Source: an uncultured Gemmatimonadales bacterium (GTDB lineage: Bacteria; Gemmatimonadota; Gemmatimonadetes; Longimicrobiales; RSA9). Taken from it: a stretch of 64,000 bases of DNA. The stretch spans positions 4,160,001 through 4,224,000 of the forward strand of contig OY970192.1 of the NCBI GenBank assembly GCA_963708135.1, read 5' to 3'. A program made the translations under genes and the position numbers. Positions 1 through 64,000 of this stretch are shown here, piece after piece. Within the stretch, counting starts at the first letter, position 1. Every line of letters begins with the position of its first letter. The notes under the pieces are model-generated. The model was not told where the DNA came from. It searched no databases and saw only the letters and a program-made list of their open reading frames with translations.

Positions 1-2
1 CG

Positions 3-485
3 CTGCTGCGCTTCGTCCAGGATGGCGGGACACTGATCACGCTCGAGGAGGCGTCCCGCTACGCGATCGATCACCTGGGCGTTCCGCTCACGGACGTGGT
101 GGCTGGGCTTCCGCCGCGGGAGTTCTACATCCCGGGCTCGATCCTGAGCCTCGATCTGGTCGCGGCGGACCCGCTCACCGCGGGGATGCCGGCGCACGCG
201 GCCGCGTGGTTCGGCCGGCGCGGGATGGCGTTCGCCGTGCGGGGGGATTCGGCGCGGATTCTCGCGCGCTACGGCGCTTCCCCCACGCTGCTCTCCGGCT
301 GGGCGTTGGGAGGAGAGAAGGTGGCGGGCCAGGGCGCGCTCGTGGATGTGCCCGTCGGCAGGGGCCGCGTGGTGCTGTTCGGCTTCGAGCCCCAGTACCG
401 GGGACAGCCGATGGCGACGTTCCCGCTCCTCTTCAACGCGCTTCGCCGCTCGGTCCGGGGCGAGCCGCGGGCGTCGGGGCCGTGA
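3..485 (+). CDS. C-terminal part of an M14-family zinc carboxypeptidase-like protein (GATase-like C-terminal domain); 5' end lies outside the window
   Basis: Open frame from base 3: LLRFVQDGGTLITLE...FYIPGSIL...GRGRVVLFGFEPQYRGQPMATFPLLFNAL, typical of this family's C-terminus. Confidence 0.65.
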   Translation: MLRFVQDGGTLITLEEASRYAIDHLGVPLTDVVAGLPPREFYIPGSILSLDLVAADPLTAGMPAHAAAWFGRRGMAFAVRGDSARILARYGASPTLLSGWALGGEKVAGQGALVDVPVGRGRVVLFGFEPQYRGQPMATFPLLFNALRRSVRGEPRASGP

Positions 486-853
486 GCCGTGAGGAGGCCG
501 GGCGCCGCCGCATCCTGCTCGTCGATGACAACGCTCTGACGGCGGAGGCGACGGCCGCGGTGTTGCGCGTGGGCGGCCACAATGTGCGCGTGGCCACGCG
601 GGCCGGCGAGGCGCTGGCGGGCTTCGCTCCGGGCAGCGTGGATCTCCTGTTGACGGATCTGGGATTGCCCGATGTGGATGGCTGGCAGCTGATCGATCGG
701 CTGCGACGGATCGATCCGGCGCTCCGCGTGGGGGTGATCACGGGGCTGGAGGGGGTGTCGCGCGAGGAGGCGGAGGCGCGCGGAATCGAGCTGGTCCTTC
801 TGAAGCCGGTCCCTCCGGAGGAGCTCCTGGAACAGATCGCGGCGCTTGGCTGA
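482..853 (+). CDS. Stand-alone response regulator receiver domain protein
   Basis: RILLVDD...LLLTDLGLPDVDG...VITG...LLKP receiver motifs; GTGA overlap with upstream stop. Confidence 0.85.
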   Translation: MSREEAGRRRILLVDDNALTAEATAAVLRVGGHNVRVATRAGEALAGFAPGSVDLLLTDLGLPDVDGWQLIDRLRRIDPALRVGVITGLEGVSREEAEARGIELVLLKPVPPEELLEQIAALG

Positions 854-925
854 GAACCGGCAGCGGCCGGGGAACCATGACCGGGCGCGGCGAGTTGCGG
901 GCGGCTGCGGGACCGCTACAGCCGC

Positions 926-1696
926 TCAGGACTTCGAGAGGAACGCCTTCGCCTCCTGCTCGTAGCCGGGGAGCACCTGCGCGTGGTCCCTGTACTCGGG
1001 CAGGTCCTTCGACCGCTGCGCCGCGTAGACGTCCACGAGGTGCTGGTAGTACCCGCGGGCGGCATCCCGCTGCCCCTGCGCCAGGGCGGCTTCGGCCGCC
1101 GCTCCGAGCGCGAGGATGTTGTCGGGGGCGCCGGCGAGGACCTTCTCGGCGGTCGCACGGGCGGCCGCCGCGTCGCCCTGCATGTTCTGGAGCAGGCTGA
1201 GGTGATAGAGCCCATCGTCGTCGAGGGGCTCCGCCATCTGGTATGCCTGGATGCCCATCGGCAGGAAGAAGGCGGCGCGGGACGAGTCTCCGGACTCCTT
1301 GAGCTGCATGATGTGGTTGAAGAGTCGGTCCGCCTGCTCGCGGGGCGAGCCGGTGAGCGGGGGCGGTGTCCCCTCCGCGGCGCCACCCGTCCCGGGCGCG
1401 CCCATGTCCCCGACTTCGGGCGCCGGCATTGCGGAAGCGACAGGGGCGGCGCCGGAACCAGCGCGCGAGCGGGAGGCGGGGAGCGTCAGGACGACGATCA
1501 GCGCCACCAGCGCAGCGCCGGTGATATACCAGGGGAGGTTCGAGCCCTGGCGCCTGAGCGGCTCGCCGCAGCTCGTGCAGAAGCGGGCGCCCGGCACCAC
1601 CGGCCCCTTGCATGCAGGGCACGTCGCCTTCAGCGGCGTGCCGCACTCCGGGCAGTATGCGCCGGAGGATTCCGTCTGGCAGGAAGGACAGATCAT
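926..1696 (-). CDS. Double zinc-ribbon membrane protein with TPR-like C-terminus
   Basis: CPSC, CPECG, CPAC, CTSCG motifs; one hydrophobic helix; helical repeat-like C-terminal domain. Confidence 0.75.
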   Translation of the reverse strand: MICPSCQTESSGAYCPECGTPLKATCPACKGPVVPGARFCTSCGEPLRRQGSNLPWYITGAALVALIVVLTLPASRSRAGSGAAPVASAMPAPEVGDMGAPGTGGAAEGTPPPLTGSPREQADRLFNHIMQLKESGDSSRAAFFLPMGIQAYQMAEPLDDDGLYHLSLLQNMQGDAAAARATAEKVLAGAPDNILALGAAAEAALAQGQRDAARGYYQHLVDVYAAQRSKDLPEYRDHAQVLPGYEQEAKAFLSKS

Positions 1697-1789
1697 AGGG
1701 GTGGAAGCTTAACCGGGCGCGCAGGTTGCGTCCAGTGCGGATCGGGCGCGGGCGTGGCCGGCGCACCGGGCCTCCCGTATCTTCCGGCG

Positions 1790-2821
1790 ATGCGGGTGTT
1801 CCTTACGGGCGGCACCGGTCTGCTGGGCTCCCACGTGGCGGAGCACCTGCGCGCGCGCGGCCACACGGTCGTGGCGCTGGTCCGCCCCACCAGCCGGACC
1901 GAACACCTCCGGCGCGTAGGCGCGGAGCTCGTGACGGGCGACCTCACAGACCCGGAGCCGGCGCTCGCCCGGGCGGCGGGAGGGTGCGACGCCACGATCC
2001 ACGCGGCCGCGCTGCTCTACCGCAGGGACGCGACGGAGGTGGACTACCAGGCGGTGAACGTGGATGCGACGGAGCGGCTGCTCCGCGCCGCCGGCGCCGC
2101 GGGCGCGCGACGCGCGGTCCTGGTGTCCAGCACGGCGGTCTACGGGGCCGGCGAGCCCGGCGAGCTCCACACGGAGGACTCCTGGTTACGGCACCCGCCG
2201 CCGGCTCGAGTTCAGTATGCGCGCTCCAAGCGGGAGGGCGAGCAGGCGGCGTGGCGGCTGCACGGGGCGGGAGTCGTCCGGCTCAGCACGGTGCGGCCGG
2301 GTGTGCTGTACGGTGAGCGCGACCGCTGGTTCACGGCGGCGCTGGCGCGCACCGTTGGCTGGCCCGCCGTGCCGCTGCCCGCCGGCGGACGATGCACGGT
2401 CCCCGTGGTGTACGCCGGCAACGCTGCGGTGGGCGTGGTCGCGGCGCTGGAGCGGGAGGAGGCGGTGGGAGAGGCATACAACCTGTCCGAGGATGCGCCG
2501 TTGACGGTTCGCGCACTGATCGAGAACTTCGCCCGCGGGCTGAGCCGCAGGCCCGTGCTGGTGGCGGTGCCGGGCTGGGCGGTGCTCGCTGTGGCGGCGG
2601 TCGGAGACGGGATCCTTCGCCTCCTCCCGGCGGCGCGCGGCGCGGATGCGGATCTTCGGCGCGCGGCGCGACGGCTCCTCGAGGACAACGCGTATCCGGC
2701 GGAGAAGGCGCGCCGCGCGCTGGACTGGGGAGCGCGGGTTCCGCCGGCCCTGGCGCTCGAGCGGACGGCGCGGTGGTGGCTGGGGATGCACGCGGGCGCG
2801 GAGGAGGTTGGCCAGAGATGA
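1790..2821 (+). CDS. NAD-dependent epimerase/dehydratase (extended SDR)
   Basis: MRVFLTGGTGLLG Rossmann motif, HAAA, VSSTAVYG, YARSK (YxxxK). Confidence 0.9.
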   Translation: MRVFLTGGTGLLGSHVAEHLRARGHTVVALVRPTSRTEHLRRVGAELVTGDLTDPEPALARAAGGCDATIHAAALLYRRDATEVDYQAVNVDATERLLRAAGAAGARRAVLVSSTAVYGAGEPGELHTEDSWLRHPPPARVQYARSKREGEQAAWRLHGAGVVRLSTVRPGVLYGERDRWFTAALARTVGWPAVPLPAGGRCTVPVVYAGNAAVGVVAALEREEAVGEAYNLSEDAPLTVRALIENFARGLSRRPVLVAVPGWAVLAVAAVGDGILRLLPAARGADADLRRAARRLLEDNAYPAEKARRALDWGARVPPALALERTARWWLGMHAGAEEVGQR

Positions 2822-3718
2822 GCGAGCGGGATCGGGGCAAGGGCGAGGTGGTCTTCGAGGCGGAGCCTGAGGAGGTCAAGGCGCTCAAGCCGCCGCCTGG
2901 CCGGCGCACGGAGGACGAGCAGCTGCTGGCGGGGCGTGCCGGGCAGCCGCCCACCGCGCAGGACTACACGAAGGATGCGTGGCGGGTGTTCCGGATCATG
3001 GGCGAGTTCGTGGAAGGCTTCGACACGCTGGTGGCGATCGGCCCGGCCGTCACGGTGTTCGGCAGCGCGCGCACGCTGCCCGACGATCCGATCTACGCGG
3101 CGGCGGAGGAGACGGCGCGGCTGCTGGCGCAGGAAGGCTTCGCGGTGATCACGGGAGGTGGTCCCGGGATCATGGAGGCGGCGAACAAGGGTGCCTACGA
3201 GGCCGGCGGCGAATCGGTGGGGTGCAACATCGAGCTGCCGTTCGAGCAGGGGATGAACGCGTACGTCGAGACCGCGATCAACTTCCGGTACTTCTTCGTG
3301 CGGAAGACGATGTTCGTGAAGTACGCGGAAGCGTTCGTGATCTTTCCGGGCGGCTTCGGCACGATGGATGAGCTCTTCGAGGCGCTCACGCTGATCCAGA
3401 CCGGCAAGGTCCGCAACTTCCCGGTGATCCTCTTCGGCAGTGCGTACTGGGGTGGGCTGTTGGGGTGGCTGAAGAACTCGATGATGGCGGAGGGCAAGAT
3501 CGCGCCGGAGGACCTGAAGCTGCTGATCGTGACCGATTCGCCGGAAGAGGCGGCGCGGCACGTGGTGGACTGCTACGACCGTCTCTGCTTCGAGGCCGCG
3601 CAGGCGTCGGAGGGCGCGCGGGAGGAGGCCGCGCGGGAAGGACGGCTGCGGCACAACCGCGGGGGGTTCAAGCCGCCGGTCCCGCCGACGCGGGTGCCGG
3701 TGAACCAACGGGAGAGCA

Positions 3719-3729
<11 letters not shown>
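2818..3729 (+). CDS. LOG-family protein (TIGR00730 type)
   Basis: [47 protein letters not shown]. Confidence 0.92.
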
Positions 3730-4861
<1,132 letters not shown>

Positions 4862-4868
4862 GAGAGGG

Positions 4869-5777
4869 GTGAGGGTCGCGATCACCGGCTCGACGGGCCT
4901 GATCGGCTCGGCGTTCCGCCGCGTCTGGGAGGCGGCCGGCCACGACATCACGGCCGTTGTGCGCCACCGCCGTCCGGCGGACGCGCGCCGGTCGATCGAA
5001 TGGCGTCCCTCGGAGGGCACGATCGACGCGGCCGGTCTCGAAGGGCACGAGACGGTCGTCCACCTCGCCGGCGAGAGCATCTTCGGGCTGTGGACCGCGG
5101 CCAGGCGCCGGCGGATCCTGGTGAGCCGAACGCGGGGCACGCGGCTTCTCGCCGAGGCGCTCGCCCGGCTCCAACGCCCCCCCTCACTGCTGCTCTCCGC
5201 CTCCGCGTTCCATTACTACGCCGAAGGAGAGGGCGGCCCGGAGGTGGACGAGACGTCCCCGCCCGGCCGGGGGTTCCTCGCGCAGGTGACACAGGAGTGG
5301 GAGGCCGCCACGGCGCCCGCCGAAGCGGCGGGGATTCGCGTCGTGCACATGCGGTTCGGACTCGTGCTCAGCCGCCGCGGGGGAGCCCTCGCCGCGATGC
5401 TGCCGGTGTTCCGGCTCGGGCTGGGCGGCCCGGTCGGCGGCGGGCGCCAGGTCTGGAGCTGGATCGTGCTGGACGAGATCGCATGGGCGGCCCTGCACCT
5501 GGTCGGGAAGGAGGCCGTCCGCGGCCCGGTGAACTTCGTCACCCCCAATCCGGTCACGAACCGGGAGTTCACGCATACGCTGGGGCGCGTGGTGCACCGG
5601 CCGACGCCGCTCGCGGCGCCCGCCTTCGCCGTGAAGCTGGCGGCGGGCCAGATGGGCGAGGAGCTGCTGCTGATGGGCGCCCGCGTGCGCCCGCACAAGC
5701 TGCTCGAGAGCGGATACTCCTTCCGCTGGCCGGACCTCGAGCTCGCGTTGAGGGATGCCGTGGCCGGCAAGGTCTAG
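4869..5777 (+). CDS. TIGR01777-family NAD(P)-binding oxidoreductase
   Basis: VAITGSTGLIG, VVHLAGESI, RFGLVLS..GGAL, FRLGLGG..GGGRQ.WSWI. Confidence 0.9.
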   Translation: MRVAITGSTGLIGSAFRRVWEAAGHDITAVVRHRRPADARRSIEWRPSEGTIDAAGLEGHETVVHLAGESIFGLWTAARRRRILVSRTRGTRLLAEALARLQRPPSLLLSASAFHYYAEGEGGPEVDETSPPGRGFLAQVTQEWEAATAPAEAAGIRVVHMRFGLVLSRRGGALAAMLPVFRLGLGGPVGGGRQVWSWIVLDEIAWAALHLVGKEAVRGPVNFVTPNPVTNREFTHTLGRVVHRPTPLAAPAFAVKLAAGQMGEELLLMGARVRPHKLLESGYSFRWPDLELALRDAVAGKV

Positions 5778-5892
5778 GGACGCAGGGCCGGGGCGCACCG
5801 GAGGCGGGGCGCGGGCCGGGATGGCACGCGCATCGCATGAAAGCCACCCGGCTCGTTTCTCCCTCGGTTCCCTGGCTCCCGGAGGCCCCAGC

Positions 5893-6186
5893 ATGCTCAC
5901 GAAGCGCAACTTCAAGAAGGAGAAGAAGGTGAAGGTCACGTTCGCCCTGCCGGCGGGCACGGCACGCGATCACGCCCACGTGGTCGGCGACTTCAACGAC
6001 TGGCAGGCAGCCACCCCGATGAAGAGGCAGAAGGACGGCAGCCTGCGGGTGACGGTGGACCTGGAGCCGGGGGAGGCCTACCAGTTCCGCTACCTGATCG
6101 ACGGCGACAACTGGATGAACGATCCGGACGCGGATGCCTACGTGGACAACCCGTTCGGCTCGCAGAACTGCGTGCTGCGCACGTGA
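5893..6186 (+). CDS. Isoamylase early-set (CBM48-like) domain protein
   Basis: KVTFALP, VVGDFNDW, YQFRYLIDG..WMNDPDAD.YVDNPFGS; GGAGG RBS upstream. Confidence 0.88.
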   Translation: MLTKRNFKKEKKVKVTFALPAGTARDHAHVVGDFNDWQAATPMKRQKDGSLRVTVDLEPGEAYQFRYLIDGDNWMNDPDADAYVDNPFGSQNCVLRT

Positions 6187-6218
6187 TTTCCCAGCCGGCC
6201 GGCCGCCCCCGGGTGTCG

Positions 6219-6247
6219 TTGCAGGGGGTTTCGGGGCGGTGTATCTT
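6219..6247 (+). promoter_or_regulatory. Putative sigma70-type promoter for lipA
   Basis: TTGCAG-N17-TATCTT upstream of lipA. Confidence 0.5.
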
Positions 6248-6344
6248 GTGGGGCTCGGGCAGATAGCGGATTCGGGCGCCCGCCGGCGCGAACGGTGGAC
6301 CGGCGCGGCCGGCCCGGGTGGGCGGTCCAGACGCGAGGAACGCG

Positions 6345-7445
6345 ATGGCTGGGAACGGCGATGCGGCGCGAGGCTACGCGCCGCACGGCAAGGATACAGG
6401 GATCGTGAAGTCGAAGGGGACGGCGCGGCTGCCGATCCTCGAGGGTGAGGCACTGCCGCTCACGACGCGCAAGCCGCAGTGGCTGCGCGTCCGCTCGCCC
6501 GGCGGGCCGAACTACCTGCGGCTCAAGAGGCTCATGCGAGGTCAGCGCCTCCACTCCGTGTGCGAGGAGGCGGGCTGCCCGAACATCGGCGAATGCTGGG
6601 AGGCGGGAACGGCGACGTTCCTGATCCTTGGGGATGTGTGCACGCGGGCGTGCAAGTACTGCGCGATCGCGCATGGCATGCCGACGGAGCTGGACTGGGA
6701 CGAGCCGAGGCGGGTGGCGGAGGCGGTGGCGGCGCTGGAGCTCGCGCACGTCGTGGTCACGAGCGTGAACCGCGACGAGCTGGCCGACGGCGGCGCGGCA
6801 GTGTTCGCGGCGCTGATCGAGCAGACGCGGGAAGTGCGTCCCGAATGCACGATCGAGGTGCTGATCCCGGACTTCAAGGGGGATGAGGCGGCGCTCGAGA
6901 CGGTGGTTCGCGCGCGGCCGGACATCCTGGCGCACAACCTCGAGACGGTGGAGCGGCTGCACCCCTGGGCGCGGCCGGGTGGACGGTACTGGCGGAGCAT
7001 CTCGCTGCTCGGCGCGGCCAAGCGAATGGACCCGGGCATGCTCACGAAGTCGGGGCTCATGCTGGGGCTGGGCGAGGCGCGGGAGGAGATCCGGCGGGCG
7101 ATGGCGGACCTGCGCAAGGCGTCGGTGGACATCCTGACGGTGGGGCAGTATCTGCGCCCGTCCAGCCACCACGCTCCGGTGGCGCGCTTCGTCACGCCCG
7201 AGGAGTTCGGGGAGTGGAAGCGGGTGGGGGAGGCGGAGCTGGGCTACCGTCACGTGGAGTCGGGGGCGCTGGTCCGCTCGAGCTACCATGCCGAGAGGCA
7301 GGCGCGCACCGTGCAGGCGGGCGGGGTCGGGGAGATCGCCGAGATCCTCGAGGCCGACATCCCCGCGCCCGCCGAGATCGTGAACGCGGCAGAGGCTCGC
7401 GGGCTCGTCCAGCTGGAGGATCGGCGCGAAGCGGCGGGCGGCTAG
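6345..7445 (+). CDS. lipA: Lipoyl synthase
   Basis: RKPQWLRV, CEEAGCPNIGEC (CX4CX5C), CTRACKYC radical-SAM motif, LVRSSYHA. Confidence 0.97.
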   Translation: MAGNGDAARGYAPHGKDTGIVKSKGTARLPILEGEALPLTTRKPQWLRVRSPGGPNYLRLKRLMRGQRLHSVCEEAGCPNIGECWEAGTATFLILGDVCTRACKYCAIAHGMPTELDWDEPRRVAEAVAALELAHVVVTSVNRDELADGGAAVFAALIEQTREVRPECTIEVLIPDFKGDEAALETVVRARPDILAHNLETVERLHPWARPGGRYWRSISLLGAAKRMDPGMLTKSGLMLGLGEAREEIRRAMADLRKASVDILTVGQYLRPSSHHAPVARFVTPEEFGEWKRVGEAELGYRHVESGALVRSSYHAERQARTVQAGGVGEIAEILEADIPAPAEIVNAAEARGLVQLEDRREAAGG

Positions 7446-7597
7446 GCGAAGCATCGAGACGGCCGTTCCCATCCGGAGCGGGCGAGCGGGGAGAGCCGGG
7501 GACGGCTCCCCGCCCTCCCGCTTCTTGTTGGCGGATGCAGTGCTCGAAGAGGGCGAGACGAACCGGCGGCGGGCGCGTCGCCGACAGGGAGTGCCCC

Positions 7598-8683
7598 ATG
7601 GCGGATGCGAAGACCACCACGAAGAAGACGCAGGCGACGGCCAGCGGCAACGGCCGGCAGCTCGGGGGGCTGGATGAGGAGGCCCTGCTGGAGCTGCTCC
7701 GGAAGATGCTGCTCGGGCGCCGATTCGAGGAGAAGAGCGCCGAGTCGTACGCGCTCGGCAAGATCGGCGGGTTCTGCCACCTCTACATCGGGCAGGAGGC
7801 GGTGGCGGTGGGCGCGCTGAGCGTGCTGCGGCCGGACGACTACGTGATCACGGCATACCGTGAGCACGTGCAGGCGCTGGTGAAGGGAGTGCCCCCGAAG
7901 GCGGTGCTGGCGGAGCTGTACGGGCGGGTGGACGGCACATCCCACGGCAAGGGCGGCTCGATGCACATCTACAGCGCCGAGCACAATTTCATGGGCGGGT
8001 GGGGGATCGTGGGCGGGCAGATCCCGATGGCGACCGGCATCGGCTGGGGCATCAAGTACCGGGAGGAGGACCGGGTCTGCCTGTGCTTCCTGGGGGAGGC
8101 GGCGGTGAACCAGGGCGCGTTCCACGAGTCGCTCAACATGGCGGCGCTGTGGAAGCTGCCGGTGATCTACATCGTGGAGAACAACCGCTTCGGGATGGGC
8201 ACGGCCTGGGAGCGGGCATCGTCGCTGTACGACATCGCGCAGAAGGCGCACGCCTACGACATGCCGTCCTCGGTAGCCGACGGCATGGACGTGTTCGACA
8301 TGCGGGCGAAGGTGCAGGAGGCGGTCGGGCGGGCGCGCTCCGACTCGACGCCGACGCTGATCGAGGCGCGCTGCTACCGCTTCATGGGACATTCGATGTC
8401 GGATCCGGTGAGCGGCGTGTACCGGACGAAGCAGGAGGTGGAGGAGGCGAAGAAGAAGGATCCGATCCGGATCTTCATCGACCGGGTGAAGGATGGGGGG
8501 ATGCTGTCGGACGAGACGCTGCAGGGAATCGACGAGGCGGTGAAGCGGGAGGTGGAGGAGGCGGCCGAGTTCGCCGACCAGTCGCCCGAGCCGTCGGCGG
8601 AGGACCTGTACAAGGACGTGTACGCGGAGCTGAACGAGCACGGCCGCCTCTTCTTCGACCGGCAGGACCGGGTGGAGGGCTAG
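7598..8683 (+). CDS. pdhA: Pyruvate dehydrogenase E1 alpha subunit
   Basis: GKIGGFCHLYIGQEA, GKGGSMH, GEAAVNQGAFHESLN TPP-binding region, YRFMGHSMSDP. Confidence 0.95.
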   Translation: MADAKTTTKKTQATASGNGRQLGGLDEEALLELLRKMLLGRRFEEKSAESYALGKIGGFCHLYIGQEAVAVGALSVLRPDDYVITAYREHVQALVKGVPPKAVLAELYGRVDGTSHGKGGSMHIYSAEHNFMGGWGIVGGQIPMATGIGWGIKYREEDRVCLCFLGEAAVNQGAFHESLNMAALWKLPVIYIVENNRFGMGTAWERASSLYDIAQKAHAYDMPSSVADGMDVFDMRAKVQEAVGRARSDSTPTLIEARCYRFMGHSMSDPVSGVYRTKQEVEEAKKKDPIRIFIDRVKDGGMLSDETLQGIDEAVKREVEEAAEFADQSPEPSAEDLYKDVYAELNEHGRLFFDRQDRVEG

Positions 8684-8686
8684 CCG

Positions 8687-9670
8687 ATGTCCACGATCAC
8701 GTACCGCGAGGCGCTCAACGCCGCGCTGGACGAGGAAATGGCGCGCGATCCCGATGTCTTCCTGATGGGCGAGGAGGTCGGGATGTACAACGGCGCCTAC
8801 AAGGTCTCGAAAGGGCTCCTCGAGAAGTACGGTGAGAGACGGGTGGTAGACACGCCGATCACGGAGCTCGGCTTCACCGGGCTCGGCGTGGGCGCGGCGA
8901 TGGTGGGGCTGCGCCCGGTCATCGAGTTCATGACCTTCAACTTCTCGCTCCTGGCCACCGACCAGGTGTTCAACAGCGCGGCCAAGCTGCACTACATGAC
9001 GGCGGGGCAGTTCAGTTGCCCGATCGTCTTCCGCGGCCCGACCGGCGCCGCGCTGCAGCTCTCCGCCCAGCACTCGCAGGCGCTGGAGTCGATGTACGCG
9101 CACTTCCCCGGCCTGAAGATCGTCACGCCGGCGACCCCGGCGGACGCGAAGGGGCTGCTCAAGGCGGCGATCCGGGACGACGACCCCGTCGCCTTCTTCG
9201 AGGGCGAGCTGCTCTACGCGCTGAAGGGGGAGGTCCCCGATGACGACGACTACGTGGTGCCGCTCGGTGTGGCCGACGTGAAGCGGGAGGGCGGCGACGT
9301 CAGCATCATCACGCACGGCAAGATGGTACATGTGGCGTTGCAGGCCGCGGCGCGGCTCGAGCGCGATGGCGTCTCGGCCGAGGTGCTGGACCTGCGCTCG
9401 CTACGCCCGCTGGACGTGGCGGCGATCCGCGCGACGATCTCCAGGACGAACCGCGCGATCTACCTGGAGGAGGGCTGGCCTTACATGGGCGTGGGCGGCT
9501 CGATCGCGAGCATCATCCAGGAGGAGAGCTTCGACGACCTGGACGCGCCGGTGCTGCGGGTGACCCAGGCCGACGTGCCGATGCCGTACAGCAGGAACCT
9601 GGAGAAGCTGGCGAAGCCGTCGGTGGAGCGGGTGGTGGAGGCGTGTAACAGGGTGATGTACAGGGATTAG
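8687..9670 (+). CDS. pdhB: Pyruvate dehydrogenase E1 beta subunit
   Basis: ITYREAL, GEEVG.YNGAYKVSKGL, DTPITE.GF, EFMTFNFS, AQHSQ. Confidence 0.95.
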   Translation: MSTITYREALNAALDEEMARDPDVFLMGEEVGMYNGAYKVSKGLLEKYGERRVVDTPITELGFTGLGVGAAMVGLRPVIEFMTFNFSLLATDQVFNSAAKLHYMTAGQFSCPIVFRGPTGAALQLSAQHSQALESMYAHFPGLKIVTPATPADAKGLLKAAIRDDDPVAFFEGELLYALKGEVPDDDDYVVPLGVADVKREGGDVSIITHGKMVHVALQAAARLERDGVSAEVLDLRSLRPLDVAAIRATISRTNRAIYLEEGWPYMGVGGSIASIIQEESFDDLDAPVLRVTQADVPMPYSRNLEKLAKPSVERVVEACNRVMYRD

Positions 9671-9721
9671 GGGATCCTGAATCCCTGGTCCGGCCCGTGG
9701 TCCCCGGAACACGAGGTGAGG

Positions 9722-11149
9722 ATGGCGACGAAGGTCCACATGGAGGCGCTTTCCCCGACCATGGAGGAGGGGCAGCTGGTCCGCTGGCTGAAGCAGGAGG
9801 GGGACCAGGTGGCGGAGGGCGACGTTCTGGCGGAGATCGAGACCGACAAGGCCACCATGGAGCTGGTGGCGCGAGGCGCGGGGGTGCTCCGGAAGCAGCT
9901 GTTGCCGGAGGGCGCGAGCGCGCCCGTGGGCGCGGTGATCGGCGTCGTCGCGGGGGCGGACGAGGACATCTCCAGCATCCTTGCAGAGGCGCCGACGAGC
10001 GCCGGGCAGCCGGCCCATGGCGGGGAGTCGGAGGCGGCGCCGGAATTGGCCGCGGCGGCGGCGGTATCGGCGGCCGGTGAGTCGGAGCGGGACGAGGCGG
10101 CCGCCGGCGTCCAGGCTGCCGTGCAGGCGCCGAGCCGCCCCGCCACACCGACTCCCCCGTCCGCTCCCGCCGGACGTGCATCCACGCCGGCGAGCGGCGG
10201 CGAGGCCACGGGGAACGGGGCAGAGCGCGGCGGCCGGGTAAAGGCTTCGCCGCTCGCGCGGCGACTAGCCGCCGAGGCGGGGCTCGAGTTGAACTCGGTG
10301 CGTGGCACGGGTCCGGGCGGGAGGATCACGAAGCGCGACATCGAGGGCGCGCGCGAGCGGGCGCCGCAGCGCGGGGCGGCCGCGCCCGCGGCGGCGGCAG
10401 CGCGTGGCGCAGCGCCCGCGGCCGCGGCCGCCCCGGCGCTCCGCGAGGCGAGCGAGCGGCCGGAGGTCGAGGAGGTCCCGGTCAGCCAGATGCGGAAGAC
10501 GATCGCGAAGCGGCTCGTCACCTCGATCGGGCCGGTGCCCACCTTCTACCTCACCGTCGAAGTGGACATGGGGCACATGAGCGAGGCGCGGGCGCGGATC
10601 AACGACCGACTGGCGGCGAGCGGCCAGAAGGTCTCCATCAACGACCTCCTGATTCGCGCAACGGCCGAGGCGCTGCGGCGGCACCCCGAGGTGAACGCGG
10701 CCTGGGGCGAGACCGTGATCCGCCGCTACGGCCGCGTGCACATCGGAATGGCGGTGGCGGTCGAGGACGGGCTCATCACACCCGTCATCCGGGATGCCGA
10801 CCGCAAGGGCGTGGCCCAGATCGCCCGGGAGGCGCGCGAGCTGGCGGCGCGGGCGCGCGACCGGAAGCTCACCCCCGAGGAATACACGGGCGCGACCTTC
10901 TCGATCTCGAATCTCGGGATGCTCGACATCGATGAGTTCACCGCGATCATCAACCCGCCCGAGGCTGCCATCCTGGCCGTCGGACGGGTGGAGGAGAAGC
11001 CGGTCGTCGTGGACGGGCAGGTGGTGCCGGGCAAGCGCATGCGCATGACCATGAGCTGCGATCACCGCGTGGTCAACGGCGCCACCGGCGCGCGCTTCCT
11101 CCAGACGCTGCGCGCGTTCCTTGAGGAGCCGACAATGATGCTGGTATAG
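9722..11149 (+). CDS. pdhC: Dihydrolipoamide acetyltransferase (E2)
   Basis: Lipoyl domain IETDKA, E3-binding [21 protein letters not shown], catalytic DHRVVNG. Confidence 0.95.
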
Positions 11150-11167
11150 GCGAAGCGAGCAGGTCCT

Positions 11168-11463
11168 GGATGCAAGAACCCCCGCCGCCAGCCGAAGCCG
11201 GACGTCGGGGGTTCTTGCCACTGGCGAGGCTCGGGTCCGCTGAGGTTCGGGGCCACGCCGCGAGGCGTGCCCGGATCCCGTGTCTCTCTGCCCAGCACCG
11301 CGCGGTCTGCGGGTGGGGCGCCCCTGGCCGGGGGCAAACGGCTGCGGCCAGTAACCTCGCAGCCGACTCGCCGGGTCCGAACGTCCGACGAGCATGTCTC
11401 GCGAAAAGCGTCCCTTTCGGAGACGACGTCCCTGGCCGCGAAGACCGCCGGCCGTTGACGTCT
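11168..11463 (-). ncRNA. Candidate ~300-nt structured non-coding RNA, family not recognised
   Basis: Upstream TTGACG-N17-TATCCT promoter, several stems with GAAA and UUCG tetraloops on the minus strand, a terminal hairpin, and no convincing short ORF. Confidence 0.55.
11172..11218 (-). terminator. Strong hairpin (13-bp outer stem, inner cUUCGg tetraloop on minus strand); may terminate in both directions
   Basis: GCAAGAACCCCCG (11172-11184) pairs with CGGGGGTTCTTGC (11206-11218). The inner stem has a G-U pair only on the minus strand. Confidence 0.65.
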
Positions 11464-11469
11464 GCGACA

Positions 11470-11498
11470 AGGATAAGCGTCTTGGCGTGCGCCGTCAA
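11470..11498 (-). promoter_or_regulatory. Putative sigma70-type promoter driving the antisense RNA candidate
   Basis: Minus strand TTGACG (11498-11493), 17-nt spacer, TATCCT (11475-11470). Confidence 0.65.
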
Positions 11499-11560
11499 GG
11501 CCTTCTTTCAGGCCCACAAGCCGTTGTTATGAAACAAGATGCTGGACTGGTGGGAAATGT

Positions 11561-11728
11561 TGTGGAAACCTGGAACGGCGGTGGAGCGGCAACATTCCTT
11601 CGCCGTTCGGGTTAGCGGTTTGTAACGATTGGATCCACAGGTTTCTTCAATTTTTCTACAGGTTTTCCACCGCCGTTCGGCCGTTGTCCACGTGGGCCCC
11701 GGGCTTTGTTCACGCGCTGTGTGGAAAA
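11561..11728. promoter_or_regulatory. Cluster of DnaA-box-like 9-mers in an AT-enriched patch (candidate oriC or DnaA-binding locus)
   Basis: TGTGGAAAC 11561, GGATCCACA 11631, TTTTCTACA 11652, TTTTCCACC 11663, TTGTCCACG 11684, TTGTTCACG 11706, TGTGGAAAA 11720 (reverse complement TTTTCCACA matches TTWTNCACA). Confidence 0.6.
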
Positions 11729-11821
11729 TGGGCGGGCGGAGCGGCGGTGGGCCGAGGGCGCGGCTGCCGGACGTCGCGGGGCGATGGCTCCGCAGGTGGC
11801 CCCGGGGGGCGCCGGGAGCGA

Positions 11822-11850
11822 TTGTCCGGGCCTGGGCGGCGTCGTAGTAT
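11822..11850 (+). promoter_or_regulatory. Putative sigma70-type promoter for lpdA
   Basis: TTGTCC-N17-TAGTAT, 40 nt before the lpdA GTG start; GAGGTG RBS. Confidence 0.55.
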
Positions 11851-11890
11851 TGGAAGCTACGAGCGAAACACTCCGAGTGAGAGGTGAGGC

Positions 11891-13288
11891 GTGGCGGAGA
11901 ACACCTTCGACCTGATCGTGATCGGGGCGGGGCCGGGCGGTTACGTTGCGGCGATCCGCGCGGCGCAGCTGGGGATGCGGGTGGCGTGCGTGGAGGCGGA
12001 CAAGCTGGGGGGCGTCTGCAACAACGTGGGGTGCATTCCGACGAAGGCGCTGCTGGAAGCGGCAATGTACGCGCGGCGGATTCCGGAGCTGAAGGAGTTC
12101 GGGATCACGGTGGCGGATGTGAAGCTGGACCTGGGGCGGGCGGGCAAGCGGGCGAAGACGGTGGCGGGCCAGGGGTCGAAGGGGGTGGGCTACCTGTTCA
12201 AGAAGAACGGAGTGGAGCCGGTGTCGGGCTGGGCGCGTCTCGTGGGGGGGGGCAAGGTGGAGGTGGAGGGCTCGGAGGGGAAGCGGACGCTGACGGCCAA
12301 GGCGATCATGCTGGCGACGGGGTCACGGCCGAAGTCTTTGCCGATGCTGAAGATCGACGGGCAGCGGGTGTGGAGCTCGGATCAGGCTGTGTTTCCGACG
12401 GAGGCGCCGGGGACGCTGGGGATCATCGGCGCGGGGGCGATCGGAATGGAGTTCGCGGACGTGTACAACGCGTTCGGCACGAAGGTGACGCTGGTGGAGG
12501 CGATGGAGCAGGTGCTTCCGCTGGAGGATGCGGATGCGGCGAAGGTGGTGGAGAAGGCGTTCAAGAAGCGGGGCATCGAGGTGATGACGGGCGCGAGGCT
12601 GGAGAGTGCGGAAGTGGGGAAGCAGGGGGTGAAGCTGGTGGTGAAGACGAAGGGGGGCGAGGAGAAGGCGGTCGAGGTCGAGCGAGTGCTTGTGGCAGTC
12701 GGCCGGGCGCCGATCGTGGAGGATGTGGGGGCGGAGAAGGCGGGCGTGAAGGTGGAGCGGGGCTTCTTCCAGGTGGATGACCAGCTGCGCACGACCGCGG
12801 CGGGGGTCTGGGCGATCGGGGACTGCGCGCGGCCGCCGCTGCTGGCGCACAAGGCGTCGCACGAAGGGATCGCGGTGGTGGAGGCGATCGCGGGCGTCGG
12901 TCACGGGATGGTGGACTACGACAACATCCCGAGCGTGACGTACTGCCATCCGGAGGTGGCGTCGACGGGACTGACGGAGAAGGCGGCGCGGGAGAAGGGG
13001 CTGGACATCGAGGTGGGGGTGTTCCCGTTCAGCGCGAACGGCCGGGCGCGCACGGCGGGGGAGACGGAGGGGTTCGTGAAGGTGATCCGTGAGAAGCGCT
13101 ACAGCGAGATCGTGGGCGCGCACATCGTGGGCCCGCACGCGAGTGAGCTGATCGCCGAGTTCGTGGTGGGACGCGAGCTCGAGACGACGGCGGAGGAGAT
13201 GGACCGGGCGATGCACCCTCATCCGACGCTCTCGGAGGCGGTGGCGCAGGCGGCGCTGGCCTCTCTTGGGCGCCCGATCGACCTGTAG
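11891..13288 (+). CDS. lpdA: Dihydrolipoamide dehydrogenase (E3)
   Basis: GAGPGGYVAA, GGVCNNVGCIPTK redox disulfide, GAGAIGME, HPHPTLSE. Confidence 0.97.
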   Translation: MAENTFDLIVIGAGPGGYVAAIRAAQLGMRVACVEADKLGGVCNNVGCIPTKALLEAAMYARRIPELKEFGITVADVKLDLGRAGKRAKTVAGQGSKGVGYLFKKNGVEPVSGWARLVGGGKVEVEGSEGKRTLTAKAIMLATGSRPKSLPMLKIDGQRVWSSDQAVFPTEAPGTLGIIGAGAIGMEFADVYNAFGTKVTLVEAMEQVLPLEDADAAKVVEKAFKKRGIEVMTGARLESAEVGKQGVKLVVKTKGGEEKAVEVERVLVAVGRAPIVEDVGAEKAGVKVERGFFQVDDQLRTTAAGVWAIGDCARPPLLAHKASHEGIAVVEAIAGVGHGMVDYDNIPSVTYCHPEVASTGLTEKAAREKGLDIEVGVFPFSANGRARTAGETEGFVKVIREKRYSEIVGAHIVGPHASELIAEFVVGRELETTAEEMDRAMHPHPTLSEAVAQAALASLGRPIDL

Positions 13289-13293
13289 CGGCG

Positions 13294-14658
13294 ATGGAGG
13301 CGGTGCCTTTCCTGTCCGCGATTCTGGCGCACGAGGCGCCTGCCGTCGGCGGGTATGCCCGGGGCGAGGTGCGTCCCCGGCCGAAGGGGTGGGCGGCGGT
13401 GGCGGTGGGGGCGGCAGGGCTGGTCACGGCGACGGTGCTCATGCTGCGGGATGCCGCCCCGTTCGCGACGATGTACTACGTGTTCGCGTGGTACAGCACG
13501 CTGCTGGCGCTGTATGGCGTGCTGGCACTGGTGTCGGGCCGGTCGCCGGCGCTGCGGCGGCCGGCGTCGCTGGCGACGATGCTCGGCTGGTCGGTCGTGG
13601 TGTGGCTGTTCTTCGAGCTGCTGAATCTGCGGCTGCGGGATTGGTACTACGTGTTCGTGCCGAGGGAAGGGGCGGTGCGCTGGGTCTACATTGCCGTCTC
13701 CTTCGCGACGGTCCTGCCGGCGGTGTTCGGCGCCGAGGCGCTGCTGGAGGGATTGGGCGTGGCGGAGCGGGCGCGCTGGCCGCGGCTCCGTGTGACGCCG
13801 CGGCTGCTGCGGGGGGTCCGCGCGGCCGGCGCGCTGGCGCTGGTTCTGCCGCTTCTCTGGCCGCGCTGGTTCTTTCCGCTGGTGTGGGGCTCGGCCACGC
13901 TGTTGCTGGAGCCATCGGTGTACCGGCGGGACCCGGCGCGCTCGCTGCTGCACGACCTGGAGGAGGGCCGACCCGGGCGGATGCTGCGCATCCTGCTCGG
14001 CGGAGCCGCGATCGGATTCCTCTGGGAGATGTTCAACATCCGTGCGCGTGGGAAGTGGATCTACACGGTTCCCGGCTTCGACGACGGCAAGCTGTTCGAG
14101 ATGCCGGTGCTGGGGTTCTTCGGGTTTCCGCCGTTCGCGGTGGACTGCTATGTGATGTGGCAGCTGCTGGTCGTGCAGGGGCTCGCGGTGCCGCTCGCGG
14201 GGCGCCCGCTGCCGGCGCGCCGGCTGAAGCGCTGGGGCAGCGCGCTGGGGGCGGTGGCGTTCAGCGCCGTGGTCCTGCGGGGGATGGAGGCGCGCACGAT
14301 CTCCTCGGTCGCGCCGCGACTCTCGGACGTGCCCGGGATCCCGGCGCCGGCGCTCCGCGACGCCGGCTACGACGTTTTCTCGCTCAGCTCCGCGTCACCG
14401 GCGGCGGTGGCGCTGGCCACGGGCGCGAGCCCGGAGGAGTCGGCGCGCTGGGTGTCGGCGGCGCGGCTGGTCACCCTGCGGGGGATCGGCACGCGCAACG
14501 CGCGCGACCTGATGGCGGTAGGGATCCAGTCGCCCGGCAGGCTGGCGGCCGCGGACCCGGCGTGGCTCGCCCGCGCGCTGCGCGCGCGGACCGGGCGGCC
14601 GGTGGTGGATGCGCGGCTGCGCGTCTGGATCCGCGCCGCGCGCGCGGCCACTCCGTAG
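13294..14658 (+). CDS. Polytopic membrane protein with C-terminal DUF4332-like (helix-hairpin-helix) domain
   Basis: Multiple hydrophobic segments, LWEMFN..KWIY..KLFEMPVLGFFGFPPF; C-terminal LVTLRGIG..L.AVGI...RVWIRAAR. Confidence 0.7.
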   Translation: MEAVPFLSAILAHEAPAVGGYARGEVRPRPKGWAAVAVGAAGLVTATVLMLRDAAPFATMYYVFAWYSTLLALYGVLALVSGRSPALRRPASLATMLGWSVVVWLFFELLNLRLRDWYYVFVPREGAVRWVYIAVSFATVLPAVFGAEALLEGLGVAERARWPRLRVTPRLLRGVRAAGALALVLPLLWPRWFFPLVWGSATLLLEPSVYRRDPARSLLHDLEEGRPGRMLRILLGGAAIGFLWEMFNIRARGKWIYTVPGFDDGKLFEMPVLGFFGFPPFAVDCYVMWQLLVVQGLAVPLAGRPLPARRLKRWGSALGAVAFSAVVLRGMEARTISSVAPRLSDVPGIPAPALRDAGYDVFSLSSASPAAVALATGASPEESARWVSAARLVTLRGIGTRNARDLMAVGIQSPGRLAAADPAWLARALRARTGRPVVDARLRVWIRAARAATP

Positions 14659-14749
14659 ACTCCTGGCGGAACGCCAGGCGGCGCCGGCAACGTCGATGCG
14701 GGCGGCGTCCCTCGCGTGAGCCGCACCTGCTTCCGGGAGGCGCTGGCTC

Positions 14750-15818
14750 TCACGGCGTGACCTCGAGCCGTCCCGCCTCACCTTCCAGCACGGCCCCGAT
14801 GACGACGCCGGTGCCGCCCTGCGCGCGCAGGGCAGCCACGAGATCCCCGGCCTGCTCGGCGGGCAGCGCCACGAGAAGGCCACCCGAGGTCTGCGCGTCC
14901 GTCAGGAGCGCCCGCACGTCCTCGGGAACGTCCGGCCGCCAATCCACGTCCGCCGCTTCCTCGAGGTTGCGGCGGCTGCCGCCCGGGATGTGGCCGGCGC
15001 GGGCGAGCTCGAGAGCGTCCGGCAGGAGCGGCACGGCGCCGGCGCTCAAGCGGCCGGCGACGCCGCTCGCGCGGAGCATCTCCCGCAGGTGGCCCACCAG
15101 CCCGAAGCCAGTGACGTCCGTGGCGGCGTGGGCGCCCGCCCGGAGCATGGCCTCCGCGGCGGCGCGGTTCAGGGTGGCCATGCTGGCGACGGCGGCCTCC
15201 ACCGAGCTCGCGGCCGCGGCTCCGGCCTTGAGGGCAGTGGAAACGATCCCCGTGCCGAGCGGCTTGGTGAGGACCAGCCGGTCGCCGGGACGGGCGGTGC
15301 TGTTGCGGACGATGGCGTCGGGCACCGCCTCTCCGATGACCGCGAGCCCGAACTTCGGCTCCTCGTCGTCGATGGAATGGCCGCCGAGGATCGGCACCCC
15401 CGCCAGGCGAGCGGCCTCGCCTCCGCCACGGACGATCTCCTCGAGCAGTCCCTCGCCGAGCAGCCGCCGGGGGAACGCCACGAGGTTCAGGGCGAAGAGG
15501 GGCCGGGCACCCATGGCGTAGACGTCGGAGAGCGCGTTGGCCGCGGCGATGCGCCCGAAGTCGTAGGGGTCGTCCACGATGGGCGTGAAGAAGTCCACCG
15601 TGGCGACGAGGGCGCGCCCGGCGTCGAGCCGGTAGACGGCGGCATCGTCCGCGGTGCCGGCATCGACCAGCACGGCGGGATCGTGGAACGGGACCAGGTG
15701 ACGCAGGACCTGCGTCAGCTCGGCAGCGCCGAGCTTGCAGGCTCAGCCCGCGCCGTGCGAGAAGCTGCGTGAGGCGCAGCCTCGGCCGCTGGTCCCTCGG
15801 CGAATCGATGCTTTCCAT
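14750..15818 (-). CDS. selD: Selenophosphate synthetase (selenide, water dikinase); selenocysteine UGA at 15745-15743; one extra base near 15764-15762 breaks the frame
   Basis: ATG15818 frame gives MESIDSPRDQRPRLRLTQ; the +1 frame gives FSHGAG-UGA-ACKLG...DDAAVY, TVDFFTPIVDDPYDFGRIAAANALSDVYAMG, GGHSI, TDVTGFGL, DAQTSGGLL. Confidence 0.93.
15708..15742 (-). promoter_or_regulatory. Bacterial SECIS-like hairpin immediately 3' of the selD UGA
   Basis: CCTGC/GCAGG lower stem and AGCTCGGC/GCCGAGCT upper stem; G-starting apical loop about 15 nt after the UGA. Confidence 0.7.
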
Positions 15819-15907
15819 GGCGGGAATGTAGGGGCGGCGCCCGTTGCGGGGAATGGAAGTTGCTCCTGTGGACGACCGAACGTCCCGAGCCGGGGGGGGG
15901 GTGAGGC

Positions 15908-16219
15908 ATGTCCGAGCACACGGGTCCGGAGGGACCGGCCGAGTTCACCACGCAGGAGGGGATGTCGCTGGCGCTGTCCTACCTGGACGATCCGTCGGAC
16001 GTGGACTGCCCGCGCTGCGGTCCGGGGCTGATGGAGGTCGTTTGCTTCCTGGACGCGGGATCGATCGGGGACGGCGCCGTGGTGCCGACGATTCCGGAGG
16101 GCGACTATACGGTGGTCCTCTACTGCCATCAGTGCGGACGGGCGGCGGCGCTGGACCTGACGCGCGACACGAAGGAGCCCGGGGGCGAAGGTCCCGGAGA
16201 GGGACGGGAGGCCGCGTAG
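15908..16219 (+). CDS. Small acidic hypothetical protein with two CxxC motifs (zinc ribbon-like)
   Basis: DCPRCG and YCHQCG; GAGG RBS before ATG. Confidence 0.7.
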   Translation: MSEHTGPEGPAEFTTQEGMSLALSYLDDPSDVDCPRCGPGLMEVVCFLDAGSIGDGAVVPTIPEGDYTVVLYCHQCGRAAALDLTRDTKEPGGEGPGEGREAA

Positions 16220-16392
16220 CCCCGCTTGCCTTCCTTGGCGTGCCGTTCCCGGCACGATTACCTTTGATCGAAACAATGACAGCAGCCGGCGAACGGCGTT
16301 GCGCGGCGCGCGGGGGAGCGCGCCGCGCGCACTCGTGCGACGCGGCGGGGCGGTGGCATGGGGCGGTGAGGGAACGAACGGGAGCGGAGTCA

Positions 16393-16674
16393 ATGAGCAA
16401 GTTCTCGCGGCCGAAGTCGTGGATCGAGCACCGGCTGGCGGACGCGCTGATGGTGGACGGCGTCGAGTACCGGGCGGACCTGGTGGCGCGGCGGGGCACG
16501 GGGGTGCAGGGCTTCCGGGTGAGCGCGGTGTTCCTGCCGCGGGGCGAGGGGCGGGAGGTCGAGGCGTCGCTGCCGAACGCGGCCAGCACGGCCGAAGTGC
16601 ACGGGCTGGTCCGGGAGCTGTCGGCGGATCCGGCGCGGCTCGAGGCGCTGTACCGGGAGGCGGCTGGATCGTGA
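16393..16674 (+). CDS. Small hypothetical protein
   Basis: GGAG RBS, 93-aa protein-like ORF, GTGA overlap with the next gene. Confidence 0.65.
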   Translation: MSKFSRPKSWIEHRLADALMVDGVEYRADLVARRGTGVQGFRVSAVFLPRGEGREVEASLPNAASTAEVHGLVRELSADPARLEALYREAAGS

Positions 16675-17504
16675 CGGCGCCGGCTTCGCCGCGCGCGCGC
16701 TTCGCGGCCGTGGTCTCGGCTTCGGAGCCGGAGCTCGACCTGGCGGCGGCGGCGCTGCTGGTGGCGGCGGAGGAGTACCCGCAGCTCCAGCCGGGGCCGT
16801 ATCTGCGGCGGCTCGACCTGCTGGCGGAGCGTGTACGGGACCGGCTGGCCAACGAGACGGCGCCGCTCGTCGTGCTGCAGGAGATGAACCGGGTGCTGTT
16901 CGAGGAGGAGGGCTTCCGCGGCAACGCGGCGGACTACTACGAGGCCCGCAACTCCTTCCTGAACAATGTGCTCGACCGCAAGCTCGGCATCCCGATCACC
17001 CTGAGCGTGGTGTACCTGGAGGTGGGCTGGCGGCTCGGGCTGCCGCTCACGGGGGTGAACTTCCCGGGCCACTTCCTGGTGCGCTACGCGGGTGAGGCGA
17101 TGCAGCTGCTGGCGGACCCGTTCCAGCGCGGGCAGCTCCGCTTCGACGATGAGGTGCAGGGACTGCTCGACCGCGTGTACGGGGGCATGGTCCGGCTGCA
17201 GCCGGAGTTCCTCAGGCCCGCCGACCGGAAGGACATCCTGGTCCGCATCCTCTCGAACCTCAAGAGCATTTACCTGAACGCGCGGGATGACGAGCGGGCG
17301 CTGGCCGCGATCGATCGGATCCTGCTGGTCCGGCCGGGCGCCGCCGGCGAGATCCTCGACCGCGGCATGCTGCTGGCGCGGCGCGGCCGCGGCGGAGAGG
17401 CGGCGCGTGACTTGGAGCACTACCTCGAGCTCGCGCCCGACTCGCCCGAGGCGGAGCGCGCGCGGATGCTGCTGGACGAGCTGCAGCGGGGGCCCGCGCA
17501 GTGA
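16671..17504 (+). CDS. SirB1/YchA-family transglutaminase-like protein with TPR
   Basis: GFRGNAADYYEARNSFLNNVLDRKLGIPITLS, GVNFPGHFLV, RILSNLKSIY. Confidence 0.9.
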   Translation: MTAPASPRARFAAVVSASEPELDLAAAALLVAAEEYPQLQPGPYLRRLDLLAERVRDRLANETAPLVVLQEMNRVLFEEEGFRGNAADYYEARNSFLNNVLDRKLGIPITLSVVYLEVGWRLGLPLTGVNFPGHFLVRYAGEAMQLLADPFQRGQLRFDDEVQGLLDRVYGGMVRLQPEFLRPADRKDILVRILSNLKSIYLNARDDERALAAIDRILLVRPGAAGEILDRGMLLARRGRGGEAARDLEHYLELAPDSPEAERARMLLDELQRGPAQ

Positions 17505-18562
17505 GCCTGCGGGAGCGACACGCCGCGCTGGGGGCCCGGTTCGCGACGGAGGGGGGCCTGGAGGTGCCCCGCCACTACGGCGAGCCGGCGGCGGAGTACG
17601 CCGCGGCGCGGGATCGCGCCGCCGTGTTCGACCGCGCCGAGCGCACCTTCCTGCGGGTGCACGGCCGTGATCCCGTGCGCATGATCCAGGGACTCCTCAC
17701 CAACGACCTGTCCGGCGCGCCGGCCGACCGCGCGGTCTACGGCGCGTTCCTCACGCCGAAGGGGCGCATGGTGGCCGACGCCCGTGTGCTGCGGGAGGAG
17801 GGCGGCGCCCTGCTGCTCGACGTCGAAAAGACCGCCCGGGACGCGCTGGTCGCGCACCTCCAGCGCTACGTGCCGCCGCTGTTCGCGCGCGTCGATGCGG
17901 GGCCCGCCGGGGAGCCGGCGATGCTCGGCGTCTACGGGCCCACGGCCGCGGCGGTGCTCGAGACGGTGCTGGGCACGGCTCCCCCCCCGGCAGCCGCGGA
18001 GCACGCGTTGTGGACGCTGTCGTGGCGGGCCGGCGAGGCGCGCGTGCTCCGCAGCGCGCTGACGGGCGATCCGGGCGGGTACGACGTGATCGTGCCGGGC
18101 GCGGCGCTGCCCGCGCTGTGGGACGCGATGATCGCGGCGGGCGCGCGACCGGCGGGCCACGGCGCGCTGGAGGTGCTGCGGATCGAGGCGGGCCGGCCGC
18201 GTTGGGGCCGCGAGCTCGACGAGACGGTGATCCCGCTGGAGGCGGGGCTGCGGGCGAGCGCGATCAGCGAGACGAAGGGGTGCTATACGGGGCAGGAGGT
18301 GATCGTCCGCATCCTCCACCGCGGCCACGTGAACCGGTCGCTTCGCGGGCTCCTTCTCGGCGACGTCCCCGCGCCGGCCTCCGGCGCGCCGCTGACCTCG
18401 CCGGACACGGGCCGGGAGGTCGGACGCGTGACCAGCGCGTGCGCCTCGCCCCGACTCGGGCAGACGATCGCGCTGGCGTACGTGCGGCGCGAGATCGAGC
18501 CGGACGGCCGGGTGCTCGTCGGGGGAGACACCGAAGCGAAAGTCGTGGCGCTGCCCTTCTGA
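17501..18562 (+). CDS. ygfZ: YgfZ/GcvT-family folate-binding Fe-S cluster repair protein
   Basis: KGCYTGQE signature; QGLLTND, LTPKGRM, RIEAG.P. Confidence 0.88.
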   Translation: MSLRERHAALGARFATEGGLEVPRHYGEPAAEYAAARDRAAVFDRAERTFLRVHGRDPVRMIQGLLTNDLSGAPADRAVYGAFLTPKGRMVADARVLREEGGALLLDVEKTARDALVAHLQRYVPPLFARVDAGPAGEPAMLGVYGPTAAAVLETVLGTAPPPAAAEHALWTLSWRAGEARVLRSALTGDPGGYDVIVPGAALPALWDAMIAAGARPAGHGALEVLRIEAGRPRWGRELDETVIPLEAGLRASAISETKGCYTGQEVIVRILHRGHVNRSLRGLLLGDVPAPASGAPLTSPDTGREVGRVTSACASPRLGQTIALAYVRREIEPDGRVLVGGDTEAKVVALPF

Positions 18563-18603
18563 ACGTGGGTCCCCGGACCCGCAGCTCCAATGGGAGTCGT
18601 GTC

Positions 18604-19860
18604 ATGGTGCCGACGCGCACGCTGCGGCAGGATGCCCCCGGCACGGCGGCCCGCCGCCGCCTCGGCCGGCTCCGTGTCATCGGCCCGGGCGCGATCGTGG
18701 CCGCGGCGTTCATCGGGCCGGGCACCGTGACGACGGCGACGCTGGCGGGAGCGCGCTACGGCTACGCCCTCCTGTGGGCGCTCACATTCTCGGTTATCGC
18801 CACGCTCGTGCTCCAGGAGATGGCGGCGCGGCTCGGGCTGGTCACCGGGGCAGGCCTCGGGGAGGCGGTCCGGCACCGGTTCCAGGGCCCGGCGGCGCGG
18901 CTCGTCGCGGTGGGGCTCGTCATCTCGGCGATCGCGTTCGGCAACGCCGCCTACGAGACGGGCAACATCCTCGGCGCGACGCTCGGCGCGCAGGGCGCGG
19001 CGGGCGGGGGCACCGGGATCTGGGCGGTGGGACTGGCCGCGCTCGCGTTCCTCCTTCTCTGGACGGGTAGCTACCGGCTGGTGGAGCGGGTGCTGATCGG
19101 GCTCGTGGTGCTCATGTCCGTGGTGTTCCTGGCCACTGCCGTGGTGCTGCGCCCGCCGCTCGGCGCCATGCTGCACGGCCTCATCGTTCCGTCGCTTCCG
19201 GGCGGGCGTGCGGGCCTGGTCCTGACCGTGGCGCTGATCGGCACGACCGTGGTGCCGTACAACCTGTTTCTGCACGCGGCCGTCGTGCGCGAGCGGTGGC
19301 CGGGCCCGGAAGCGCTCGGCGCGGCCAGGCTGGACCTGGGGATCTCGATCGTTCTCGGTGGCGTGATCAGCATGGCGATCGTGGCCACGTCCGCCGCGGC
19401 GATCGGCGGCGGCAGCGCGATCGCCAGCGCGGCCGACATGGCGCCGCAGCTCCAGCCGCTGCTCGGCTCCTGGGCGCGCATCTTCTTCGCGGCCGGGCTC
19501 ATGGCCGCTGGACTCAGCTCGGCCATCACGGCCCCGCTCGCGGCAGCCTACGCCACGGCCGGCGCGCTCGGCTGGAGCCGCGACCTGCGTGCGGGACGCG
19601 TGCGGGCCGTCTGGGCGACGGTGCTCCTCACCGGCCTCGCCTTCTCGCTCTCCGGCGTGAAACCCGTCCCCGCGATCGTCTTCGCGCAGGTGGCGAACGG
19701 GGTGCTGCTCCCCGCCATCGCCGTGTTCCTGCTGCTCGCGGCCAACGACCCGGACGCGATGGGCGCGTGGCGGAACCGCATGTGGATGAACGTGCTGGCC
19801 GGGCTCGTCGTGCTGGTGGCGCTGGGGCTCGGTCTGTGGGCGGTCGCGCGCGCGGTGTGA
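18604..19860 (+). CDS. NRAMP-family (MntH-like) divalent metal transporter
   Basis: GPGAIVAAAFIGPGTVTT, LQEMAARLG, ALIGTTVVPYNLFLH. Confidence 0.88.
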   Translation: MVPTRTLRQDAPGTAARRRLGRLRVIGPGAIVAAAFIGPGTVTTATLAGARYGYALLWALTFSVIATLVLQEMAARLGLVTGAGLGEAVRHRFQGPAARLVAVGLVISAIAFGNAAYETGNILGATLGAQGAAGGGTGIWAVGLAALAFLLLWTGSYRLVERVLIGLVVLMSVVFLATAVVLRPPLGAMLHGLIVPSLPGGRAGLVLTVALIGTTVVPYNLFLHAAVVRERWPGPEALGAARLDLGISIVLGGVISMAIVATSAAAIGGGSAIASAADMAPQLQPLLGSWARIFFAAGLMAAGLSSAITAPLAAAYATAGALGWSRDLRAGRVRAVWATVLLTGLAFSLSGVKPVPAIVFAQVANGVLLPAIAVFLLLAANDPDAMGAWRNRMWMNVLAGLVVLVALGLGLWAVARAV

Positions 19861-20137
19861 TGCGGCGGGCGAGATCTGGCGCTGCCCGGTCGAGCGGCTG
19901 TCGCGGCTCGACGCTCACGAGGCGATCGCCGATCGGCTCTTCCGGCGGGTGGGCATGCTGGTGGGCGACGTGCCGTGCTGGGCATACGTGGCGGGGCCGC
20001 GCCTGACGAAGTCGCGCGGCCCCGCCAGGCGGATCGCGGCGGGTCGGTGGCGGGAACCCGTCTTGCAACTCGGCGGCACGTTGCGCGGCCCCACGGATGG
20101 CGGGCCGGGCCGCCGCGCCCCCGGTTTCCCGCCGTGA
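19859..20137 (+). pseudogene. C-terminal remnant of a gamma-glutamylcyclotransferase (AIG2-like) gene
   Basis: Frame reads GEIWRCPVERLSRLDAHEAIADRLFRRV...CWAYVAGPRL...RRIAAGRW; the N-terminal FVYGTL motif and a suitable start are absent. Confidence 0.55.
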
Positions 20138-20148
20138 AGGAGGGAGCC

Positions 20149-20694
20149 ATGAAGCCCGACCGCACACGGGTGCTCCTCGAAGGCCTCATCGCCGGCGCGC
20201 TTGGCTATGCCACGATCGCGCTGACGCTCGGCACCCTGGACCTCGCCCTCGGCAAGCCGCTCTTCTACACGGCGGCCATCCTCGGTCATGCCCTCTTCTT
20301 CCCCGGCGGAGACCCCGCGCTCGCGCCGATCGCGGCGGGCCCGATCATCGCCGCCAACGGAGCGCACCTCGTGCTCTCGCTGGTCGTGGGGACGGGCGCG
20401 GCCTTCCTCGTACTGGAGGCGGAGCGCCATCCCGATCTCTTCTACGTGATCTTCCTCCTCGCCCTGTTCTTCGTCCTCTCCACCACGGTCGCGCTGCTCG
20501 GCGTGCCTTCGTCGATCGGGCGCGCGGTGCCGTGGTGGGCGCTGCTCGTCGCGAACGTGGCGGCCGCGCTCGTCGCCGGAGCCTACCTCTGGCGCGCCCA
20601 TCCGCGGCTGCGGCAGGAGCTCGAGATGCTGGCCGGCGACGATGGCAGCATGGCGGCCGGGACGGCCGGCGTCGGGCAGCCCTCGGCGGGCTGA
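20149..20694 (+). CDS. Hypothetical membrane protein (about 4 TM helices)
   Basis: GGAGGGAG RBS; hydrophobic helices; ends AYLWRAHPRLR. Confidence 0.75.
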   Translation: MKPDRTRVLLEGLIAGALGYATIALTLGTLDLALGKPLFYTAAILGHALFFPGGDPALAPIAAGPIIAANGAHLVLSLVVGTGAAFLVLEAERHPDLFYVIFLLALFFVLSTTVALLGVPSSIGRAVPWWALLVANVAAALVAGAYLWRAHPRLRQELEMLAGDDGSMAAGTAGVGQPSAG

Positions 20695-20791
20695 GGCCCG
20701 GGATCCCGGGAGGCGGGCGTCGGTCGGTCGATCCGACCGGGCGTTTCGTCCGGCCGCCGGGGCGCTATACGACAACGTCCGCCTGGGTCGG

Positions 20792-20820
20792 TTGCCACAA
20801 CACCCGGTCGTGTCCATACT
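20792..20820 (+). promoter_or_regulatory. Putative sigma70-type promoter giving a leaderless mRNA
   Basis: TTGCCA-N17-CATACT, then 6 nt, then ATG 20827. Confidence 0.55.
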
Positions 20821-20826
20821 TGTGAC

Positions 20827-21285
20827 ATGCCAGCCCGATCGGGATTTCCCCGTGCGACGGCGCGCGCCGTGGTGGCCCTTGCGGGCGGCCTGCTCGCGGG
20901 CGCGTGCGGGTCCGGCCACCTCTCACCGTACCGGGCGCAGCTGGAGGGGAGCTGGCGCTGGGTCGAGTCGTCGGGTGGAGTGGCGGGGAGGACGCTGACG
21001 CCGGGGTCGGAGGGGTACGGCGTGACGTTCCGCTTCCTGGCGGAGCATCGGCTCTCGGTGCTGCGTGACGGCCAGGTGCGTGTTAGCACCGGATACAGGC
21101 TGGAGGACTCGACGGCGCGGGGCCAGCCCGGCGCGGTGCTCGTGCGCTACGGGCTGCCGGTGGATGTGTTCAGGTTCGATCCGGACCTCGCGGCACAGCG
21201 GATCGCGCGGCTGACGGCGGACACGCTCCGCCTGGCGGATCCGTGCTGCGACCGATACGAGCACCTGTTCCTGCGGGCGCGCTGA
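20827..21285 (+). CDS. Hypothetical lipoprotein (lipocalin-like)
   Basis: Lipobox LLAGAC; LEGSWRWVESSGGVAG; DTLRLADPCCDRYEHLF. Confidence 0.75.
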   Translation: MPARSGFPRATARAVVALAGGLLAGACGSGHLSPYRAQLEGSWRWVESSGGVAGRTLTPGSEGYGVTFRFLAEHRLSVLRDGQVRVSTGYRLEDSTARGQPGAVLVRYGLPVDVFRFDPDLAAQRIARLTADTLRLADPCCDRYEHLFLRAR

Positions 21286-21325
21286 GTCGGCGCCGCCCGT
21301 CTCTCCTCGAAAAGGATGACTTGTC

Positions 21326-22294
21326 ATGGAAGCAGACCGGGGCGGCCCGGCCATCGTGGTGCGGGCGGCGCGGAAGGCGTTCGGCGACATCGTGGCTGTG
21401 GGCGGCATCGACCTGACGATCCCGCGGGGCGCGACGTACGGGCTGCTCGGGCCGAACGGGGCGGGCAAGACGACGACGATCCGGATGATCCTGGGGATCA
21501 TCGAGCCGGACTCCGGCGAGGTGGAGATCCTGGGGCGCCCGGCGTCGCGGGAGCAGCTGGACCGGATCGGCTACCTGCCGGAGGAGCGCGGGTTGTACCG
21601 GCGCATGACGGCGGCGCGGGCGCTGGCGTTCTTCGCGGAGCTCAAGGGGGTGCCGGCGTCGGTCTCGGCTCCGCGCATCCGGCATTGGCTGGAGCGGTTC
21701 GATCTGCTGGACCGGATCGACTCGAAGGTGCAGGAGCTCTCGAAGGGGAACCAGCAGAAGCTGCAGCTGGTGGCGACGCTGCTGCACGAGCCGGAGGTCA
21801 TCGTGCTGGACGAGCCCTTCAGCGGGCTGGACCCGATCAACCAGCAGGTGTTCAAGGACATCATGGCTGAGCTCAAGGCGAAGGGGCGGACGATCCTGTT
21901 CAGCACGCACATGATCGAGCAGGCGGAGCGTTCGTGCGATCACGTGTGCATCATCGCGCGGGGCGAGAAGGTGGTGGACGGCCGGGTCGCGGACGTGAAG
22001 GCGGAGCACGGGACGGTCAACGTCGCCGTCGGGCTGGAGCAGTGGTCGGCGGAGGCGGTGGACCTGGTACGCCGCTCGCCGGTCGTGGCGGAGGTGCGGG
22101 CGGACGGCGCGGACGTGGAGGCGGTGCTCCGGCCGGGCGGCGATTCGGACGAGCTGCTCCGGGAGCTGGTCCGGGCGGGCGTCCGCCTGCGCCGGTTCGA
22201 GCGCATGGAGCCCTCCCTGGAGCAGATCTTCGTGGAACGCGTACGGCGCCAGCCGGACCTCGCGGCGGAGCCGCTGGAGGTGGCGCATGTCTAG
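21326..22294 (+). CDS. ABC-2 type transporter ATP-binding protein
   Basis: Walker A GPNGAGKTT, LSKGNQQK, LDEPFSGLDP, FSTH. Confidence 0.93.
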   Translation: MEADRGGPAIVVRAARKAFGDIVAVGGIDLTIPRGATYGLLGPNGAGKTTTIRMILGIIEPDSGEVEILGRPASREQLDRIGYLPEERGLYRRMTAARALAFFAELKGVPASVSAPRIRHWLERFDLLDRIDSKVQELSKGNQQKLQLVATLLHEPEVIVLDEPFSGLDPINQQVFKDIMAELKAKGRTILFSTHMIEQAERSCDHVCIIARGEKVVDGRVADVKAEHGTVNVAVGLEQWSAEAVDLVRRSPVVAEVRADGADVEAVLRPGGDSDELLRELVRAGVRLRRFERMEPSLEQIFVERVRRQPDLAAEPLEVAHV

Positions 22295-23567
22295 GACGTG
22301 GGCGGTGGTCAAGCGCGAGTTCACGGAGGTGGTGCGCCGCCGGTCGTACCGGCTCATGACCGTGCTCTTCCCGGTGTTCTACGTGGGAGTCCTCGCTTTC
22401 TTCGTGCTGATCATGCGGGGTGGGGGCGAGGCGCGGGTGACGATCGTGGATGCGACGGGAGTGGGGCTCGGGCAGCGGGTGGAGCAGACGCTCACGACGC
22501 TGCCGCCGGGCGCGGACGCGAGCAAGAGGACGACGTTCCACGCTTCGCTGCTGGCGGTGGGCGCGCAGGACACGGCGGAGGCTCGCTCGGGGCTGCTGGA
22601 GCGGATCGAGGCGAAGCAGCTGGACGGCTACATCCTGCTCCCGCCGGGTGTTCTGACCGGGGCCGAGGCGGTTTACGAGGGGCGGAGCTCGACCAACCTG
22701 CGGCAGATGGAGCAGATCCGGAGCGCCGTGCAGTCGGCGGTGCAGGGTGCGCGGCTGGCGGACCAGGGGGTGGACCCGGTGCGGCTGGCGGCGGCGTTGC
22801 GGCCCATCAAGTTCGAGGCGCTGAAGGCGGGGAAGGGGGCGGCCCAGGGGACGGGGCAGTCGCTGTACCTGCTCGGCTACATTCTGGGCTTCATGGTCTA
22901 CCTGCTGGTGATGATCCACGGGCAGGCGGTGATGCGCAGCGTGCTTGAGGAGAAGAAGGACCGGATCGTGGAAGTGGTCGTGAGCTCGATCCGGGCCAAG
23001 CAGCTGATGCTCGGGAAAGTGCTCGGCATCGGGGGGGCCAGCCTGCTGCAGGTGGGGATCTGGATCGTCACGGGGCTGGTGCTGCTGCGCGCTGCGCCGG
23101 GCATCGCGGCGAGGCTCGGCGGCAGCCTGCCGCCGCTGCCGCAGGTGCCGGTCTCGGTGGCGGTGACGTTCCTGCTGTTCTTCGCGCTCGGCTTCCTGTT
23201 GTACGCCTCGATCTTCGCGGCGCTGGGCGCGATGGCGACTTCGGACCAGGACCTCCAGCAGCTCCAGTTCGTGCCGACGATGCTGCTCATGGTCAGCTAC
23301 TTCGTCATGTTCAAGGCGATGTTGGATCCCGAGGGTACGGTGTCGGTCGTGGCCTCCTGGGTGCCGATCTCGTCGGTGATGGTGATGCCGGTGCGGGCGG
23401 CCATCGTGGCGGTGAGCCCGCTCGAGATCGCGGGCTCCCTCGCGGTGCTGATCGTGACGGGGCTGGGCTTTGTGTGGGTTGGGGGCAAGATCTACCGGAT
23501 CGGCATCCTGGCTACGGGCAAGCGGCCGTCGCTGTCCGAGGTGGTGCATTGGGTGCGCACGGCCTGA
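22287..23567 (+). CDS. ABC-2 type permease (NatB/YhaP-like)
   Basis: VKREF..VR, SVLEEKKDRIVEVVVSS, LMLGKVLGIG, KIYRIGILATGKRP. Confidence 0.9.
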   Translation: MSRTWAVVKREFTEVVRRRSYRLMTVLFPVFYVGVLAFFVLIMRGGGEARVTIVDATGVGLGQRVEQTLTTLPPGADASKRTTFHASLLAVGAQDTAEARSGLLERIEAKQLDGYILLPPGVLTGAEAVYEGRSSTNLRQMEQIRSAVQSAVQGARLADQGVDPVRLAAALRPIKFEALKAGKGAAQGTGQSLYLLGYILGFMVYLLVMIHGQAVMRSVLEEKKDRIVEVVVSSIRAKQLMLGKVLGIGGASLLQVGIWIVTGLVLLRAAPGIAARLGGSLPPLPQVPVSVAVTFLLFFALGFLLYASIFAALGAMATSDQDLQQLQFVPTMLLMVSYFVMFKAMLDPEGTVSVVASWVPISSVMVMPVRAAIVAVSPLEIAGSLAVLIVTGLGFVWVGGKIYRIGILATGKRPSLSEVVHWVRTA

Positions 23568-23616
23568 GGCAGGGGCGGCGGGCGGTGGGCGCGGCCGCTC
23601 CGGGGCGGCGCAGCGG

Positions 23617-24669
23617 ATGAGCCCGGGCTGGGTGGTCGCGGCGCTGGTCCTCGGCGGGCTGCTTGCGTGGGTGGCGCTGGAGGTCCGCCGGCTCACGCGC
23701 GGGACGCCCGAGCCGGTGGCGCGGCTGGAGGCGAAGGTGGAGGCGCTGACGGTGCAGCTCGGCGAGCGGCTGGGCGCGTCGGCGGAGGCGTCCGGGCGGC
23801 TCGCGACGCTCGTGCAGGGGCAGCTGACTGAGGCGGGCCGCACGATGGCCGCGCTGGGGGAGCGGCTGGGGCGGCTGGACGAGGCGACACGGCAGGTCGA
23901 GCGGGTCGGCCAGTCGATCGCGGGGCTCGAGCGGCTGCTGGCCTCGCCGAAGCGGCGCGGCATCTTCGGGGAGGCGGCGCTGGAGGAGCTTCTGGCGGAG
24001 GTGCTGCCGCCCGCGTACGTGCTGCGGCAGCACCGGCTTCCCACGCGGGGCGTGATCGTGGACACGGCGGTGCGGACGGCGGATGGCCGGCTGATCCCGA
24101 TCGACAGCAAGTTTCCGATCGAGGCGTACCGCCGCTTCTCCGAGGCCGAGGGCGGCGAGGAGGGCGAGCGGGAGCGGCTGCGCCGGGAGCTGCAACGCAC
24201 GGTGCGGGCGCGGGTGGACGAGATCGCCACGAAGTACATCTCGCCCGACGACGGCACGCTCGACTTCGCGCTCATGTTCATCCCGGCGGAGAGCGTGTAC
24301 TACGAGCTGGCCGTGCGGGAGAGCGGGCTCGAGCTCGCGGCGTATGCCCGGGAGAGCAGGGTGCTCCTGTGCTCACCGGGGACGCTGTACGCCTATCTCC
24401 AGGCGATCCTGCTGGGGATCCGCGGCGTGGAGGTGGCGCGCCGGGCGCGGGAAATCCAGGCCGCGCTCTCGCACCTGGCGCAGGACGCTTCGGAGGCGCG
24501 CGACTGCCTCGAGCGGGCCGGGCACCAGCTGCGCAACGCCGGCTCGAACGTCGAGCTGGGACAGAAGGCGCTGGAGAAGCTGGAGGCCCGGCTGACGGGG
24601 ATCGCAGCGGTGGAGAGCGGGGCTGTCGACGCCCTGGCGCCGGTTCACGCGGGAGCGGACCGCGGGTAG
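23617..24669 (+). CDS. rmuC: DNA recombination protein RmuC
   Basis: RGIFGE..LE.LL, IPIDSKFP, KYISP..GTLDFALMFIPAESVY, SPGTL. Confidence 0.9.
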   Translation: MSPGWVVAALVLGGLLAWVALEVRRLTRGTPEPVARLEAKVEALTVQLGERLGASAEASGRLATLVQGQLTEAGRTMAALGERLGRLDEATRQVERVGQSIAGLERLLASPKRRGIFGEAALEELLAEVLPPAYVLRQHRLPTRGVIVDTAVRTADGRLIPIDSKFPIEAYRRFSEAEGGEEGERERLRRELQRTVRARVDEIATKYISPDDGTLDFALMFIPAESVYYELAVRESGLELAAYARESRVLLCSPGTLYAYLQAILLGIRGVEVARRAREIQAALSHLAQDASEARDCLERAGHQLRNAGSNVELGQKALEKLEARLTGIAAVESGAVDALAPVHAGADRG

Positions 24670-24686
24670 GTCGTAATGCGGCGGGC

Positions 24687-25715
24687 TCAGCCGCTGGAGC
24701 CGCGGTCGGCTCCGTCGATGGCACCGGCGTGGCGGTAGTTCATGACGCTGGCCGTGGCCAGGCCGGTCAGCTCCACGAGCGCTGGCGCCTCACGCCTCCC
24801 CGCGCGCAGCTCCAGGGCGGCGGCCCGGCGGCCGAGGAAGTCGAGGAAGGCGTGAACCACCGGCGCCGCCTCACCGGTCCAGTAGACGACCCGCTCCGCG
24901 AGCTCCGGCTGATGGACGGCGATGAAGTCGGCCGCGCGACCGCCATCCGGCTCTCCCGTGGCGCCGCGGAAGATGTTCCGCAGATCCGCATCGAACCGGT
25001 GCACGTCCCCGATGAAGAGCGCCGCCTCGCAGTACCGGTACGGCTCCTCCACGGCATAGTGCAGTCCCTCGATGGACGCATCCGGGCGGCGGTCGCCGGG
25101 GCGAGCGGGGAGGTGCGGCCCGATCTCGTGCGCGAGCCGATCGACGTACTCGAGCTTGCGCAGCGCGGGCCAGCGGGCGTACGCCTCGCGCCACTCGCCG
25201 GGCGGGGCGAGCCACGCCGCGAAGGTCTCCGCGAAGTCCTCATTGGGGTGCTTCTGCGCCAGCCAGCCGGGCAGATGCCGGACGAAGTCGCGCGACAACG
25301 GGTCGGCGTGGAACCGCTCGAGGCGCGGTCGGGAGGCGGGCCCGAACCGCTCGCGCCAGGCGGGCCGCTCGTTCAGCCGGTAGGCGGAGGCGAAGGCGTG
25401 GCCTGCATGGTGCCGCAGCAGCATCATCGGCTCACGTCCGGCGTCCGCGGCGCCGGCGCTCTCGGCCTCGAGGGCGGCCAGCACGGGGTCGGCCAGGTAG
25501 AACGGGACCGTGATGACGGCGCCGGCGGCCGGGCAGCGCCAGCCGTCGTCCAGCTCGACGGGCGGGCGAAAGGCGAGCGCACGGGCGTCCAGCTCCGCGT
25601 AGAGCTGCTCGACGAGCCGCTCGAGGGGCGCGCCATGGAGCCGGTCCCGCAGGTCGGACATGCGCCGGCCAACGAGCTCCGCGCGCTGCTGCTCCCACAG
25701 TTCGATGGTTGTCAC
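24687..25715 (-). CDS. Putative zinc-binding metallopeptidase family protein with altered HExxH motif; alternative start ATG 25796
   Basis: VPFYLADP, LLRHHAGHAF, AQKHPNEDFAETFAAWL, WPALRKLEYVD. Confidence 0.75.
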   Translation of the reverse strand: MTTIELWEQQRAELVGRRMSDLRDRLHGAPLERLVEQLYAELDARALAFRPPVELDDGWRCPAAGAVITVPFYLADPVLAALEAESAGAADAGREPMMLLRHHAGHAFASAYRLNERPAWRERFGPASRPRLERFHADPLSRDFVRHLPGWLAQKHPNEDFAETFAAWLAPPGEWREAYARWPALRKLEYVDRLAHEIGPHLPARPGDRRPDASIEGLHYAVEEPYRYCEAALFIGDVHRFDADLRNIFRGATGEPDGGRAADFIAVHQPELAERVVYWTGEAAPVVHAFLDFLGRRAAALELRAGRREAPALVELTGLATASVMNYRHAGAIDGADRGSSG

Positions 25716-25964
25716 GCCGGGCGGTTGCGGGCAAGCTCCGTACCCGGTGTGGAGCGCGGGAAACCGGCGTTCTTCCGTTGCGGAAGCAGGCATCATAGGA
25801 CAGCATGGCCGACCGGGCGGAGGCGGATGGCGACATGAGTGTACCAACGGCGGGTGGGGGTGGGCGTTAGGGTGGGGCAAAAACGGGGGCACGAGGGGTG
25901 GGGATACGACGGGAGGAACCGCGGTTGGGGGGCGCGGATGGGGGGAGTGCAGGGTGTGCGGGGC

Positions 25965-28280
25965 TCAGTCGGCGACCATGCGCGGGGCCGCGGCGATGTC
26001 AAAGCCGATGCGGTGGCGGCCGCGCGGGTTCTCGCGCTTGAGCTCCTCGGCGAGCGACTGATACTCCCGCTCCATCTCCGGGGTGACGGAAGCGCGGGTC
26101 TCGGCGAGCGCCTTCTCGAAGAAGCGCATGGAGACGCTGCCGGCTTCGAGATCCTCGCGGAGCGCCTGGAGCCCGGCGCGACGGACGAGGTCCTCGAGGT
26201 CGGCGCCGGTGTAGCCGCGGGTCCGCTCGGCGAGGACGTCGAGGTCGACGTCGTCGGCCAGCGGCATCTTGGTGGTGTGGATGCGCAGGATGTGGAGTCG
26301 GCCCTCGCGCTCGGGGATCGAGACGTAGACGAGCTCGTCGAAGCGCCCGGGCCGCATGAGCGCCGGGTCGATCAGGGTCGGCCGGTTGGTGGCGCCGATG
26401 ACGACGGTGCCCTGGAGCTCCTCGAGGCCGTCCAGCTCGGCGAGCATGGTGTTGACCACACGCTCCGTGACGGCCGGCTCGCCCAGGCCACCCCCGCGCT
26501 GGGGCGCGAGCGAGTCGATCTCGTCGATGAAGATGACGGCGGGCGCGACCTGGCGCGCACGCTGGAAGAGGCGCGAGATCTGGCGCTCGGACTCGCCGTA
26601 CCACTTCGAGAGCAGGTCGCTCGACTTGGTGGCGATGAAGTTGGCCTCGGCCTCGCGGGCGACCGCCTTGGCGAGGAGCGTCTTGCCGGAGCCGGGCGGG
26701 CCGAAGAGCAGGAACCCCTTGGCGGGGCGGATGCCGAGGCGGCGGAAGGCGTCGGGGTGCTTCAGCGGCAGCTCGACGCCCTCGCGCAGCGCGCGCTTGG
26801 CGTCCTCGAGGCCGCCGACGTCGTCCCAGCCGACGTCGGGCGCCTGGATCATGATCTCGCGCAGCGCGGAGGGCTGGACGCGCTTGAGGGCGTTCATGAA
26901 GTCGTCCCCGGTGACCTGGAGCTGCTCGAGCACCTCCTGCGGGATGCCGCCGCCGTCGAGGTTGATGCGGGGCAGATTGCGGCGCAGCGTCTCCATGGCG
27001 GCCTCGCGGGCGAGGGCGGAGACGTCGGCGCCGACGAAGCCGTAGGTGACGCGGGCGAGCTCGCCGAGGTCCACGTCGCCGGCGAGCGGCATGCCGCGGG
27101 TGTGGATACCGAGCACTTCGCGGCGGCCCTGGAGATCGGGGACGCCGACGACGATCTCGCGGTCGAAGCGGCCGGGGCGGCGCAGCGCCTCGTCGAGGGC
27201 GTCCACGCGGTTGGTGGCGCCGATGACGACGACGTTCTGGCGCGGCTCGAGCCCGTCCAGCAGCGTGAGCAGCTGGGCGACGACGCGGCGTTCCACCTCG
27301 CCCGTGACCTCCTCGCGCTTGGGCGCGATGGAGTCGATCTCATCGATGAAGATGATCGAGGGCGCCTGCTGCTGCGCCTGCTGGAAGATGTCGCGCAGCC
27401 GCTGCTCCGACTCGCCGTAGAAGCGGCCCATGATCTCGGGGCCGCCGATGTGGAAGAACTTCGCATCCGCCTCGTTGGCGACGGCGCGGGCGAGGAGCGT
27501 CTTGCCGGTACCGGGCGGGCCGTAGAGGAGCACGCCCTTGGGCGGGTCGATGCCGAGGCGCTGGAAGAGCTCAGGGTGCTTGAGGGGGAGCTCGATCATC
27601 TCGCGGACCTGGGCCAGCGTGTCGCCGAGGCCGCCAATGTCGTCGTAGGTGACGTCGGCGGCGCCGGCCTCCTCCGCCTCGACGTACTCGGGGAGCAGCT
27701 CGATCTCCGTCTCCTGCGCCACGCGCACGACGCCGCGCGGCTGGGTGGAGATCACGCGCAGGCGGATCTCCTGAAGGCCGAAGGCGGGCTGCTCGAAGAA
27801 GATGCGGAACAGGTCCTCGGGGAAGGCGCCGCGCTCGGCGGGCGGTTTGCCGCCACTGCCGCGCTGGTAGATCGAGGTCGAGATGACGTCGCCCACGACG
27901 AGGGGGCGCTGGAACAGGGTGCGGCGCAGCATCTCGCCGGAGCCCATGAGGCGCAGGTTCTTCTGGGCGGGAGCGAGCTGGATGCGGCGGGCCGGCTTGA
28001 CGTCGGCGCGGCGGATGTCCACATAATCGCCGATGCTGACGCCGACGTTGGTGCGCTGCAGGCCGTCGAGGCGGATCACGTCCAGCCCCTCGTCCTCGGC
28101 GTACGGCGGCAGCGCGGTGGCGGCGGTGGTCCTCTTGCCGACGATCTCCAGGACATCGCCATCGCGAGCGCCCAGGCCCCGCAACGTGGCGCGGCTGAGG
28201 CGCACCGTGCCCGTCCCCACGTCCTGCGGCTTGGCTCCGGCGACCTGCAGCCGGACGCTCTCCTGCGGTTGTTCGGGCAT
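25965..28280 (-). CDS. Cdc48/VCP-family AAA+ ATPase
   Basis: N-domain plus two AAA modules (GPPGTGKT/IDEIDS and GPPGSGKT/IDEIDS), RRPGRFD, VQPSALRE. Confidence 0.95.
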   Translation of the reverse strand: MPEQPQESVRLQVAGAKPQDVGTGTVRLSRATLRGLGARDGDVLEIVGKRTTAATALPPYAEDEGLDVIRLDGLQRTNVGVSIGDYVDIRRADVKPARRIQLAPAQKNLRLMGSGEMLRRTLFQRPLVVGDVISTSIYQRGSGGKPPAERGAFPEDLFRIFFEQPAFGLQEIRLRVISTQPRGVVRVAQETEIELLPEYVEAEEAGAADVTYDDIGGLGDTLAQVREMIELPLKHPELFQRLGIDPPKGVLLYGPPGTGKTLLARAVANEADAKFFHIGGPEIMGRFYGESEQRLRDIFQQAQQQAPSIIFIDEIDSIAPKREEVTGEVERRVVAQLLTLLDGLEPRQNVVVIGATNRVDALDEALRRPGRFDREIVVGVPDLQGRREVLGIHTRGMPLAGDVDLGELARVTYGFVGADVSALAREAAMETLRRNLPRINLDGGGIPQEVLEQLQVTGDDFMNALKRVQPSALREIMIQAPDVGWDDVGGLEDAKRALREGVELPLKHPDAFRRLGIRPAKGFLLFGPPGSGKTLLAKAVAREAEANFIATKSSDLLSKWYGESERQISRLFQRARQVAPAVIFIDEIDSLAPQRGGGLGEPAVTERVVNTMLAELDGLEELQGTVVIGATNRPTLIDPALMRPGRFDELVYVSIPEREGRLHILRIHTTKMPLADDVDLDVLAERTRGYTGADLEDLVRRAGLQALREDLEAGSVSMRFFEKALAETRASVTPEMEREYQSLAEELKRENPRGRHRIGFDIAAAPRMVAD

Positions 28281-28381
28281 CGCCTCCTCCGGGGGATGGT
28301 TCCGAGGCGAGGGAGGAAGCAAGATGCGTGCGTTGCAGGGGCGGGGGCAGGGGGCTGGGGCAGGGGGCTGGGGCAGAAAGG

Positions 28382-28515
28382 GAAGGCAGAAGGCAGAAGG
28401 CAGGGGCAGGTTCAGGGGCAGGTTGAGGGGCAGGTTCAGGGGCAGGTCGAGGTTCAGGTTCAGGGGCAGGTTGAGGGGCAGGTTCAGGGGCAGGTTGAGG
28501 TTCAGGTTCAGGGGG
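28382..28515. repeat. Hexamer tandem array (AGGGGC/AGGTTC/AGGTTG) with 48-bp higher-order duplication, preceded by (GAAGGCA)x3
   Basis: 18 AGGnnn units at 28402-28509; 28414-28461 is repeated at 28462-28509 with one mismatch. Confidence 0.9.
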
Positions 28516-28548
28516 ATGGGGTAGGGGTCAGCGGACGGGGAGGACGGA

Positions 28549-29379
28549 ATGAGGAACGAGATCGGGCGCGTGCTGCTGGTGGTCGTGGTGCTGCTCGGAG
28601 GCGGGGGGCGGGGGGTGGCGGCGCAGGGGGGAGCGGGGGGAGGGGTGGTGGGGGCGGATTCGGCGCGAGGGTTCTTCCTGGTGCAGGACATTGGGGTGGG
28701 GCTGCGGGGCCTGGGGCACGTGCTGACGCGGCCGGCGCACTGGAGCACCACGCAGTGGGCGGTGGTGCCGGCGGGGGCGCTGGCGCTCGGTGCGCTGTCG
28801 GGGCTCGATGGGCCGGTGCGGGACTGGGCGGACCGGCACCACTCGCGGGCGGCGAACGACGTCGTGGCGCAGGTTGAGCCGTTCGGAGAGCTGCGCTCGC
28901 TCTACGTGGTGGTCGGCGCGTACGCGGGCGGGCTCGCGCTGCACCGGCCGGGGCTACGGCGAACGGCCGTGGAGGCGGCCACGGCGAGCATCGCGGCGGG
29001 CGGGATCGTGACCCCGCTGATCAAGCTCGCGGTGGGGCGGGCGCGGCCGCGGCAGCACGAGGGCGCGTACGCCTTCCACGGCTTCTCGGGCGACGCATCG
29101 TTCCCGTCGGGCCATACGACGCAGGCGTTCGCGGTCGCCTCGGTGCTGGCGGCCGAGGCGCACCCGCTCTGGGCGAAGGTGGCGGCCTACGGGCTGGCGA
29201 CGGGGGTGGCGGGGTCGCGGATCTACCACGACGCCCACTTCGTGACGGACGTGACGGCGGGGGCGCTCATCGGCACGGTGGTGGGGCACAGCGTGGTCGG
29301 CTACGACGACCGGATCCGGCTGAGCGCCGCGCCGGTGGGCGGCGGCGGCGCGGAGCTGGGGCTGGTCTGGCGGTTCTGA
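28549..29379 (+). CDS. PAP2-family phosphatase
   Basis: K...GRARP, SFPSGHT, SRIYHDAHFVTDV. Confidence 0.9.
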   Translation: MRNEIGRVLLVVVVLLGGGGRGVAAQGGAGGGVVGADSARGFFLVQDIGVGLRGLGHVLTRPAHWSTTQWAVVPAGALALGALSGLDGPVRDWADRHHSRAANDVVAQVEPFGELRSLYVVVGAYAGGLALHRPGLRRTAVEAATASIAAGGIVTPLIKLAVGRARPRQHEGAYAFHGFSGDASFPSGHTTQAFAVASVLAAEAHPLWAKVAAYGLATGVAGSRIYHDAHFVTDVTAGALIGTVVGHSVVGYDDRIRLSAAPVGGGGAELGLVWRF

Positions 29380-29461
29380 GTCGCGCCTGGCCGGGGCGGT
29401 CGAACCGCGGCGCTCGGGGCGAGGCGGCGTGGCGCCGGTCGCGCGAGGGCGGCGACGTCGC

Positions 29462-31357
29462 CTAGAGCTTCCTGATGTTGTTGCTTCGCACGACGTCCAC
29501 GATGACGGTGTCGGGGTCGAGCACGACCTCGCTCGGGCGGGTGGGGGTCACGACTTCGACGGTCTGGCTGCGATCGTGGGAGTCGAGGCGCTTGCGCACG
29601 CTGCCGACCTGGAGGGTCACGGGCATCCAGGCCTCGCCCGCGCGCGTGACCTCCACGGTGGTCTTCCAGCTCCCATCGGGCTGCTCGGCGGTCGTCGCCC
29701 CGGCGACGGCGTAGTCCAGCGTATCGGTGGTGTGGAACCACTCGTCGAAGAACCAGTCGAGCTTCTGGCCGCTGGCTTCCTCCATGGCGTGCTGGAAGTC
29801 GGCGAGGGTGACGTGGGTGAGCTCGTTCTCGGCGTAGTAGGCGCGCAGCCCGCGGGCCATGACGTCGTCACCGAGGTAGGCCTGGAGCATCCGGTAGACC
29901 ACCGACGGCTTCGTATAGGTCATGAGGTTGTAGGTGCGGAAGTCCCGGAACTGGGCGGACTCGAGGTCGAGCGGCTGCGAGACGCCGGCGCTGTCGAGGC
30001 TGGCGACACCGGCGAAGGAGCGGTCCCAGATGTCGGGGTTGCCGTGGGTCTGGAAGTACCACGCGGTCTGGAACGATGTGAAGCCCTCGTCCAGGTAGCC
30101 CTCCCGCCACTCGTTGTTGGCCAGGATGCCCATGGTGTAGTTGTGGCCGAGCTCGTGGATGATCAGGCCGAGCCCGGGGCCGCCGAGCATGATGACCATG
30201 GGGAACTCCGTGCCGCCGCCCTCGATGCGGTGGAGGCTCGTGATCTGGGGCCAGGCGAAGGGGCCGTAGATGCGCTCGAGCCAGGCGAGGGCGGTCCTGG
30301 TGTTTTCGAGGGCGGCCTCGTGCCACGCGGTGTCGCCGGGCTCGTAGAGCACGTGGATCGCGACCTTCCCCAGATGACCTCCCTCGTACGTGTAGTCGGG
30401 CGCGGTGCTCCAGGCGAAGTTGTGGACCATCTTCGCGAGCCAGCGGATGCGCCGGCGGCCGGCGGCGGGCGCGCCCTCGATGAGCCCCAGGGCCTCGGCG
30501 GCGGGGGCGGCGCCATAGACGTCGCGGCCGTAGAAGAGGGAGTCGGCGAAGCCGGACGCGGCGACGGCGGCCCAGCCGGGGTCGCCCTCGATGGGGACGC
30601 CGGTGGCGCCCACGACCTGGTCGGCGGCGAGGTCCATGGTGACGTCGTAGGTGCCGAACTCGCCGTAGAACTCGCCCTGCGGCATTAGGGCGTGGGGCTC
30701 CCAGCCGCGCTGGTCGTAGACGGCCACCTTGGGGAACCACTGGGCGAAGTCGTAGTGGCGGCCGCGGCGGCCCTGGCGGCGGGGCAGCGTGGAGGGGCGG
30801 GCGTCCCAGCCCATGTCGAAGGTGACTGTCGCGCCGGGCTGGATGGCGCGCGGCAGCGCGAACCCGACGACGGTGGAGTCCGGGGCGCCCGGATAGAGGG
30901 GTGTGAGCGGCCTGCCCTCGAAGCGCATGAAGTGGAGGTGGTCGAAGGCCTGGTCCTCGGGCGAGAGGTCCTGGAAGCGGCGGATCCCGAACTCGAGCTC
31001 GCGGCGTGCCCACGCGCTGTTGGGGCGGAACGCGTTCAGGTAGAGGTGGAAATAGACGCTGTCGAGCGCGTTGGCGGAGTTGTTGGTGTAGCGCAGCCGG
31101 GCGCGACCGTGGAGCACCTCGGCGCGGTCGTCGAGGACGGCCTCCATCCGATAGGCGATGTGCTGCTGGAAGTAGCCGGGGCGCCAGGGCTTCGCGGGCG
31201 TCGCGGCGGCGCGCGCGGCCGGCCTCCTGGCCGCGGCGGTGTCGGCCCCGGGAGTCGGGGCGGCAGCGGGAGCGGGGCCGTGGGCGCAGGCGCCGGTTGC
31301 GGCGGCGGCGAGCGCGAGCACGAGGGGCTGGATGAGGGATCGGCTGGCTCGGGGCAT
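29462..31357 (-). CDS. M1-family metallopeptidase (lipoprotein)
   Basis: Lipobox ATGAC; AQWFPK, EFGTYDV, GGTEFP, HELGH..EGYLDEGF. Confidence 0.9.
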   Translation of the reverse strand: MPRASRSLIQPLVLALAAAATGACAHGPAPAAAPTPGADTAAARRPAARAAATPAKPWRPGYFQQHIAYRMEAVLDDRAEVLHGRARLRYTNNSANALDSVYFHLYLNAFRPNSAWARRELEFGIRRFQDLSPEDQAFDHLHFMRFEGRPLTPLYPGAPDSTVVGFALPRAIQPGATVTFDMGWDARPSTLPRRQGRRGRHYDFAQWFPKVAVYDQRGWEPHALMPQGEFYGEFGTYDVTMDLAADQVVGATGVPIEGDPGWAAVAASGFADSLFYGRDVYGAAPAAEALGLIEGAPAAGRRRIRWLAKMVHNFAWSTAPDYTYEGGHLGKVAIHVLYEPGDTAWHEAALENTRTALAWLERIYGPFAWPQITSLHRIEGGGTEFPMVIMLGGPGLGLIIHELGHNYTMGILANNEWREGYLDEGFTSFQTAWYFQTHGNPDIWDRSFAGVASLDSAGVSQPLDLESAQFRDFRTYNLMTYTKPSVVYRMLQAYLGDDVMARGLRAYYAENELTHVTLADFQHAMEEASGQKLDWFFDEWFHTTDTLDYAVAGATTAEQPDGSWKTTVEVTRAGEAWMPVTLQVGSVRKRLDSHDRSQTVEVVTPTRPSEVVLDPDTVIVDVVRSNNIRKL

Positions 31358-31445
31358 CGTGCTCCGTCGGTCGGGGAGGCGGTCGGGCGCGTGGCGCCGC
31401 GGCGAATCTAGGGCGGTCGGGAGAGGGCGGCCACCCTTGGTGCGA

Positions 31446-31475
31446 TGTAAACGCAAGCCGGCCTCGTCGCGTCCC
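31446..31475 (+). promoter_or_regulatory. Putative ECF sigma promoter (autoregulatory)
   Basis: TGTAAAC-N17-CGTCCC directly upstream of the ECF sigma gene. Confidence 0.5.
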
Positions 31476-31526
31476 ATGGGCGTGGGGGGAGCGAACGCCG
31501 GAGGTGGCTTGGCTTCGGAAACGGGC

Positions 31527-32117
31527 ATGGACGAGGCGGCGCTCCTTGCGCTGGTCGAGCGCGCGCGTGGCGGCGACGCCGGGGCGGGGCAAGCGCTCGC
31601 CGCTCGCGCACGGCCGCTGCTCGCGCGCTGGGCCCTGGCCCGGACCGGCGACGCGGCGGCGGCGGAGGACGTGGCGCAGTCGGTCCTGCTCCGGCTGGAC
31701 GGCGCGCTGGCCCGCTTCGATGGCCGCTCGCGCTTCACCACGTGGCTGTTCCGCGTGTGCGCCAACGCCGCCACGGCGTGGCAGCGGCGCGAGGCCGCGG
31801 AGGCGGCGCGGCGGGAGCGGCTCGGCGCGGTGCCGCGGGATCCGCCCGCCGGCGGGGGGGCGGCCGCGGCCGCGGCCGACCGGGTGAGCGACGCGCGCGC
31901 CGCGGCCCTGGTCCGCCACTTCTTCACGATGCTGCCGGCGGGGCAGCGCCAGGTGTTCGACCTGGTGGACCTGCAGGGCTACACCCCGACGGAGGCGGCC
32001 GAGATGCTCGAGCTCAGCGCCGGCACGGCGCGGGCCCACCTGTTCCGGGCGCGCCGCTCGATCCGGCAGCGGATCCTGGAGTGGCACCCCGAGATCTACG
32101 AGGACTACCGGCAATGA
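31527..32117 (+). CDS. ECF RNA polymerase sigma factor (alternative start ATG 31476)
   Basis: AEDVAQ, RFDGRSRFTTWLFRV..N, QRQVFDLVDLQG...EAAEML...GTARAHLFRAR. Confidence 0.92.
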   Translation: MDEAALLALVERARGGDAGAGQALAARARPLLARWALARTGDAAAAEDVAQSVLLRLDGALARFDGRSRFTTWLFRVCANAATAWQRREAAEAARRERLGAVPRDPPAGGGAAAAAADRVSDARAAALVRHFFTMLPAGQRQVFDLVDLQGYTPTEAAEMLELSAGTARAHLFRARRSIRQRILEWHPEIYEDYRQ

Positions 32118-32689
32118 CCTGTGGCGCGTGGCGCGACCGGATGCTCGAGGCGGATCCCGCCGAGCTGCGCGGCCGGGAGGCGACGCCGCTCGCCGCGCAC
32201 CTGGCGGCGTGCGCCGACTGCGCGGCCGTGGCGCGCCGGATCCTGGAGGGCGAGGCCGGGCTGGACGCCGCGCTCGGCGGGCTGGCGGCGGAGGCCGGGA
32301 GGGGAGCCGGATACGGCGAAGCCACGGAATACGGCGAAACGCAGGGTGGCGGAGTGAGGGCGCGGCGGTGGCGGAAGGTGCTGCCCTGGGCGGTGCCGGT
32401 GGCGCTGGCGGCGGCGGCGGGGGGGGTGTGGCTGGGGGTGCGGGGCGGGCGGTCCGTCGCGCCGGGGGGAGCGGGCGTGGTGGAGGCGCCGGCGGAGAGC
32501 GGGCAGGCTGGCCGGAGTGCGCGGCCGGGAGCGCCGGACGCGATCGGCGGCGTGGTGGGAGCGGGGCGCGCGGCGGGCGGTGGGCGCGGCGGGGTCGCCG
32601 TCTCGGCCGCGCGGGACTACGTGGTCTTCCAGACGGACGATCCGGACATCGCGGTGGTCTGGTTCCTGACACCCCGGAGGGGGCTATGA
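32114..32689 (+). CDS. Zinc-finger (ZAS-type) transmembrane anti-sigma factor
   Basis: HLAACADC (HxxxCxxC), one TM helix, ATGA overlap with the sigma gene. Confidence 0.8.
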   Translation: MTCGAWRDRMLEADPAELRGREATPLAAHLAACADCAAVARRILEGEAGLDAALGGLAAEAGRGAGYGEATEYGETQGGGVRARRWRKVLPWAVPVALAAAAGGVWLGVRGGRSVAPGGAGVVEAPAESGQAGRSARPGAPDAIGGVVGAGRAAGGGRGGVAVSAARDYVVFQTDDPDIAVVWFLTPRRGL

Positions 32690-33372
32690 GCGCAGGGAGG
32701 CGGACGGCCGCGCTGGCGGCCGTGCTGATGACGGCAGTGCTGGCGGCGGGAGGGTGCGCGCGCGACTCGCACCTCGAGACGCGCACGTTCCGGCTGCAAC
32801 GGATGAACCCGGACGACGCGCTCAAGATCGTGCAGCCGTACGTGTACCCGGACCGTTCGGGGGCGCACGGGGCGGTGAGCGCGACGCGGCAGGCGCTCAC
32901 CGTGCGCGAGCTGCCCGAGAACCTGGACCGGATCGCGGCGGTGCTCAAGGAGTACGACGCGGCGCCGGAGAACGTGCTGCTGCGGTTCCAGCTGATCGAG
33001 GCGGACGGCTTCGCGGGGCGGGACACGGCGATCGCGGCCGTGGAGTCGCAACTGCGGAAGCTGTTCCGGTTTGGCGGCTACCGGCTGGCGGCGAGCACGG
33101 TCGTTCAGGGGATGGCAGGGAGCTTCGTGCGGCAGGCGGTCTCGGACGCGGCGACGCCGTACACGATCGCGGCAGGGGTGGGCCGGCTGGAGGACGAGCC
33201 GAAGGGGCGGCGTGTGCCGCTGAACGTCTCCCTCATGGGACCCGGCAACCAGCGGCTGATCGAGGCGTCCGTCGATGTGCGGGACGGGCAGACGGTCGTG
33301 CTCGGCACCGCGCGGCCCGACCCGCGGAAGGGCGCGGTCATCCTGGTCGTGACCCCGACGATCGGAAGCTGA
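32686..33372 (+). CDS. Lipoprotein with secretin N-domain (NolW-like) region
   Basis: Lipobox LAAGGC; TRTFRLQ..LTVRELPENLDRIAAVLKEYD..P.NVLLRFQLIEA; DGQTVVLG..ILVVTP. Confidence 0.65.
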   Translation: MSAGRRTAALAAVLMTAVLAAGGCARDSHLETRTFRLQRMNPDDALKIVQPYVYPDRSGAHGAVSATRQALTVRELPENLDRIAAVLKEYDAAPENVLLRFQLIEADGFAGRDTAIAAVESQLRKLFRFGGYRLAASTVVQGMAGSFVRQAVSDAATPYTIAAGVGRLEDEPKGRRVPLNVSLMGPGNQRLIEASVDVRDGQTVVLGTARPDPRKGAVILVVTPTIGS

Positions 33373-33556
33373 GCCGCGGGCGGCCACCACGCCGGGGAGG
33401 AGCCCGGCGCGGACGCCGCGGGCGAGCCGGCGCGCGGCTGGCCGGACGAGCATGGTGCGGCCGTGCCGGGGTGGCCATCTTGGCGGGAGAACCGGCCCGG
33501 CCTGCGGCCATGGCGGCCGCGGGGCCGGCCGGCCGACCGGAACGAAGGAGGCCACG

Positions 33557-33946
33557 ATGCTGCGGAGGATGCTCGGTCCCGTGCTGGCGGGGCTCGCAAT
33601 CGCGGCGTGCGCCAGCGCGCCCTCGCAGGGGACGCGGCCGAAGGGCGCGCGGGACACGATCACCCGGCAGGAGATCCTGGACGCGAACGTCCAGGATGCG
33701 TACGAGGCGGTCCGGCGGCTGCGGCCGCAGATGCTGACCACGCACGGCTCGGTCTCGATCCGCTCGCCCGGGGCGGACCAGCCGATCGTGTATGTGGACG
33801 GCGTGCGGATGGGCGGGCTGGACGCGCTCTCCTCCATCCGGGCCGAGCAGGTCATGGAGATCCGCTGGATCAGCCCGAGCGACGCCACCACCCGCTACGG
33901 GACGGACCACACGGGTGGCGTGATCGAGGTCATCACGGTCCACTGA
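33557..33946 (+). CDS. Small lipoprotein consisting of a TonB plug-like domain
   Basis: AGGAGG RBS; lipobox IAAC; ITRQEI..AYEAVRRLRP, PIVYVDG, DATTRYGT..GGVIEV. Confidence 0.75.
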   Translation: MLRRMLGPVLAGLAIAACASAPSQGTRPKGARDTITRQEILDANVQDAYEAVRRLRPQMLTTHGSVSIRSPGADQPIVYVDGVRMGGLDALSSIRAEQVMEIRWISPSDATTRYGTDHTGGVIEVITVH

Positions 33947-34056
33947 GACGGCCGGGAATCCGGCGCGCGCCGACCGGTCGGAGCGGTCGTTGCGGAGCTG
34001 ACGCGGCCAGCCCGCCGGCGGCGCCTCGTCGCGGCGGGCCCCCCGCGGCCCGCGCT

Positions 34057-35397
34057 TCAGCCGAGCAGCCCTCGGAAGCGCGCCGGGTCGATGGCGTAGC
34101 CGGGGAAGACGCGCTCCAAGTGCTCCGCCCCGAGCTGCCGGGTCGCGATCTCGGCGAAGACATCTCGGAAATCGGTGGTGACGGCCAGGTCGCGACCCTG
34201 ATAAAGGCGGTCGGGCTCGAGCCCGGGCCACTCGCCGTGGACCTTCCCGCCGTTCACCTCCCCGCCCATCAACAGCATGCAGTTGGCGTGACCGTGGTCG
34301 GTGCCGCCGGTGCCGTTCTCGGCCACGGTCCGGCCGAACTCGGACATGGTGAGCACGACCACGTCGCGCATGCGCTCGCCGAGGTCGTCGCGCAGGGCGC
34401 GCAGCCCCTGCCCCAGGTCCGCCAGCCGGCGCGCGAGCTGCCCCTCCGGGCCGCCCTGCGCGAAATGGGTGTCCCACCCGCCCAGGTCGGTGAAGGCGAT
34501 CTCCATGCCCACGTCCGCCTTGATCAGCTGCGCGATCTGGCGGAGCGAGCGGCCGAAGTCGCCCGGCGGATAGCGGACGCCGTCGGCCGGGCGGTAGCGC
34601 GTCGGGTCGGCGCGCTTCAGGATCTGCATCGCCTCGAAGGCATCGTCCGCCGCGCCGCTCACCGCATCGCCGCTCTCCGTGTGGTAGAGGCGCTCGAACG
34701 TGCCGGTCAGGGAGGCGTCGCGGCCACCGGCCACGCCGAAGTGGTCGAGGTCCGCGATGGCGAGCGCGGGGTGGGCGCCGCGGAGCGAGAGCGGAAGCTC
34801 CGCTCCGAGGGCGACGCCGCGCAGCGCCTCGACGCCGGCCCGCTCCGCCATCTTCGCCTGGCCGAGCCGGTGGTCGGCGGCGTGGAGCGCGGGACTCGCC
34901 AGGGTGCGGCCGGAGCACTCGGCGCAGCCGGACTCGGCCAGCACGCGGTCGAGCCAGCCGTCGCGGGCGGAGCGCACGCCCGGCATGGCCGTTTCCATGA
35001 AGTCCTGGGCATCGAAGTGCGAGCGTGTCGGGTCGGGGGAGCCCACCGCCTGCACGATGGCGAGCTCCTTCCGGCGGAACAGCTCGTGGAGCGGCGCGAG
35101 CGCGGGATTCAGCGCGAAGAAGCCGTCCAGGTCGAGCGCCGCCGTGGCGCCGCCGCTCCGTGGCGGCGGGATCGCGATCGAGCCGCGCCCGCGGTAGTAG
35201 GCTGCCTCGCCGTACGGGACGACCATGCTGAGCCCGTCCACGGCACCGCGCTGGAAGATGCAGATGAGCGTCTTGCGGCGGGTGGCGGCGCGGGTCTCGG
35301 CCAGCAGCGAGCGCGTCATGAACTCGGGCGGGAGCCCGAGCGCGAGCAGGGCGAGGGTGCCGCTCTTGAGGAAGAGGCGACGGTTCACGGGAGGCAT
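34057..35397 (-). CDS. DUF1501-family Tat-exported protein
   Basis: NRRLFLK twin-arginine signal; FQRGAVDGLS, TRSHFDAQD, GGWDTH, SEFGRT..ENG..GTDHG. Confidence 0.9.
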   Translation of the reverse strand: MPPVNRRLFLKSGTLALLALGLPPEFMTRSLLAETRAATRRKTLICIFQRGAVDGLSMVVPYGEAAYYRGRGSIAIPPPRSGGATAALDLDGFFALNPALAPLHELFRRKELAIVQAVGSPDPTRSHFDAQDFMETAMPGVRSARDGWLDRVLAESGCAECSGRTLASPALHAADHRLGQAKMAERAGVEALRGVALGAELPLSLRGAHPALAIADLDHFGVAGGRDASLTGTFERLYHTESGDAVSGAADDAFEAMQILKRADPTRYRPADGVRYPPGDFGRSLRQIAQLIKADVGMEIAFTDLGGWDTHFAQGGPEGQLARRLADLGQGLRALRDDLGERMRDVVVLTMSEFGRTVAENGTGGTDHGHANCMLLMGGEVNGGKVHGEWPGLEPDRLYQGRDLAVTTDFRDVFAEIATRQLGAEHLERVFPGYAIDPARFRGLLG

Positions 35398-35406
35398 GGG
35401 CCGCTC

Positions 35407-37182
35407 CTATCTCCGCTGGAAGTCGGGGGAGCCGAGGACGAGGCCCGCGGCGCGCGCGAGGCGGGCGCGCGTGGGCAGCGCGGCGTGCTCGGCGAGGTCG
35501 GCGTCCACGGCGCGCTCGAGCTGCGCGGTCGGCGTGCCCGGCAGCAGCCGGGAGGCCAGGACGTGCACGGCGGCATCGGTGGCGACACCGCCGCCGCCAG
35601 CGTCCCCGGCGAGCGCGGGCACATCGATGCGCACGCCGTCCACGCGGCCGGCCGCGAGGGCCAGGCCGAGGTTCATCCGGGTGAGCAGCGCCCCGCTGTT
35701 CACCCAGTCGTCGGAGCGGGCGGGATACCCGGTCGGGAAGGAGGCGAGGTAGGGCGCCTCTCCGAGCGTGCGGAGCGTCTGCACGAGCATGCGCGAGGGC
35801 CCGACCTCCGCGTCCGTCGCCCGCAGCGCGCTGGCCACGAGCTCGAACGGCGTCTTCACCTTGCGATCGGCAGCGCCGCTCGCGTAGAGCTCGGGCGCGG
35901 TGAAGAGGGCGCGCGTCAGCGCGCGGAGGTCGCCGTGGGTGTCCAGGAAGACTCTGGCGAGACGGTCCACCAGCGCGGGAGGCGGCGCGTCGGAGACGAA
36001 GCGCTCGGCCAGCTCCCGCGCGATGTGGTGGGCGGTGGCCGGGCTGGTGGCCAGCACGTGCAGCACGTCCAGGCCGTCCTGCATCCCCCGGCCGGCGGCG
36101 AGGGCGTGGCCGAGGACGACCTTCTCGCCGTGGTCGTGCATGCGAGGCCGGAAGACGAAGCGCGGCTCCGCGGCCGCGGGCCGCATGCTGCCGCCGCCAG
36201 CGGCCCGGCGCGCGCCCGGACCGCCGCGGTCGAGGGTCCAGCCGGAGAAGGCACGCGCCACCTCGATCACGTCCTGCTGCGTGTAGCCGCCGTCCACGCC
36301 CAGCGTGTGGAGCTCCATCAGCTCGCGGGCGTAGTTCTCGTTGATGCCCGGCTGGCTGGCCGCGAGGTTCGCGGCCGCGCGGCGGAGGCGCTGGAGCTGG
36401 GCCTCGGTGATGCGGCCGGAGCGGGCCAGCGCATCCTGCTGCCCGGGCGAGAGCGCTGCGAAGCGCCGCAGCCGCTCGAGCGGGCGCGCCACGCTCGGAT
36501 CCGTGGTGTCCGGCACCACGCTGCGCCAGTTGTCGAGGTAGACCAGCATGGCCGGGTGCTCGGCCGTGGCGCGCAGCATGTCCTCGAAGCGGCCGAAGAC
36601 GTAGGGGCGGATCGCCTCGCGCTCATAGGAGCCGATGAGGTAGCGGTCCGCCGCCTTGCCGAAGAAGACGTTGAAGTGATTGAACCAGAACTCGGTCATC
36701 ACCTCCTCGAGCTGCCGGCGCGAGTACACCGCCCGCTGCAGCCGCGCCCCGATCAGGTCGAAGGCGATCCGCGCCGGGCCGCGCATCCCGCCCCGCCTCG
36801 GCGCCGCTCCAGGCGACGCGCCCGCCGCCGCGCGCCGGCGAGCCGCCGCCGCGGGCGGGAAGGCCGCGTAGAGCTCGGCCACGCTCATCGCCGCCGCCGG
36901 GAACGCGGCCAGGCGCGCGTCCAGCGCGGAGTCGTCGATCCGCTCCGGGTGCAGCTGCCCCTCGAGCCAGCGGTCCGGCCCCAGCGCGAGCAGCTCGGCG
37001 AGCTCCGTGGGCCGGGCGCCGAAGGTCGCGCGCGAGAGCAGCCGGAGCGCGCGGGTGCTGTCGGCCTGGCCCATCCCGGCGTGGCGGCCGGAGGTCCGGG
37101 CGCCCGCCGTCGGCAGCGGCGGAGCGAGGAAGAGGCCCAGCGCGAGCACCGCCGCGGTGGTCCGGCTCGTGAGAACGGCCAT
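35407..37182 (-). CDS. DUF1800-family protein
   Basis: QLEEVMTEFWFNHFNV, HPAMLVYLDN, INENYARELMELHTLGV, KVKTPFE, SPDFQRR. Confidence 0.92.
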   Translation of the reverse strand: MAVLTSRTTAAVLALGLFLAPPLPTAGARTSGRHAGMGQADSTRALRLLSRATFGARPTELAELLALGPDRWLEGQLHPERIDDSALDARLAAFPAAAMSVAELYAAFPPAAAARRRAAAGASPGAAPRRGGMRGPARIAFDLIGARLQRAVYSRRQLEEVMTEFWFNHFNVFFGKAADRYLIGSYEREAIRPYVFGRFEDMLRATAEHPAMLVYLDNWRSVVPDTTDPSVARPLERLRRFAALSPGQQDALARSGRITEAQLQRLRRAAANLAASQPGINENYARELMELHTLGVDGGYTQQDVIEVARAFSGWTLDRGGPGARRAAGGGSMRPAAAEPRFVFRPRMHDHGEKVVLGHALAAGRGMQDGLDVLHVLATSPATAHHIARELAERFVSDAPPPALVDRLARVFLDTHGDLRALTRALFTAPELYASGAADRKVKTPFELVASALRATDAEVGPSRMLVQTLRTLGEAPYLASFPTGYPARSDDWVNSGALLTRMNLGLALAAGRVDGVRIDVPALAGDAGGGGVATDAAVHVLASRLLPGTPTAQLERAVDADLAEHAALPTRARLARAAGLVLGSPDFQRR

Positions 37183-37211
37183 GGTCGCCTCCAGTCCTGC
37201 GTGTGATGGAA

Positions 37212-37241
37212 GGGACGCGCCCGGCGCGCTGATCGTTAACC
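37212..37241 (-). promoter_or_regulatory. Putative ECF sigma promoter upstream of DUF1800-DUF1501
   Basis: Minus strand GGTTAAC-N17-CGTCCC, same layout as the motif at 31446. Confidence 0.45.
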
Positions 37242-37309
37242 GCCCGGGCCAACCATTCTCGTCGCCCGAGGTGTCCAAGAGAGCGAAGGGACTCGAGCCG
37301 GAGCCGTCC

Positions 37310-37720
37310 GTGCGCCTCATCCTCGCCATTGCCGCCACCGCGGTCGCGCTCTACATGGCCGCCATCACTGAGCCGCACGCAGCGGCCCCGCGGGCCGGCC
37401 GGTGGCGGGCGAGCTTCGCGGGCGACACCGTCGCGCTCGCGCTGGACCCCGCCGCCGGCCGGTCGATGCGGCTCGTCCTGCGGCGGGGGCGGCTGACGGC
37501 GCTCAGCATCGAGCCCGCGCTGGACGGCGCCGCCCGCATCCGGTTCAGCCTCCTTCCGCGGCGGCAGGGCGGCCGGGGCGCCCGGCTGCCCGCCTCCGCC
37601 CGCGGCGGGCTCGGCTTCGAGGGCGTGATGCGCGGCGACAGCGCCTCGGGACGCTACGCGCCGCTGCGCGCGCAGCCACTGCCGACCGGCACTCCCGCGG
37701 GGAGCGGCCCCGGGACGTAG
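37310..37720 (+). CDS. Hypothetical secreted protein
   Basis: GGAG before GTG, signal-peptide-like N-terminus (VRLILAIAATAVALYMAA); no family recognised. Confidence 0.45.
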   Translation: MRLILAIAATAVALYMAAITEPHAAAPRAGRWRASFAGDTVALALDPAAGRSMRLVLRRGRLTALSIEPALDGAARIRFSLLPRRQGGRGARLPASARGGLGFEGVMRGDSASGRYAPLRAQPLPTGTPAGSGPGT

Positions 37721-37836
37721 AGCCACGGCCCCGCCCAGAGGCCTCCCCGAACGCTCCCGCGCGTGCTATCCTACCGCCCGTCCGCCGCGCCGCCCGCGTC
37801 CGCGGCGCCGCCGTCCTCCGACTCCGAGATCCCGCC

Positions 37837-38013
37837 ATGCGACGCTCCCCGTTGCCTTCCGCTGCCGCGGGCGCGGCGATGCTTGCCCTCGCCGGTGCGC
37901 GGGCCGCGCGCGCGCAGACGCCCGCGACGATCCCCACCGACACGCGTGCGGCGGCCGAGCGGCTGCTCCAGGCCGCCGTGGCCGACAGGGGGCACGGTGA
38001 CGTTCAGGGGTAG
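37837..38013 (+). pseudogene. Truncated N-terminus of a secreted protein (resembles the start of M28-type peptidases)
   Basis: Signal peptide ending ARA-Q, then AAAERLLQAAVAD, then a stop where the G-rich repeat begins. Confidence 0.4.
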
Positions 38014-38188
38014 GGGCAGGTGGAGGGGCAGGAACGGAAGCCAGAGGGCAGGGGCAGCGGGTGAAACGGTGGCGGGGGGCGGGGCGTAGGGGGTGAGGGT
38101 GAGGGTGAGGGTGAGGGTAGGGGTAGGGGTGAGGGTAAGGGGGCCGGGGGGCGGGGGGCGGGGCCGGGGGCGGGGCCGGGGGATGGGG
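38005..38188. repeat. G-rich hexamer tandem repeats including (GGGTRR)x8
   Basis: GGGTGA/GGGTAG/GGGTAA units at 38091-38138, flanked by GGGGC-type runs. Confidence 0.9.
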
Positions 38189-38207
38189 CCGAGGATCGGA
38201 GGATGGG

Positions 38208-38867
38208 ATGCGACTGACCACACGACAGCGGAAAGCGCTGATCTTCGCGGGGACGGCGGCGGGCATCGTACTGCTCTGGAGCACGCCGGTGCTCTACCCG
38301 CTGCGGCTGTTCGTCGTCTTCCTGCACGAGGCCAGCCACGCGGTGGCGGCGCTCGCGACGGGCGGTACCGTGGTGCGGATCGGCATCGACCCCCGGGAGG
38401 GCGGTTACACGCTCACGCGGGGCGGGAACGCGCTGGTCACGCTTTCGGCGGGCTACCTCGGCAGCCTCGGCTGGGGCGCGGCCATCCTGGCGGCGGCGCG
38501 CACCCGGCGCGCGGGACTCGCGACGGTCGCCCTCGGCGCGGCCGTGCTCGCCGTCACCGTCCTCTACGTCCGCAACCCGTTCGGGCTCGCGTTCGGGATC
38601 CTCTTCGGCCTCGCCGCGGTGGCCGCGGGCCGGCGGCTGCCGCACGCGATCGTCGCCTGGCTGCTCACGGCAGTCGGGCTGACCAGCTGTCTCTACGCGC
38701 CGCTCGACATCTGGTCCGACATCCTCGCCCGGCCGGCCATGCCGTCCGATGCGCGCATGCTGGCCGACATGACGCACGTGCCCACCATCGTCTGGGGCGT
38801 GCTCTGGCTCGGCATCTCCCTCGCCGTCTCCTGGCGACTGTTCCGGCGCGGCATCGCCGGGCGGTGA
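38208..38867 (+). CDS. M50B-like membrane metallopeptidase
   Basis: FLHEASHA..A.ATGG, LSAGYLG, SDARMLA. Confidence 0.88.
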   Translation: MRLTTRQRKALIFAGTAAGIVLLWSTPVLYPLRLFVVFLHEASHAVAALATGGTVVRIGIDPREGGYTLTRGGNALVTLSAGYLGSLGWGAAILAAARTRRAGLATVALGAAVLAVTVLYVRNPFGLAFGILFGLAAVAAGRRLPHAIVAWLLTAVGLTSCLYAPLDIWSDILARPAMPSDARMLADMTHVPTIVWGVLWLGISLAVSWRLFRRGIAGR

Positions 38868-39079
38868 GAGGGCCTTCCTCCGCCCGCCCTCCCTCACTCC
38901 GGCGCCACCCCGGCGCCCTTCCACCTCTCCACCCGCGACGCGGGGACGGGGGCAGGCGAGGTGCCCGACACGGGGCGGCCGCCGCAGGGATGCCCGCGAA
39001 GGCGGGGCTTGTCGCGGCGGCGGGGGCGGTCCTATCGTAGGCGTTGCATCCAAACCTGCATCCGAGACCGGGAGGAGCC

Positions 39080-40918
39080 GTGAACGCGCTGAGTGCTGGA
39101 GGGCGGCGTCGCCGCGCGATGGGGGAAGGCGAAGCGAGACTCGGCCGGGGAGCGCGCCGCGCAGCGTCGGGGAGCGAAGTGTTTTCGGGGCGGCGCGGGG
39201 TCCGGGCGGCGGTGGCGGCCGCGGGGCTGGTGGTGCTCGGGGCGTGCGCGGGCGGCGCGCGGCCGGAGGGGCCGACGCCGGCGGGCGGGGCGTACGACGT
39301 GGTGATCGAGAACGGGAGGATCGTGGACGGCACGGGGGCGGCGTGGCACTACGGGGATGTGGGGATTCGGGGGGACCGGATCGCGGCGATGACGCCGCGG
39401 GGCATGCTGGCTGGGGCATCGGCGAAGCAGCGGATCGACGCGCGCGGGCTGGTGGTGGCGCCGGGGTTCATCGACATCCAGGGGCAGTCGGGCGGCTCGT
39501 TCCTGTTCGGCGACGGGCGGGACGTAAGCAAGGTGACGCAGGGGATCACGACGGAGATCCTGGGGGAGGGCTCGACGCCGGCACCGCTGAACCCGGCGCA
39601 GCTGGCGGGTGAGCTGCCGCGGGACCCGGCGCGGGCGAAGGTGGTGGAGAGCTTCGCGTCGCCGCACGGGTTCCGGAACTGGCTGGAGGCGATGGCGGCG
39701 CACGGGATCGCGCCGAACGTGGGCTCGTTCGTGGGGGCGGCCACGGTGCGGGTGTACGGCAAGCGGGAGGAGATGGGAGCGCCGACGCCGGCGGAGCTGG
39801 ACACGATGCGGTCGGTGGTGCGGCGCGCGATGGAGGACGGGGCGATGGGGATGGCCTCGGCGCTGATCTACCCGCCGGGGAACTACGCGACGACAGGGGA
39901 GCTGATCGAGGAGGCGAAGGCGATGGCGCCGTACGGCGGCGTCTACATCACGCACATGCGCTCGGAGGCGGACCATCTGCTGGAGGCGACGGACGAGGCG
40001 ATCCGGATCGGCAAGGAAGGGGGCGTGCCGGTCGAGATCTACCACCTGAAGGCGGCGGGGAAGGCGAACTGGGGGAAGGCGGCGCTCGAGATCGCGAAGA
40101 TCGACAGCGCGCGTGCGGCGGGGCAGGACGTGCAGGCGGACATGTACCCGTACACGGCGGGGGGGACGGGGCTCAGCGCGTGCTTCCCGCCGGCGGCGTC
40201 GGAGGGGGGCAAGCTGCTGGAGCGGCTGGCGAGCCCGGCGGAGCGGGCGAAAATCAAGCAGGAGGTCGAGCACCAGACCTCGGACTGGGAGAACCTGTGC
40301 ACGCAGGCGACGCCGGAGGGGGTGCTGCTCGTGGGCTTCACGAAGCCGGGCAACAAGAAGTGGGTCGGCAAGCGGCTGAGCGAGGTGGCGCAGGCGATGG
40401 GGACGGACTGGGTGACGGCGGCCATGGACCTGGTGGAGAGCGACAGCTCGCGGGTGGGGACGCTGTTCTTCCTCATGAGCGAGGACAACGTGAAGCTCCA
40501 GCTGCGGCAGCCGTGGATCAAGATCGGCACGGATGCGGGCGGCATGGACCCGGACAGCGCGAAGGCGCGCGGCCAGCTGGCGCATCCGCGGGCGTACGGG
40601 ACGTATCCGAAGATCCTGGGCAGGTACGTGCGCGAGGAGCACGTGCTGCGGCTGGAGGACGCGATCCGGAAGATGACGTCGGCGGTGGCGACACGGCTGT
40701 CGATCCCGGACCGCGGCATTCTGCGCCCGGGGCTCTACGCGGACATCGTCGTGTTCGACCCGGAGACGATCGAGGACCGGGCGACCTACGAGGACCCACA
40801 CCAGATCTCGGTAGGCGTGAAGCACGTGCTGGTGAACGGCGTCGAGATCGTGCGGGACGAGCGCTCGACCGGCGCGCTGCCGGGCCGCGTGGTGTGGGGG
40901 CCGGGGACGCGGCGGTAG
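39080..40918 (+). CDS. N-acyl-D-amino-acid deacylase (D-aminoacylase family amidohydrolase), probable lipoprotein; start uncertain
   Basis: VDGTG..DVGI.GDRI, APGFID, QGITTE..GEG, YITHMRSE, YHLK, ADMYPY, HPRAYGTYP, ADIVVFDP. Confidence 0.9.
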   Translation: MNALSAGGRRRRAMGEGEARLGRGARRAASGSEVFSGRRGVRAAVAAAGLVVLGACAGGARPEGPTPAGGAYDVVIENGRIVDGTGAAWHYGDVGIRGDRIAAMTPRGMLAGASAKQRIDARGLVVAPGFIDIQGQSGGSFLFGDGRDVSKVTQGITTEILGEGSTPAPLNPAQLAGELPRDPARAKVVESFASPHGFRNWLEAMAAHGIAPNVGSFVGAATVRVYGKREEMGAPTPAELDTMRSVVRRAMEDGAMGMASALIYPPGNYATTGELIEEAKAMAPYGGVYITHMRSEADHLLEATDEAIRIGKEGGVPVEIYHLKAAGKANWGKAALEIAKIDSARAAGQDVQADMYPYTAGGTGLSACFPPAASEGGKLLERLASPAERAKIKQEVEHQTSDWENLCTQATPEGVLLVGFTKPGNKKWVGKRLSEVAQAMGTDWVTAAMDLVESDSSRVGTLFFLMSEDNVKLQLRQPWIKIGTDAGGMDPDSAKARGQLAHPRAYGTYPKILGRYVREEHVLRLEDAIRKMTSAVATRLSIPDRGILRPGLYADIVVFDPETIEDRATYEDPHQISVGVKHVLVNGVEIVRDERSTGALPGRVVWGPGTRR

Positions 40919-40943
40919 TCCCGGAGGGATCCAGCAGTCTGGC

Positions 40944-41831
40944 CTACGGCGCCATCTCCTCGAGCAGCGCGATCATGCGGGCGTCCCACGGGTCGGCGGA
41001 CGGGTCGTCGTCGGCGTAGTCGTAGCGCTCCTCGGGGGTCTCGAGGATGAGCGGGATCCTGCGCGCGCGGCGGTCGTGGAGCAGCCAGCCGAACGACTCC
41101 GCGCCAATGGTGCCCTCGCCGATGAGGGTGTGCCGGTCCCGGTTCGAGGCGAGCGCGCCCTCGCTGTCGTTCAGGTGCAGGAAGGACGGCGGCTCGCCGC
41201 ACGCCTCCTCGAACTCGTCGAGCACGGCGGAGAGGGCGGCGGGCGAGGCGGCGATGTCGTAGCCGGACGCAAAGAGGTGGCAGGTGTCCAGACCATAGCC
41301 CGCCCGCCCGCGCACCGCCTCCGGGATCCGCTCCAGCACCGCGGCGACCTCCGCCGCGGTGCGGCCGTAGGTGCTCCCCGCGCCCGCGGTGTTCTCGATC
41401 CACAGGCGGGTCTCGCCCTCCACGCCCTGGAGCGCTTGCGTCATGGCGCGGGCGACGCGCTGCGCCGCCGCCTCGGTTCCATCCTTCGCCGAGCCCGGGT
41501 GGAAGCACACCCCGCCGATGCCCAGAAGCGTGGAGCGCTCGAGCTCCTTCCGCAGCCCCGCGGCCGCGCGCGTCCACTTGGCCGCATCGTTGGTGGCCAC
41601 GTTCAGCACGTAGGCCGCGTGCGCCTGGACGTAGCGCGGCTGGATGCCGGTCTCCTCCAGGGCGGCCCGGAAACGCTCGACGCGCTCCGGCCGGATGCCG
41701 CTCTTGTCGCCGTAGAACCTGGGGATGGCGGTGAAGATCTGGAGCGCGGCCGCGCCGGCGGCCTTCGCGCGGCGGGCGGCCATGTCGATGCCGCCGGCGT
41801 CGACGGGGTGTACGCCAATGTGCAGGCTCAT
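40944..41831 (-). CDS. nfo: Endonuclease IV (AP endonuclease 2 family)
   Basis: ALQIFT, HAAYVLN, FHPGS, IENTAG, LDTCHLFASGYD, HLNDS..DRH..IGEG, ILETP. Confidence 0.93.
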   Translation of the reverse strand: MSLHIGVHPVDAGGIDMAARRAKAAGAAALQIFTAIPRFYGDKSGIRPERVERFRAALEETGIQPRYVQAHAAYVLNVATNDAAKWTRAAAGLRKELERSTLLGIGGVCFHPGSAKDGTEAAAQRVARAMTQALQGVEGETRLWIENTAGAGSTYGRTAAEVAAVLERIPEAVRGRAGYGLDTCHLFASGYDIAASPAALSAVLDEFEEACGEPPSFLHLNDSEGALASNRDRHTLIGEGTIGAESFGWLLHDRRARRIPLILETPEERYDYADDDPSADPWDARMIALLEEMAP

Positions 41832-42021
41832 GCGGGGTTCGGGTCAGGGTCACGAGGATGCGGCTCGAGCGGGAAACTGCGGCTGTGGTGGGCGCGGGGC
41901 AACGGGCGGAGCGGACCACGGACGGGAATGGGCCCGTGCACGTGCACGGGCAGCTCCGGAAGGCAGTCGGGCAGGGGCAGCGCCAGGGGCACGAGAACGG
42001 GCGGGCCCGAGGGCAGCGCCC

Positions 42022-43746
42022 TCAGCTCAGCAGACCGGCCTCGGCGGGATCCAGCGCGGCGTAGCGATCGCCGAGCCAGAGGACGAAGCCGGCCAGCTCG
42101 GCATAGAGGATCAGGGCGCCGAGCACGCCGGCGAGGAGGGCGGCCGCGGCGCCGGTCCCGGCACCGAGCTGGAACGCGGCCCAGCCGGCCGCGACGGCGG
42201 CGAGGCCGATCGCGACGAACAGGAGGAGCCCCGTTGCGGCGAGGGTGAGCATCTGCTGGCCGAGGGCGTCCACGCCGCCCGGGCGGTCGGCGCCCAGCCG
42301 GACCCAGCCGGGGAAGAGGACGGCGAGGGCGTTCTGGGCACCGATCAGCAGGCCGTCCACGGCGGGCAGCAGGAGGGCGGCGGCGCCCATGGCGGTCACG
42401 ATTTCGGCCGCCCTGTCCGCCTGTGTGCTGAGCGGCAGGAGCGCGGCCACCGTGCCGAGCGCGAGCAGCTGGAGCACGTAGAGCGCGGCCGTCGGCGCCG
42501 CGAGCTCGGCGGCCACGAGCGCCCGCGGCGGGAGTGGCAGAGTACGCAGGATGGCGAGCCGCTCGAGGTCCGCGCGCAGGTCGCTGCGGAAGCCGAGGGC
42601 GCCGAAGAAGGTGAGGAAGACGCCGACGGCGGCGATGATGCCCATCGTCACATCGGCGGCCTCGCGGGTGGAATGGCCGCCGAGGCGAACGACGCCGAAG
42701 GCGACGACGCCGACGGCCGCGACCACGATGAGCATGCGCAGCCCCTCCTGTCGCAGCAGCGTCACCGCGTTCTTCCAGGCGACGGCGACCACGGGGCGTC
42801 CCGTCGCCCGCAGGGGGAGCGGCGTCCGGCGGGGTCCGGCGCGCGTGCCGGCGCGTCGGGCACGGCCGGTCCGGCGGTAGGAGTCGAGCAGCTTCGCGCG
42901 GCGGATCCCGGCCGACAGCGCGGCCTCCTCGAACGCGGCATCGGTGCGCAGCACCCAGACGTAATGGATCGCCGCGAGCAGCGCGGCGGCGGGAAGCGCG
43001 CGCAGGAACGCCCACGTGTCCGCTGCGAGGAAGGGTCCGAGCGCGATGCGGAAGGGGAGCAGGGCCGCGGCGAGCAGCGGCCCGTGGAGCGCGGCCGTAA
43101 CGCCGGCGAGTGCCTCGGCCTGCGTGCGCGCGCGCTCCGCGGCCCGGAGAAGCGCGAGCGCGCTCCCGGCCACGGCCACGCCCGCCAGGCCGAGCACGGC
43201 CACGCCGACGGCGCTGCTCCGGATGCCGGCCAGGCCGTGGCGCCTGGCGCCGGCGCGGATGAGCGAAGAGGCGAGCTGGTGCAGGCGCGCGGTGCTCGCG
43301 ATCAGCCATGCGCCCGCCAGGCGGAGCGGCCAGTCCAGCGGGGCGTCCCTCGTGAAGAGGACGAGCACCAGCGTGGCCAGGAGCACGCCCGGCTGCTCGC
43401 GCACGATCTTGTAGCGGATGAGCCGCCGCCGGCTGATCGGGGCCGGGAAGAGGAGTTGCGCCTCGGCGGGCGAGAAGGCGAGCGCGCCCGCAAATCCACC
43501 GCGGATCCACCACCATCCCACGAGGGCGGCGAGCAGCACGGGCGCGGCGAGCAGGACCGGGGGCGAGGCGGCGGCGTTGCCGTGGTGCCCGGGGTCGCGC
43601 AGCATGGTGTAGGCGATGAAGCCGAAGTAGGCGAGCCCGGCCAGGAGCGCGACGACGTGCTGCGGGCCGCGGCTGCGGCGCAGCAGCATGCGCACGCGGT
43701 TCCGGGCGCCGGCGGCGAGCAGCCAGAAGAGCGGATCGGCGCTCAC
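42022..43746 (-). CDS. Putative ABC exporter membrane subunit
   Basis: LAFSPAEAQLLFPAPISRRRLIRYKI, AVAWKN, DLRADLERL..LRTLPL; many TM helices; overlaps the ATPase stop. Confidence 0.82.
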   Translation of the reverse strand: MSADPLFWLLAAGARNRVRMLLRRSRGPQHVVALLAGLAYFGFIAYTMLRDPGHHGNAAASPPVLLAAPVLLAALVGWWWIRGGFAGALAFSPAEAQLLFPAPISRRRLIRYKIVREQPGVLLATLVLVLFTRDAPLDWPLRLAGAWLIASTARLHQLASSLIRAGARRHGLAGIRSSAVGVAVLGLAGVAVAGSALALLRAAERARTQAEALAGVTAALHGPLLAAALLPFRIALGPFLAADTWAFLRALPAAALLAAIHYVWVLRTDAAFEEAALSAGIRRAKLLDSYRRTGRARRAGTRAGPRRTPLPLRATGRPVVAVAWKNAVTLLRQEGLRMLIVVAAVGVVAFGVVRLGGHSTREAADVTMGIIAAVGVFLTFFGALGFRSDLRADLERLAILRTLPLPPRALVAAELAAPTAALYVLQLLALGTVAALLPLSTQADRAAEIVTAMGAAALLLPAVDGLLIGAQNALAVLFPGWVRLGADRPGGVDALGQQMLTLAATGLLLFVAIGLAAVAAGWAAFQLGAGTGAAAALLAGVLGALILYAELAGFVLWLGDRYAALDPAEAGLLS

Positions 43747-44468
43747 GAGCCGGTCTCGGTCAGGCTGAGGAAGACGTCCTCGAGCCCGCGTCCCTGGAGC
43801 TCGGGCCGGCTCGCGGCGATCTCGGCCACGGATCCGATGGCGACGCGGCGGCCCTGCTGCATGACCAGGATCCGCGAGCAGAGCTCCTCCACGAGCGAGA
43901 GCAGGTGCGAGCTGAGCAGCACCGCGGCGCCGCCCGCCGCGAGCTCCAGGATCGTCCGCTTCACGCGCCGGATGGCCGCGGGGTCGAGGCCCGTGAGCGG
44001 CTCGTCGAGCATGAGCACCCTGGGCTCGTGCAGGAGCGCGCAGGCCATGGCCAGCTTCTGCTTCATGCCGCGCGAGAGCTCGCCGGGCAGGACGTGCCGC
44101 TTCTCCTCGAGCTCGAGCTGGCGGAGCAGCACGTCCGTCCTGCCCGCGCTGTCCTCGACCTCGTAGACGCGGCCGATGAAGCGCAGGTGCTCGACCACGG
44201 TGAGGGAGTCGAAGAACTGCGGCTCGTCGGGGATGAAGGCGAGAGCGCGCTTGGCGGCGAGGGGCTCCGTGGCCAGGTCGTGGCCGGCGATCGCGATGCG
44301 GCCGCCGGCGGGCGGCAGGATGCCGGCGATGCAGCGCAGCGTCGTCGTCTTGCCCGCCCCGTTCGGGCCGAGCAGGCCCATCACCTCGCCCGGCCGGACC
44401 TCGAAGCTCAGCTCCGACACCGCGGGCAGCGCACCGTAGTACTTCGTCAGCGCGTGGACTTCCAGCAC
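43743..44468 (-). CDS. ABC transporter ATP-binding protein
   Basis: GPNGAGKTT, LSRGMKQK, LDEPLTGLDP, SSHLL. Confidence 0.92.
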   Translation of the reverse strand: MLEVHALTKYYGALPAVSELSFEVRPGEVMGLLGPNGAGKTTTLRCIAGILPPAGGRIAIAGHDLATEPLAAKRALAFIPDEPQFFDSLTVVEHLRFIGRVYEVEDSAGRTDVLLRQLELEEKRHVLPGELSRGMKQKLAMACALLHEPRVLMLDEPLTGLDPAAIRRVKRTILELAAGGAAVLLSSHLLSLVEELCSRILVMQQGRRVAIGSVAEIAASRPELQGRGLEDVFLSLTETGS

Positions 44469-44571
44469 AGGGACGTCCTGTTGATCGTGGGCGCGAGGGA
44501 GTGCAAGTTGGCGGCGCAGGGAAATTCGCGGTGGGGCTGGATTCGGGCAAGGACGAGCGGGAGGGGAGTCC

Positions 44572-45570
44572 ATGAACGTGCTGATCGTGACGCAGTCGGA
44601 GCTGCCGGCGCTGCTCCCGATGGCGGAGTGCATCGAGGCGATGGCCGAGGTGCTGGAGGCGCTCGGCCGGGGCGAGGCCGTGCTCCCGCTGCGGCAGCAG
44701 GTGGTGCTGCCGGACGGGACCGGGCGGCTCGTGCCGATGCCGGCCTACACGGCGAGCCCGCCCGCGCTGGGGATCAAGGTGATCACCTACTTTCCCGGCA
44801 ACACCGGGACGGAGTTCGACTCGCACCAGGGTGCCGTGCTGCTCTTCGAGCCCGTCCACGGCCGGCTGCTCGCCATCATGGACGCGAGCGCCATCACCGC
44901 GATCCGCACCGCCGCCGCGACCGGGCTCGCCACCCGGCTCCTCGCCCGCGAGGACGCCGGGGACCTGGCCATCCTCGGCTCCGGCGTGCAGGCGCGCACA
45001 CACCTCGAGGCCATGCTCACCGTCCGGCCGATCCGCCGGATCCGCGTCTGGAGCCGGACGCAGGCGAACGCCGCGGCGTTCGCGCGCGAGATGGAGCGGC
45101 GCCACGACGTCGCCATCGAGGTCGTGGCCGCGCGCCGCGAGGCGGTCGTCGGCGCGGACATCATCTGCACGGTCACCTCCGCGGCCGAGCCGGTGCTGCG
45201 CGGCGAATGGATCGCGCCCGGCGCCCACGTCAACGCCGTCGGCTCCAGCCTGCGCACGGACCGCGAGCTCGACGCCGAAGCCGTGCGACGCTGCCGCCTC
45301 TTCGTGGACCGTCTCGAGTCCGCCCTCGCGGAGGCCGGAGACTTCCTGCTCGCGCGCGCCGAGGGCGCCGTGGACGACGACCACATCGTGGGTGAGATCG
45401 GGCAGATCCTGCTGGGCGAGATCGAGGGGCGGCGCTCAGCCGACGAGATCACGCTCTTCAAGTCGCTCGGCCTGGCCGTCGAGGACCTGGCCGCCGCGCA
45501 CCTGGTCTACGAGAAGGCCATGGCCGACGGCGGCGGGACGGTGCTGGATTTCGGGGGGAACAGGGAGTAG
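44572..45570 (+). CDS. Ornithine cyclodeaminase / mu-crystallin family protein
   Basis: ITAIRTAAA, GSGVQARTH, PGAHVNAVG, TLFKSLGLAVEDL. Confidence 0.93.
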   Translation: MNVLIVTQSELPALLPMAECIEAMAEVLEALGRGEAVLPLRQQVVLPDGTGRLVPMPAYTASPPALGIKVITYFPGNTGTEFDSHQGAVLLFEPVHGRLLAIMDASAITAIRTAAATGLATRLLAREDAGDLAILGSGVQARTHLEAMLTVRPIRRIRVWSRTQANAAAFAREMERRHDVAIEVVAARREAVVGADIICTVTSAAEPVLRGEWIAPGAHVNAVGSSLRTDRELDAEAVRRCRLFVDRLESALAEAGDFLLARAEGAVDDDHIVGEIGQILLGEIEGRRSADEITLFKSLGLAVEDLAAAHLVYEKAMADGGGTVLDFGGNRE

Positions 45571-45635
45571 GACGGGCGCGGGGCGCTGTGCTGGGGAGGC
45601 CTCTGTGCTGGCGGGCGTGCTGCCGCTGGCCGGGC

Positions 45636-45822
45636 GAGAGTGGGGGAGTGGGGGACCCCGGGCCGGCTCCGCGGCGCGCGCGGGGGCCGGGCCTCGCGAC
45701 CTGCCCTGGCGCGCGCGGGTGCGCCGGCGTGCCGCGAGGCCCGCGCAGTGCGGAGCGCGGCGCCGCGTCCGGGCCGCGGACGGGCCGCGGAGGACGGCCG
45801 CATCCCCCGCTCCCCCACTCTC
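45636..45822. repeat. 187-bp element bounded by 20-bp inverted repeats (MITE/REP-like or structured RNA)
   Basis: GAGAGTGGGGGAGTGGGGGA (45636-45655) and TCCCCCGCTCCCCCACTCTC (45803-45822), 19/20 complementary. Confidence 0.7.
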
Positions 45823-45832
45823 AACGCCCATG

Positions 45833-48800
45833 TCAGTGCCGCTCGAACTCCTCCTCCGAGATCGGCTCGTCCTCGCCGGCGCCCAGGTTGCCGATGCGCT
45901 GGACCTGGAGCTTGCCGGTGAGCGTCTGGCCGCCCACGCTCACGGAGATCGTGTACTGGCCGGGCGGCGCGGGCGCGGGTGCGCCGCCGAAGAAGCCGCC
46001 GCGGCCACCTGCGAACCGGCCGCCGATGCCCGGCACGCGGGTGAGGCGCAGAAAGTCCCGGAACAACTCACCGCCCGGGCCGCGCATGAACGCGGCGATG
46101 GCCTCCTCGCTCATGTCGGATGCTCCGGCGGCGCGGCCGGCGCGGGCGGGCCGGCCGGCCTGCGCGCCGCTCGAGTCCGGCGCGGCCTTCTCGCCGGCGC
46201 CGGCGGTCTCGCCGCGCGCGGCGACGCTGCGCTGCATCTGCTCGCCCGGGCGGTCCACCCAGACGCCGGGGCGCGCGCGGCCGCGCCCGCCGAAGCCGAA
46301 GCCGAACGGGACCGCGCCGGGGCCGCCGAACAGGGAGCGCCGGGCCAGCGCGGCCACGCGGCCGGCGAGCTGCGCGTCCGTGCCGGCCTTCTCGAGCGAA
46401 TCGGTGAGAAACGCGATGCGGACCTGGAGCCGCGCGCTGTCGCGCTTCTCCGAGGGCGAGAGCGGCGCCGGCGGCGGCGGCTCCTTGCGGTAGTTCCAGG
46501 CCACGGTGTGCAGGCCGGCGGCGCCGGGCCCGGTGAGCGTCTGCACGGTGTCGCCCTTCGCGTCCAGCACGGCAATGTGCGCGCGCTGGCGGCGGTCTCC
46601 GGAGGGCAGGTAGTAGGAGATCTCGGCGCCGTACGGCGCGCTCTCGCCCTCGAACACCTTCTGGCCGGGGGATCCGCCGCCGATCGGCGTCTCGCCGTAC
46701 TGGAAGGCGGTGGGCGGCTGGAACAGGGTGGCGGCCGCGAGCGTGCGCGCGCCCATCTGCTCGAGCGGCGCGATGCCGACGATCCAGATGGAGCGGCCGT
46801 GCGTGGCGGCGATCAGCTCGTGGTCGCGCGGCTGGATCTTGAGGTCGTGGACCGGCACCGTGGGCAGTCCCTCCATGAAGCGCTGCCAGTGGCCGCCGCG
46901 GTCGATGGAGACGTAGGCGCCCACGTCGGTGCCGGCGAAGAGCAGGTCGCGATTGAAGGGGTCCTCGCGCACGACGTGCACGAAGTCGGGGCCGCCCCGG
47001 GGCAGGTCCGAGGCGATCGAGCGGAAGCTCTTGCCGCCGTCGTCGGTGACGTAGAGGTAGGGGGTGAAGTCGCCGGTGCGGTGGCCGTCGAAGGCCACGT
47101 AGAAGGTGTTCGCGTCGAAGTGCGACGGCTCGATACGGCGCACCCAGGTGCCGTCCGGCACGCCGGGGAATCGACCGTTCAGCTTTTCCCAGTGCTTGCC
47201 GTCGTCGCGTGTCATCCAGGCGTTGCCGTCATCGGTGCCCGCGTAGAGCCAGCCCTTCCGCACGGGGCTCTCCGCCAGGGCGACGATGGTGGCGAAGGTC
47301 TCCGCGCCCGTCACGTCCCGGGTGATGCCGCCGGTCGTCTCCGTGCTGACGCGGATCTTCATGGTGTCGGCGCGGGTGAGGTCGGGCGAGATGGCGACCA
47401 GGTCGTCGCCGCGCTTCGTCGACTTGAGCACCTTGTTGGCGCCGGCGTAGAGGACGTGCTGGTCGTGGGGCGAGAGGAAGAACGGCGTGTTCCAGTTCCA
47501 GCGCAGGTCGTTGTCGGCCGAGTCCGCGGACTGGCGCGCGCGCAGCGTGGCGAGCCGGCTCTCCTGCGCGGGCGTCTCGGGCTTCGCGGTGTCGCCGCGC
47601 TCGATGACGATCGAGTCCTCGAAGGTCTTGTAGCGGTCGCGGAAGCTCGGCTTGCGCAGCCGCGTGCGCTCGCCGGTCGTCATGTCGAGCCGGGCCATGT
47701 TGCCGCCCTGGCTCTCGGCGTAGACGATGTTCGGGTCGGTCTGGTCCTGCGCCGTGAAGAAGCCGTCACCGCCGTTCACGGTGGCCCACATGTCGCTCGT
47801 GATGCCGCCGCGCGCGCGCCGGCTCGGGCCGCACCACGCGCCGTTGTCCTGCAGCCCGCCGCAGACATGGTACGGCACGGCCATGTCGTAGCTGACCTCG
47901 TAGAACTGGCCGATGGCGAAGTTGTTCAGGAAGTCGTAGTTGCCGCCGCGGTCCCAGGTCTGGGAGATGCCGCCGTCGTCGCCCACGATGAAATGGTTCG
48001 GGTCGTTCGGATCGATCCACATGGCGTGGTGGTCCACGTGGATGCCGACCGTGGCGTTGCCCATCGTCTTGCCGCCGTCATTGGAGAACTTGACCGGCGT
48101 GGACGACCAGTAGACACGGTTCGGGTCCCGCGGGTCCACCCGCACCTGCGAGTAGTAGAACGGGCGCGTGTCCTCCGCGTTCATCTTCGTCCACGTCGCG
48201 CCCGCATCGGCGGAACGGTAGAGCCCGGACTCGTTGGGAGCGCCCTCCTTCGCGCCGGCGGCCTCGACCAGCGCGTAGACCACGTTCGGGTCGCTCGGCG
48301 CGATGGCCAGCCCGATGCGCCCCTTCGTCCCCGCGGGGAAGCCGCCGCCCTTCACCTCCGCCCAGTGCGCGCCCGCGTCCGTCGTCTTCCACAGCCCGCT
48401 CCCCGGGCCGCCGCTCTGGAGCGAGTACGGCGTGCGCCAGCGTTCCCAGCTCGAGGCGTAGAGCACGTCCGGGTTCTTCGGGTCGATGGCCACGTCCACG
48501 AAGCCCGCGTGGTCGCTCACGAACTTGGAGAGCGTCCAGGTCCTGCCGCCGTCCGTGGTCTTGTACAGCCCGCGCTCCGGGTTGCTGTCCCAGATGTGGC
48601 CCAGGGCGGCGACGTAGACCACGTCAGCGTTCCTGGGGTCCACCACGATCCGGGCGATGACCTGCGTCTTCTCGAGCCCCATCAGCTTCCAGGTGAGACC
48701 GCCATCCATGGACTTGTAGATGCCGCCGCCGGGCGAGATCGAGTTGCGGCTGTTCTGCTCGCCCGTGCCGGCCCACACCTGCATGGTGTCGCTCGGCGCG

Positions 48801-49108
48801 ATCGCCAGGTCGCCCATGGCCACCACACGCTCGTGCTCGAACACGGGGCGGAACGTCGTGCCGGCGTTCGTCGTCTTCCAGATGCCGCCGCCGGCGGCCG
48901 CCACGAAGAAGGTGCGCGATGGGCTCGGGATCCCCTCGATGTCGGCCACGCGGCCGCCCATGTTGGCGGGCCCGATGCTGCGCCAGCGAAAGGCCGAGAG
49001 GACCGTGGAGTCCAGCGCCGTCGGGCCCTGGGCGTGGAGGGGGGCGGCCAGGCCGATCGTGAGCGCGGCGAGGACCGCCGCGGGCAGGCGTGAGCGTGCG
49101 GGTCTCAT
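45833..49108 (-). CDS. Secreted VPS10/BNR-repeat beta-propeller protein (often annotated glycosyl hydrolase)
   Basis: Signal peptide; WRSIGPANMGGRV, repeated S/T-x-D-G-G-x-T-W Asp boxes, GGLQDNG, ATHGRSIW. Confidence 0.9.
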   Translation of the reverse strand: MRPARSRLPAAVLAALTIGLAAPLHAQGPTALDSTVLSAFRWRSIGPANMGGRVADIEGIPSPSRTFFVAAAGGGIWKTTNAGTTFRPVFEHERVVAMGDLAIAPSDTMQVWAGTGEQNSRNSISPGGGIYKSMDGGLTWKLMGLEKTQVIARIVVDPRNADVVYVAALGHIWDSNPERGLYKTTDGGRTWTLSKFVSDHAGFVDVAIDPKNPDVLYASSWERWRTPYSLQSGGPGSGLWKTTDAGAHWAEVKGGGFPAGTKGRIGLAIAPSDPNVVYALVEAAGAKEGAPNESGLYRSADAGATWTKMNAEDTRPFYYSQVRVDPRDPNRVYWSSTPVKFSNDGGKTMGNATVGIHVDHHAMWIDPNDPNHFIVGDDGGISQTWDRGGNYDFLNNFAIGQFYEVSYDMAVPYHVCGGLQDNGAWCGPSRRARGGITSDMWATVNGGDGFFTAQDQTDPNIVYAESQGGNMARLDMTTGERTRLRKPSFRDRYKTFEDSIVIERGDTAKPETPAQESRLATLRARQSADSADNDLRWNWNTPFFLSPHDQHVLYAGANKVLKSTKRGDDLVAISPDLTRADTMKIRVSTETTGGITRDVTGAETFATIVALAESPVRKGWLYAGTDDGNAWMTRDDGKHWEKLNGRFPGVPDGTWVRRIEPSHFDANTFYVAFDGHRTGDFTPYLYVTDDGGKSFRSIASDLPRGGPDFVHVVREDPFNRDLLFAGTDVGAYVSIDRGGHWQRFMEGLPTVPVHDLKIQPRDHELIAATHGRSIWIVGIAPLEQMGARTLAAATLFQPPTAFQYGETPIGGGSPGQKVFEGESAPYGAEISYYLPSGDRRQRAHIAVLDAKGDTVQTLTGPGAAGLHTVAWNYRKEPPPPAPLSPSEKRDSARLQVRIAFLTDSLEKAGTDAQLAGRVAALARRSLFGGPGAVPFGFGFGGRGRARPGVWVDRPGEQMQRSVAARGETAGAGEKAAPDSSGAQAGRPARAGRAAGASDMSEEAIAAFMRGPGGELFRDFLRLTRVPGIGGRFAGGRGGFFGGAPAPAPPGQYTISVSVGGQTLTGKLQVQRIGNLGAGEDEPISEEEFERH

Positions 49109-49287
49109 GCCACCTCGAAGCGTTGAGTGACGATGTGAGGCCCGCCGCGAGGGCGGCGGGCGGGAAGCTACGTGACGGGGTACAGCCGGCGCTGCGGGAA
49201 CGTTGGGAGGGCACGCCGGACCCGGCGCCCGGGCGCACGGGTATGACTTCAGCTCCCGTGCGGACTCCTCGCCGGATCCGATCCCGC

Positions 49288-50997
49288 ATGCGCTTACTCT
49301 CGCCCATCCATGTCGCACGAACCGCGATCCTGCTCTGGCTCGCGGCGGTGGCGGTCGCTGGCTGCGACGGCCCGCGCGTCCCCGGGCGGCCGGCGCGCGT
49401 CGAGCGCGCCTACGGCCAGGGGCAGCGCGGCGTTGTGGGCCAGCCGCTCGCCCGACCCCTCGTCGTGCGCGTGCTGGACGGGAGCGGGGTGCCGCTCGCC
49501 GGGGTGCGCGTGGATTGGCGGGCGGCCGACTCCGCCGGCGGAGCGGTCCGCTTCGCGGGCCGGACGGACCGGTTCGGCTACGCCCGCGCGGTGTGGATGC
49601 CGGGCCCCCGGGCCGGGGTGCAGGTGGTATCGGCCGAGGTGAGCGGGCTGCCGCCCGTGTCGTTCACCGCACGGGCCGCGGCCCCGCGCCTCGCTGCGCC
49701 GGCCTCCCGCCTCGCGGCGGCGCCGCCCCGCTTCGCGACGCTGCGCAGCGCCCGGTCCGCCGCCGCTGCGCCGGTCCCCGTCCCGGCGATCGATCCTGGC
49801 GCTCCCGCCGCAGCGCTCCGGTTTCCGCCGGCCTCGATCATCGACAGCGCCGGCCCGCCCGCCGCCCCCTCGGCGAGGCCCGTGCTGGCGGGCCGCCTCT
49901 ACGCGGCGGACGACGGCCCGCTCCTCGGGCTGGAGGCGCGCATTGAGAGCCCCGCCGGCCAGGTGCTGGCCGAGGCGGCCGTGGACGGCCGGGGCCGGTT
50001 TGCCCTGCCGCTCCCGCGGTCCCCGGCCGGGGCCGCTCTTCTGGTGATTGCGGGCGCGGCGGGCGCCCCCGCCGCCTATCTGCCCGCGGTGGTGCCGCTG
50101 CCTCCGGCGACGGGCGGGGGCGTCCTCGAGGAAGGCGGGGCCAACGAGGAGGGCAGGGCCGACCAGGATACGGCGGTGGGGCCCGACCCGGTCCGGGGCA
50201 CGCCGGCCGGGCCGCGGCGCGAGATCGGGATCGTGCTGGTGCCGCGGCGCTGGCGGATCACGGCGGGGAGCTACGCGGGGCGGGACGTCGCCATCGAGCT
50301 GGAGGCTGCGTTCCGGGCGCCGTGCGGCGGGTGCTCGGCCTTCTTCCCCGCCCCGGCGGCGGGCGGATCGGAGAACGGGCCGGTGCGCGCGTGGGCGGAC
50401 ACGATGCTCCCGCTGCGCGTGCTGCTGGACCGGGCCGGCCCGGTCCAGCCGCTGGGCACGGCGGACTCCGCCGCGTTCTGGGGGGCGGCCGCCCTGTTCG
50501 AGCGCACGCTCGGCCAGCGGCTGTTCCGGCCGGTGGGCGACGAGCCGGAGGAAGGCGCGCCGGCGGGCGGGCTCGTGCTGGTGCGGATCGATCCGGGGCA
50601 GCTCGAGGCGGGGCTCAGCACGACGGCCTCGCAGCGGGGGGAGATCGGCGCGGCCGTGGTGAGCTTCCGGCACGCTGCGCTGCTCGGTGGGCCGGAAGGC
50701 GGGCACCTGGTCGGGCACGAGCTGCTGCACGCGCTGGGGGCGGGGCACACGTGCGCGTGGCGCTCGCTGGTGGCGGACACGGAGCGCTGCCCGGAGCGCT
50801 ACTCGAAGGATGCCACGCCCGAGGACGTGGCCTACCTGGAGCTGCTGGAGAGGGTGAAGGCGCTGGAGCGGCGGGAGGCGGCGGGCTACGGGCTGCGGGC
50901 CGCCCAGCGGGGGACCGCGCGGGAGGCGGCGGCGCGGCGCCGCGGCGGCGCCGCTCGCGGCCGGCTCAGGGGCCCGAGCGCGTCCAGACGAGGATGA
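49288..50997 (+). CDS. Lipoprotein with Ig-like N-domain and C-terminal metzincin-type zinc motif
   Basis: Lipobox VAGC; GQPLARPLVVRVLD..GVPLAGV.V Ig-like motif; HELLHALGAGH (HExxHxxGxxH). Confidence 0.7.
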   Translation: MRLLSPIHVARTAILLWLAAVAVAGCDGPRVPGRPARVERAYGQGQRGVVGQPLARPLVVRVLDGSGVPLAGVRVDWRAADSAGGAVRFAGRTDRFGYARAVWMPGPRAGVQVVSAEVSGLPPVSFTARAAAPRLAAPASRLAAAPPRFATLRSARSAAAAPVPVPAIDPGAPAAALRFPPASIIDSAGPPAAPSARPVLAGRLYAADDGPLLGLEARIESPAGQVLAEAAVDGRGRFALPLPRSPAGAALLVIAGAAGAPAAYLPAVVPLPPATGGGVLEEGGANEEGRADQDTAVGPDPVRGTPAGPRREIGIVLVPRRWRITAGSYAGRDVAIELEAAFRAPCGGCSAFFPAPAAGGSENGPVRAWADTMLPLRVLLDRAGPVQPLGTADSAAFWGAAALFERTLGQRLFRPVGDEPEEGAPAGGLVLVRIDPGQLEAGLSTTASQRGEIGAAVVSFRHAALLGGPEGGHLVGHELLHALGAGHTCAWRSLVADTERCPERYSKDATPEDVAYLELLERVKALERREAAGYGLRAAQRGTAREAAARRRGGAARGRLRGPSASRRG

Positions 50998-51736
50998 CGC
51001 CGCACGTGCTGTACTGCTGGTACTGCGGGGGGACCTCGGAGGCGCCGGCGTACGACTCGATCCCGGCGATGTCCTGGAGCGGGATCAGGTGGTCGAGGTC
51101 GTCGAGGTCGCTGGCGGGGTGGATGAGCCCGTCCACGATCAGCGCCGGCTGGCACTGCCTCCCGGTGCGCGTCGAGACGATGGTGTAGCCGTTCTGCCCG
51201 TTCGGCTCCACGTTGAACCCCGGCAGGCGCCGCGCCGCCATGCTCAGCGTGCTGCCGCGCTCGACCAGCGGCTCCAGGTCCTTCCGGTCCAGGAACGTCC
51301 CGCCGGCCGCGCTCTTCCGGCGATCGTAGAATCCGCGGTTCCGCAGCTCCGGCGTCTCGGCCTTGGCCTGGGCGGTCACGGTCGGCAGGCGCACCGGCTG
51401 CACGATGAGCTCCACCTTCGCGTCCACATCGGCGCCGGGCTTGAAGCCGATAGCCACGCGCACGGGCTCGTAGCCGAGCATCCCCACCACCACCACGCGC
51501 TTGCCTGGTGGGATTCCGGTCACGCGTGCCGCGCCGTCCGGCCCCGCCACTGCGCTGATCGTGGTGCCCTCCACGAGCACGGACGCGCCCGAGAGCGGCT
51601 TTCCGCTGCCCTGGTCGACGATGTGCACGGTGATCGCGGCCGGTCCCTCGTGCGCCTGCTGCGCCGAGACCCGCGCGGGCGCCGCTCCGACGCCGGCGAG
51701 GAGGACCGTCGCGAGAAGAAGTGAGCTCCGAGGCAT
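50966..51736 (-). CDS. Carboxypeptidase-regulatory-like domain plus TonB plug-like domain, no beta-barrel
   Basis: Signal peptide; GKPLSGASV..MLGY; GFYDRR..GG.F; IVDG..IAGIESY..VP.QY..CGVILVWTR. Confidence 0.75.
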   Translation of the reverse strand: MPRSSLLLATVLLAGVGAAPARVSAQQAHEGPAAITVHIVDQGSGKPLSGASVLVEGTTISAVAGPDGAARVTGIPPGKRVVVVGMLGYEPVRVAIGFKPGADVDAKVELIVQPVRLPTVTAQAKAETPELRNRGFYDRRKSAAGGTFLDRKDLEPLVERGSTLSMAARRLPGFNVEPNGQNGYTIVSTRTGRQCQPALIVDGLIHPASDLDDLDHLIPLQDIAGIESYAGASEVPPQYQQYSTCGVILVWTRSGP

Positions 51737-51809
51737 ACCGCCGCTCTCCTGCCGTGAATGCGTGGGATGTGTGGAACACGCCAGACCGTCCCGGGTTCCG
51801 CGCGGGCCG

Positions 51810-52337
51810 CTATGCGAGTGGTGCCTGGCCTGCGTCGCTGGAGAACAGGCAGACCTCGGGCGCCCCTTGCGCGAGCGCGACGGTCCGCTCGAAGCGGAAG
51901 GCGAGCTTGCGGAGCACGTTCTCGGAGGCGGCGTTTCCGGGTGCCGTGATGGCCAGGATCCGGTCCAGCCCGAGCGGACCGCGCGCCTCGGCGAGCACGG
52001 CGCGGGCCGCCTCGGTGGCGTAGCCGCGCGCGCGGTGCGGCGCGAGGAAGGCGAAGCCGAGGTCGGGGGCGTCCAGACCGCCGCGGATGAGCAGCCCGCA
52101 GATCCCGATCGGCCCCGGCGCCTCCTTCCGCTCCACGGCGTAGAGGCCGAAGCCGTGAGCCGCGTAGCTTGCCGCGGGCCCGGCCCGAATGTAGGCGCGG
52201 GCATCCTCCACAGTGCGGACGCCGCGGTCCCCGATGTTCTGGATGAAGGCGGCGTCGTTGAGCAGTTCGAGCACGAAGCCGGCGTCGGCCTCGGTGAGCC
52301 GGCGCAGGATGAGGCGGTCGGTCTCGATCGCAGGCAT
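51810..52337 (-). CDS. GNAT acetyltransferase (RimJ/RimL-like)
   Basis: IETDRLILRR, IGICGL, DLGFAFL..RGYATEAA, NAASENVLRKL. Confidence 0.9.
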   Translation of the reverse strand: MPAIETDRLILRRLTEADAGFVLELLNDAAFIQNIGDRGVRTVEDARAYIRAGPAASYAAHGFGLYAVERKEAPGPIGICGLLIRGGLDAPDLGFAFLAPHRARGYATEAARAVLAEARGPLGLDRILAITAPGNAASENVLRKLAFRFERTVALAQGAPEVCLFSSDAGQAPLA

Positions 52338-52348
52338 CCGCGGGTTGC

Positions 52349-53728
52349 TCAGGCGGCTTTCCGCCTCCAGAACCAGTAGACGGGTGTGCCGACGAAGACG
52401 ATGGCGAGGCCGACGGCGGCGCGGCCGGGCTGGGTGAAGAGCGTGTTCAGCACGATCGCCGCGGAGGCCAGGACGAAGAGCACGGGCGTGATCGGGTAGC
52501 CGGGCACGCGGAACGGGCGTGGAGCGTCCGGGAGACGTCGCCTGAGGACGAAGACGCTGGCGGCGCCGAGCGCGTAGAAGATCCAGCCGGAGAAGACGAC
52601 GTACGTGAGCAGCTGCTGGAAGGTCCCCGTCAGCGCCATGACCGCCGCCCATGCGGAGGAGACGAGGATCGCGAAGGCCGGCGTGCCGAAGCGCGGGTGC
52701 ACGTCGCCGAGGCGGCGGAAGAAGACGCCGTCGCGGCCCATGCGGTAGTACATGCGCGGCGCGGTGATGGTGAGCCCGTTGGCGGCGCTGAAGATCGAGA
52801 TCATGATCGCCGCGGCGACGAGCTTCGCCGCTCCGGAGCCGAAGAGCGAGTTGGCCGCGTCCGCGGCCACGGCGGAGGAGCCGGCCACGCCGGCGGGACC
52901 GAGCGCGGCGATGTAGCCGATGTTCATGAGCAGGTAGATCAGGATCAGGACCGTGGTGCCGATGGCGATGGCGGCGGGGAAGGTCCGGCTCGGGTCCCGG
53001 GCCTCGCCGGCGGAGAAGGTCACGTACTGCCAGCCCTCGTATGCCCAGAGCACCCCGATCATCGCCGTGCCCAGCGCGGAGAGCAAGCTCAGGTCCCAGA
53101 CGCGCGGCCAGGTCGAGGGGCCCGCGCCGCTGAAGCCGTGGCCAAGCGACAGGAAGAGCGCGCTCAGCACCAGCAGCGCGCCGACCTTGATGGCCGTGCT
53201 CACGTTCTGCACCCGGGCGCTGTCGCGCGTGCCCCGGATGTTGATGCCGGCGATGAGCGCGATCATGATGAGCGGCACCACCTTGTGCCCCACGGCGCCG
53301 AGGGGCGCCAGGCGCTCGAAGTACGACGTGAACGCCACGGCCAGCGTGGCCACGGAGCCGCTCGAGATGACGAAAAAGAAGGTCCAGCCGAGCAGGAAGG
53401 CCGGGAAGCGGCCGAACGCATCGCGCACGTAGACGTAGAGCCCGCCGGCCTCGGGGTTCATCGCGCCGAGCTCGCCGTAGGTCAGCGCGCCAAGCAGCGA
53501 GAGAATGCCCGCCACCAGCCAGACCAGCAGCGTCGGACCGATCACCCCGCCGCTCTCCTGCATCACCGTGCCCGGCACGATGAAGATGCCGGACCCGATC
53601 ACCGCGCCCACGACGATGAGCACCAGGTCGCCGAAGCCCAGCGAGCGCCGGAGCTCGCCGGCGCCCCCCTCCCCCCCGCTCGCGCCCGGCGCCGCGGCTG
53701 CTTCCGTCGTGCCTGTGGTGTCGCGCAT
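52349..53728 (-). CDS. APC-family amino acid permease
   Basis: GAVIGSGIF, YGELG...PEAGGLY.Y, WAYEGW, GEARDP, HPRFGTP, RPFRVPGYP. Confidence 0.93.
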   Translation of the reverse strand: MRDTTGTTEAAAAPGASGGEGGAGELRRSLGFGDLVLIVVGAVIGSGIFIVPGTVMQESGGVIGPTLLVWLVAGILSLLGALTYGELGAMNPEAGGLYVYVRDAFGRFPAFLLGWTFFFVISSGSVATLAVAFTSYFERLAPLGAVGHKVVPLIMIALIAGINIRGTRDSARVQNVSTAIKVGALLVLSALFLSLGHGFSGAGPSTWPRVWDLSLLSALGTAMIGVLWAYEGWQYVTFSAGEARDPSRTFPAAIAIGTTVLILIYLLMNIGYIAALGPAGVAGSSAVAADAANSLFGSGAAKLVAAAIMISIFSAANGLTITAPRMYYRMGRDGVFFRRLGDVHPRFGTPAFAILVSSAWAAVMALTGTFQQLLTYVVFSGWIFYALGAASVFVLRRRLPDAPRPFRVPGYPITPVLFVLASAAIVLNTLFTQPGRAAVGLAIVFVGTPVYWFWRRKAA

Positions 53729-53731
53729 GCT

Positions 53732-55162
53732 TCAGCTCCCGGTCCGCTTGGCGATGGTGGTCTGTCCCCCCTGGTGCAGCTCCAGCCGGTCGGGCACGCA
53801 CCCGGCGGCGCCGACACGGCAGCCCGAGCTCGCATAGAAGCGGAGCCGGATGCCGTCGAACTCCTTCACGTCGTAGCTCGCCTCGCTCCGCGCGAGCAGC
53901 GTCAGCCGCATGCTGCCGATCACGGCATACGGCTGCCCACCTTCCAGCACGATGCGGATCGGCCCCACCTCACCGGTTTCGTACGTCCCCGTGAGGGATC
54001 GGAGCACCGCGGGCGCCACCGCCACGGCCGGCGCCGGGGGCGGGAACGGGTCCGGCTCGCCCAGCAGGTACGCGGCGATCTTGCGCGAGAGCCGCCCCGA
54101 CGGGAACGCCTCGAAGTTCGACAGCACCAGGACCGAGAGGTGGTCGTCCGGCAGCCGAAGCTCGTCCGTGGCGAAGCCGTTGATGCCGCCACCGTGGGCG
54201 ATCGTACGGTGCGTCCGCGCCTGCGCGTTCGACGCGTACGGCTGCACCTCCCAGCCAAAGCCGTACGGGAACGTGGAATCGTTCGACAGCTTCACGGGCG
54301 TGTACATCTCGGCGTACGCCGACGCCGGGATGAGCGCGTGCCGGTCGAGCGCCTCGTCCCAGCGCGCCAGATCCTCCACAGTCGAGTAGAGCGCGCCCGC
54401 CGAGAACGGCTGCGTCATGTCGAGGTACGTCGCGTTCCGCAGACGACCGTGCTCGTCCATGCGGTAGCCCGACGCGCGCCACCGGACCAGGTCCGCCGTA
54501 TGGTCGTACCCGCTGTGCTCCATCCCCAGCGGCGTGAAGATGTTCTCGCGCAGGAAATCGTCGTAGCTCTGCCCCGACGCCTTCTCGATCACCGCCCCCA
54601 GCAGCACGTAGCCCGAGTTGCTGTACGACCACTTGGTGCCCGGCTCGAAGTCCAGCGGCTCGTTCTTGAAGAAGTCGATCAGCTCCTGCAGCGTCATCGG
54701 ATCTCCCCACTTCTTCCGCCACGCCGGGATCGCCGTGTAGTTGTGCACCCCCGACGTGTGCGTCAGCAGCTGACGGATCGTGATCCGACCCGCGTTCGGA
54801 TAGTCCGGCAGATACTTCGAGAGGGGATCGTCCACCGAGAGCTTGCCGCGCGACTGCAGGATCATGACCGCCATCGATGTGAACTGCTTCGTGATCGATC
54901 CCAGCCGGAACACCGTGCGCGGCTCGTTCGCCACCGCAAGCTCCACGTTCGCCTCGCCGTAGCCCGCGCGGTGGATCACGCTGTCCCCGCGCAGCACCAG
55001 CACGGACGCCCCGGGACCGCGCAGCGGATCGACCATGCTCTCGGCGATCGAGTCGATCGCCGGAATCCGTTGCGCCGCCGCCGTCGTGGCCCCGGCGGCG
55101 AGGATCACGGGAACGAGCAGCGCACGCCGGAGCACCGGCGCGCCCACGCGCGAGTGTGTCAT
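53732..55162 (-). CDS. Secreted serine hydrolase, beta-lactamase / D-peptidase family
   Basis: FRLGSITKQF (SxxK), LLTHTSG, WSYSNSGY (YxN), HGGGING. Confidence 0.92.
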   Translation of the reverse strand: MTHSRVGAPVLRRALLVPVILAAGATTAAAQRIPAIDSIAESMVDPLRGPGASVLVLRGDSVIHRAGYGEANVELAVANEPRTVFRLGSITKQFTSMAVMILQSRGKLSVDDPLSKYLPDYPNAGRITIRQLLTHTSGVHNYTAIPAWRKKWGDPMTLQELIDFFKNEPLDFEPGTKWSYSNSGYVLLGAVIEKASGQSYDDFLRENIFTPLGMEHSGYDHTADLVRWRASGYRMDEHGRLRNATYLDMTQPFSAGALYSTVEDLARWDEALDRHALIPASAYAEMYTPVKLSNDSTFPYGFGWEVQPYASNAQARTHRTIAHGGGINGFATDELRLPDDHLSVLVLSNFEAFPSGRLSRKIAAYLLGEPDPFPPPAPAVAVAPAVLRSLTGTYETGEVGPIRIVLEGGQPYAVIGSMRLTLLARSEASYDVKEFDGIRLRFYASSGCRVGAAGCVPDRLELHQGGQTTIAKRTGS

Positions 55163-55396
55163 GGCAGAACCCCGTTCCGTGGGGAAAAAGGCGCGGCGAT
55201 CGCCGCGCAGATCCTGCATACCGGATGGTGTACGACGCTCAGATTAGCGGCGAACCCACCCCTCTGGAAAGGGGCGCGAGCCTCGGGCAGGCCATGGCCG
55301 ACGGCGGCGAACCTTGCCCCGGGGGCTCCCCGCACCTTATTTCTGCTCCCACCCGGATCCAGTCTCCGGTCCAGCTTTGGACGCCGGGTGGCCCGC

Positions 55397-56188
55397 ATGC
55401 CAGCGCACCCCTCGCCCCCGCACGGGTCCCATGGAGCCGCACCTCGCCAGCCAGGGGATGGTCGTGTGACAAAACGGAAGGCCGGCAGCAGCGCCAGCGC
55501 GGAGCGTCAGGACCGCGGCACGCGCGCGTACACGCAGCTCCGGGAGCTGATCGTGCACGGCAAGCTCGCTCCCGGGACGTGGATCATCGAGACCGATGTC
55601 GCAGACCGGCTCGGCGTCAGCCGGACGCCGGTGCGCGCGGCGCTGCAGCGCCTCCAGCAGGAGGGCTACATCATCGTGACCGCGCGCGGGCAGCAGTACC
55701 GCGCGGCCGTGGCGCCGCTCACGCGCGACGACTCGCGCGAGCTGTTCGGGATCGTGGGCGAGCTCGAGGCGCTGGCGGCCAGCTGGGCCGCTCAGCTCCC
55801 CGATGGGCGGCGTGCCACGGCGGTGGCCGACCTGCGCCGGCTGAACGGCGACCTGCTGGCCGCGGCGCAGGGGCCGCGGCCGGAGCAGAACGTGCTGTTC
55901 GACCTCGACACGACCTTCCACCGCCGCTACGTCGAGGCGGGCTCCGGGCCCCGTCTGCTCGGGCTGCACGAAGCCATCAAGCCGCAGGCCGAGCGCTACG
56001 TGCGCCTCTACATCAGCGCCCTCGTGGACGAGATCGGCACCTCCGTCGAGGAGCACGACGCGATCGTGGCCGCCATCGAGAGCGGAGACGCGGCGGCATC
56101 GCACCGGGCCGTGGAAACCAACTGGGCCAACGCCGCGGAGCGGCTGGCCCGGGTCATCGACACCGTGGGGGAGCGCGGCAGCTGGTGA
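55397..56188 (+). CDS. GntR-family (FCD domain) transcriptional regulator; alternative start GTG 55466
   Basis: AYTQLRELIVHG.L.PG..E..LGVSRTPVRAALQRL..EG HTH; D..FH and EHDAIV.AI FCD motifs. Confidence 0.92.
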   Translation: MPAHPSPPHGSHGAAPRQPGDGRVTKRKAGSSASAERQDRGTRAYTQLRELIVHGKLAPGTWIIETDVADRLGVSRTPVRAALQRLQQEGYIIVTARGQQYRAAVAPLTRDDSRELFGIVGELEALAASWAAQLPDGRRATAVADLRRLNGDLLAAAQGPRPEQNVLFDLDTTFHRRYVEAGSGPRLLGLHEAIKPQAERYVRLYISALVDEIGTSVEEHDAIVAAIESGDAAASHRAVETNWANAAERLARVIDTVGERGSW

Positions 56189-56245
56189 GCGGCGGACGGG
56201 CGTGCTGTCACATCCCGGGCGGCGCGTGCGTTGAATGGATGTTCC

Positions 56246-56292
56246 TTGCGAAGGCGTGGCGTGCCTGTTAACGTAGCGCTACTTGTATACAA
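56246..56292 (+). promoter_or_regulatory. susC promoter with a GntR-type operator at the transcription start
   Basis: TTGCGA-N17-TAACGT with extended TGn (56246-56274), then perfect palindrome TTGTATACAA (56283-56292). Confidence 0.7.
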
Positions 56293-56444
56293 ACTCCGAT
56301 CCATTGCGGTGTGCCGTGAGGCGCCCCGGGGGACGCGCACCGCCTCGCACGCGTTGCCGCCCCCGACCTGCCTTCAATCGAGCGCATGCCGATCCGCCCG
56401 CGCGGCGGGTCTGCTGATCCCGGAACCCATCAAGGAGGGTCCTT

Positions 56445-59400
56445 ATGCTTCCGTCGTATGGAATCGCTCCCCGGTCGGGGGGCGGAGGCCGGCGAGGCCG
56501 CCTGGCGGGGGTGGCGTGGACCGCGAGTCTGGCGGTCGCGCTGCTTACCCTGGCAGCGCCATCGCTCGTGGCACAGGGTGGCTCGGTGGGCGGCACGGTG
56601 GTGGAGGCCAAGACGCTGCGGCCGCTGGCGGGGGCGCAGGTCGTGGTGCAGGGCACCTCGCGGGGCGCGCTGACGGACGCGAACGGCCGTTTCCTGGTGA
56701 CGGGTCTCACGGGCGGCGAGGTGACGCTGCACGTGGTGATGCTGGGCTACAAGGCAGTGGACCAGGCCGTCGCGGTGGGGACGCTGGATGTGCGGATCGG
56801 GCTGGAGGAGGCGGCGGTCGCGCTGAACGAGATCGTGGTGACGGGGCAGCCGGGCGGCACGCAGAAGCGGGCGATCGGCAACTCGATCGCGCAGGTGAAG
56901 GCGGCGGACGTGGTGGCCACGAAGGACGTGCAGAGCGTGCAGGACGTGATCAACGGCCGGGCGCCGGGGGTGGTGGTGATGCCGGGGACGGGGATGATCG
57001 GCAGCGGCTCGCGCATCCGGATCCGCGGCACGAGCACGTTCTCGCTGTCGGGCGACCCGCTGATCTACGTGGACGGCGTGCGGGTGGACAATGAGACGGG
57101 CAGCGGCTTCTCGGTGCAGGCGTTCGGGTCTGGGGTGGTGTCGCGGCTGAACGACTTCAGCCCGGAGGAGATCGAGAGCATCGAGATCCTTAAGGGTCCT
57201 GCGGCGGCGACGCTTTACGGCACGGAGGCGGCGCGCGGGGTGATCAACATCATCACGAAGAAGGGTGCCCCGGGCGGCACGCGCTACTCGTTCACGGTGA
57301 AGCAGGGCGCGAACTGGTTCTCGGACCCGCAGGGGCGGCTGCCGGTGAACTACTGGCGCGATGGGTCGGGGACGGTGCAGAGCCTGAACCTGTACCAGCT
57401 GAACAAGGACAACGGCATCGACCTGTTCCGGACGGGCAACCTGCAGACGTACTCCGCGGGGGTGAGCGGGGGCGCGAGCGGTGTGCGCTACTACGTGAAC
57501 GGCGACCTGTCGCGGAACGACGGGGCGGAGCCGAACAACTTCCGCAACCAGTTCAGCGGGCGGGCGAACGTGCAGATCGAGCCGAGCGAGAAGTTCGACC
57601 TCTCGGCGAACACGGGCTGGATCACGAGCCGGACGGGGCTGTCGTGCGAGGCGGGATGCGGCGGCGCGATGTGGGGGCTGGTGTTCTCGACACCGCACTA
57701 CCTGCCCCAGAACTGCAACTTCGATGGCTGCGGGTTCTACCAGGGCTTCCGGAGCGGTCCGCCGAACCTGGTGGACCGGGCGTTCACGGACCACCAGATG
57801 GTGGGCCGGTTCACGGGCAGCGTGACGATGAACTACCGGCCGGCCAAGTGGATAACGAACAGACTGACGGTCGGCTCGGATGTGACGCAGGAGCAGAACG
57901 TCGAGTACCTGCCGTACCTGACCAACGACACGTCGCGCTACTTCTGGGGGCCGTACTACTCGAACGGCTACAAGGTGCAGACGCGGCGGGCGCTCACCTA
58001 CAACACCTTCGACTACGCGGGCACGCTGAACCTGGACGTGCGGCCGGGCCTCACGAGCGCGACGTCCTTCGGCGCGCAGTACTACCAGAAGCACATCGAG
58101 TTCATCGGCGCGGAGGGTGATGGCTTCGCCGGCGTCGGGATCCAGACCGTCAATGCCGCGGCCACCAAGCCGTACGCGTCGGATGACTTCGTGGACAACA
58201 ACACGCTCGGCGTGTACGGCCAGGAGACGGTCGGGCTGAACGACCGTCTGTTCCTGACGGGCGCGCTGCGCGTGGACAACAACAGCGCGTTCGGCTCGTC
58301 CTTCAACTGGGTCTACTACCCGAAGGCGAGCCTCTCCTGGGTGCTGAACGAGGAGCCCGCGGTGCGGGCCATCCTGCCCCGCTTCGTGGACGCGCTGAAG
58401 CTGCGGCTGGCGTACGGGGAGTCGGGCCAGCAGCCGGTCTCCTTCTCGGCGCTGCGCACGTACTCGCCGGTGACGGGCCCGAACGGCACGCCGTCCATCA
58501 CGCCGAACACGGTGGGCAACCCGGACCTCGGGCCCGAGCGCGGCAAGGAGTTCGAGGGCGGCTTCGACGCCGGGTTCCTCAACGACCGGCTCGCGCTCGA
58601 GTTCACCTACTACAACTCGAAGACGGTGGACGGCATCCTGCTGCGCACGGTGGCGCCGTCGAGCGGCTTCGCGGGCTCGCAGTACGTGAACGCCGGCGCG
58701 ATCCGCAACCAGGGCGTGGAGATCGGGCTGAAGGCGGACCTGCTCGAGAGGAAGAGCTTCGGGTGGGATGCCACCTTCAACTTCTCATCGAACAGCGGGA
58801 AGGTGCTCCAGCTGGCCGGTGGGGACACGACGATCGTGCTCGGCGACCGCCAGTACAAGATCGGCTTCGAGCCGAACGCGTGGTTCCGCGAGCACGTGGT
58901 CAGCGCCCAGCTGGACGCGAACGGCGACGCGATCAAGTCCACCGTCATGTGCGATGACGGCGCGGGCGGCGTGGTGCCGTGCTACACGGGCAGCGTCGTG
59001 ACGGCGCCGCGCGTCTACCTCGGCCGGACGACGCCGGGCATCGAGGGCTCGATCGGCACGGGGATCCGCTTCCTGGGCAACTTCCGCCTGAGCGGGCTGG
59101 TGGACTTCAAGACCAACTACAAGAAGTTCGACAACAACCTGCGCGCGCGCTGCCAGGTCTTCAGCCTGTGCCAGGAGAACATGAACCCGACCCAGTACGA
59201 CCCGGTGTTCATCGCGCAGATGCAGAGCAACAACACCCTGAAGGACTGGATCATCAACGACGCGAGCTTCGCCAAGCTGCGCGAGCTCTCGCTCACCTAC
59301 AACATGCCTTCGCAGGTCGCCCAGCGCATCGGCGCCCACAGCGCGACGCTGAACGTGGCCGCGCGCAACCTGCACACCTGGACGAGCTACACCGGACTCG

Positions 59401-59501
59401 ATCCGGAGGACATGTTCCTGGCGGGAAGCCCGGCATACCTGGAGCAGGACAACCTGCCGCAGCTCATGTCGTTCGTCACCTCGATCAACATCAACTTCTA
59501 G
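56445..59501 (+). CDS. SusC/RagA-family TonB-dependent receptor
   Basis: LNEIVVTG, IRIRG..PLIYVDG, IESIEILKGPAAATLYGTEA..GVI.IITKKG, YTGLDPE, C-terminal Phe. Confidence 0.95.
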   Translation: MLPSYGIAPRSGGGGRRGRLAGVAWTASLAVALLTLAAPSLVAQGGSVGGTVVEAKTLRPLAGAQVVVQGTSRGALTDANGRFLVTGLTGGEVTLHVVMLGYKAVDQAVAVGTLDVRIGLEEAAVALNEIVVTGQPGGTQKRAIGNSIAQVKAADVVATKDVQSVQDVINGRAPGVVVMPGTGMIGSGSRIRIRGTSTFSLSGDPLIYVDGVRVDNETGSGFSVQAFGSGVVSRLNDFSPEEIESIEILKGPAAATLYGTEAARGVINIITKKGAPGGTRYSFTVKQGANWFSDPQGRLPVNYWRDGSGTVQSLNLYQLNKDNGIDLFRTGNLQTYSAGVSGGASGVRYYVNGDLSRNDGAEPNNFRNQFSGRANVQIEPSEKFDLSANTGWITSRTGLSCEAGCGGAMWGLVFSTPHYLPQNCNFDGCGFYQGFRSGPPNLVDRAFTDHQMVGRFTGSVTMNYRPAKWITNRLTVGSDVTQEQNVEYLPYLTNDTSRYFWGPYYSNGYKVQTRRALTYNTFDYAGTLNLDVRPGLTSATSFGAQYYQKHIEFIGAEGDGFAGVGIQTVNAAATKPYASDDFVDNNTLGVYGQETVGLNDRLFLTGALRVDNNSAFGSSFNWVYYPKASLSWVLNEEPAVRAILPRFVDALKLRLAYGESGQQPVSFSALRTYSPVTGPNGTPSITPNTVGNPDLGPERGKEFEGGFDAGFLNDRLALEFTYYNSKTVDGILLRTVAPSSGFAGSQYVNAGAIRNQGVEIGLKADLLERKSFGWDATFNFSSNSGKVLQLAGGDTTIVLGDRQYKIGFEPNAWFREHVVSAQLDANGDAIKSTVMCDDGAGGVVPCYTGSVVTAPRVYLGRTTPGIEGSIGTGIRFLGNFRLSGLVDFKTNYKKFDNNLRARCQVFSLCQENMNPTQYDPVFIAQMQSNNTLKDWIINDASFAKLRELSLTYNMPSQVAQRIGAHSATLNVAARNLHTWTSYTGLDPEDMFLAGSPAYLEQDNLPQLMSFVTSININF

Positions 59502-59512
59502 GAGCGGGGACC

Positions 59513-60796
59513 ATGATCAGGGTACTCGAGAATGGTGGCCGGCTCTCCGCCGCGGCACGGCGGCTCGCGGTGGCGGCGCTGGCGCTGCCGCTCCTGGCCG
59601 GCTGCAACACGGACAACCTGCTCAAGGTGTCGGCGCCGAGCCTGCTGCCGGCCGACCGCCTGGAGCAGCCGTCCCAGGCGGCGCTGCTGGTGAACGGCGC
59701 GATCTCGGACTTCGAGTGCGCCATCGGCTCGACCATCATGGTCGAGGGGATCATCGCCGACGAGTTCGGCGATGCCCAGCTCGGCGCCGCCGGGTGGGAC
59801 TACGACCGGCGCACCTCCAACCAGAACCCGGCCGGCTCCTACGGCGTGAACAGCTGCGAGGCCAACCAGACGCCGGGGATCTATACGCCGCTCTCCATCG
59901 CCCGGGGCTCGGCGGACAACGCGCTGAACCACCTGACGGAGTGGACGGACGCCGAGGTCGCGCACCGCGACTCGCTGCTCGCCACGGCCGCGCTGTACTC
60001 GGGCTTCGACTACACCTGGCTGGGAATGACAATGTGCGCCGCGGCCATCGACGTGTCGGCGCCGCTCAGCCCGGCGGAGCTCTTCGCCAAGGCGGAGGAG
60101 CGGTTCACCACGGCGATCACCACGGGCGCGGGCTTCCCGGCCATCCTGGACGCGGCCTACGTCGGGCGCGCCCGCGTGCGGCTGTTCATGGGCAACAAGA
60201 GCGGCGCGGACGACGACGCCAAGCACGTGCCCGACGGCTTCATGTTCTACGCGACGGCGTCCAGCGACAACAACCGGCGCTACAACCGCGTCTACGCGAG
60301 CAACATCCAGTTCGGCTTCTACACGGTCGAGCCGGCATCGCGCGCGCTGACGACGGAAGGCGTGCCGGACCCGCGCGCCGCGGTGGTCAACACCGGGAAC
60401 CGCGGCGCGGACGGCTCCATCATCTGGGCGCAGACGCTCTACACGTCCCAGTCCGATCCGATTCCCGTGGCCACCTGGTACGAGGCCCGGCTGATCTCCG
60501 CCGAGGCGCAGGGTGGCGCTGCGGCCGTGGCGCTGATCAACGCGATCCGCGACAACTACGGCCTGCCGCACTATACCGGCGCCACGGACGAGACGTCCAT
60601 CACCAACCTGATCGTCAGCGAGCGCAGGAAGCAGCTCTTCGCGCAGGGATTCCGGCTCTACGACCAGGAGCGCTTCAACCTGCCGTTCGACCCGCCCGTC
60701 GGCGCGGTCTATCCCGACAAGGGCGGCAACTATGGCGACACGCGCTGCCTGCCGGTGCCGGACGTGGAGAAGTTCAACAACCCGAACGCGGGGTAG
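59513..60796 (+). CDS. SusD/RagB-family lipoprotein
   Basis: Lipobox LLAGC; EARLISAEA..IN.IR, ERRKQLF..G.RLYD, LPVP..E..NNPN; follows susC. Confidence 0.9.
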   Translation: MIRVLENGGRLSAAARRLAVAALALPLLAGCNTDNLLKVSAPSLLPADRLEQPSQAALLVNGAISDFECAIGSTIMVEGIIADEFGDAQLGAAGWDYDRRTSNQNPAGSYGVNSCEANQTPGIYTPLSIARGSADNALNHLTEWTDAEVAHRDSLLATAALYSGFDYTWLGMTMCAAAIDVSAPLSPAELFAKAEERFTTAITTGAGFPAILDAAYVGRARVRLFMGNKSGADDDAKHVPDGFMFYATASSDNNRRYNRVYASNIQFGFYTVEPASRALTTEGVPDPRAAVVNTGNRGADGSIIWAQTLYTSQSDPIPVATWYEARLISAEAQGGAAAVALINAIRDNYGLPHYTGATDETSITNLIVSERRKQLFAQGFRLYDQERFNLPFDPPVGAVYPDKGGNYGDTRCLPVPDVEKFNNPNAG

Positions 60797-60806
60797 GGCC
60801 GCGGCT

Positions 60807-60840
60807 CGCGGGCGGCGGAGCGCCGCTCCGTCCGCCCGCG
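60807..60840. terminator. GC-rich hairpin between convergent susD genes
   Basis: CGCGGGCGG-CGGAGC/GCTCCG-T-CCGCCCGCG stem; no U tract. Confidence 0.45.
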
Positions 60841-60912
60841 TGAAGCGCGCCTGACGGCGCGGTCGCCCGACCTTGATGGGGGGTCGCGGAGGCCGCGCCG
60901 TCCTCCGAGCGC

Positions 60913-62307
60913 TCAGCCGGTCCGGCCGCCGATGTTCGGGTTGCCGTTCACCTCGACCGTGGGCAGGGGCAGACAGGTGGTGTTGCCGAAGGGGTTGCCG
61001 CTCTGGTCCACGCCGTTCGGATACTCGGCGCCGGGCTCGCCCTTGAAGGGGACGTCGTGGCTGGTTCCGCGGAAGCGGATGTGGTCGTTGAAGCGGGCGC
61101 CGCCCTCCGCGAACAGCTCTCTCGCACGCTCCTGGATGACGTGGTCGATCACGCCATCCTGGGTGGGGGCGTCCGCCTCCGTGAAGGGCGGCAGGCCGAC
61201 CAGCGCGTGCCTGTCGTTGATGATCTGGCGCGCCGTGGCCAGGTCTCCCGAGCGCGCGGCGGCCTCGGCGATGATGAGCTGCGCCTCCGCGTAGGACACG
61301 AGTCGGTTGGGCGAATCGATGCCCGGCGTCTTGTTGTGGTAGTACCAGGGCGTGACGCCGTCGAAGCCGTTGGCGTTGCCGAAGGTGACCACCACGCGCG
61401 GATCCGCCATGCCCTTCCAGGCCAGGCTCCTGAAGGCGGGAGCGACGGAGGCGTGCCGCCACTGCGGCCCGTTCACGAGGTAGTAGTGGATGTTCCAGCG
61501 GCGCACGTCGGAGCTCGAGCGGGTCGAGAGGTACTCGAAGCCCTCCGGGATGTGCTGCGCGTCCGCAATGGCGCCGCTGAAGTCTCCGAGATCCAGGCGC
61601 ACGCGGGCACGGCCGCCGTAGGCCAGGAGCAGGATGTCGTTCGTCCCGGACTGTTGGGCGAGTGTGATGGCGTCCGTGAAGGTCGTCTCGGCGAGTTGGA
61701 GCACGTCCGCCGGCTGGAGCAGGGGGCCGCCGTCGAACGCGGCCTGGCAGAAGCCCTCGCCGAAGGCGATCATCGAGAACGCCTCGTAGGCCTTCATGGT
61801 GGCCTCCAGCGAGATCTTCTTCGGTACCTGCGCCTCCGTGAAGCCGTCGAGCCGATTGAAGATGTCCTCCGCCTGGAAGCGGGCCGTCTGGAGCGGGGTG
61901 TAGAGGCCGTAGCCGCTCTCGCAGGTCCCCTGCGCGAAGTTGGTGTTGTCGGCGGTGATCTGCCGATCCGCCCACTGCCGCTCGATCAGGTTGCCGGACG
62001 ACTGGATGAACTCGTCCGAGAGCACGTTCGTTGCGCCCACGTAGGTGTCCCACGCGCAGTCGAAGTCCGAGATGGCGCCGTTGACGAGCGTCTGCGCGAG
62101 CGCCGGGGCGTCGAGCGCGTCGGCGGGCACCGTCCCGGGCAGGTCCACCTTCAGGATATCCGCATGGCAGCCCCCGAAGAGGCCAAGCGAGAGGCCGAGC
62201 GCCGCCGCGCGCAGGAGCGGCCACCGCCTCCGCTGTCCGGTTCCCTTTGGCATGGTCGTCCGCTCCGATCGGTTCGGCGTTGCGATTTGGGTGCTGGATC
62301 CGTTCAT
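60913..62307 (-). CDS. SusD/RagB-family lipoprotein (alternative start ATG 62253)
   Basis: GAGGAGG RBS; lipobox LFGGC; EAQLIIAEA, ERARELFAEGG.RFND, CLPLP..E..GNPN. Confidence 0.9.
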   Translation of the reverse strand: MNGSSTQIATPNRSERTTMPKGTGQRRRWPLLRAAALGLSLGLFGGCHADILKVDLPGTVPADALDAPALAQTLVNGAISDFDCAWDTYVGATNVLSDEFIQSSGNLIERQWADRQITADNTNFAQGTCESGYGLYTPLQTARFQAEDIFNRLDGFTEAQVPKKISLEATMKAYEAFSMIAFGEGFCQAAFDGGPLLQPADVLQLAETTFTDAITLAQQSGTNDILLLAYGGRARVRLDLGDFSGAIADAQHIPEGFEYLSTRSSSDVRRWNIHYYLVNGPQWRHASVAPAFRSLAWKGMADPRVVVTFGNANGFDGVTPWYYHNKTPGIDSPNRLVSYAEAQLIIAEAAARSGDLATARQIINDRHALVGLPPFTEADAPTQDGVIDHVIQERARELFAEGGARFNDHIRFRGTSHDVPFKGEPGAEYPNGVDQSGNPFGNTTCLPLPTVEVNGNPNIGGRTG

Positions 62308-62318
62308 TGCGCGCCTCC

Positions 62319-64000
62319 TCAGAACGTCACGCGGAGCGTGGCGAGGAAGCTGCGGAACATCGGCCAGCCCTCCTGGTTGTACGCGAGCATGCCGCCCGGA
62401 TCGTTGCCCGAGGGGGCGCTGTTGCGCGCCTCGGGGTCGATGATCTTCGCGCCGAAGATCGAGCTCTGGGCGCGCCACAGGACGGCCAGGTTCTCCATGG
62501 AGAGCGTGAGCGCGGCCCGGGAGGCGCCCACCCGGCTGGTGATCACGTCGGGCAGGGTATAGGTGGCCGAGAGGCGCCGCAGTCGGGCGAAGCCGCCCTT
62601 CGCGGCCCCCTGCGGCCCGAGACTGTAGCCGAGCTGGCCGTAGCCGAGCAGGATCGGATCGGTCCGCTCGACGGCCGCCTTGGAGTCGACGAAGAAGCTG
62701 TGCTTTCCGGCGACGTCGCCGTCGATCCACTCGCTGCCCGCGTCGCCTTCCACCAGCCCGTAGAGCTCCAGGTTGCGCAGCAGCGTGAGCGTCGCCGAGA
62801 AGCCGCCGGTCCAGGTCGGCAGCGGCGAGCCGTAGTAGACGGCGGGCGCCTGGGCACACGGCACGGGCGGCCCGCCGCCGCGCGAGAGGTTCGAGTTGGG
62901 CTCGAGCGGCCCGCTCTCGCACATGAGGTTCGTCGCCACGTTCCGGCCGTTGACCTGCGTGAGGTCGGCGGAGACGATCCGCTTGAAGAAGATGCTGCTC
63001 AGCGGGTAGCCGGGGAGGTGGAACTGCCCGAACGTCGCGTTCATCACGAACGGTGCTCCGCCCCCGATGTCGAGCACGTCATTGGTGTTGTGGGACAGCG
63101 TCAGGTCGAGGTCGAGCCCGACGTTGCGGCCGTGGTAGGCCGCCCCCTTGATGCTCGACTCGAAGCCGCGGTTGCGCACCTCGCCGATGTTCTTGTACTG
63201 CGTGCCGGGGAAGCCGAGGGAGGGGAGCGCGGGCACCGGCACGATGGCGTTGGTCGTGAGCTTGTTGTAGTAGGTGAAGCTGAGGCCGAGGCGGTCCTGG
63301 AAGAGGCTGGCGTCGAGGCCGGCCTCGAGCTCCTGCCCGACCTCCGGCTTCAGGTCCGCGTTCCCCAGGTTCTGCGGGGTGAGCGCCGGCTGGTCCCCGA
63401 CGCCGACCTGCGGGGCATAGGTCCGCAGCGCCGCGAAGACGTCGGGCTGCTGGCCCGCCTTGCCCCACGCCGCGCGCAGCTTGAGGGCGTTAAGGAAGGA
63501 GCGTCCCCGCAGGAACGGCTCGTCGCTGACCACCCAGCTGGCGCTGAACTTCGGATAGACCACGAACTTGAAGTTCTTGCCGAAGGCGCTGTTGTCGTCA
63601 CCGCGGACGGCTGCGGTCAGGAACAGCCGGTCCTTCCAGGCGAGCTGCTCCTGGGCATAGGTGCCGAAGGTCTTGTTCTCGAGATAGTCCTCGGCGGCCG
63701 TCTTGGTGCCCCCCGCCGTCACCGTCTCCAGCTGGCTCACCGGGAAGACATCGCCCTGCCCGAAGATGTAGCCGCTCGCCTTTCGGTAGTACTGTGCGCC
63801 GGCCGAGGTGGCCGAGTTGAGGTTCCTGGCGAGGTCGAACGTCGCCGTGGCGCTGTAGTCCACGCTGGCATAGGAGACCCGGTTGCTCACCACCTGCTTG
63901 CGGCCCTGCGGGTAGTTCGAGCCGATGCCCGCGATCCGCTTGTAGAGCTCCGAGTTCTGCGTGTCCGTGAAGTCCCCGCCCACCGTGAGGCGGTGCGTGA
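62319..64000 (-). CDS. SusC/RagA-family TonB-dependent receptor, C-terminal part; 5' end lies outside the window
   Basis: RGDDNSAFG..YPKFSASWV, LKLRAAWG, GNADLKPE, NIGEVRNRG, C-terminal Phe. Confidence 0.92.
   Translation of the reverse strand, partial: THRLTVGGDFTDTQNSELYKRIAGIGSNYPQGRKQVVSNRVSYASVDYSATATFDLARNLNSATSAGAQYYRKASGYIFGQGDVFPVSQLETVTAGGTKTAAEDYLENKTFGTYAQEQLAWKDRLFLTAAVRGDDNSAFGKNFKFVVYPKFSASWVVSDEPFLRGRSFLNALKLRAAWGKAGQQPDVFAALRTYAPQVGVGDQPALTPQNLGNADLKPEVGQELEAGLDASLFQDRLGLSFTYYNKLTTNAIVPVPALPSLGFPGTQYKNIGEVRNRGFESSIKGAAYHGRNVGLDLDLTLSHNTNDVLDIGGGAPFVMNATFGQFHLPGYPLSSIFFKRIVSADLTQVNGRNVATNLMCESGPLEPNSNLSRGGGPPVPCAQAPAVYYGSPLPTWTGGFSATLTLLRNLELYGLVEGDAGSEWIDGDVAGKHSFFVDSKAAVERTDPILLGYGQLGYSLGPQGAAKGGFARLRRLSATYTLPDVITSRVGASRAALTLSMENLAVLWRAQSSIFGAKIIDPEARNSAPSGNDPGGMLAYNQEGWPMFRSFLATLRVTF

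Follow-up and report, generated by a model that had tools for sequence, protein, structure and literature searches.

A probable new Gemmatimonadota-restricted family of stand-alone structured RNAs with three crossing pseudoknots

Positions 11463-11170 on the minus strand of the window, the whole 64-kb stretch of DNA analysed here (GCA_963708135.1, contig OY970192.1, forward-strand positions 4,160,001-4,224,000, to which the coordinates refer), very likely constitute a stand-alone non-coding RNA gene of about 295 nt that belongs to a previously undescribed, Gemmatimonadota-restricted family, and this is the explanation that fits the full body of evidence best. An earlier note on this DNA had proposed a stand-alone, structured minus-strand RNA of about 300 nt with its own promoter, and the promoter, terminator and covarying body described below support that proposal. 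At the sequence level, the interval has what marks a stand-alone bacterial RNA gene, namely a promoter and a terminator conserved on one strand with a covarying body between them. The features, following the direction of the predicted transcript, are:

11561..11728, no strand assigned: DnaA-box-like array of six boxes with a GC dip to 0.535 (9-mers within 2 mismatches of TTATCCACA)
11493..11498, minus strand: -35 hexamer TTGACG with the A-rich stretch GAAAGAAGGCC before it (promoter scan; TTGAC core conserved in homologues)
11470..11475, minus strand: -10 hexamer TATCCT (family consensus TATCAT) after a 17-nt spacer (scan and aligned homologues)
11170..11463, minus strand: predicted RNA of about 294 nt (covariance model R1 matches 11170-11465 with 234.9 bits over all 295 positions)
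11425..11462, minus strand: hairpin P1 with outer stem GACGUC/GACGUC and inner stem GGCCG/CGGCC; its loop is the 5′ half of pseudoknot 1 (covariation)
11443..11448, minus strand: P1-loop strand GCGGUC, which is the 5′ half of pseudoknot 1 and pairs with 11302-11307
11396..11424, minus strand: hairpin P2 with a conserved GGACGC apex (88.0% and 89.7% paired, double changes 11/11)
11366..11393, minus strand: hairpin P3, whose loop GUUCGG (11382-11377) forms the 5′ half of pseudoknot 3 (87.1% paired, double changes 9/9)
11339..11365, minus strand: hairpin P4 with the 11-nt loop AGGUUACUGGC, the most conserved part of the family (95.5% paired)
11347..11353, minus strand: 5′ half of pseudoknot 2, UACUGGC, in the P4 loop, pairing with 11219-11225
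11320..11335, minus strand: hairpin P5, GCCCC/GGGGC (91.9% paired)
11298..11312, minus strand: hairpin P6, whose loop GACCGC (11307-11302) forms the 3′ half of pseudoknot 1 (94.1% paired)
11233..11279, minus strand: P7 domain with closing helix P7a, hairpin P7b (11269-11254) and junction strand CCGAAC (11250-11245) (covariation)
11219..11225, minus strand: 3′ half of pseudoknot 2, GCCAGUG, with C-C-A-G nearly invariant
11172..11218, minus strand: terminator-type hairpin with inner stem CCCCCG/CGGGGG and an apical stem with a UUCG loop, followed by UUCUUGCAU (covariation)

The promoter TTGACG-N17-TATCCT, read in the earlier note at 11498-11470 on the minus strand, was recovered by a promoter scan that returned 2 sites in 1.2 kb versus 0.1 ± 0.3 in shuffles, and a TTGAC-N17-TATCAT-type promoter is kept across homologues although the spacer diverges. 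Among 36 aligned promoters with a 17-nt spacer, the T, A and final T of the -10 hexamer are invariant. Scores of at least 8/12 were reached by 45 of 93 distinct upstream regions versus 12 of 465 controls, and scores of at least 9/12 by 32 of 93 versus 1 of 465. The remaining 48 of 93 fall below 8/12 and a recognisable sigma-70-type promoter is therefore supported for part of the family; judged by eye from the alignments, the low-scoring regions looked to be mostly divergent members from other families. At the other end of the gene, the previously described terminal hairpin at 11218-11172 proved to be real, with its inner stem 99.8%, its apical stem 86.5% and its base 91.9% paired across homologues. 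This hairpin, which corresponds to inverted repeat I2, lies 23 nt past the stop codon of the convergent E2 gene (pdhC) and was missed by a simple terminator scan because a long T run is absent. Transcription would start at the strong housekeeping-type promoter formed by the A-rich stretch, TTGAC, 17-nt spacer and TATCAT-type -10, and would stop at the GC-rich hairpin followed by UUCUUGCAU, within which the RNA 3′ end is predicted to lie. The RNA would begin at about 11463. In 37 of 93 sequences the last base of the -10 hexamer lies 4 nt upstream of model position 1, and the ends expected beforehand, about 11463 and about 11170, are consistent with the conserved promoter geometry and the terminator.

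The minus strand, already favoured in the earlier note, is the one on which promoter and terminator are conserved, and G-U cells exceed A-C cells by 588 to 178 (3.3:1) in the homologue alignment. The suggested check of folding energy against shuffles likewise came out in favour of the RNA: the minus strand at 11168-11465 folds with -166.5 kcal/mol (z = -3.52, 1 of 200 shuffles as good), and the plus strand gives z = -2.35, a value equalled by 5 of 200 shuffles. The element appears to be non-coding, given that indels between copies are 1-2 nt long and that a scan of the overlapping ORFs found no Pfam family. Calling the RNA antisense is not supported, as it overlaps no coding sequence and its relatives occur in many unrelated contexts, while the observation that no sense gene lies downstream was correct, the next minus-strand feature being the antisense of the E2 gene. 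A cis-regulatory leader or riboswitch, which should regularly precede its target gene on one strand, was considered and rejected because the gene that follows the RNA points towards it, both in the window and in at least six other contexts; the convergent neighbours are rnhA, MFS, FAD oxidase, SASA esterase, Lnb_N and DUF5715.

Covariation shows that the fold consists of seven hairpins, P1-P7, joined by three long-range crossing pseudoknots. In the covariation check on homologue alignments that had been called for, pairing exceeded shuffles. A model-based alignment of 92 distinct sequences has 89.8% of cells paired versus 72.0% shuffled and 36-44% with slid partners, nested-helix percentages that are inflated by fitting the alignment to the nested helices of the model; compensatory double changes occur in 83 of 90 pairs and the covariation score is 0.456 versus 0.178. 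Free of this inflation are the pseudoknots, which lie outside the covariance model, and a count based on a MAFFT alignment of 45 sequences, where 87.6% of cells are paired versus 79.1% shuffled (a level reached by 0 of 500 shuffles) and 35-45% with slid partners. Covariation as such cannot separate pairing within a molecule from pairing between molecules.

Several of the helices had been seen before. The CGGCUGCG/CGCAGCCG stem at 11365-11339 is P4, the GCCCC/GGGGC stem is P5, the CACGCC/GGCGUG stem is P7b (83.6% paired) and the GUUCGG/CCGAAC pairing (11382-11377 with 11250-11245) is pseudoknot 3, whose 3′ half is CCGAAC and which is 91.3% paired with a few compensatory changes. The two other pseudoknots were absent from the earlier note. 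Pseudoknot 1 (GCGGUC/GACCGC, corresponding to inverted repeat I3) is 94.6% paired with swaps of UA 36 / CG 31 and GC 63 / AU 12, and pseudoknot 2 (UACUGGC/GCCAGUG) is 90.9% paired, a swap of A-U 36 / G-C 48 dividing two subtypes. The A-G-G-U of the P4 loop (11357-11354) is unpaired and at least 90% conserved. P1 is 88.3% paired in its outer stem, with double changes in 6 of 6 pairs, and 81.2% in its inner stem. A second CGGACCCG copy (11239-11232) had been put forward as a competitor for the strand at 11279-11272; it does pair with that strand and is in fact its better-supported partner, forming P7a, though at a weaker 73-74% paired. Support for P7a and the inner P1 stem, at 73-81% paired, is moderate. 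Three proposed helices failed the covariation test: the long-range pairing of CGGACCCG (11379-11372) with CGGGAUCCG, the GGCGAG/CUCGCC helix and the GAAA-capped stem at 11425-11409. Jointly they have 63.0% of cells paired versus 63.0% shuffled, a value reached by 258 of 500 shuffles. In the supported fold, the loops carrying the 5′ halves pair with their 3′ partners in the same order, that is, P1 with the P6 loop, P3 with the P7 junction and P4 with the pre-terminator strand, and the three crossing pairings should fix the molecule as a compact globular body.

The window genome contains five full-length copies of the RNA. Among genomes of the same bacterial family it is found in 33 of 41 (30 of 38 without G015, G016 and G019, three positives that are unpublished genomes), with 1-5 copies each, some of them tandem. 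A phylum sample of 151 genomes (G000 included) yielded 21 positives, with the RNA seen only in families f1, f2 (9/16) and f5 (9/31), plus once in f4 (1/71). Family f4, a large family of the same class, is nearly without the RNA (1/71 and 1/41 genomes), so it is not universally required. When two other families of the order were screened, blastn found it in 0 of 16, and the covariance model then found it in 9 of 16 in one of them. Public genome loci with the 21-base P4 motif are true members in 59 of 70 cases, all named ones being Gemmatimonadota, as are 50 of 60 metagenome loci with this motif.

Copies are about 75% identical, yet their structure is maintained through compensatory change. Three of the copies in the window genome, that in the window among them, are type A paralogues, and the other two are type B. 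One type B copy sits after E1b-E2-lipB, convergent with rnhA, in a conserved position, and is probably the ancestral one. The RNA family is amplified within the bacterial family of the host; in other Gemmatimonadota families it is mostly single copy and has stable gene neighbourhoods. Two families share the order E2-LipB-RNA-rnhA-carA, and one genus has chorismate mutase-RNA-rplU/rpmA. From this stable synteny and the absence of plasmid or phage matches, inheritance appears to be vertical and not by mobility. It is highly improbable that the element is mobile or repeat DNA, either MITE-like or a transposon-associated guide RNA, and not a cellular RNA gene. Such an origin would agree with the presence of several, partly tandem copies per genome, with a 541-bp unit that is 98% identical at two loci 110 kb apart and with the resemblance of the window copy to a lineage-specific insertion. 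However, a search for terminal inverted repeats found none, a scan of 130 neighbour proteins found no transposase, integrase, IscB/TnpB or reverse transcriptase, and the lone viral-contig match covers only the 21-nt motif. The single-copy, syntenic state in other families, the retention of structure at about 75% identity and the excess of G-U over A-C, which points to selection on RNA, speak against it as well. Identification as a MITE, an IS or a nuclease guide RNA was rejected on the lack of inverted repeats, mobility genes and plasmid or phage matches and on the synteny, which is stable across genera.

In the window genome this RNA gene is flanked by pdhC and lpdA, both encoded on the other strand. 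The earlier note placed the RNA inside the PDH gene cluster, a location that turns out not to be a property of the family, as 0 of 26 lpdA loci of same-family relatives hold a copy. Of 11 loci with E2 ahead of lpdA, 10 have 53-361 bp between the two genes, versus 741 bp in the window; an RNA gene inserted at this place is a peculiarity of the window genome. A role in cis at the PDH operon, as an antisense or regulatory element controlling pdhC or lpdA through transcriptional interference or through base-pairing with a transcript that reads from pdhC into lpdA, would nonetheless be suggested by this opposite-strand position, by the proximity of other copies to 2-oxoacid dehydrogenase genes in two further settings and by the terminal hairpin, which at 23 nt past the pdhC stop could also terminate pdhC transcripts. 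We consider this very unlikely: no coding sequence is overlapped, relatives lack the copy and have the usual shorter gap, the other four copies of the genome and most copies elsewhere occupy unrelated contexts, and a strongly conserved, intricate fold is unexpected for a simple antisense RNA. The promoter had also been placed next to a DnaA-box array. The array itself, consisting of six 9-mers, is real, but its adjacency is specific to the window genome, the array being absent upstream of lpdA in 22 relatives and the positions of the other four copies falling outside the 12 densest 300-bp DnaA-box windows of the genome. It is a neighbour of the RNA gene and not part of the RNA family. The array is one of three DnaA-box clusters in the 25-kb dnaA region, with the dnaA gene 23 kb away and a local GC-skew sign change near C1:4.150 Mb.

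Rfam models gave 0 hits at gathering score in the whole 64-kb window. At E up to 10, a search of 10900-12100 returned no match inside the interval and four weak ones outside or beside it, all far below gathering scores. There is no Rfam match, so the RNA represents a new class, one of the possibilities raised in the earlier note, where hallmarks of known classes had not been seen. RNase P RNA (C1:3382505-3382908, 257.7 bits) and tmRNA (C1:1854512-1854879, 166 bits) are encoded elsewhere in the genome, where a weak SRP RNA match (C1:953877-953973, 32.9 bits) falls under the 40-bit cut-off; none of these models matches the interval, and all three identities were rejected. The raiA motif RNA was also rejected, with no Rfam match at E up to 10 and with a different length, helix count and phylum.

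6S RNA, which binds the sigma-70 RNA polymerase holoenzyme and serves as a template for product RNAs, is rod-like, its 5′ and 3′ ends forming a closing stem and long irregular helices lying on either side of a large central bubble. No such rod emerges from consensus folding and pair counts of the new RNA, whose 3′ end is the terminator hairpin and whose 5′ and 3′ ends are unpaired, and RF00013 (6S) has no match anywhere in the genome, nor in 10900-12100 at E up to 10. The 6S/Ms1-like identity once proposed finds no support in this chain of hairpins with three pseudoknots, unpaired ends and no 6S model match. Ms1 is similar in size to the new RNA, and paralogous 6S copies are known. Identity with Ms1 was rejected because the fold departs from the 6S type, the host belongs to Gemmatimonadota and no Rfam family matched; PMC9130861 and PMC4191392 describe Ms1 as an RNA of Actinobacteria that has a 6S-like secondary structure and binds the RNA polymerase core.

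The RNA could still be a functional analogue of 6S/Ms1, that is, an abundant polymerase-binding RNA tuning global transcription and replacing 6S in this class, although we regard this as rather doubtful. Canonical 6S (RF00013) was not found in the window genome. Among the 151 genomes it was detected only in f10 (4/13), f11 (3/3), f12 (3/3) and f3 (1/2, a match below cut-off in the unpublished genome G026) and never in f1, f2, f4 or f5, and no genome carries both 6S and the new RNA. This complementary distribution is circumstantial support for a 6S-like role, which would also be in keeping with the strong housekeeping-type promoter, the Ms1-like size and the existence of 6S paralogues. However, the end-closed rod with a central bubble typical of 6S and Ms1 is absent, three crossing pseudoknots being found instead, and neither 6S nor any other Rfam model matches at E up to 10. 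The 6S model is also insensitive, matching only 4-5 of 14 control genomes, and the large family f4 is without both RNAs; the pattern therefore shows the Rfam 6S model failing in this class and not a gap filled by the new RNA.

We propose that the RNA would act in trans via a pre-formed three-dimensional shape, most probably by protein binding, and would act neither by pairing with PDH mRNAs nor as a cis element. The likeliest contact surface would be the P4 loop, where the conserved A-G-G-U is exposed. Protein binding, trans action and the role of the P4 loop are suggested by analogy with other complex-folded bacterial RNAs. Alternatively, the loop-loop pairings might form between molecules and give rise to an RNA-only homo-oligomer, as reported for ROOL, GOLLD and OLE, or the knotted core might be a ribozyme, a pair of readings that we consider unlikely. 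Three covarying long-range Watson-Crick contacts look alike whether formed inside one molecule or between several, the subtypes differ in pseudoknot 2 by a compensated change that would prevent mixing, the multiple copies hint at a need for large amounts, and homo-oligomers of large bacterial RNAs are reported in PMC12286853. However, the RNA, with its roughly 295 nt, is far shorter than ROOL, GOLLD and OLE, the parallel order of the three contacts also fits a single-molecule fold, and no cleavage or ligation site or processing signature is visible in the sequence. There is similarly a small chance that the crossing pairings form a catalytic or self-assembling core, in which case the family would be a new large ribozyme or RNA-only particle confined to Gemmatimonadota, with paralogues separated by compensated contact changes.

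Our preferred reading, a trans-acting and most probably protein-bound RNA, concerns a phylum that is among the commonest soil bacteria. A full-text literature search found no paper on Gemmatimonadota RNA biology or a Gemmatimonadota ncRNA, and Gemmatimonadota go unmentioned in the main text of a 50-genome and a 26-genome ncRNA survey. It is rare for a new complex-folded bacterial RNA to show several covarying pseudoknots, and earlier ones proved to be ribozymes, ribonucleoprotein parts or self-assembling particles. For this family the structural model is well supported and the gene boundaries are clear, there are about 90 distinct sequences and two natural subtypes, and members occur in genomes labelled as cultured isolates or as complete single contigs; its function is therefore directly testable. 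The mutually exclusive distribution with canonical 6S opens the question of what replaces 6S in this class.

Compared with known systems, the new RNA resembles 6S and Ms1 in being stand-alone and presumably abundant, in its housekeeping-type promoter, in a size within a factor of two and in having paralogues, and its distribution within the phylum is complementary to that of canonical 6S; it differs in lacking the rod with a central bubble, the pairing of the ends and any match to the model. OLE, ROOL and GOLLD, lineage-specific orphan structured RNAs that came out of comparative genomics, exceed the new RNA in size by a factor of 2-3, are from other phyla or from phages and are not matched by the new RNA in Rfam. 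The likeness lies in conserved, intricate, lineage-restricted folds that were found by covariation and in some cases contain long-range tertiary pairings. The raiA motif RNA (ModT), according to PMC10861870, is found in Bacillota and Actinomycetota, has 51 highly conserved positions and is an RNA whose biochemical function is not known. It is about 200 nt long with six major stems, P1-P6 (to P8), and two pseudoknots in that account, whereas the new RNA has about 295 nt, seven hairpins and three crossing pseudoknots, shares no sequence or model similarity with it, belongs to another phylum and is multi-copy in one family. Both are stand-alone RNAs of a few hundred nucleotides with a complex fold of covarying stems and pseudoknots, and both have many conserved unpaired bases, are restricted to particular phyla and are not cis-regulatory (PMC10861870 for the raiA motif RNA).

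The window has a G+C content of ~70% and carries a PDH cluster whose genes, assigned by Pfam, are:

7214-8683, plus strand, E1-alpha
8687-9670, plus strand, E1-beta
9716-11149, plus strand, E2
11891-13288, plus strand, dihydrolipoamide dehydrogenase (lpdA)

The left part of the 741-bp gap between E2 and lpdA is occupied by the gene of an RNA read from the minus strand, which very probably represents a new stand-alone structured RNA family. Minus-strand folding of 11168-11465 beats dinucleotide shuffles (z = -3.52; plus strand, z = -2.35), and Rfam yielded no match at the gathering score in the whole window and none inside the RNA interval at E-values up to 10, in line with the unrecognised structured RNA proposed in the earlier note. 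RNase P RNA and tmRNA are located elsewhere in the window's genome, while the SRP RNA match there is weak (32.9 bits, under the 40-bit cut-off) and canonical 6S was not found. Directly after lpdA, a 454-aa ORF (13294-14658) shows C-terminal Pfam matches that are only weak and sub-threshold (Cdd1, DUF4332).

Comparison of the gap sequence with its own genome returned two further full copies at ~75% identity plus one weaker copy, and a profile search followed by a covariance model located five copies in total (C1, contig coordinates):

C1:4171170-4171465, RNA copy in the window
C1:5256477-5256771, RNA copy
C1:5366445-5366739, RNA copy
C1:2165671-2165969, RNA copy
C1:1437476-1437766, RNA copy

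Similarity between copies runs from the terminal hairpin to just past the -35 hexamer, so the repeated unit consists of exactly promoter, RNA and terminator and is a conserved gene unit. Two copies 110 kb apart have a 541-bp unit in common at 98% identity (loci L106, 4914-5453, and L107, 4882-5422), which indicates a recent duplication. A 142-bp tandem repeat in two copies is found beside one of these units (L107, 4651-4931). The copies are separated by 1-2-nt indels and no Pfam family was found on four scanned ORFs overlapping the RNA (three others were left out), making a coding function of the interval unlikely. That the unit is a mobile element is hardly credible, given that no matching plasmid or phage records were found, that the sole viral-contig match covers only a 21-nt motif and that the unit lacks flanking terminal inverted repeats. 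The 130 neighbour proteins scanned included no transposase, nuclease or reverse transcriptase.

The minus-strand promoter read earlier as TTGACG-N17-TATCCT (11498-11470) was recovered by a promoter scan, with 2 sites in 1.2 kb vs 0.1 expected. At least 8 of 12 sigma-70 consensus positions at the right distance are matched in 45 of 93 distinct upstream regions vs 12 of 465 control segments, and at least 9 of 12 in 32 of 93 vs 1 of 465. The 36 best-aligned promoters are invariant at T-T-G in the -35 hexamer and, in the -10 hexamer, at T, A and the last T, with an A-rich stretch 5' of the -35 hexamer; the spacer is unconserved across RNA copies. Most commonly, the -10 hexamer ends 4 nt before position 1 of R1, the covariance model of the nested helices, placing the predicted RNA start near 11463. 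All members retain the 3' hairpin (inner stem 99.8% paired), with UUCUUGCAU after it. The RNA would be transcribed from this sigma-70-type promoter. On the plus strand, a terminator-like hairpin with CTTCTTTCAG at 11479-11501 overlaps the promoter spacer; chance alone would yield 1.4 such sites in the region, and other copies do not conserve the spacer.

Local hairpins were derived from consensus folding of 19 sequences, whereas three long-range loop pairings were first read by eye from the alignment and emerged again, all three, when every column pair was scanned blind. With 45 sequences aligned by MAFFT (A3), the full 92-pair model leaves 87.6% of cells paired vs 79.1% after shuffling (0 of 500 shuffles as high) and 35-45% with 3' partners slid by 1-3 columns, and 64 pairs show compensatory change. 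R1, which holds nested helices only (295 positions, 71 pairs), aligned 105 matches, 92 of them distinct; in this alignment, which favours nested helices by construction, 89.8% of cells are paired vs 72.0% shuffled and 36-44% slid, double changes occur in 83 of 90 pairs (shuffled mean 64.9) and the covariation score is 0.456 vs 0.178 shuffled. The pseudoknots lie outside the R1 model, yet are 90.9-94.6% paired.

Long-range pairings of the RNA family (percentages from the R1-based alignment)
Pseudoknot 1: GCGGUC (P1 loop) x GACCGC (P6 loop); 94.6% paired; swaps UA 36 / CG 31 and GC 63 / AU 12
Pseudoknot 2: P4 loop x GCCAGUG just 5' of the terminator; 90.9% paired; swap GC 48 / AU 36 separates two subtypes of the family
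Pseudoknot 3: GUUCGG (P3 loop) x CCGAAC (P7 junction); 91.3% paired; mostly invariant, few compensatory changes

Each contact pairs a segment of the 5' half with one of the 3' half; their order is parallel, so they cross. The predicted fold is knotted and supported by covariation. Three pairings proposed earlier gave no signal (63.0% of cells paired vs 63.0% shuffled). G-U cells exceed A-C cells (588 vs 178), which together with promoter and terminator orientation fixes the RNA strand as minus. P4 and its loop are the best-conserved part of the family, and an unpaired A-G-G-U in this loop (11354-11357, minus strand), conserved to at least 90%, comprises its best-conserved unpaired bases. The A-G-G-U adjoins the pseudoknot-forming CUGG and resembles a ribosome-binding-site core; no start codon follows. 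We hypothesize that the RNA accumulates as a stable compact molecule and acts in trans, its shape serving to bind a partner, which would be likely to touch the P4 loop. Self-assembly or catalysis by the RNA itself is improbable.

Blastn detected copies in 12 of 24 further same-family genomes, some in tandem (one of the 12, G015, is unpublished), and the covariance model detected them in 33 of 41 genomes of this family, with 1-5 copies each (30 of 38 without the unpublished G015, G016 and G019); these counts include kin and are not independent. Scanning one genome per species with the 21-nt P4-hairpin motif gave 70 loci, 59 of which are true members by profile search. All but one of these 59 are titled as Gemmatimonadota lineages (58), the remaining one as 'uncultured bacterium'. 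In 11 loci from other phyla the match is limited to the motif, or there is none; ~9 chance matches were expected (hand estimate from motif length and database size). Among metagenome loci with the motif, 50 of 60 are members. R1, whose shortened calibration makes E-values rough, finds the RNA in 21 genomes of a 151-genome phylum sample.

RNA by Gemmatimonadota family (R1, phylum sample; counts are of sampled genomes under Infernal's stricter filters, so that 'not found' is not equal to absent)
f1 (the window's own family), besides the window's genome: 1/1
f2: 9/16
f5: 9/31
f4: 1/71
Other families: 0

A second f4 sample, sharing some genomes with the first, gave 1 of 41. Outside f1, the RNA is nearly always single-copy. 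The RNA family has been inherited vertically and amplified in one taxonomic family.

Canonical 6S was detected in 11 of the 151 genomes, all in f10, f11, f12 and f3 (the f3 match is below cut-off, in the unpublished G026), and the new RNA was found in none of the 11. This complementarity is the sole argument for a 6S-like role, in which the RNA binds RNA polymerase as suggested earlier. It is weak because f4 has neither RNA (no canonical 6S, and the new RNA in one genome only, among 71 and 41 sampled), the 6S model is insensitive (of 14 control genomes, it rings in just 4-5) and the fold is without any defining 6S feature. We therefore regard a 6S-like role as unlikely; the remaining probability falls to a partner other than those in the roles considered here. 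f4 may hold yet another undetected RNA.

Type B copies, which carry CGCUGG in the P4 loop, follow E1-beta, E2 and LipB and are convergent with rnhA, then carA; this conserved neighbourhood occurs in the window's genome and three others (G017, G008, G039), with four f2 genomes showing part of it. Another f2 genus has the RNA between chorismate mutase and rplU/rpmA (4/4 loci). Type A copies, the window's included, occupy varied places, for example divergent from a PadR gene (two genomes) or in a three-copy array. The gene that follows the RNA is convergent in many of these contexts, and a leader function was thus rejected. RNA copies adjoin 2-oxoacid dehydrogenase genes in three settings, spotted post hoc and possibly by chance: E2/RNA/E3 (window 9716-13288), the type B E1b-E2-LipB arrangement and a fused E1 in one other-family genome (loci outside the window: L108, G000:C1:1434241-1437766; L153; L154; L117; L113).

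Placement inside the PDH cluster, as earlier described, holds for the window and fails among relatives: none of 26 lpdA loci from other same-family genomes (three unpublished excluded) holds a copy, leaving next to no likelihood that the RNA controls PDH in cis or as antisense. Among 11 loci in which lpdA directly follows E2, the gap measures 53-361 bp in 10 and 708 bp in the other, vs 741 bp here. The placement is local to the window's genome. Similarly, the DnaA-box array reported beside the promoter is real in the window, while relatives have 0-2 boxes upstream of lpdA (n=22). The array (11561-11728) comprises six 9-mers with at most 2 mismatches from the DnaA-box consensus in ~170 bp and coincides with the region's lowest G+C (0.535). 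It ties as the densest cluster of the 5.4-Mb genome (300-bp windows) with one beside dnaA (C1:~4147200); a third, which contains the best boxes, is at C1:~4156900. The three clusters together span at most 25 kb, with a local GC-skew sign change near C1:4150000.

No homology to the raiA motif RNA or any Rfam family was detectable. The raiA motif RNA is described as a stand-alone RNA of ~200 nt that has two pseudoknots besides its six major stems; it occurs in particular phyla only, and its function is unknown (PMC10861870). It is the RNA closest in kind to the Gemmatimonadota RNA.
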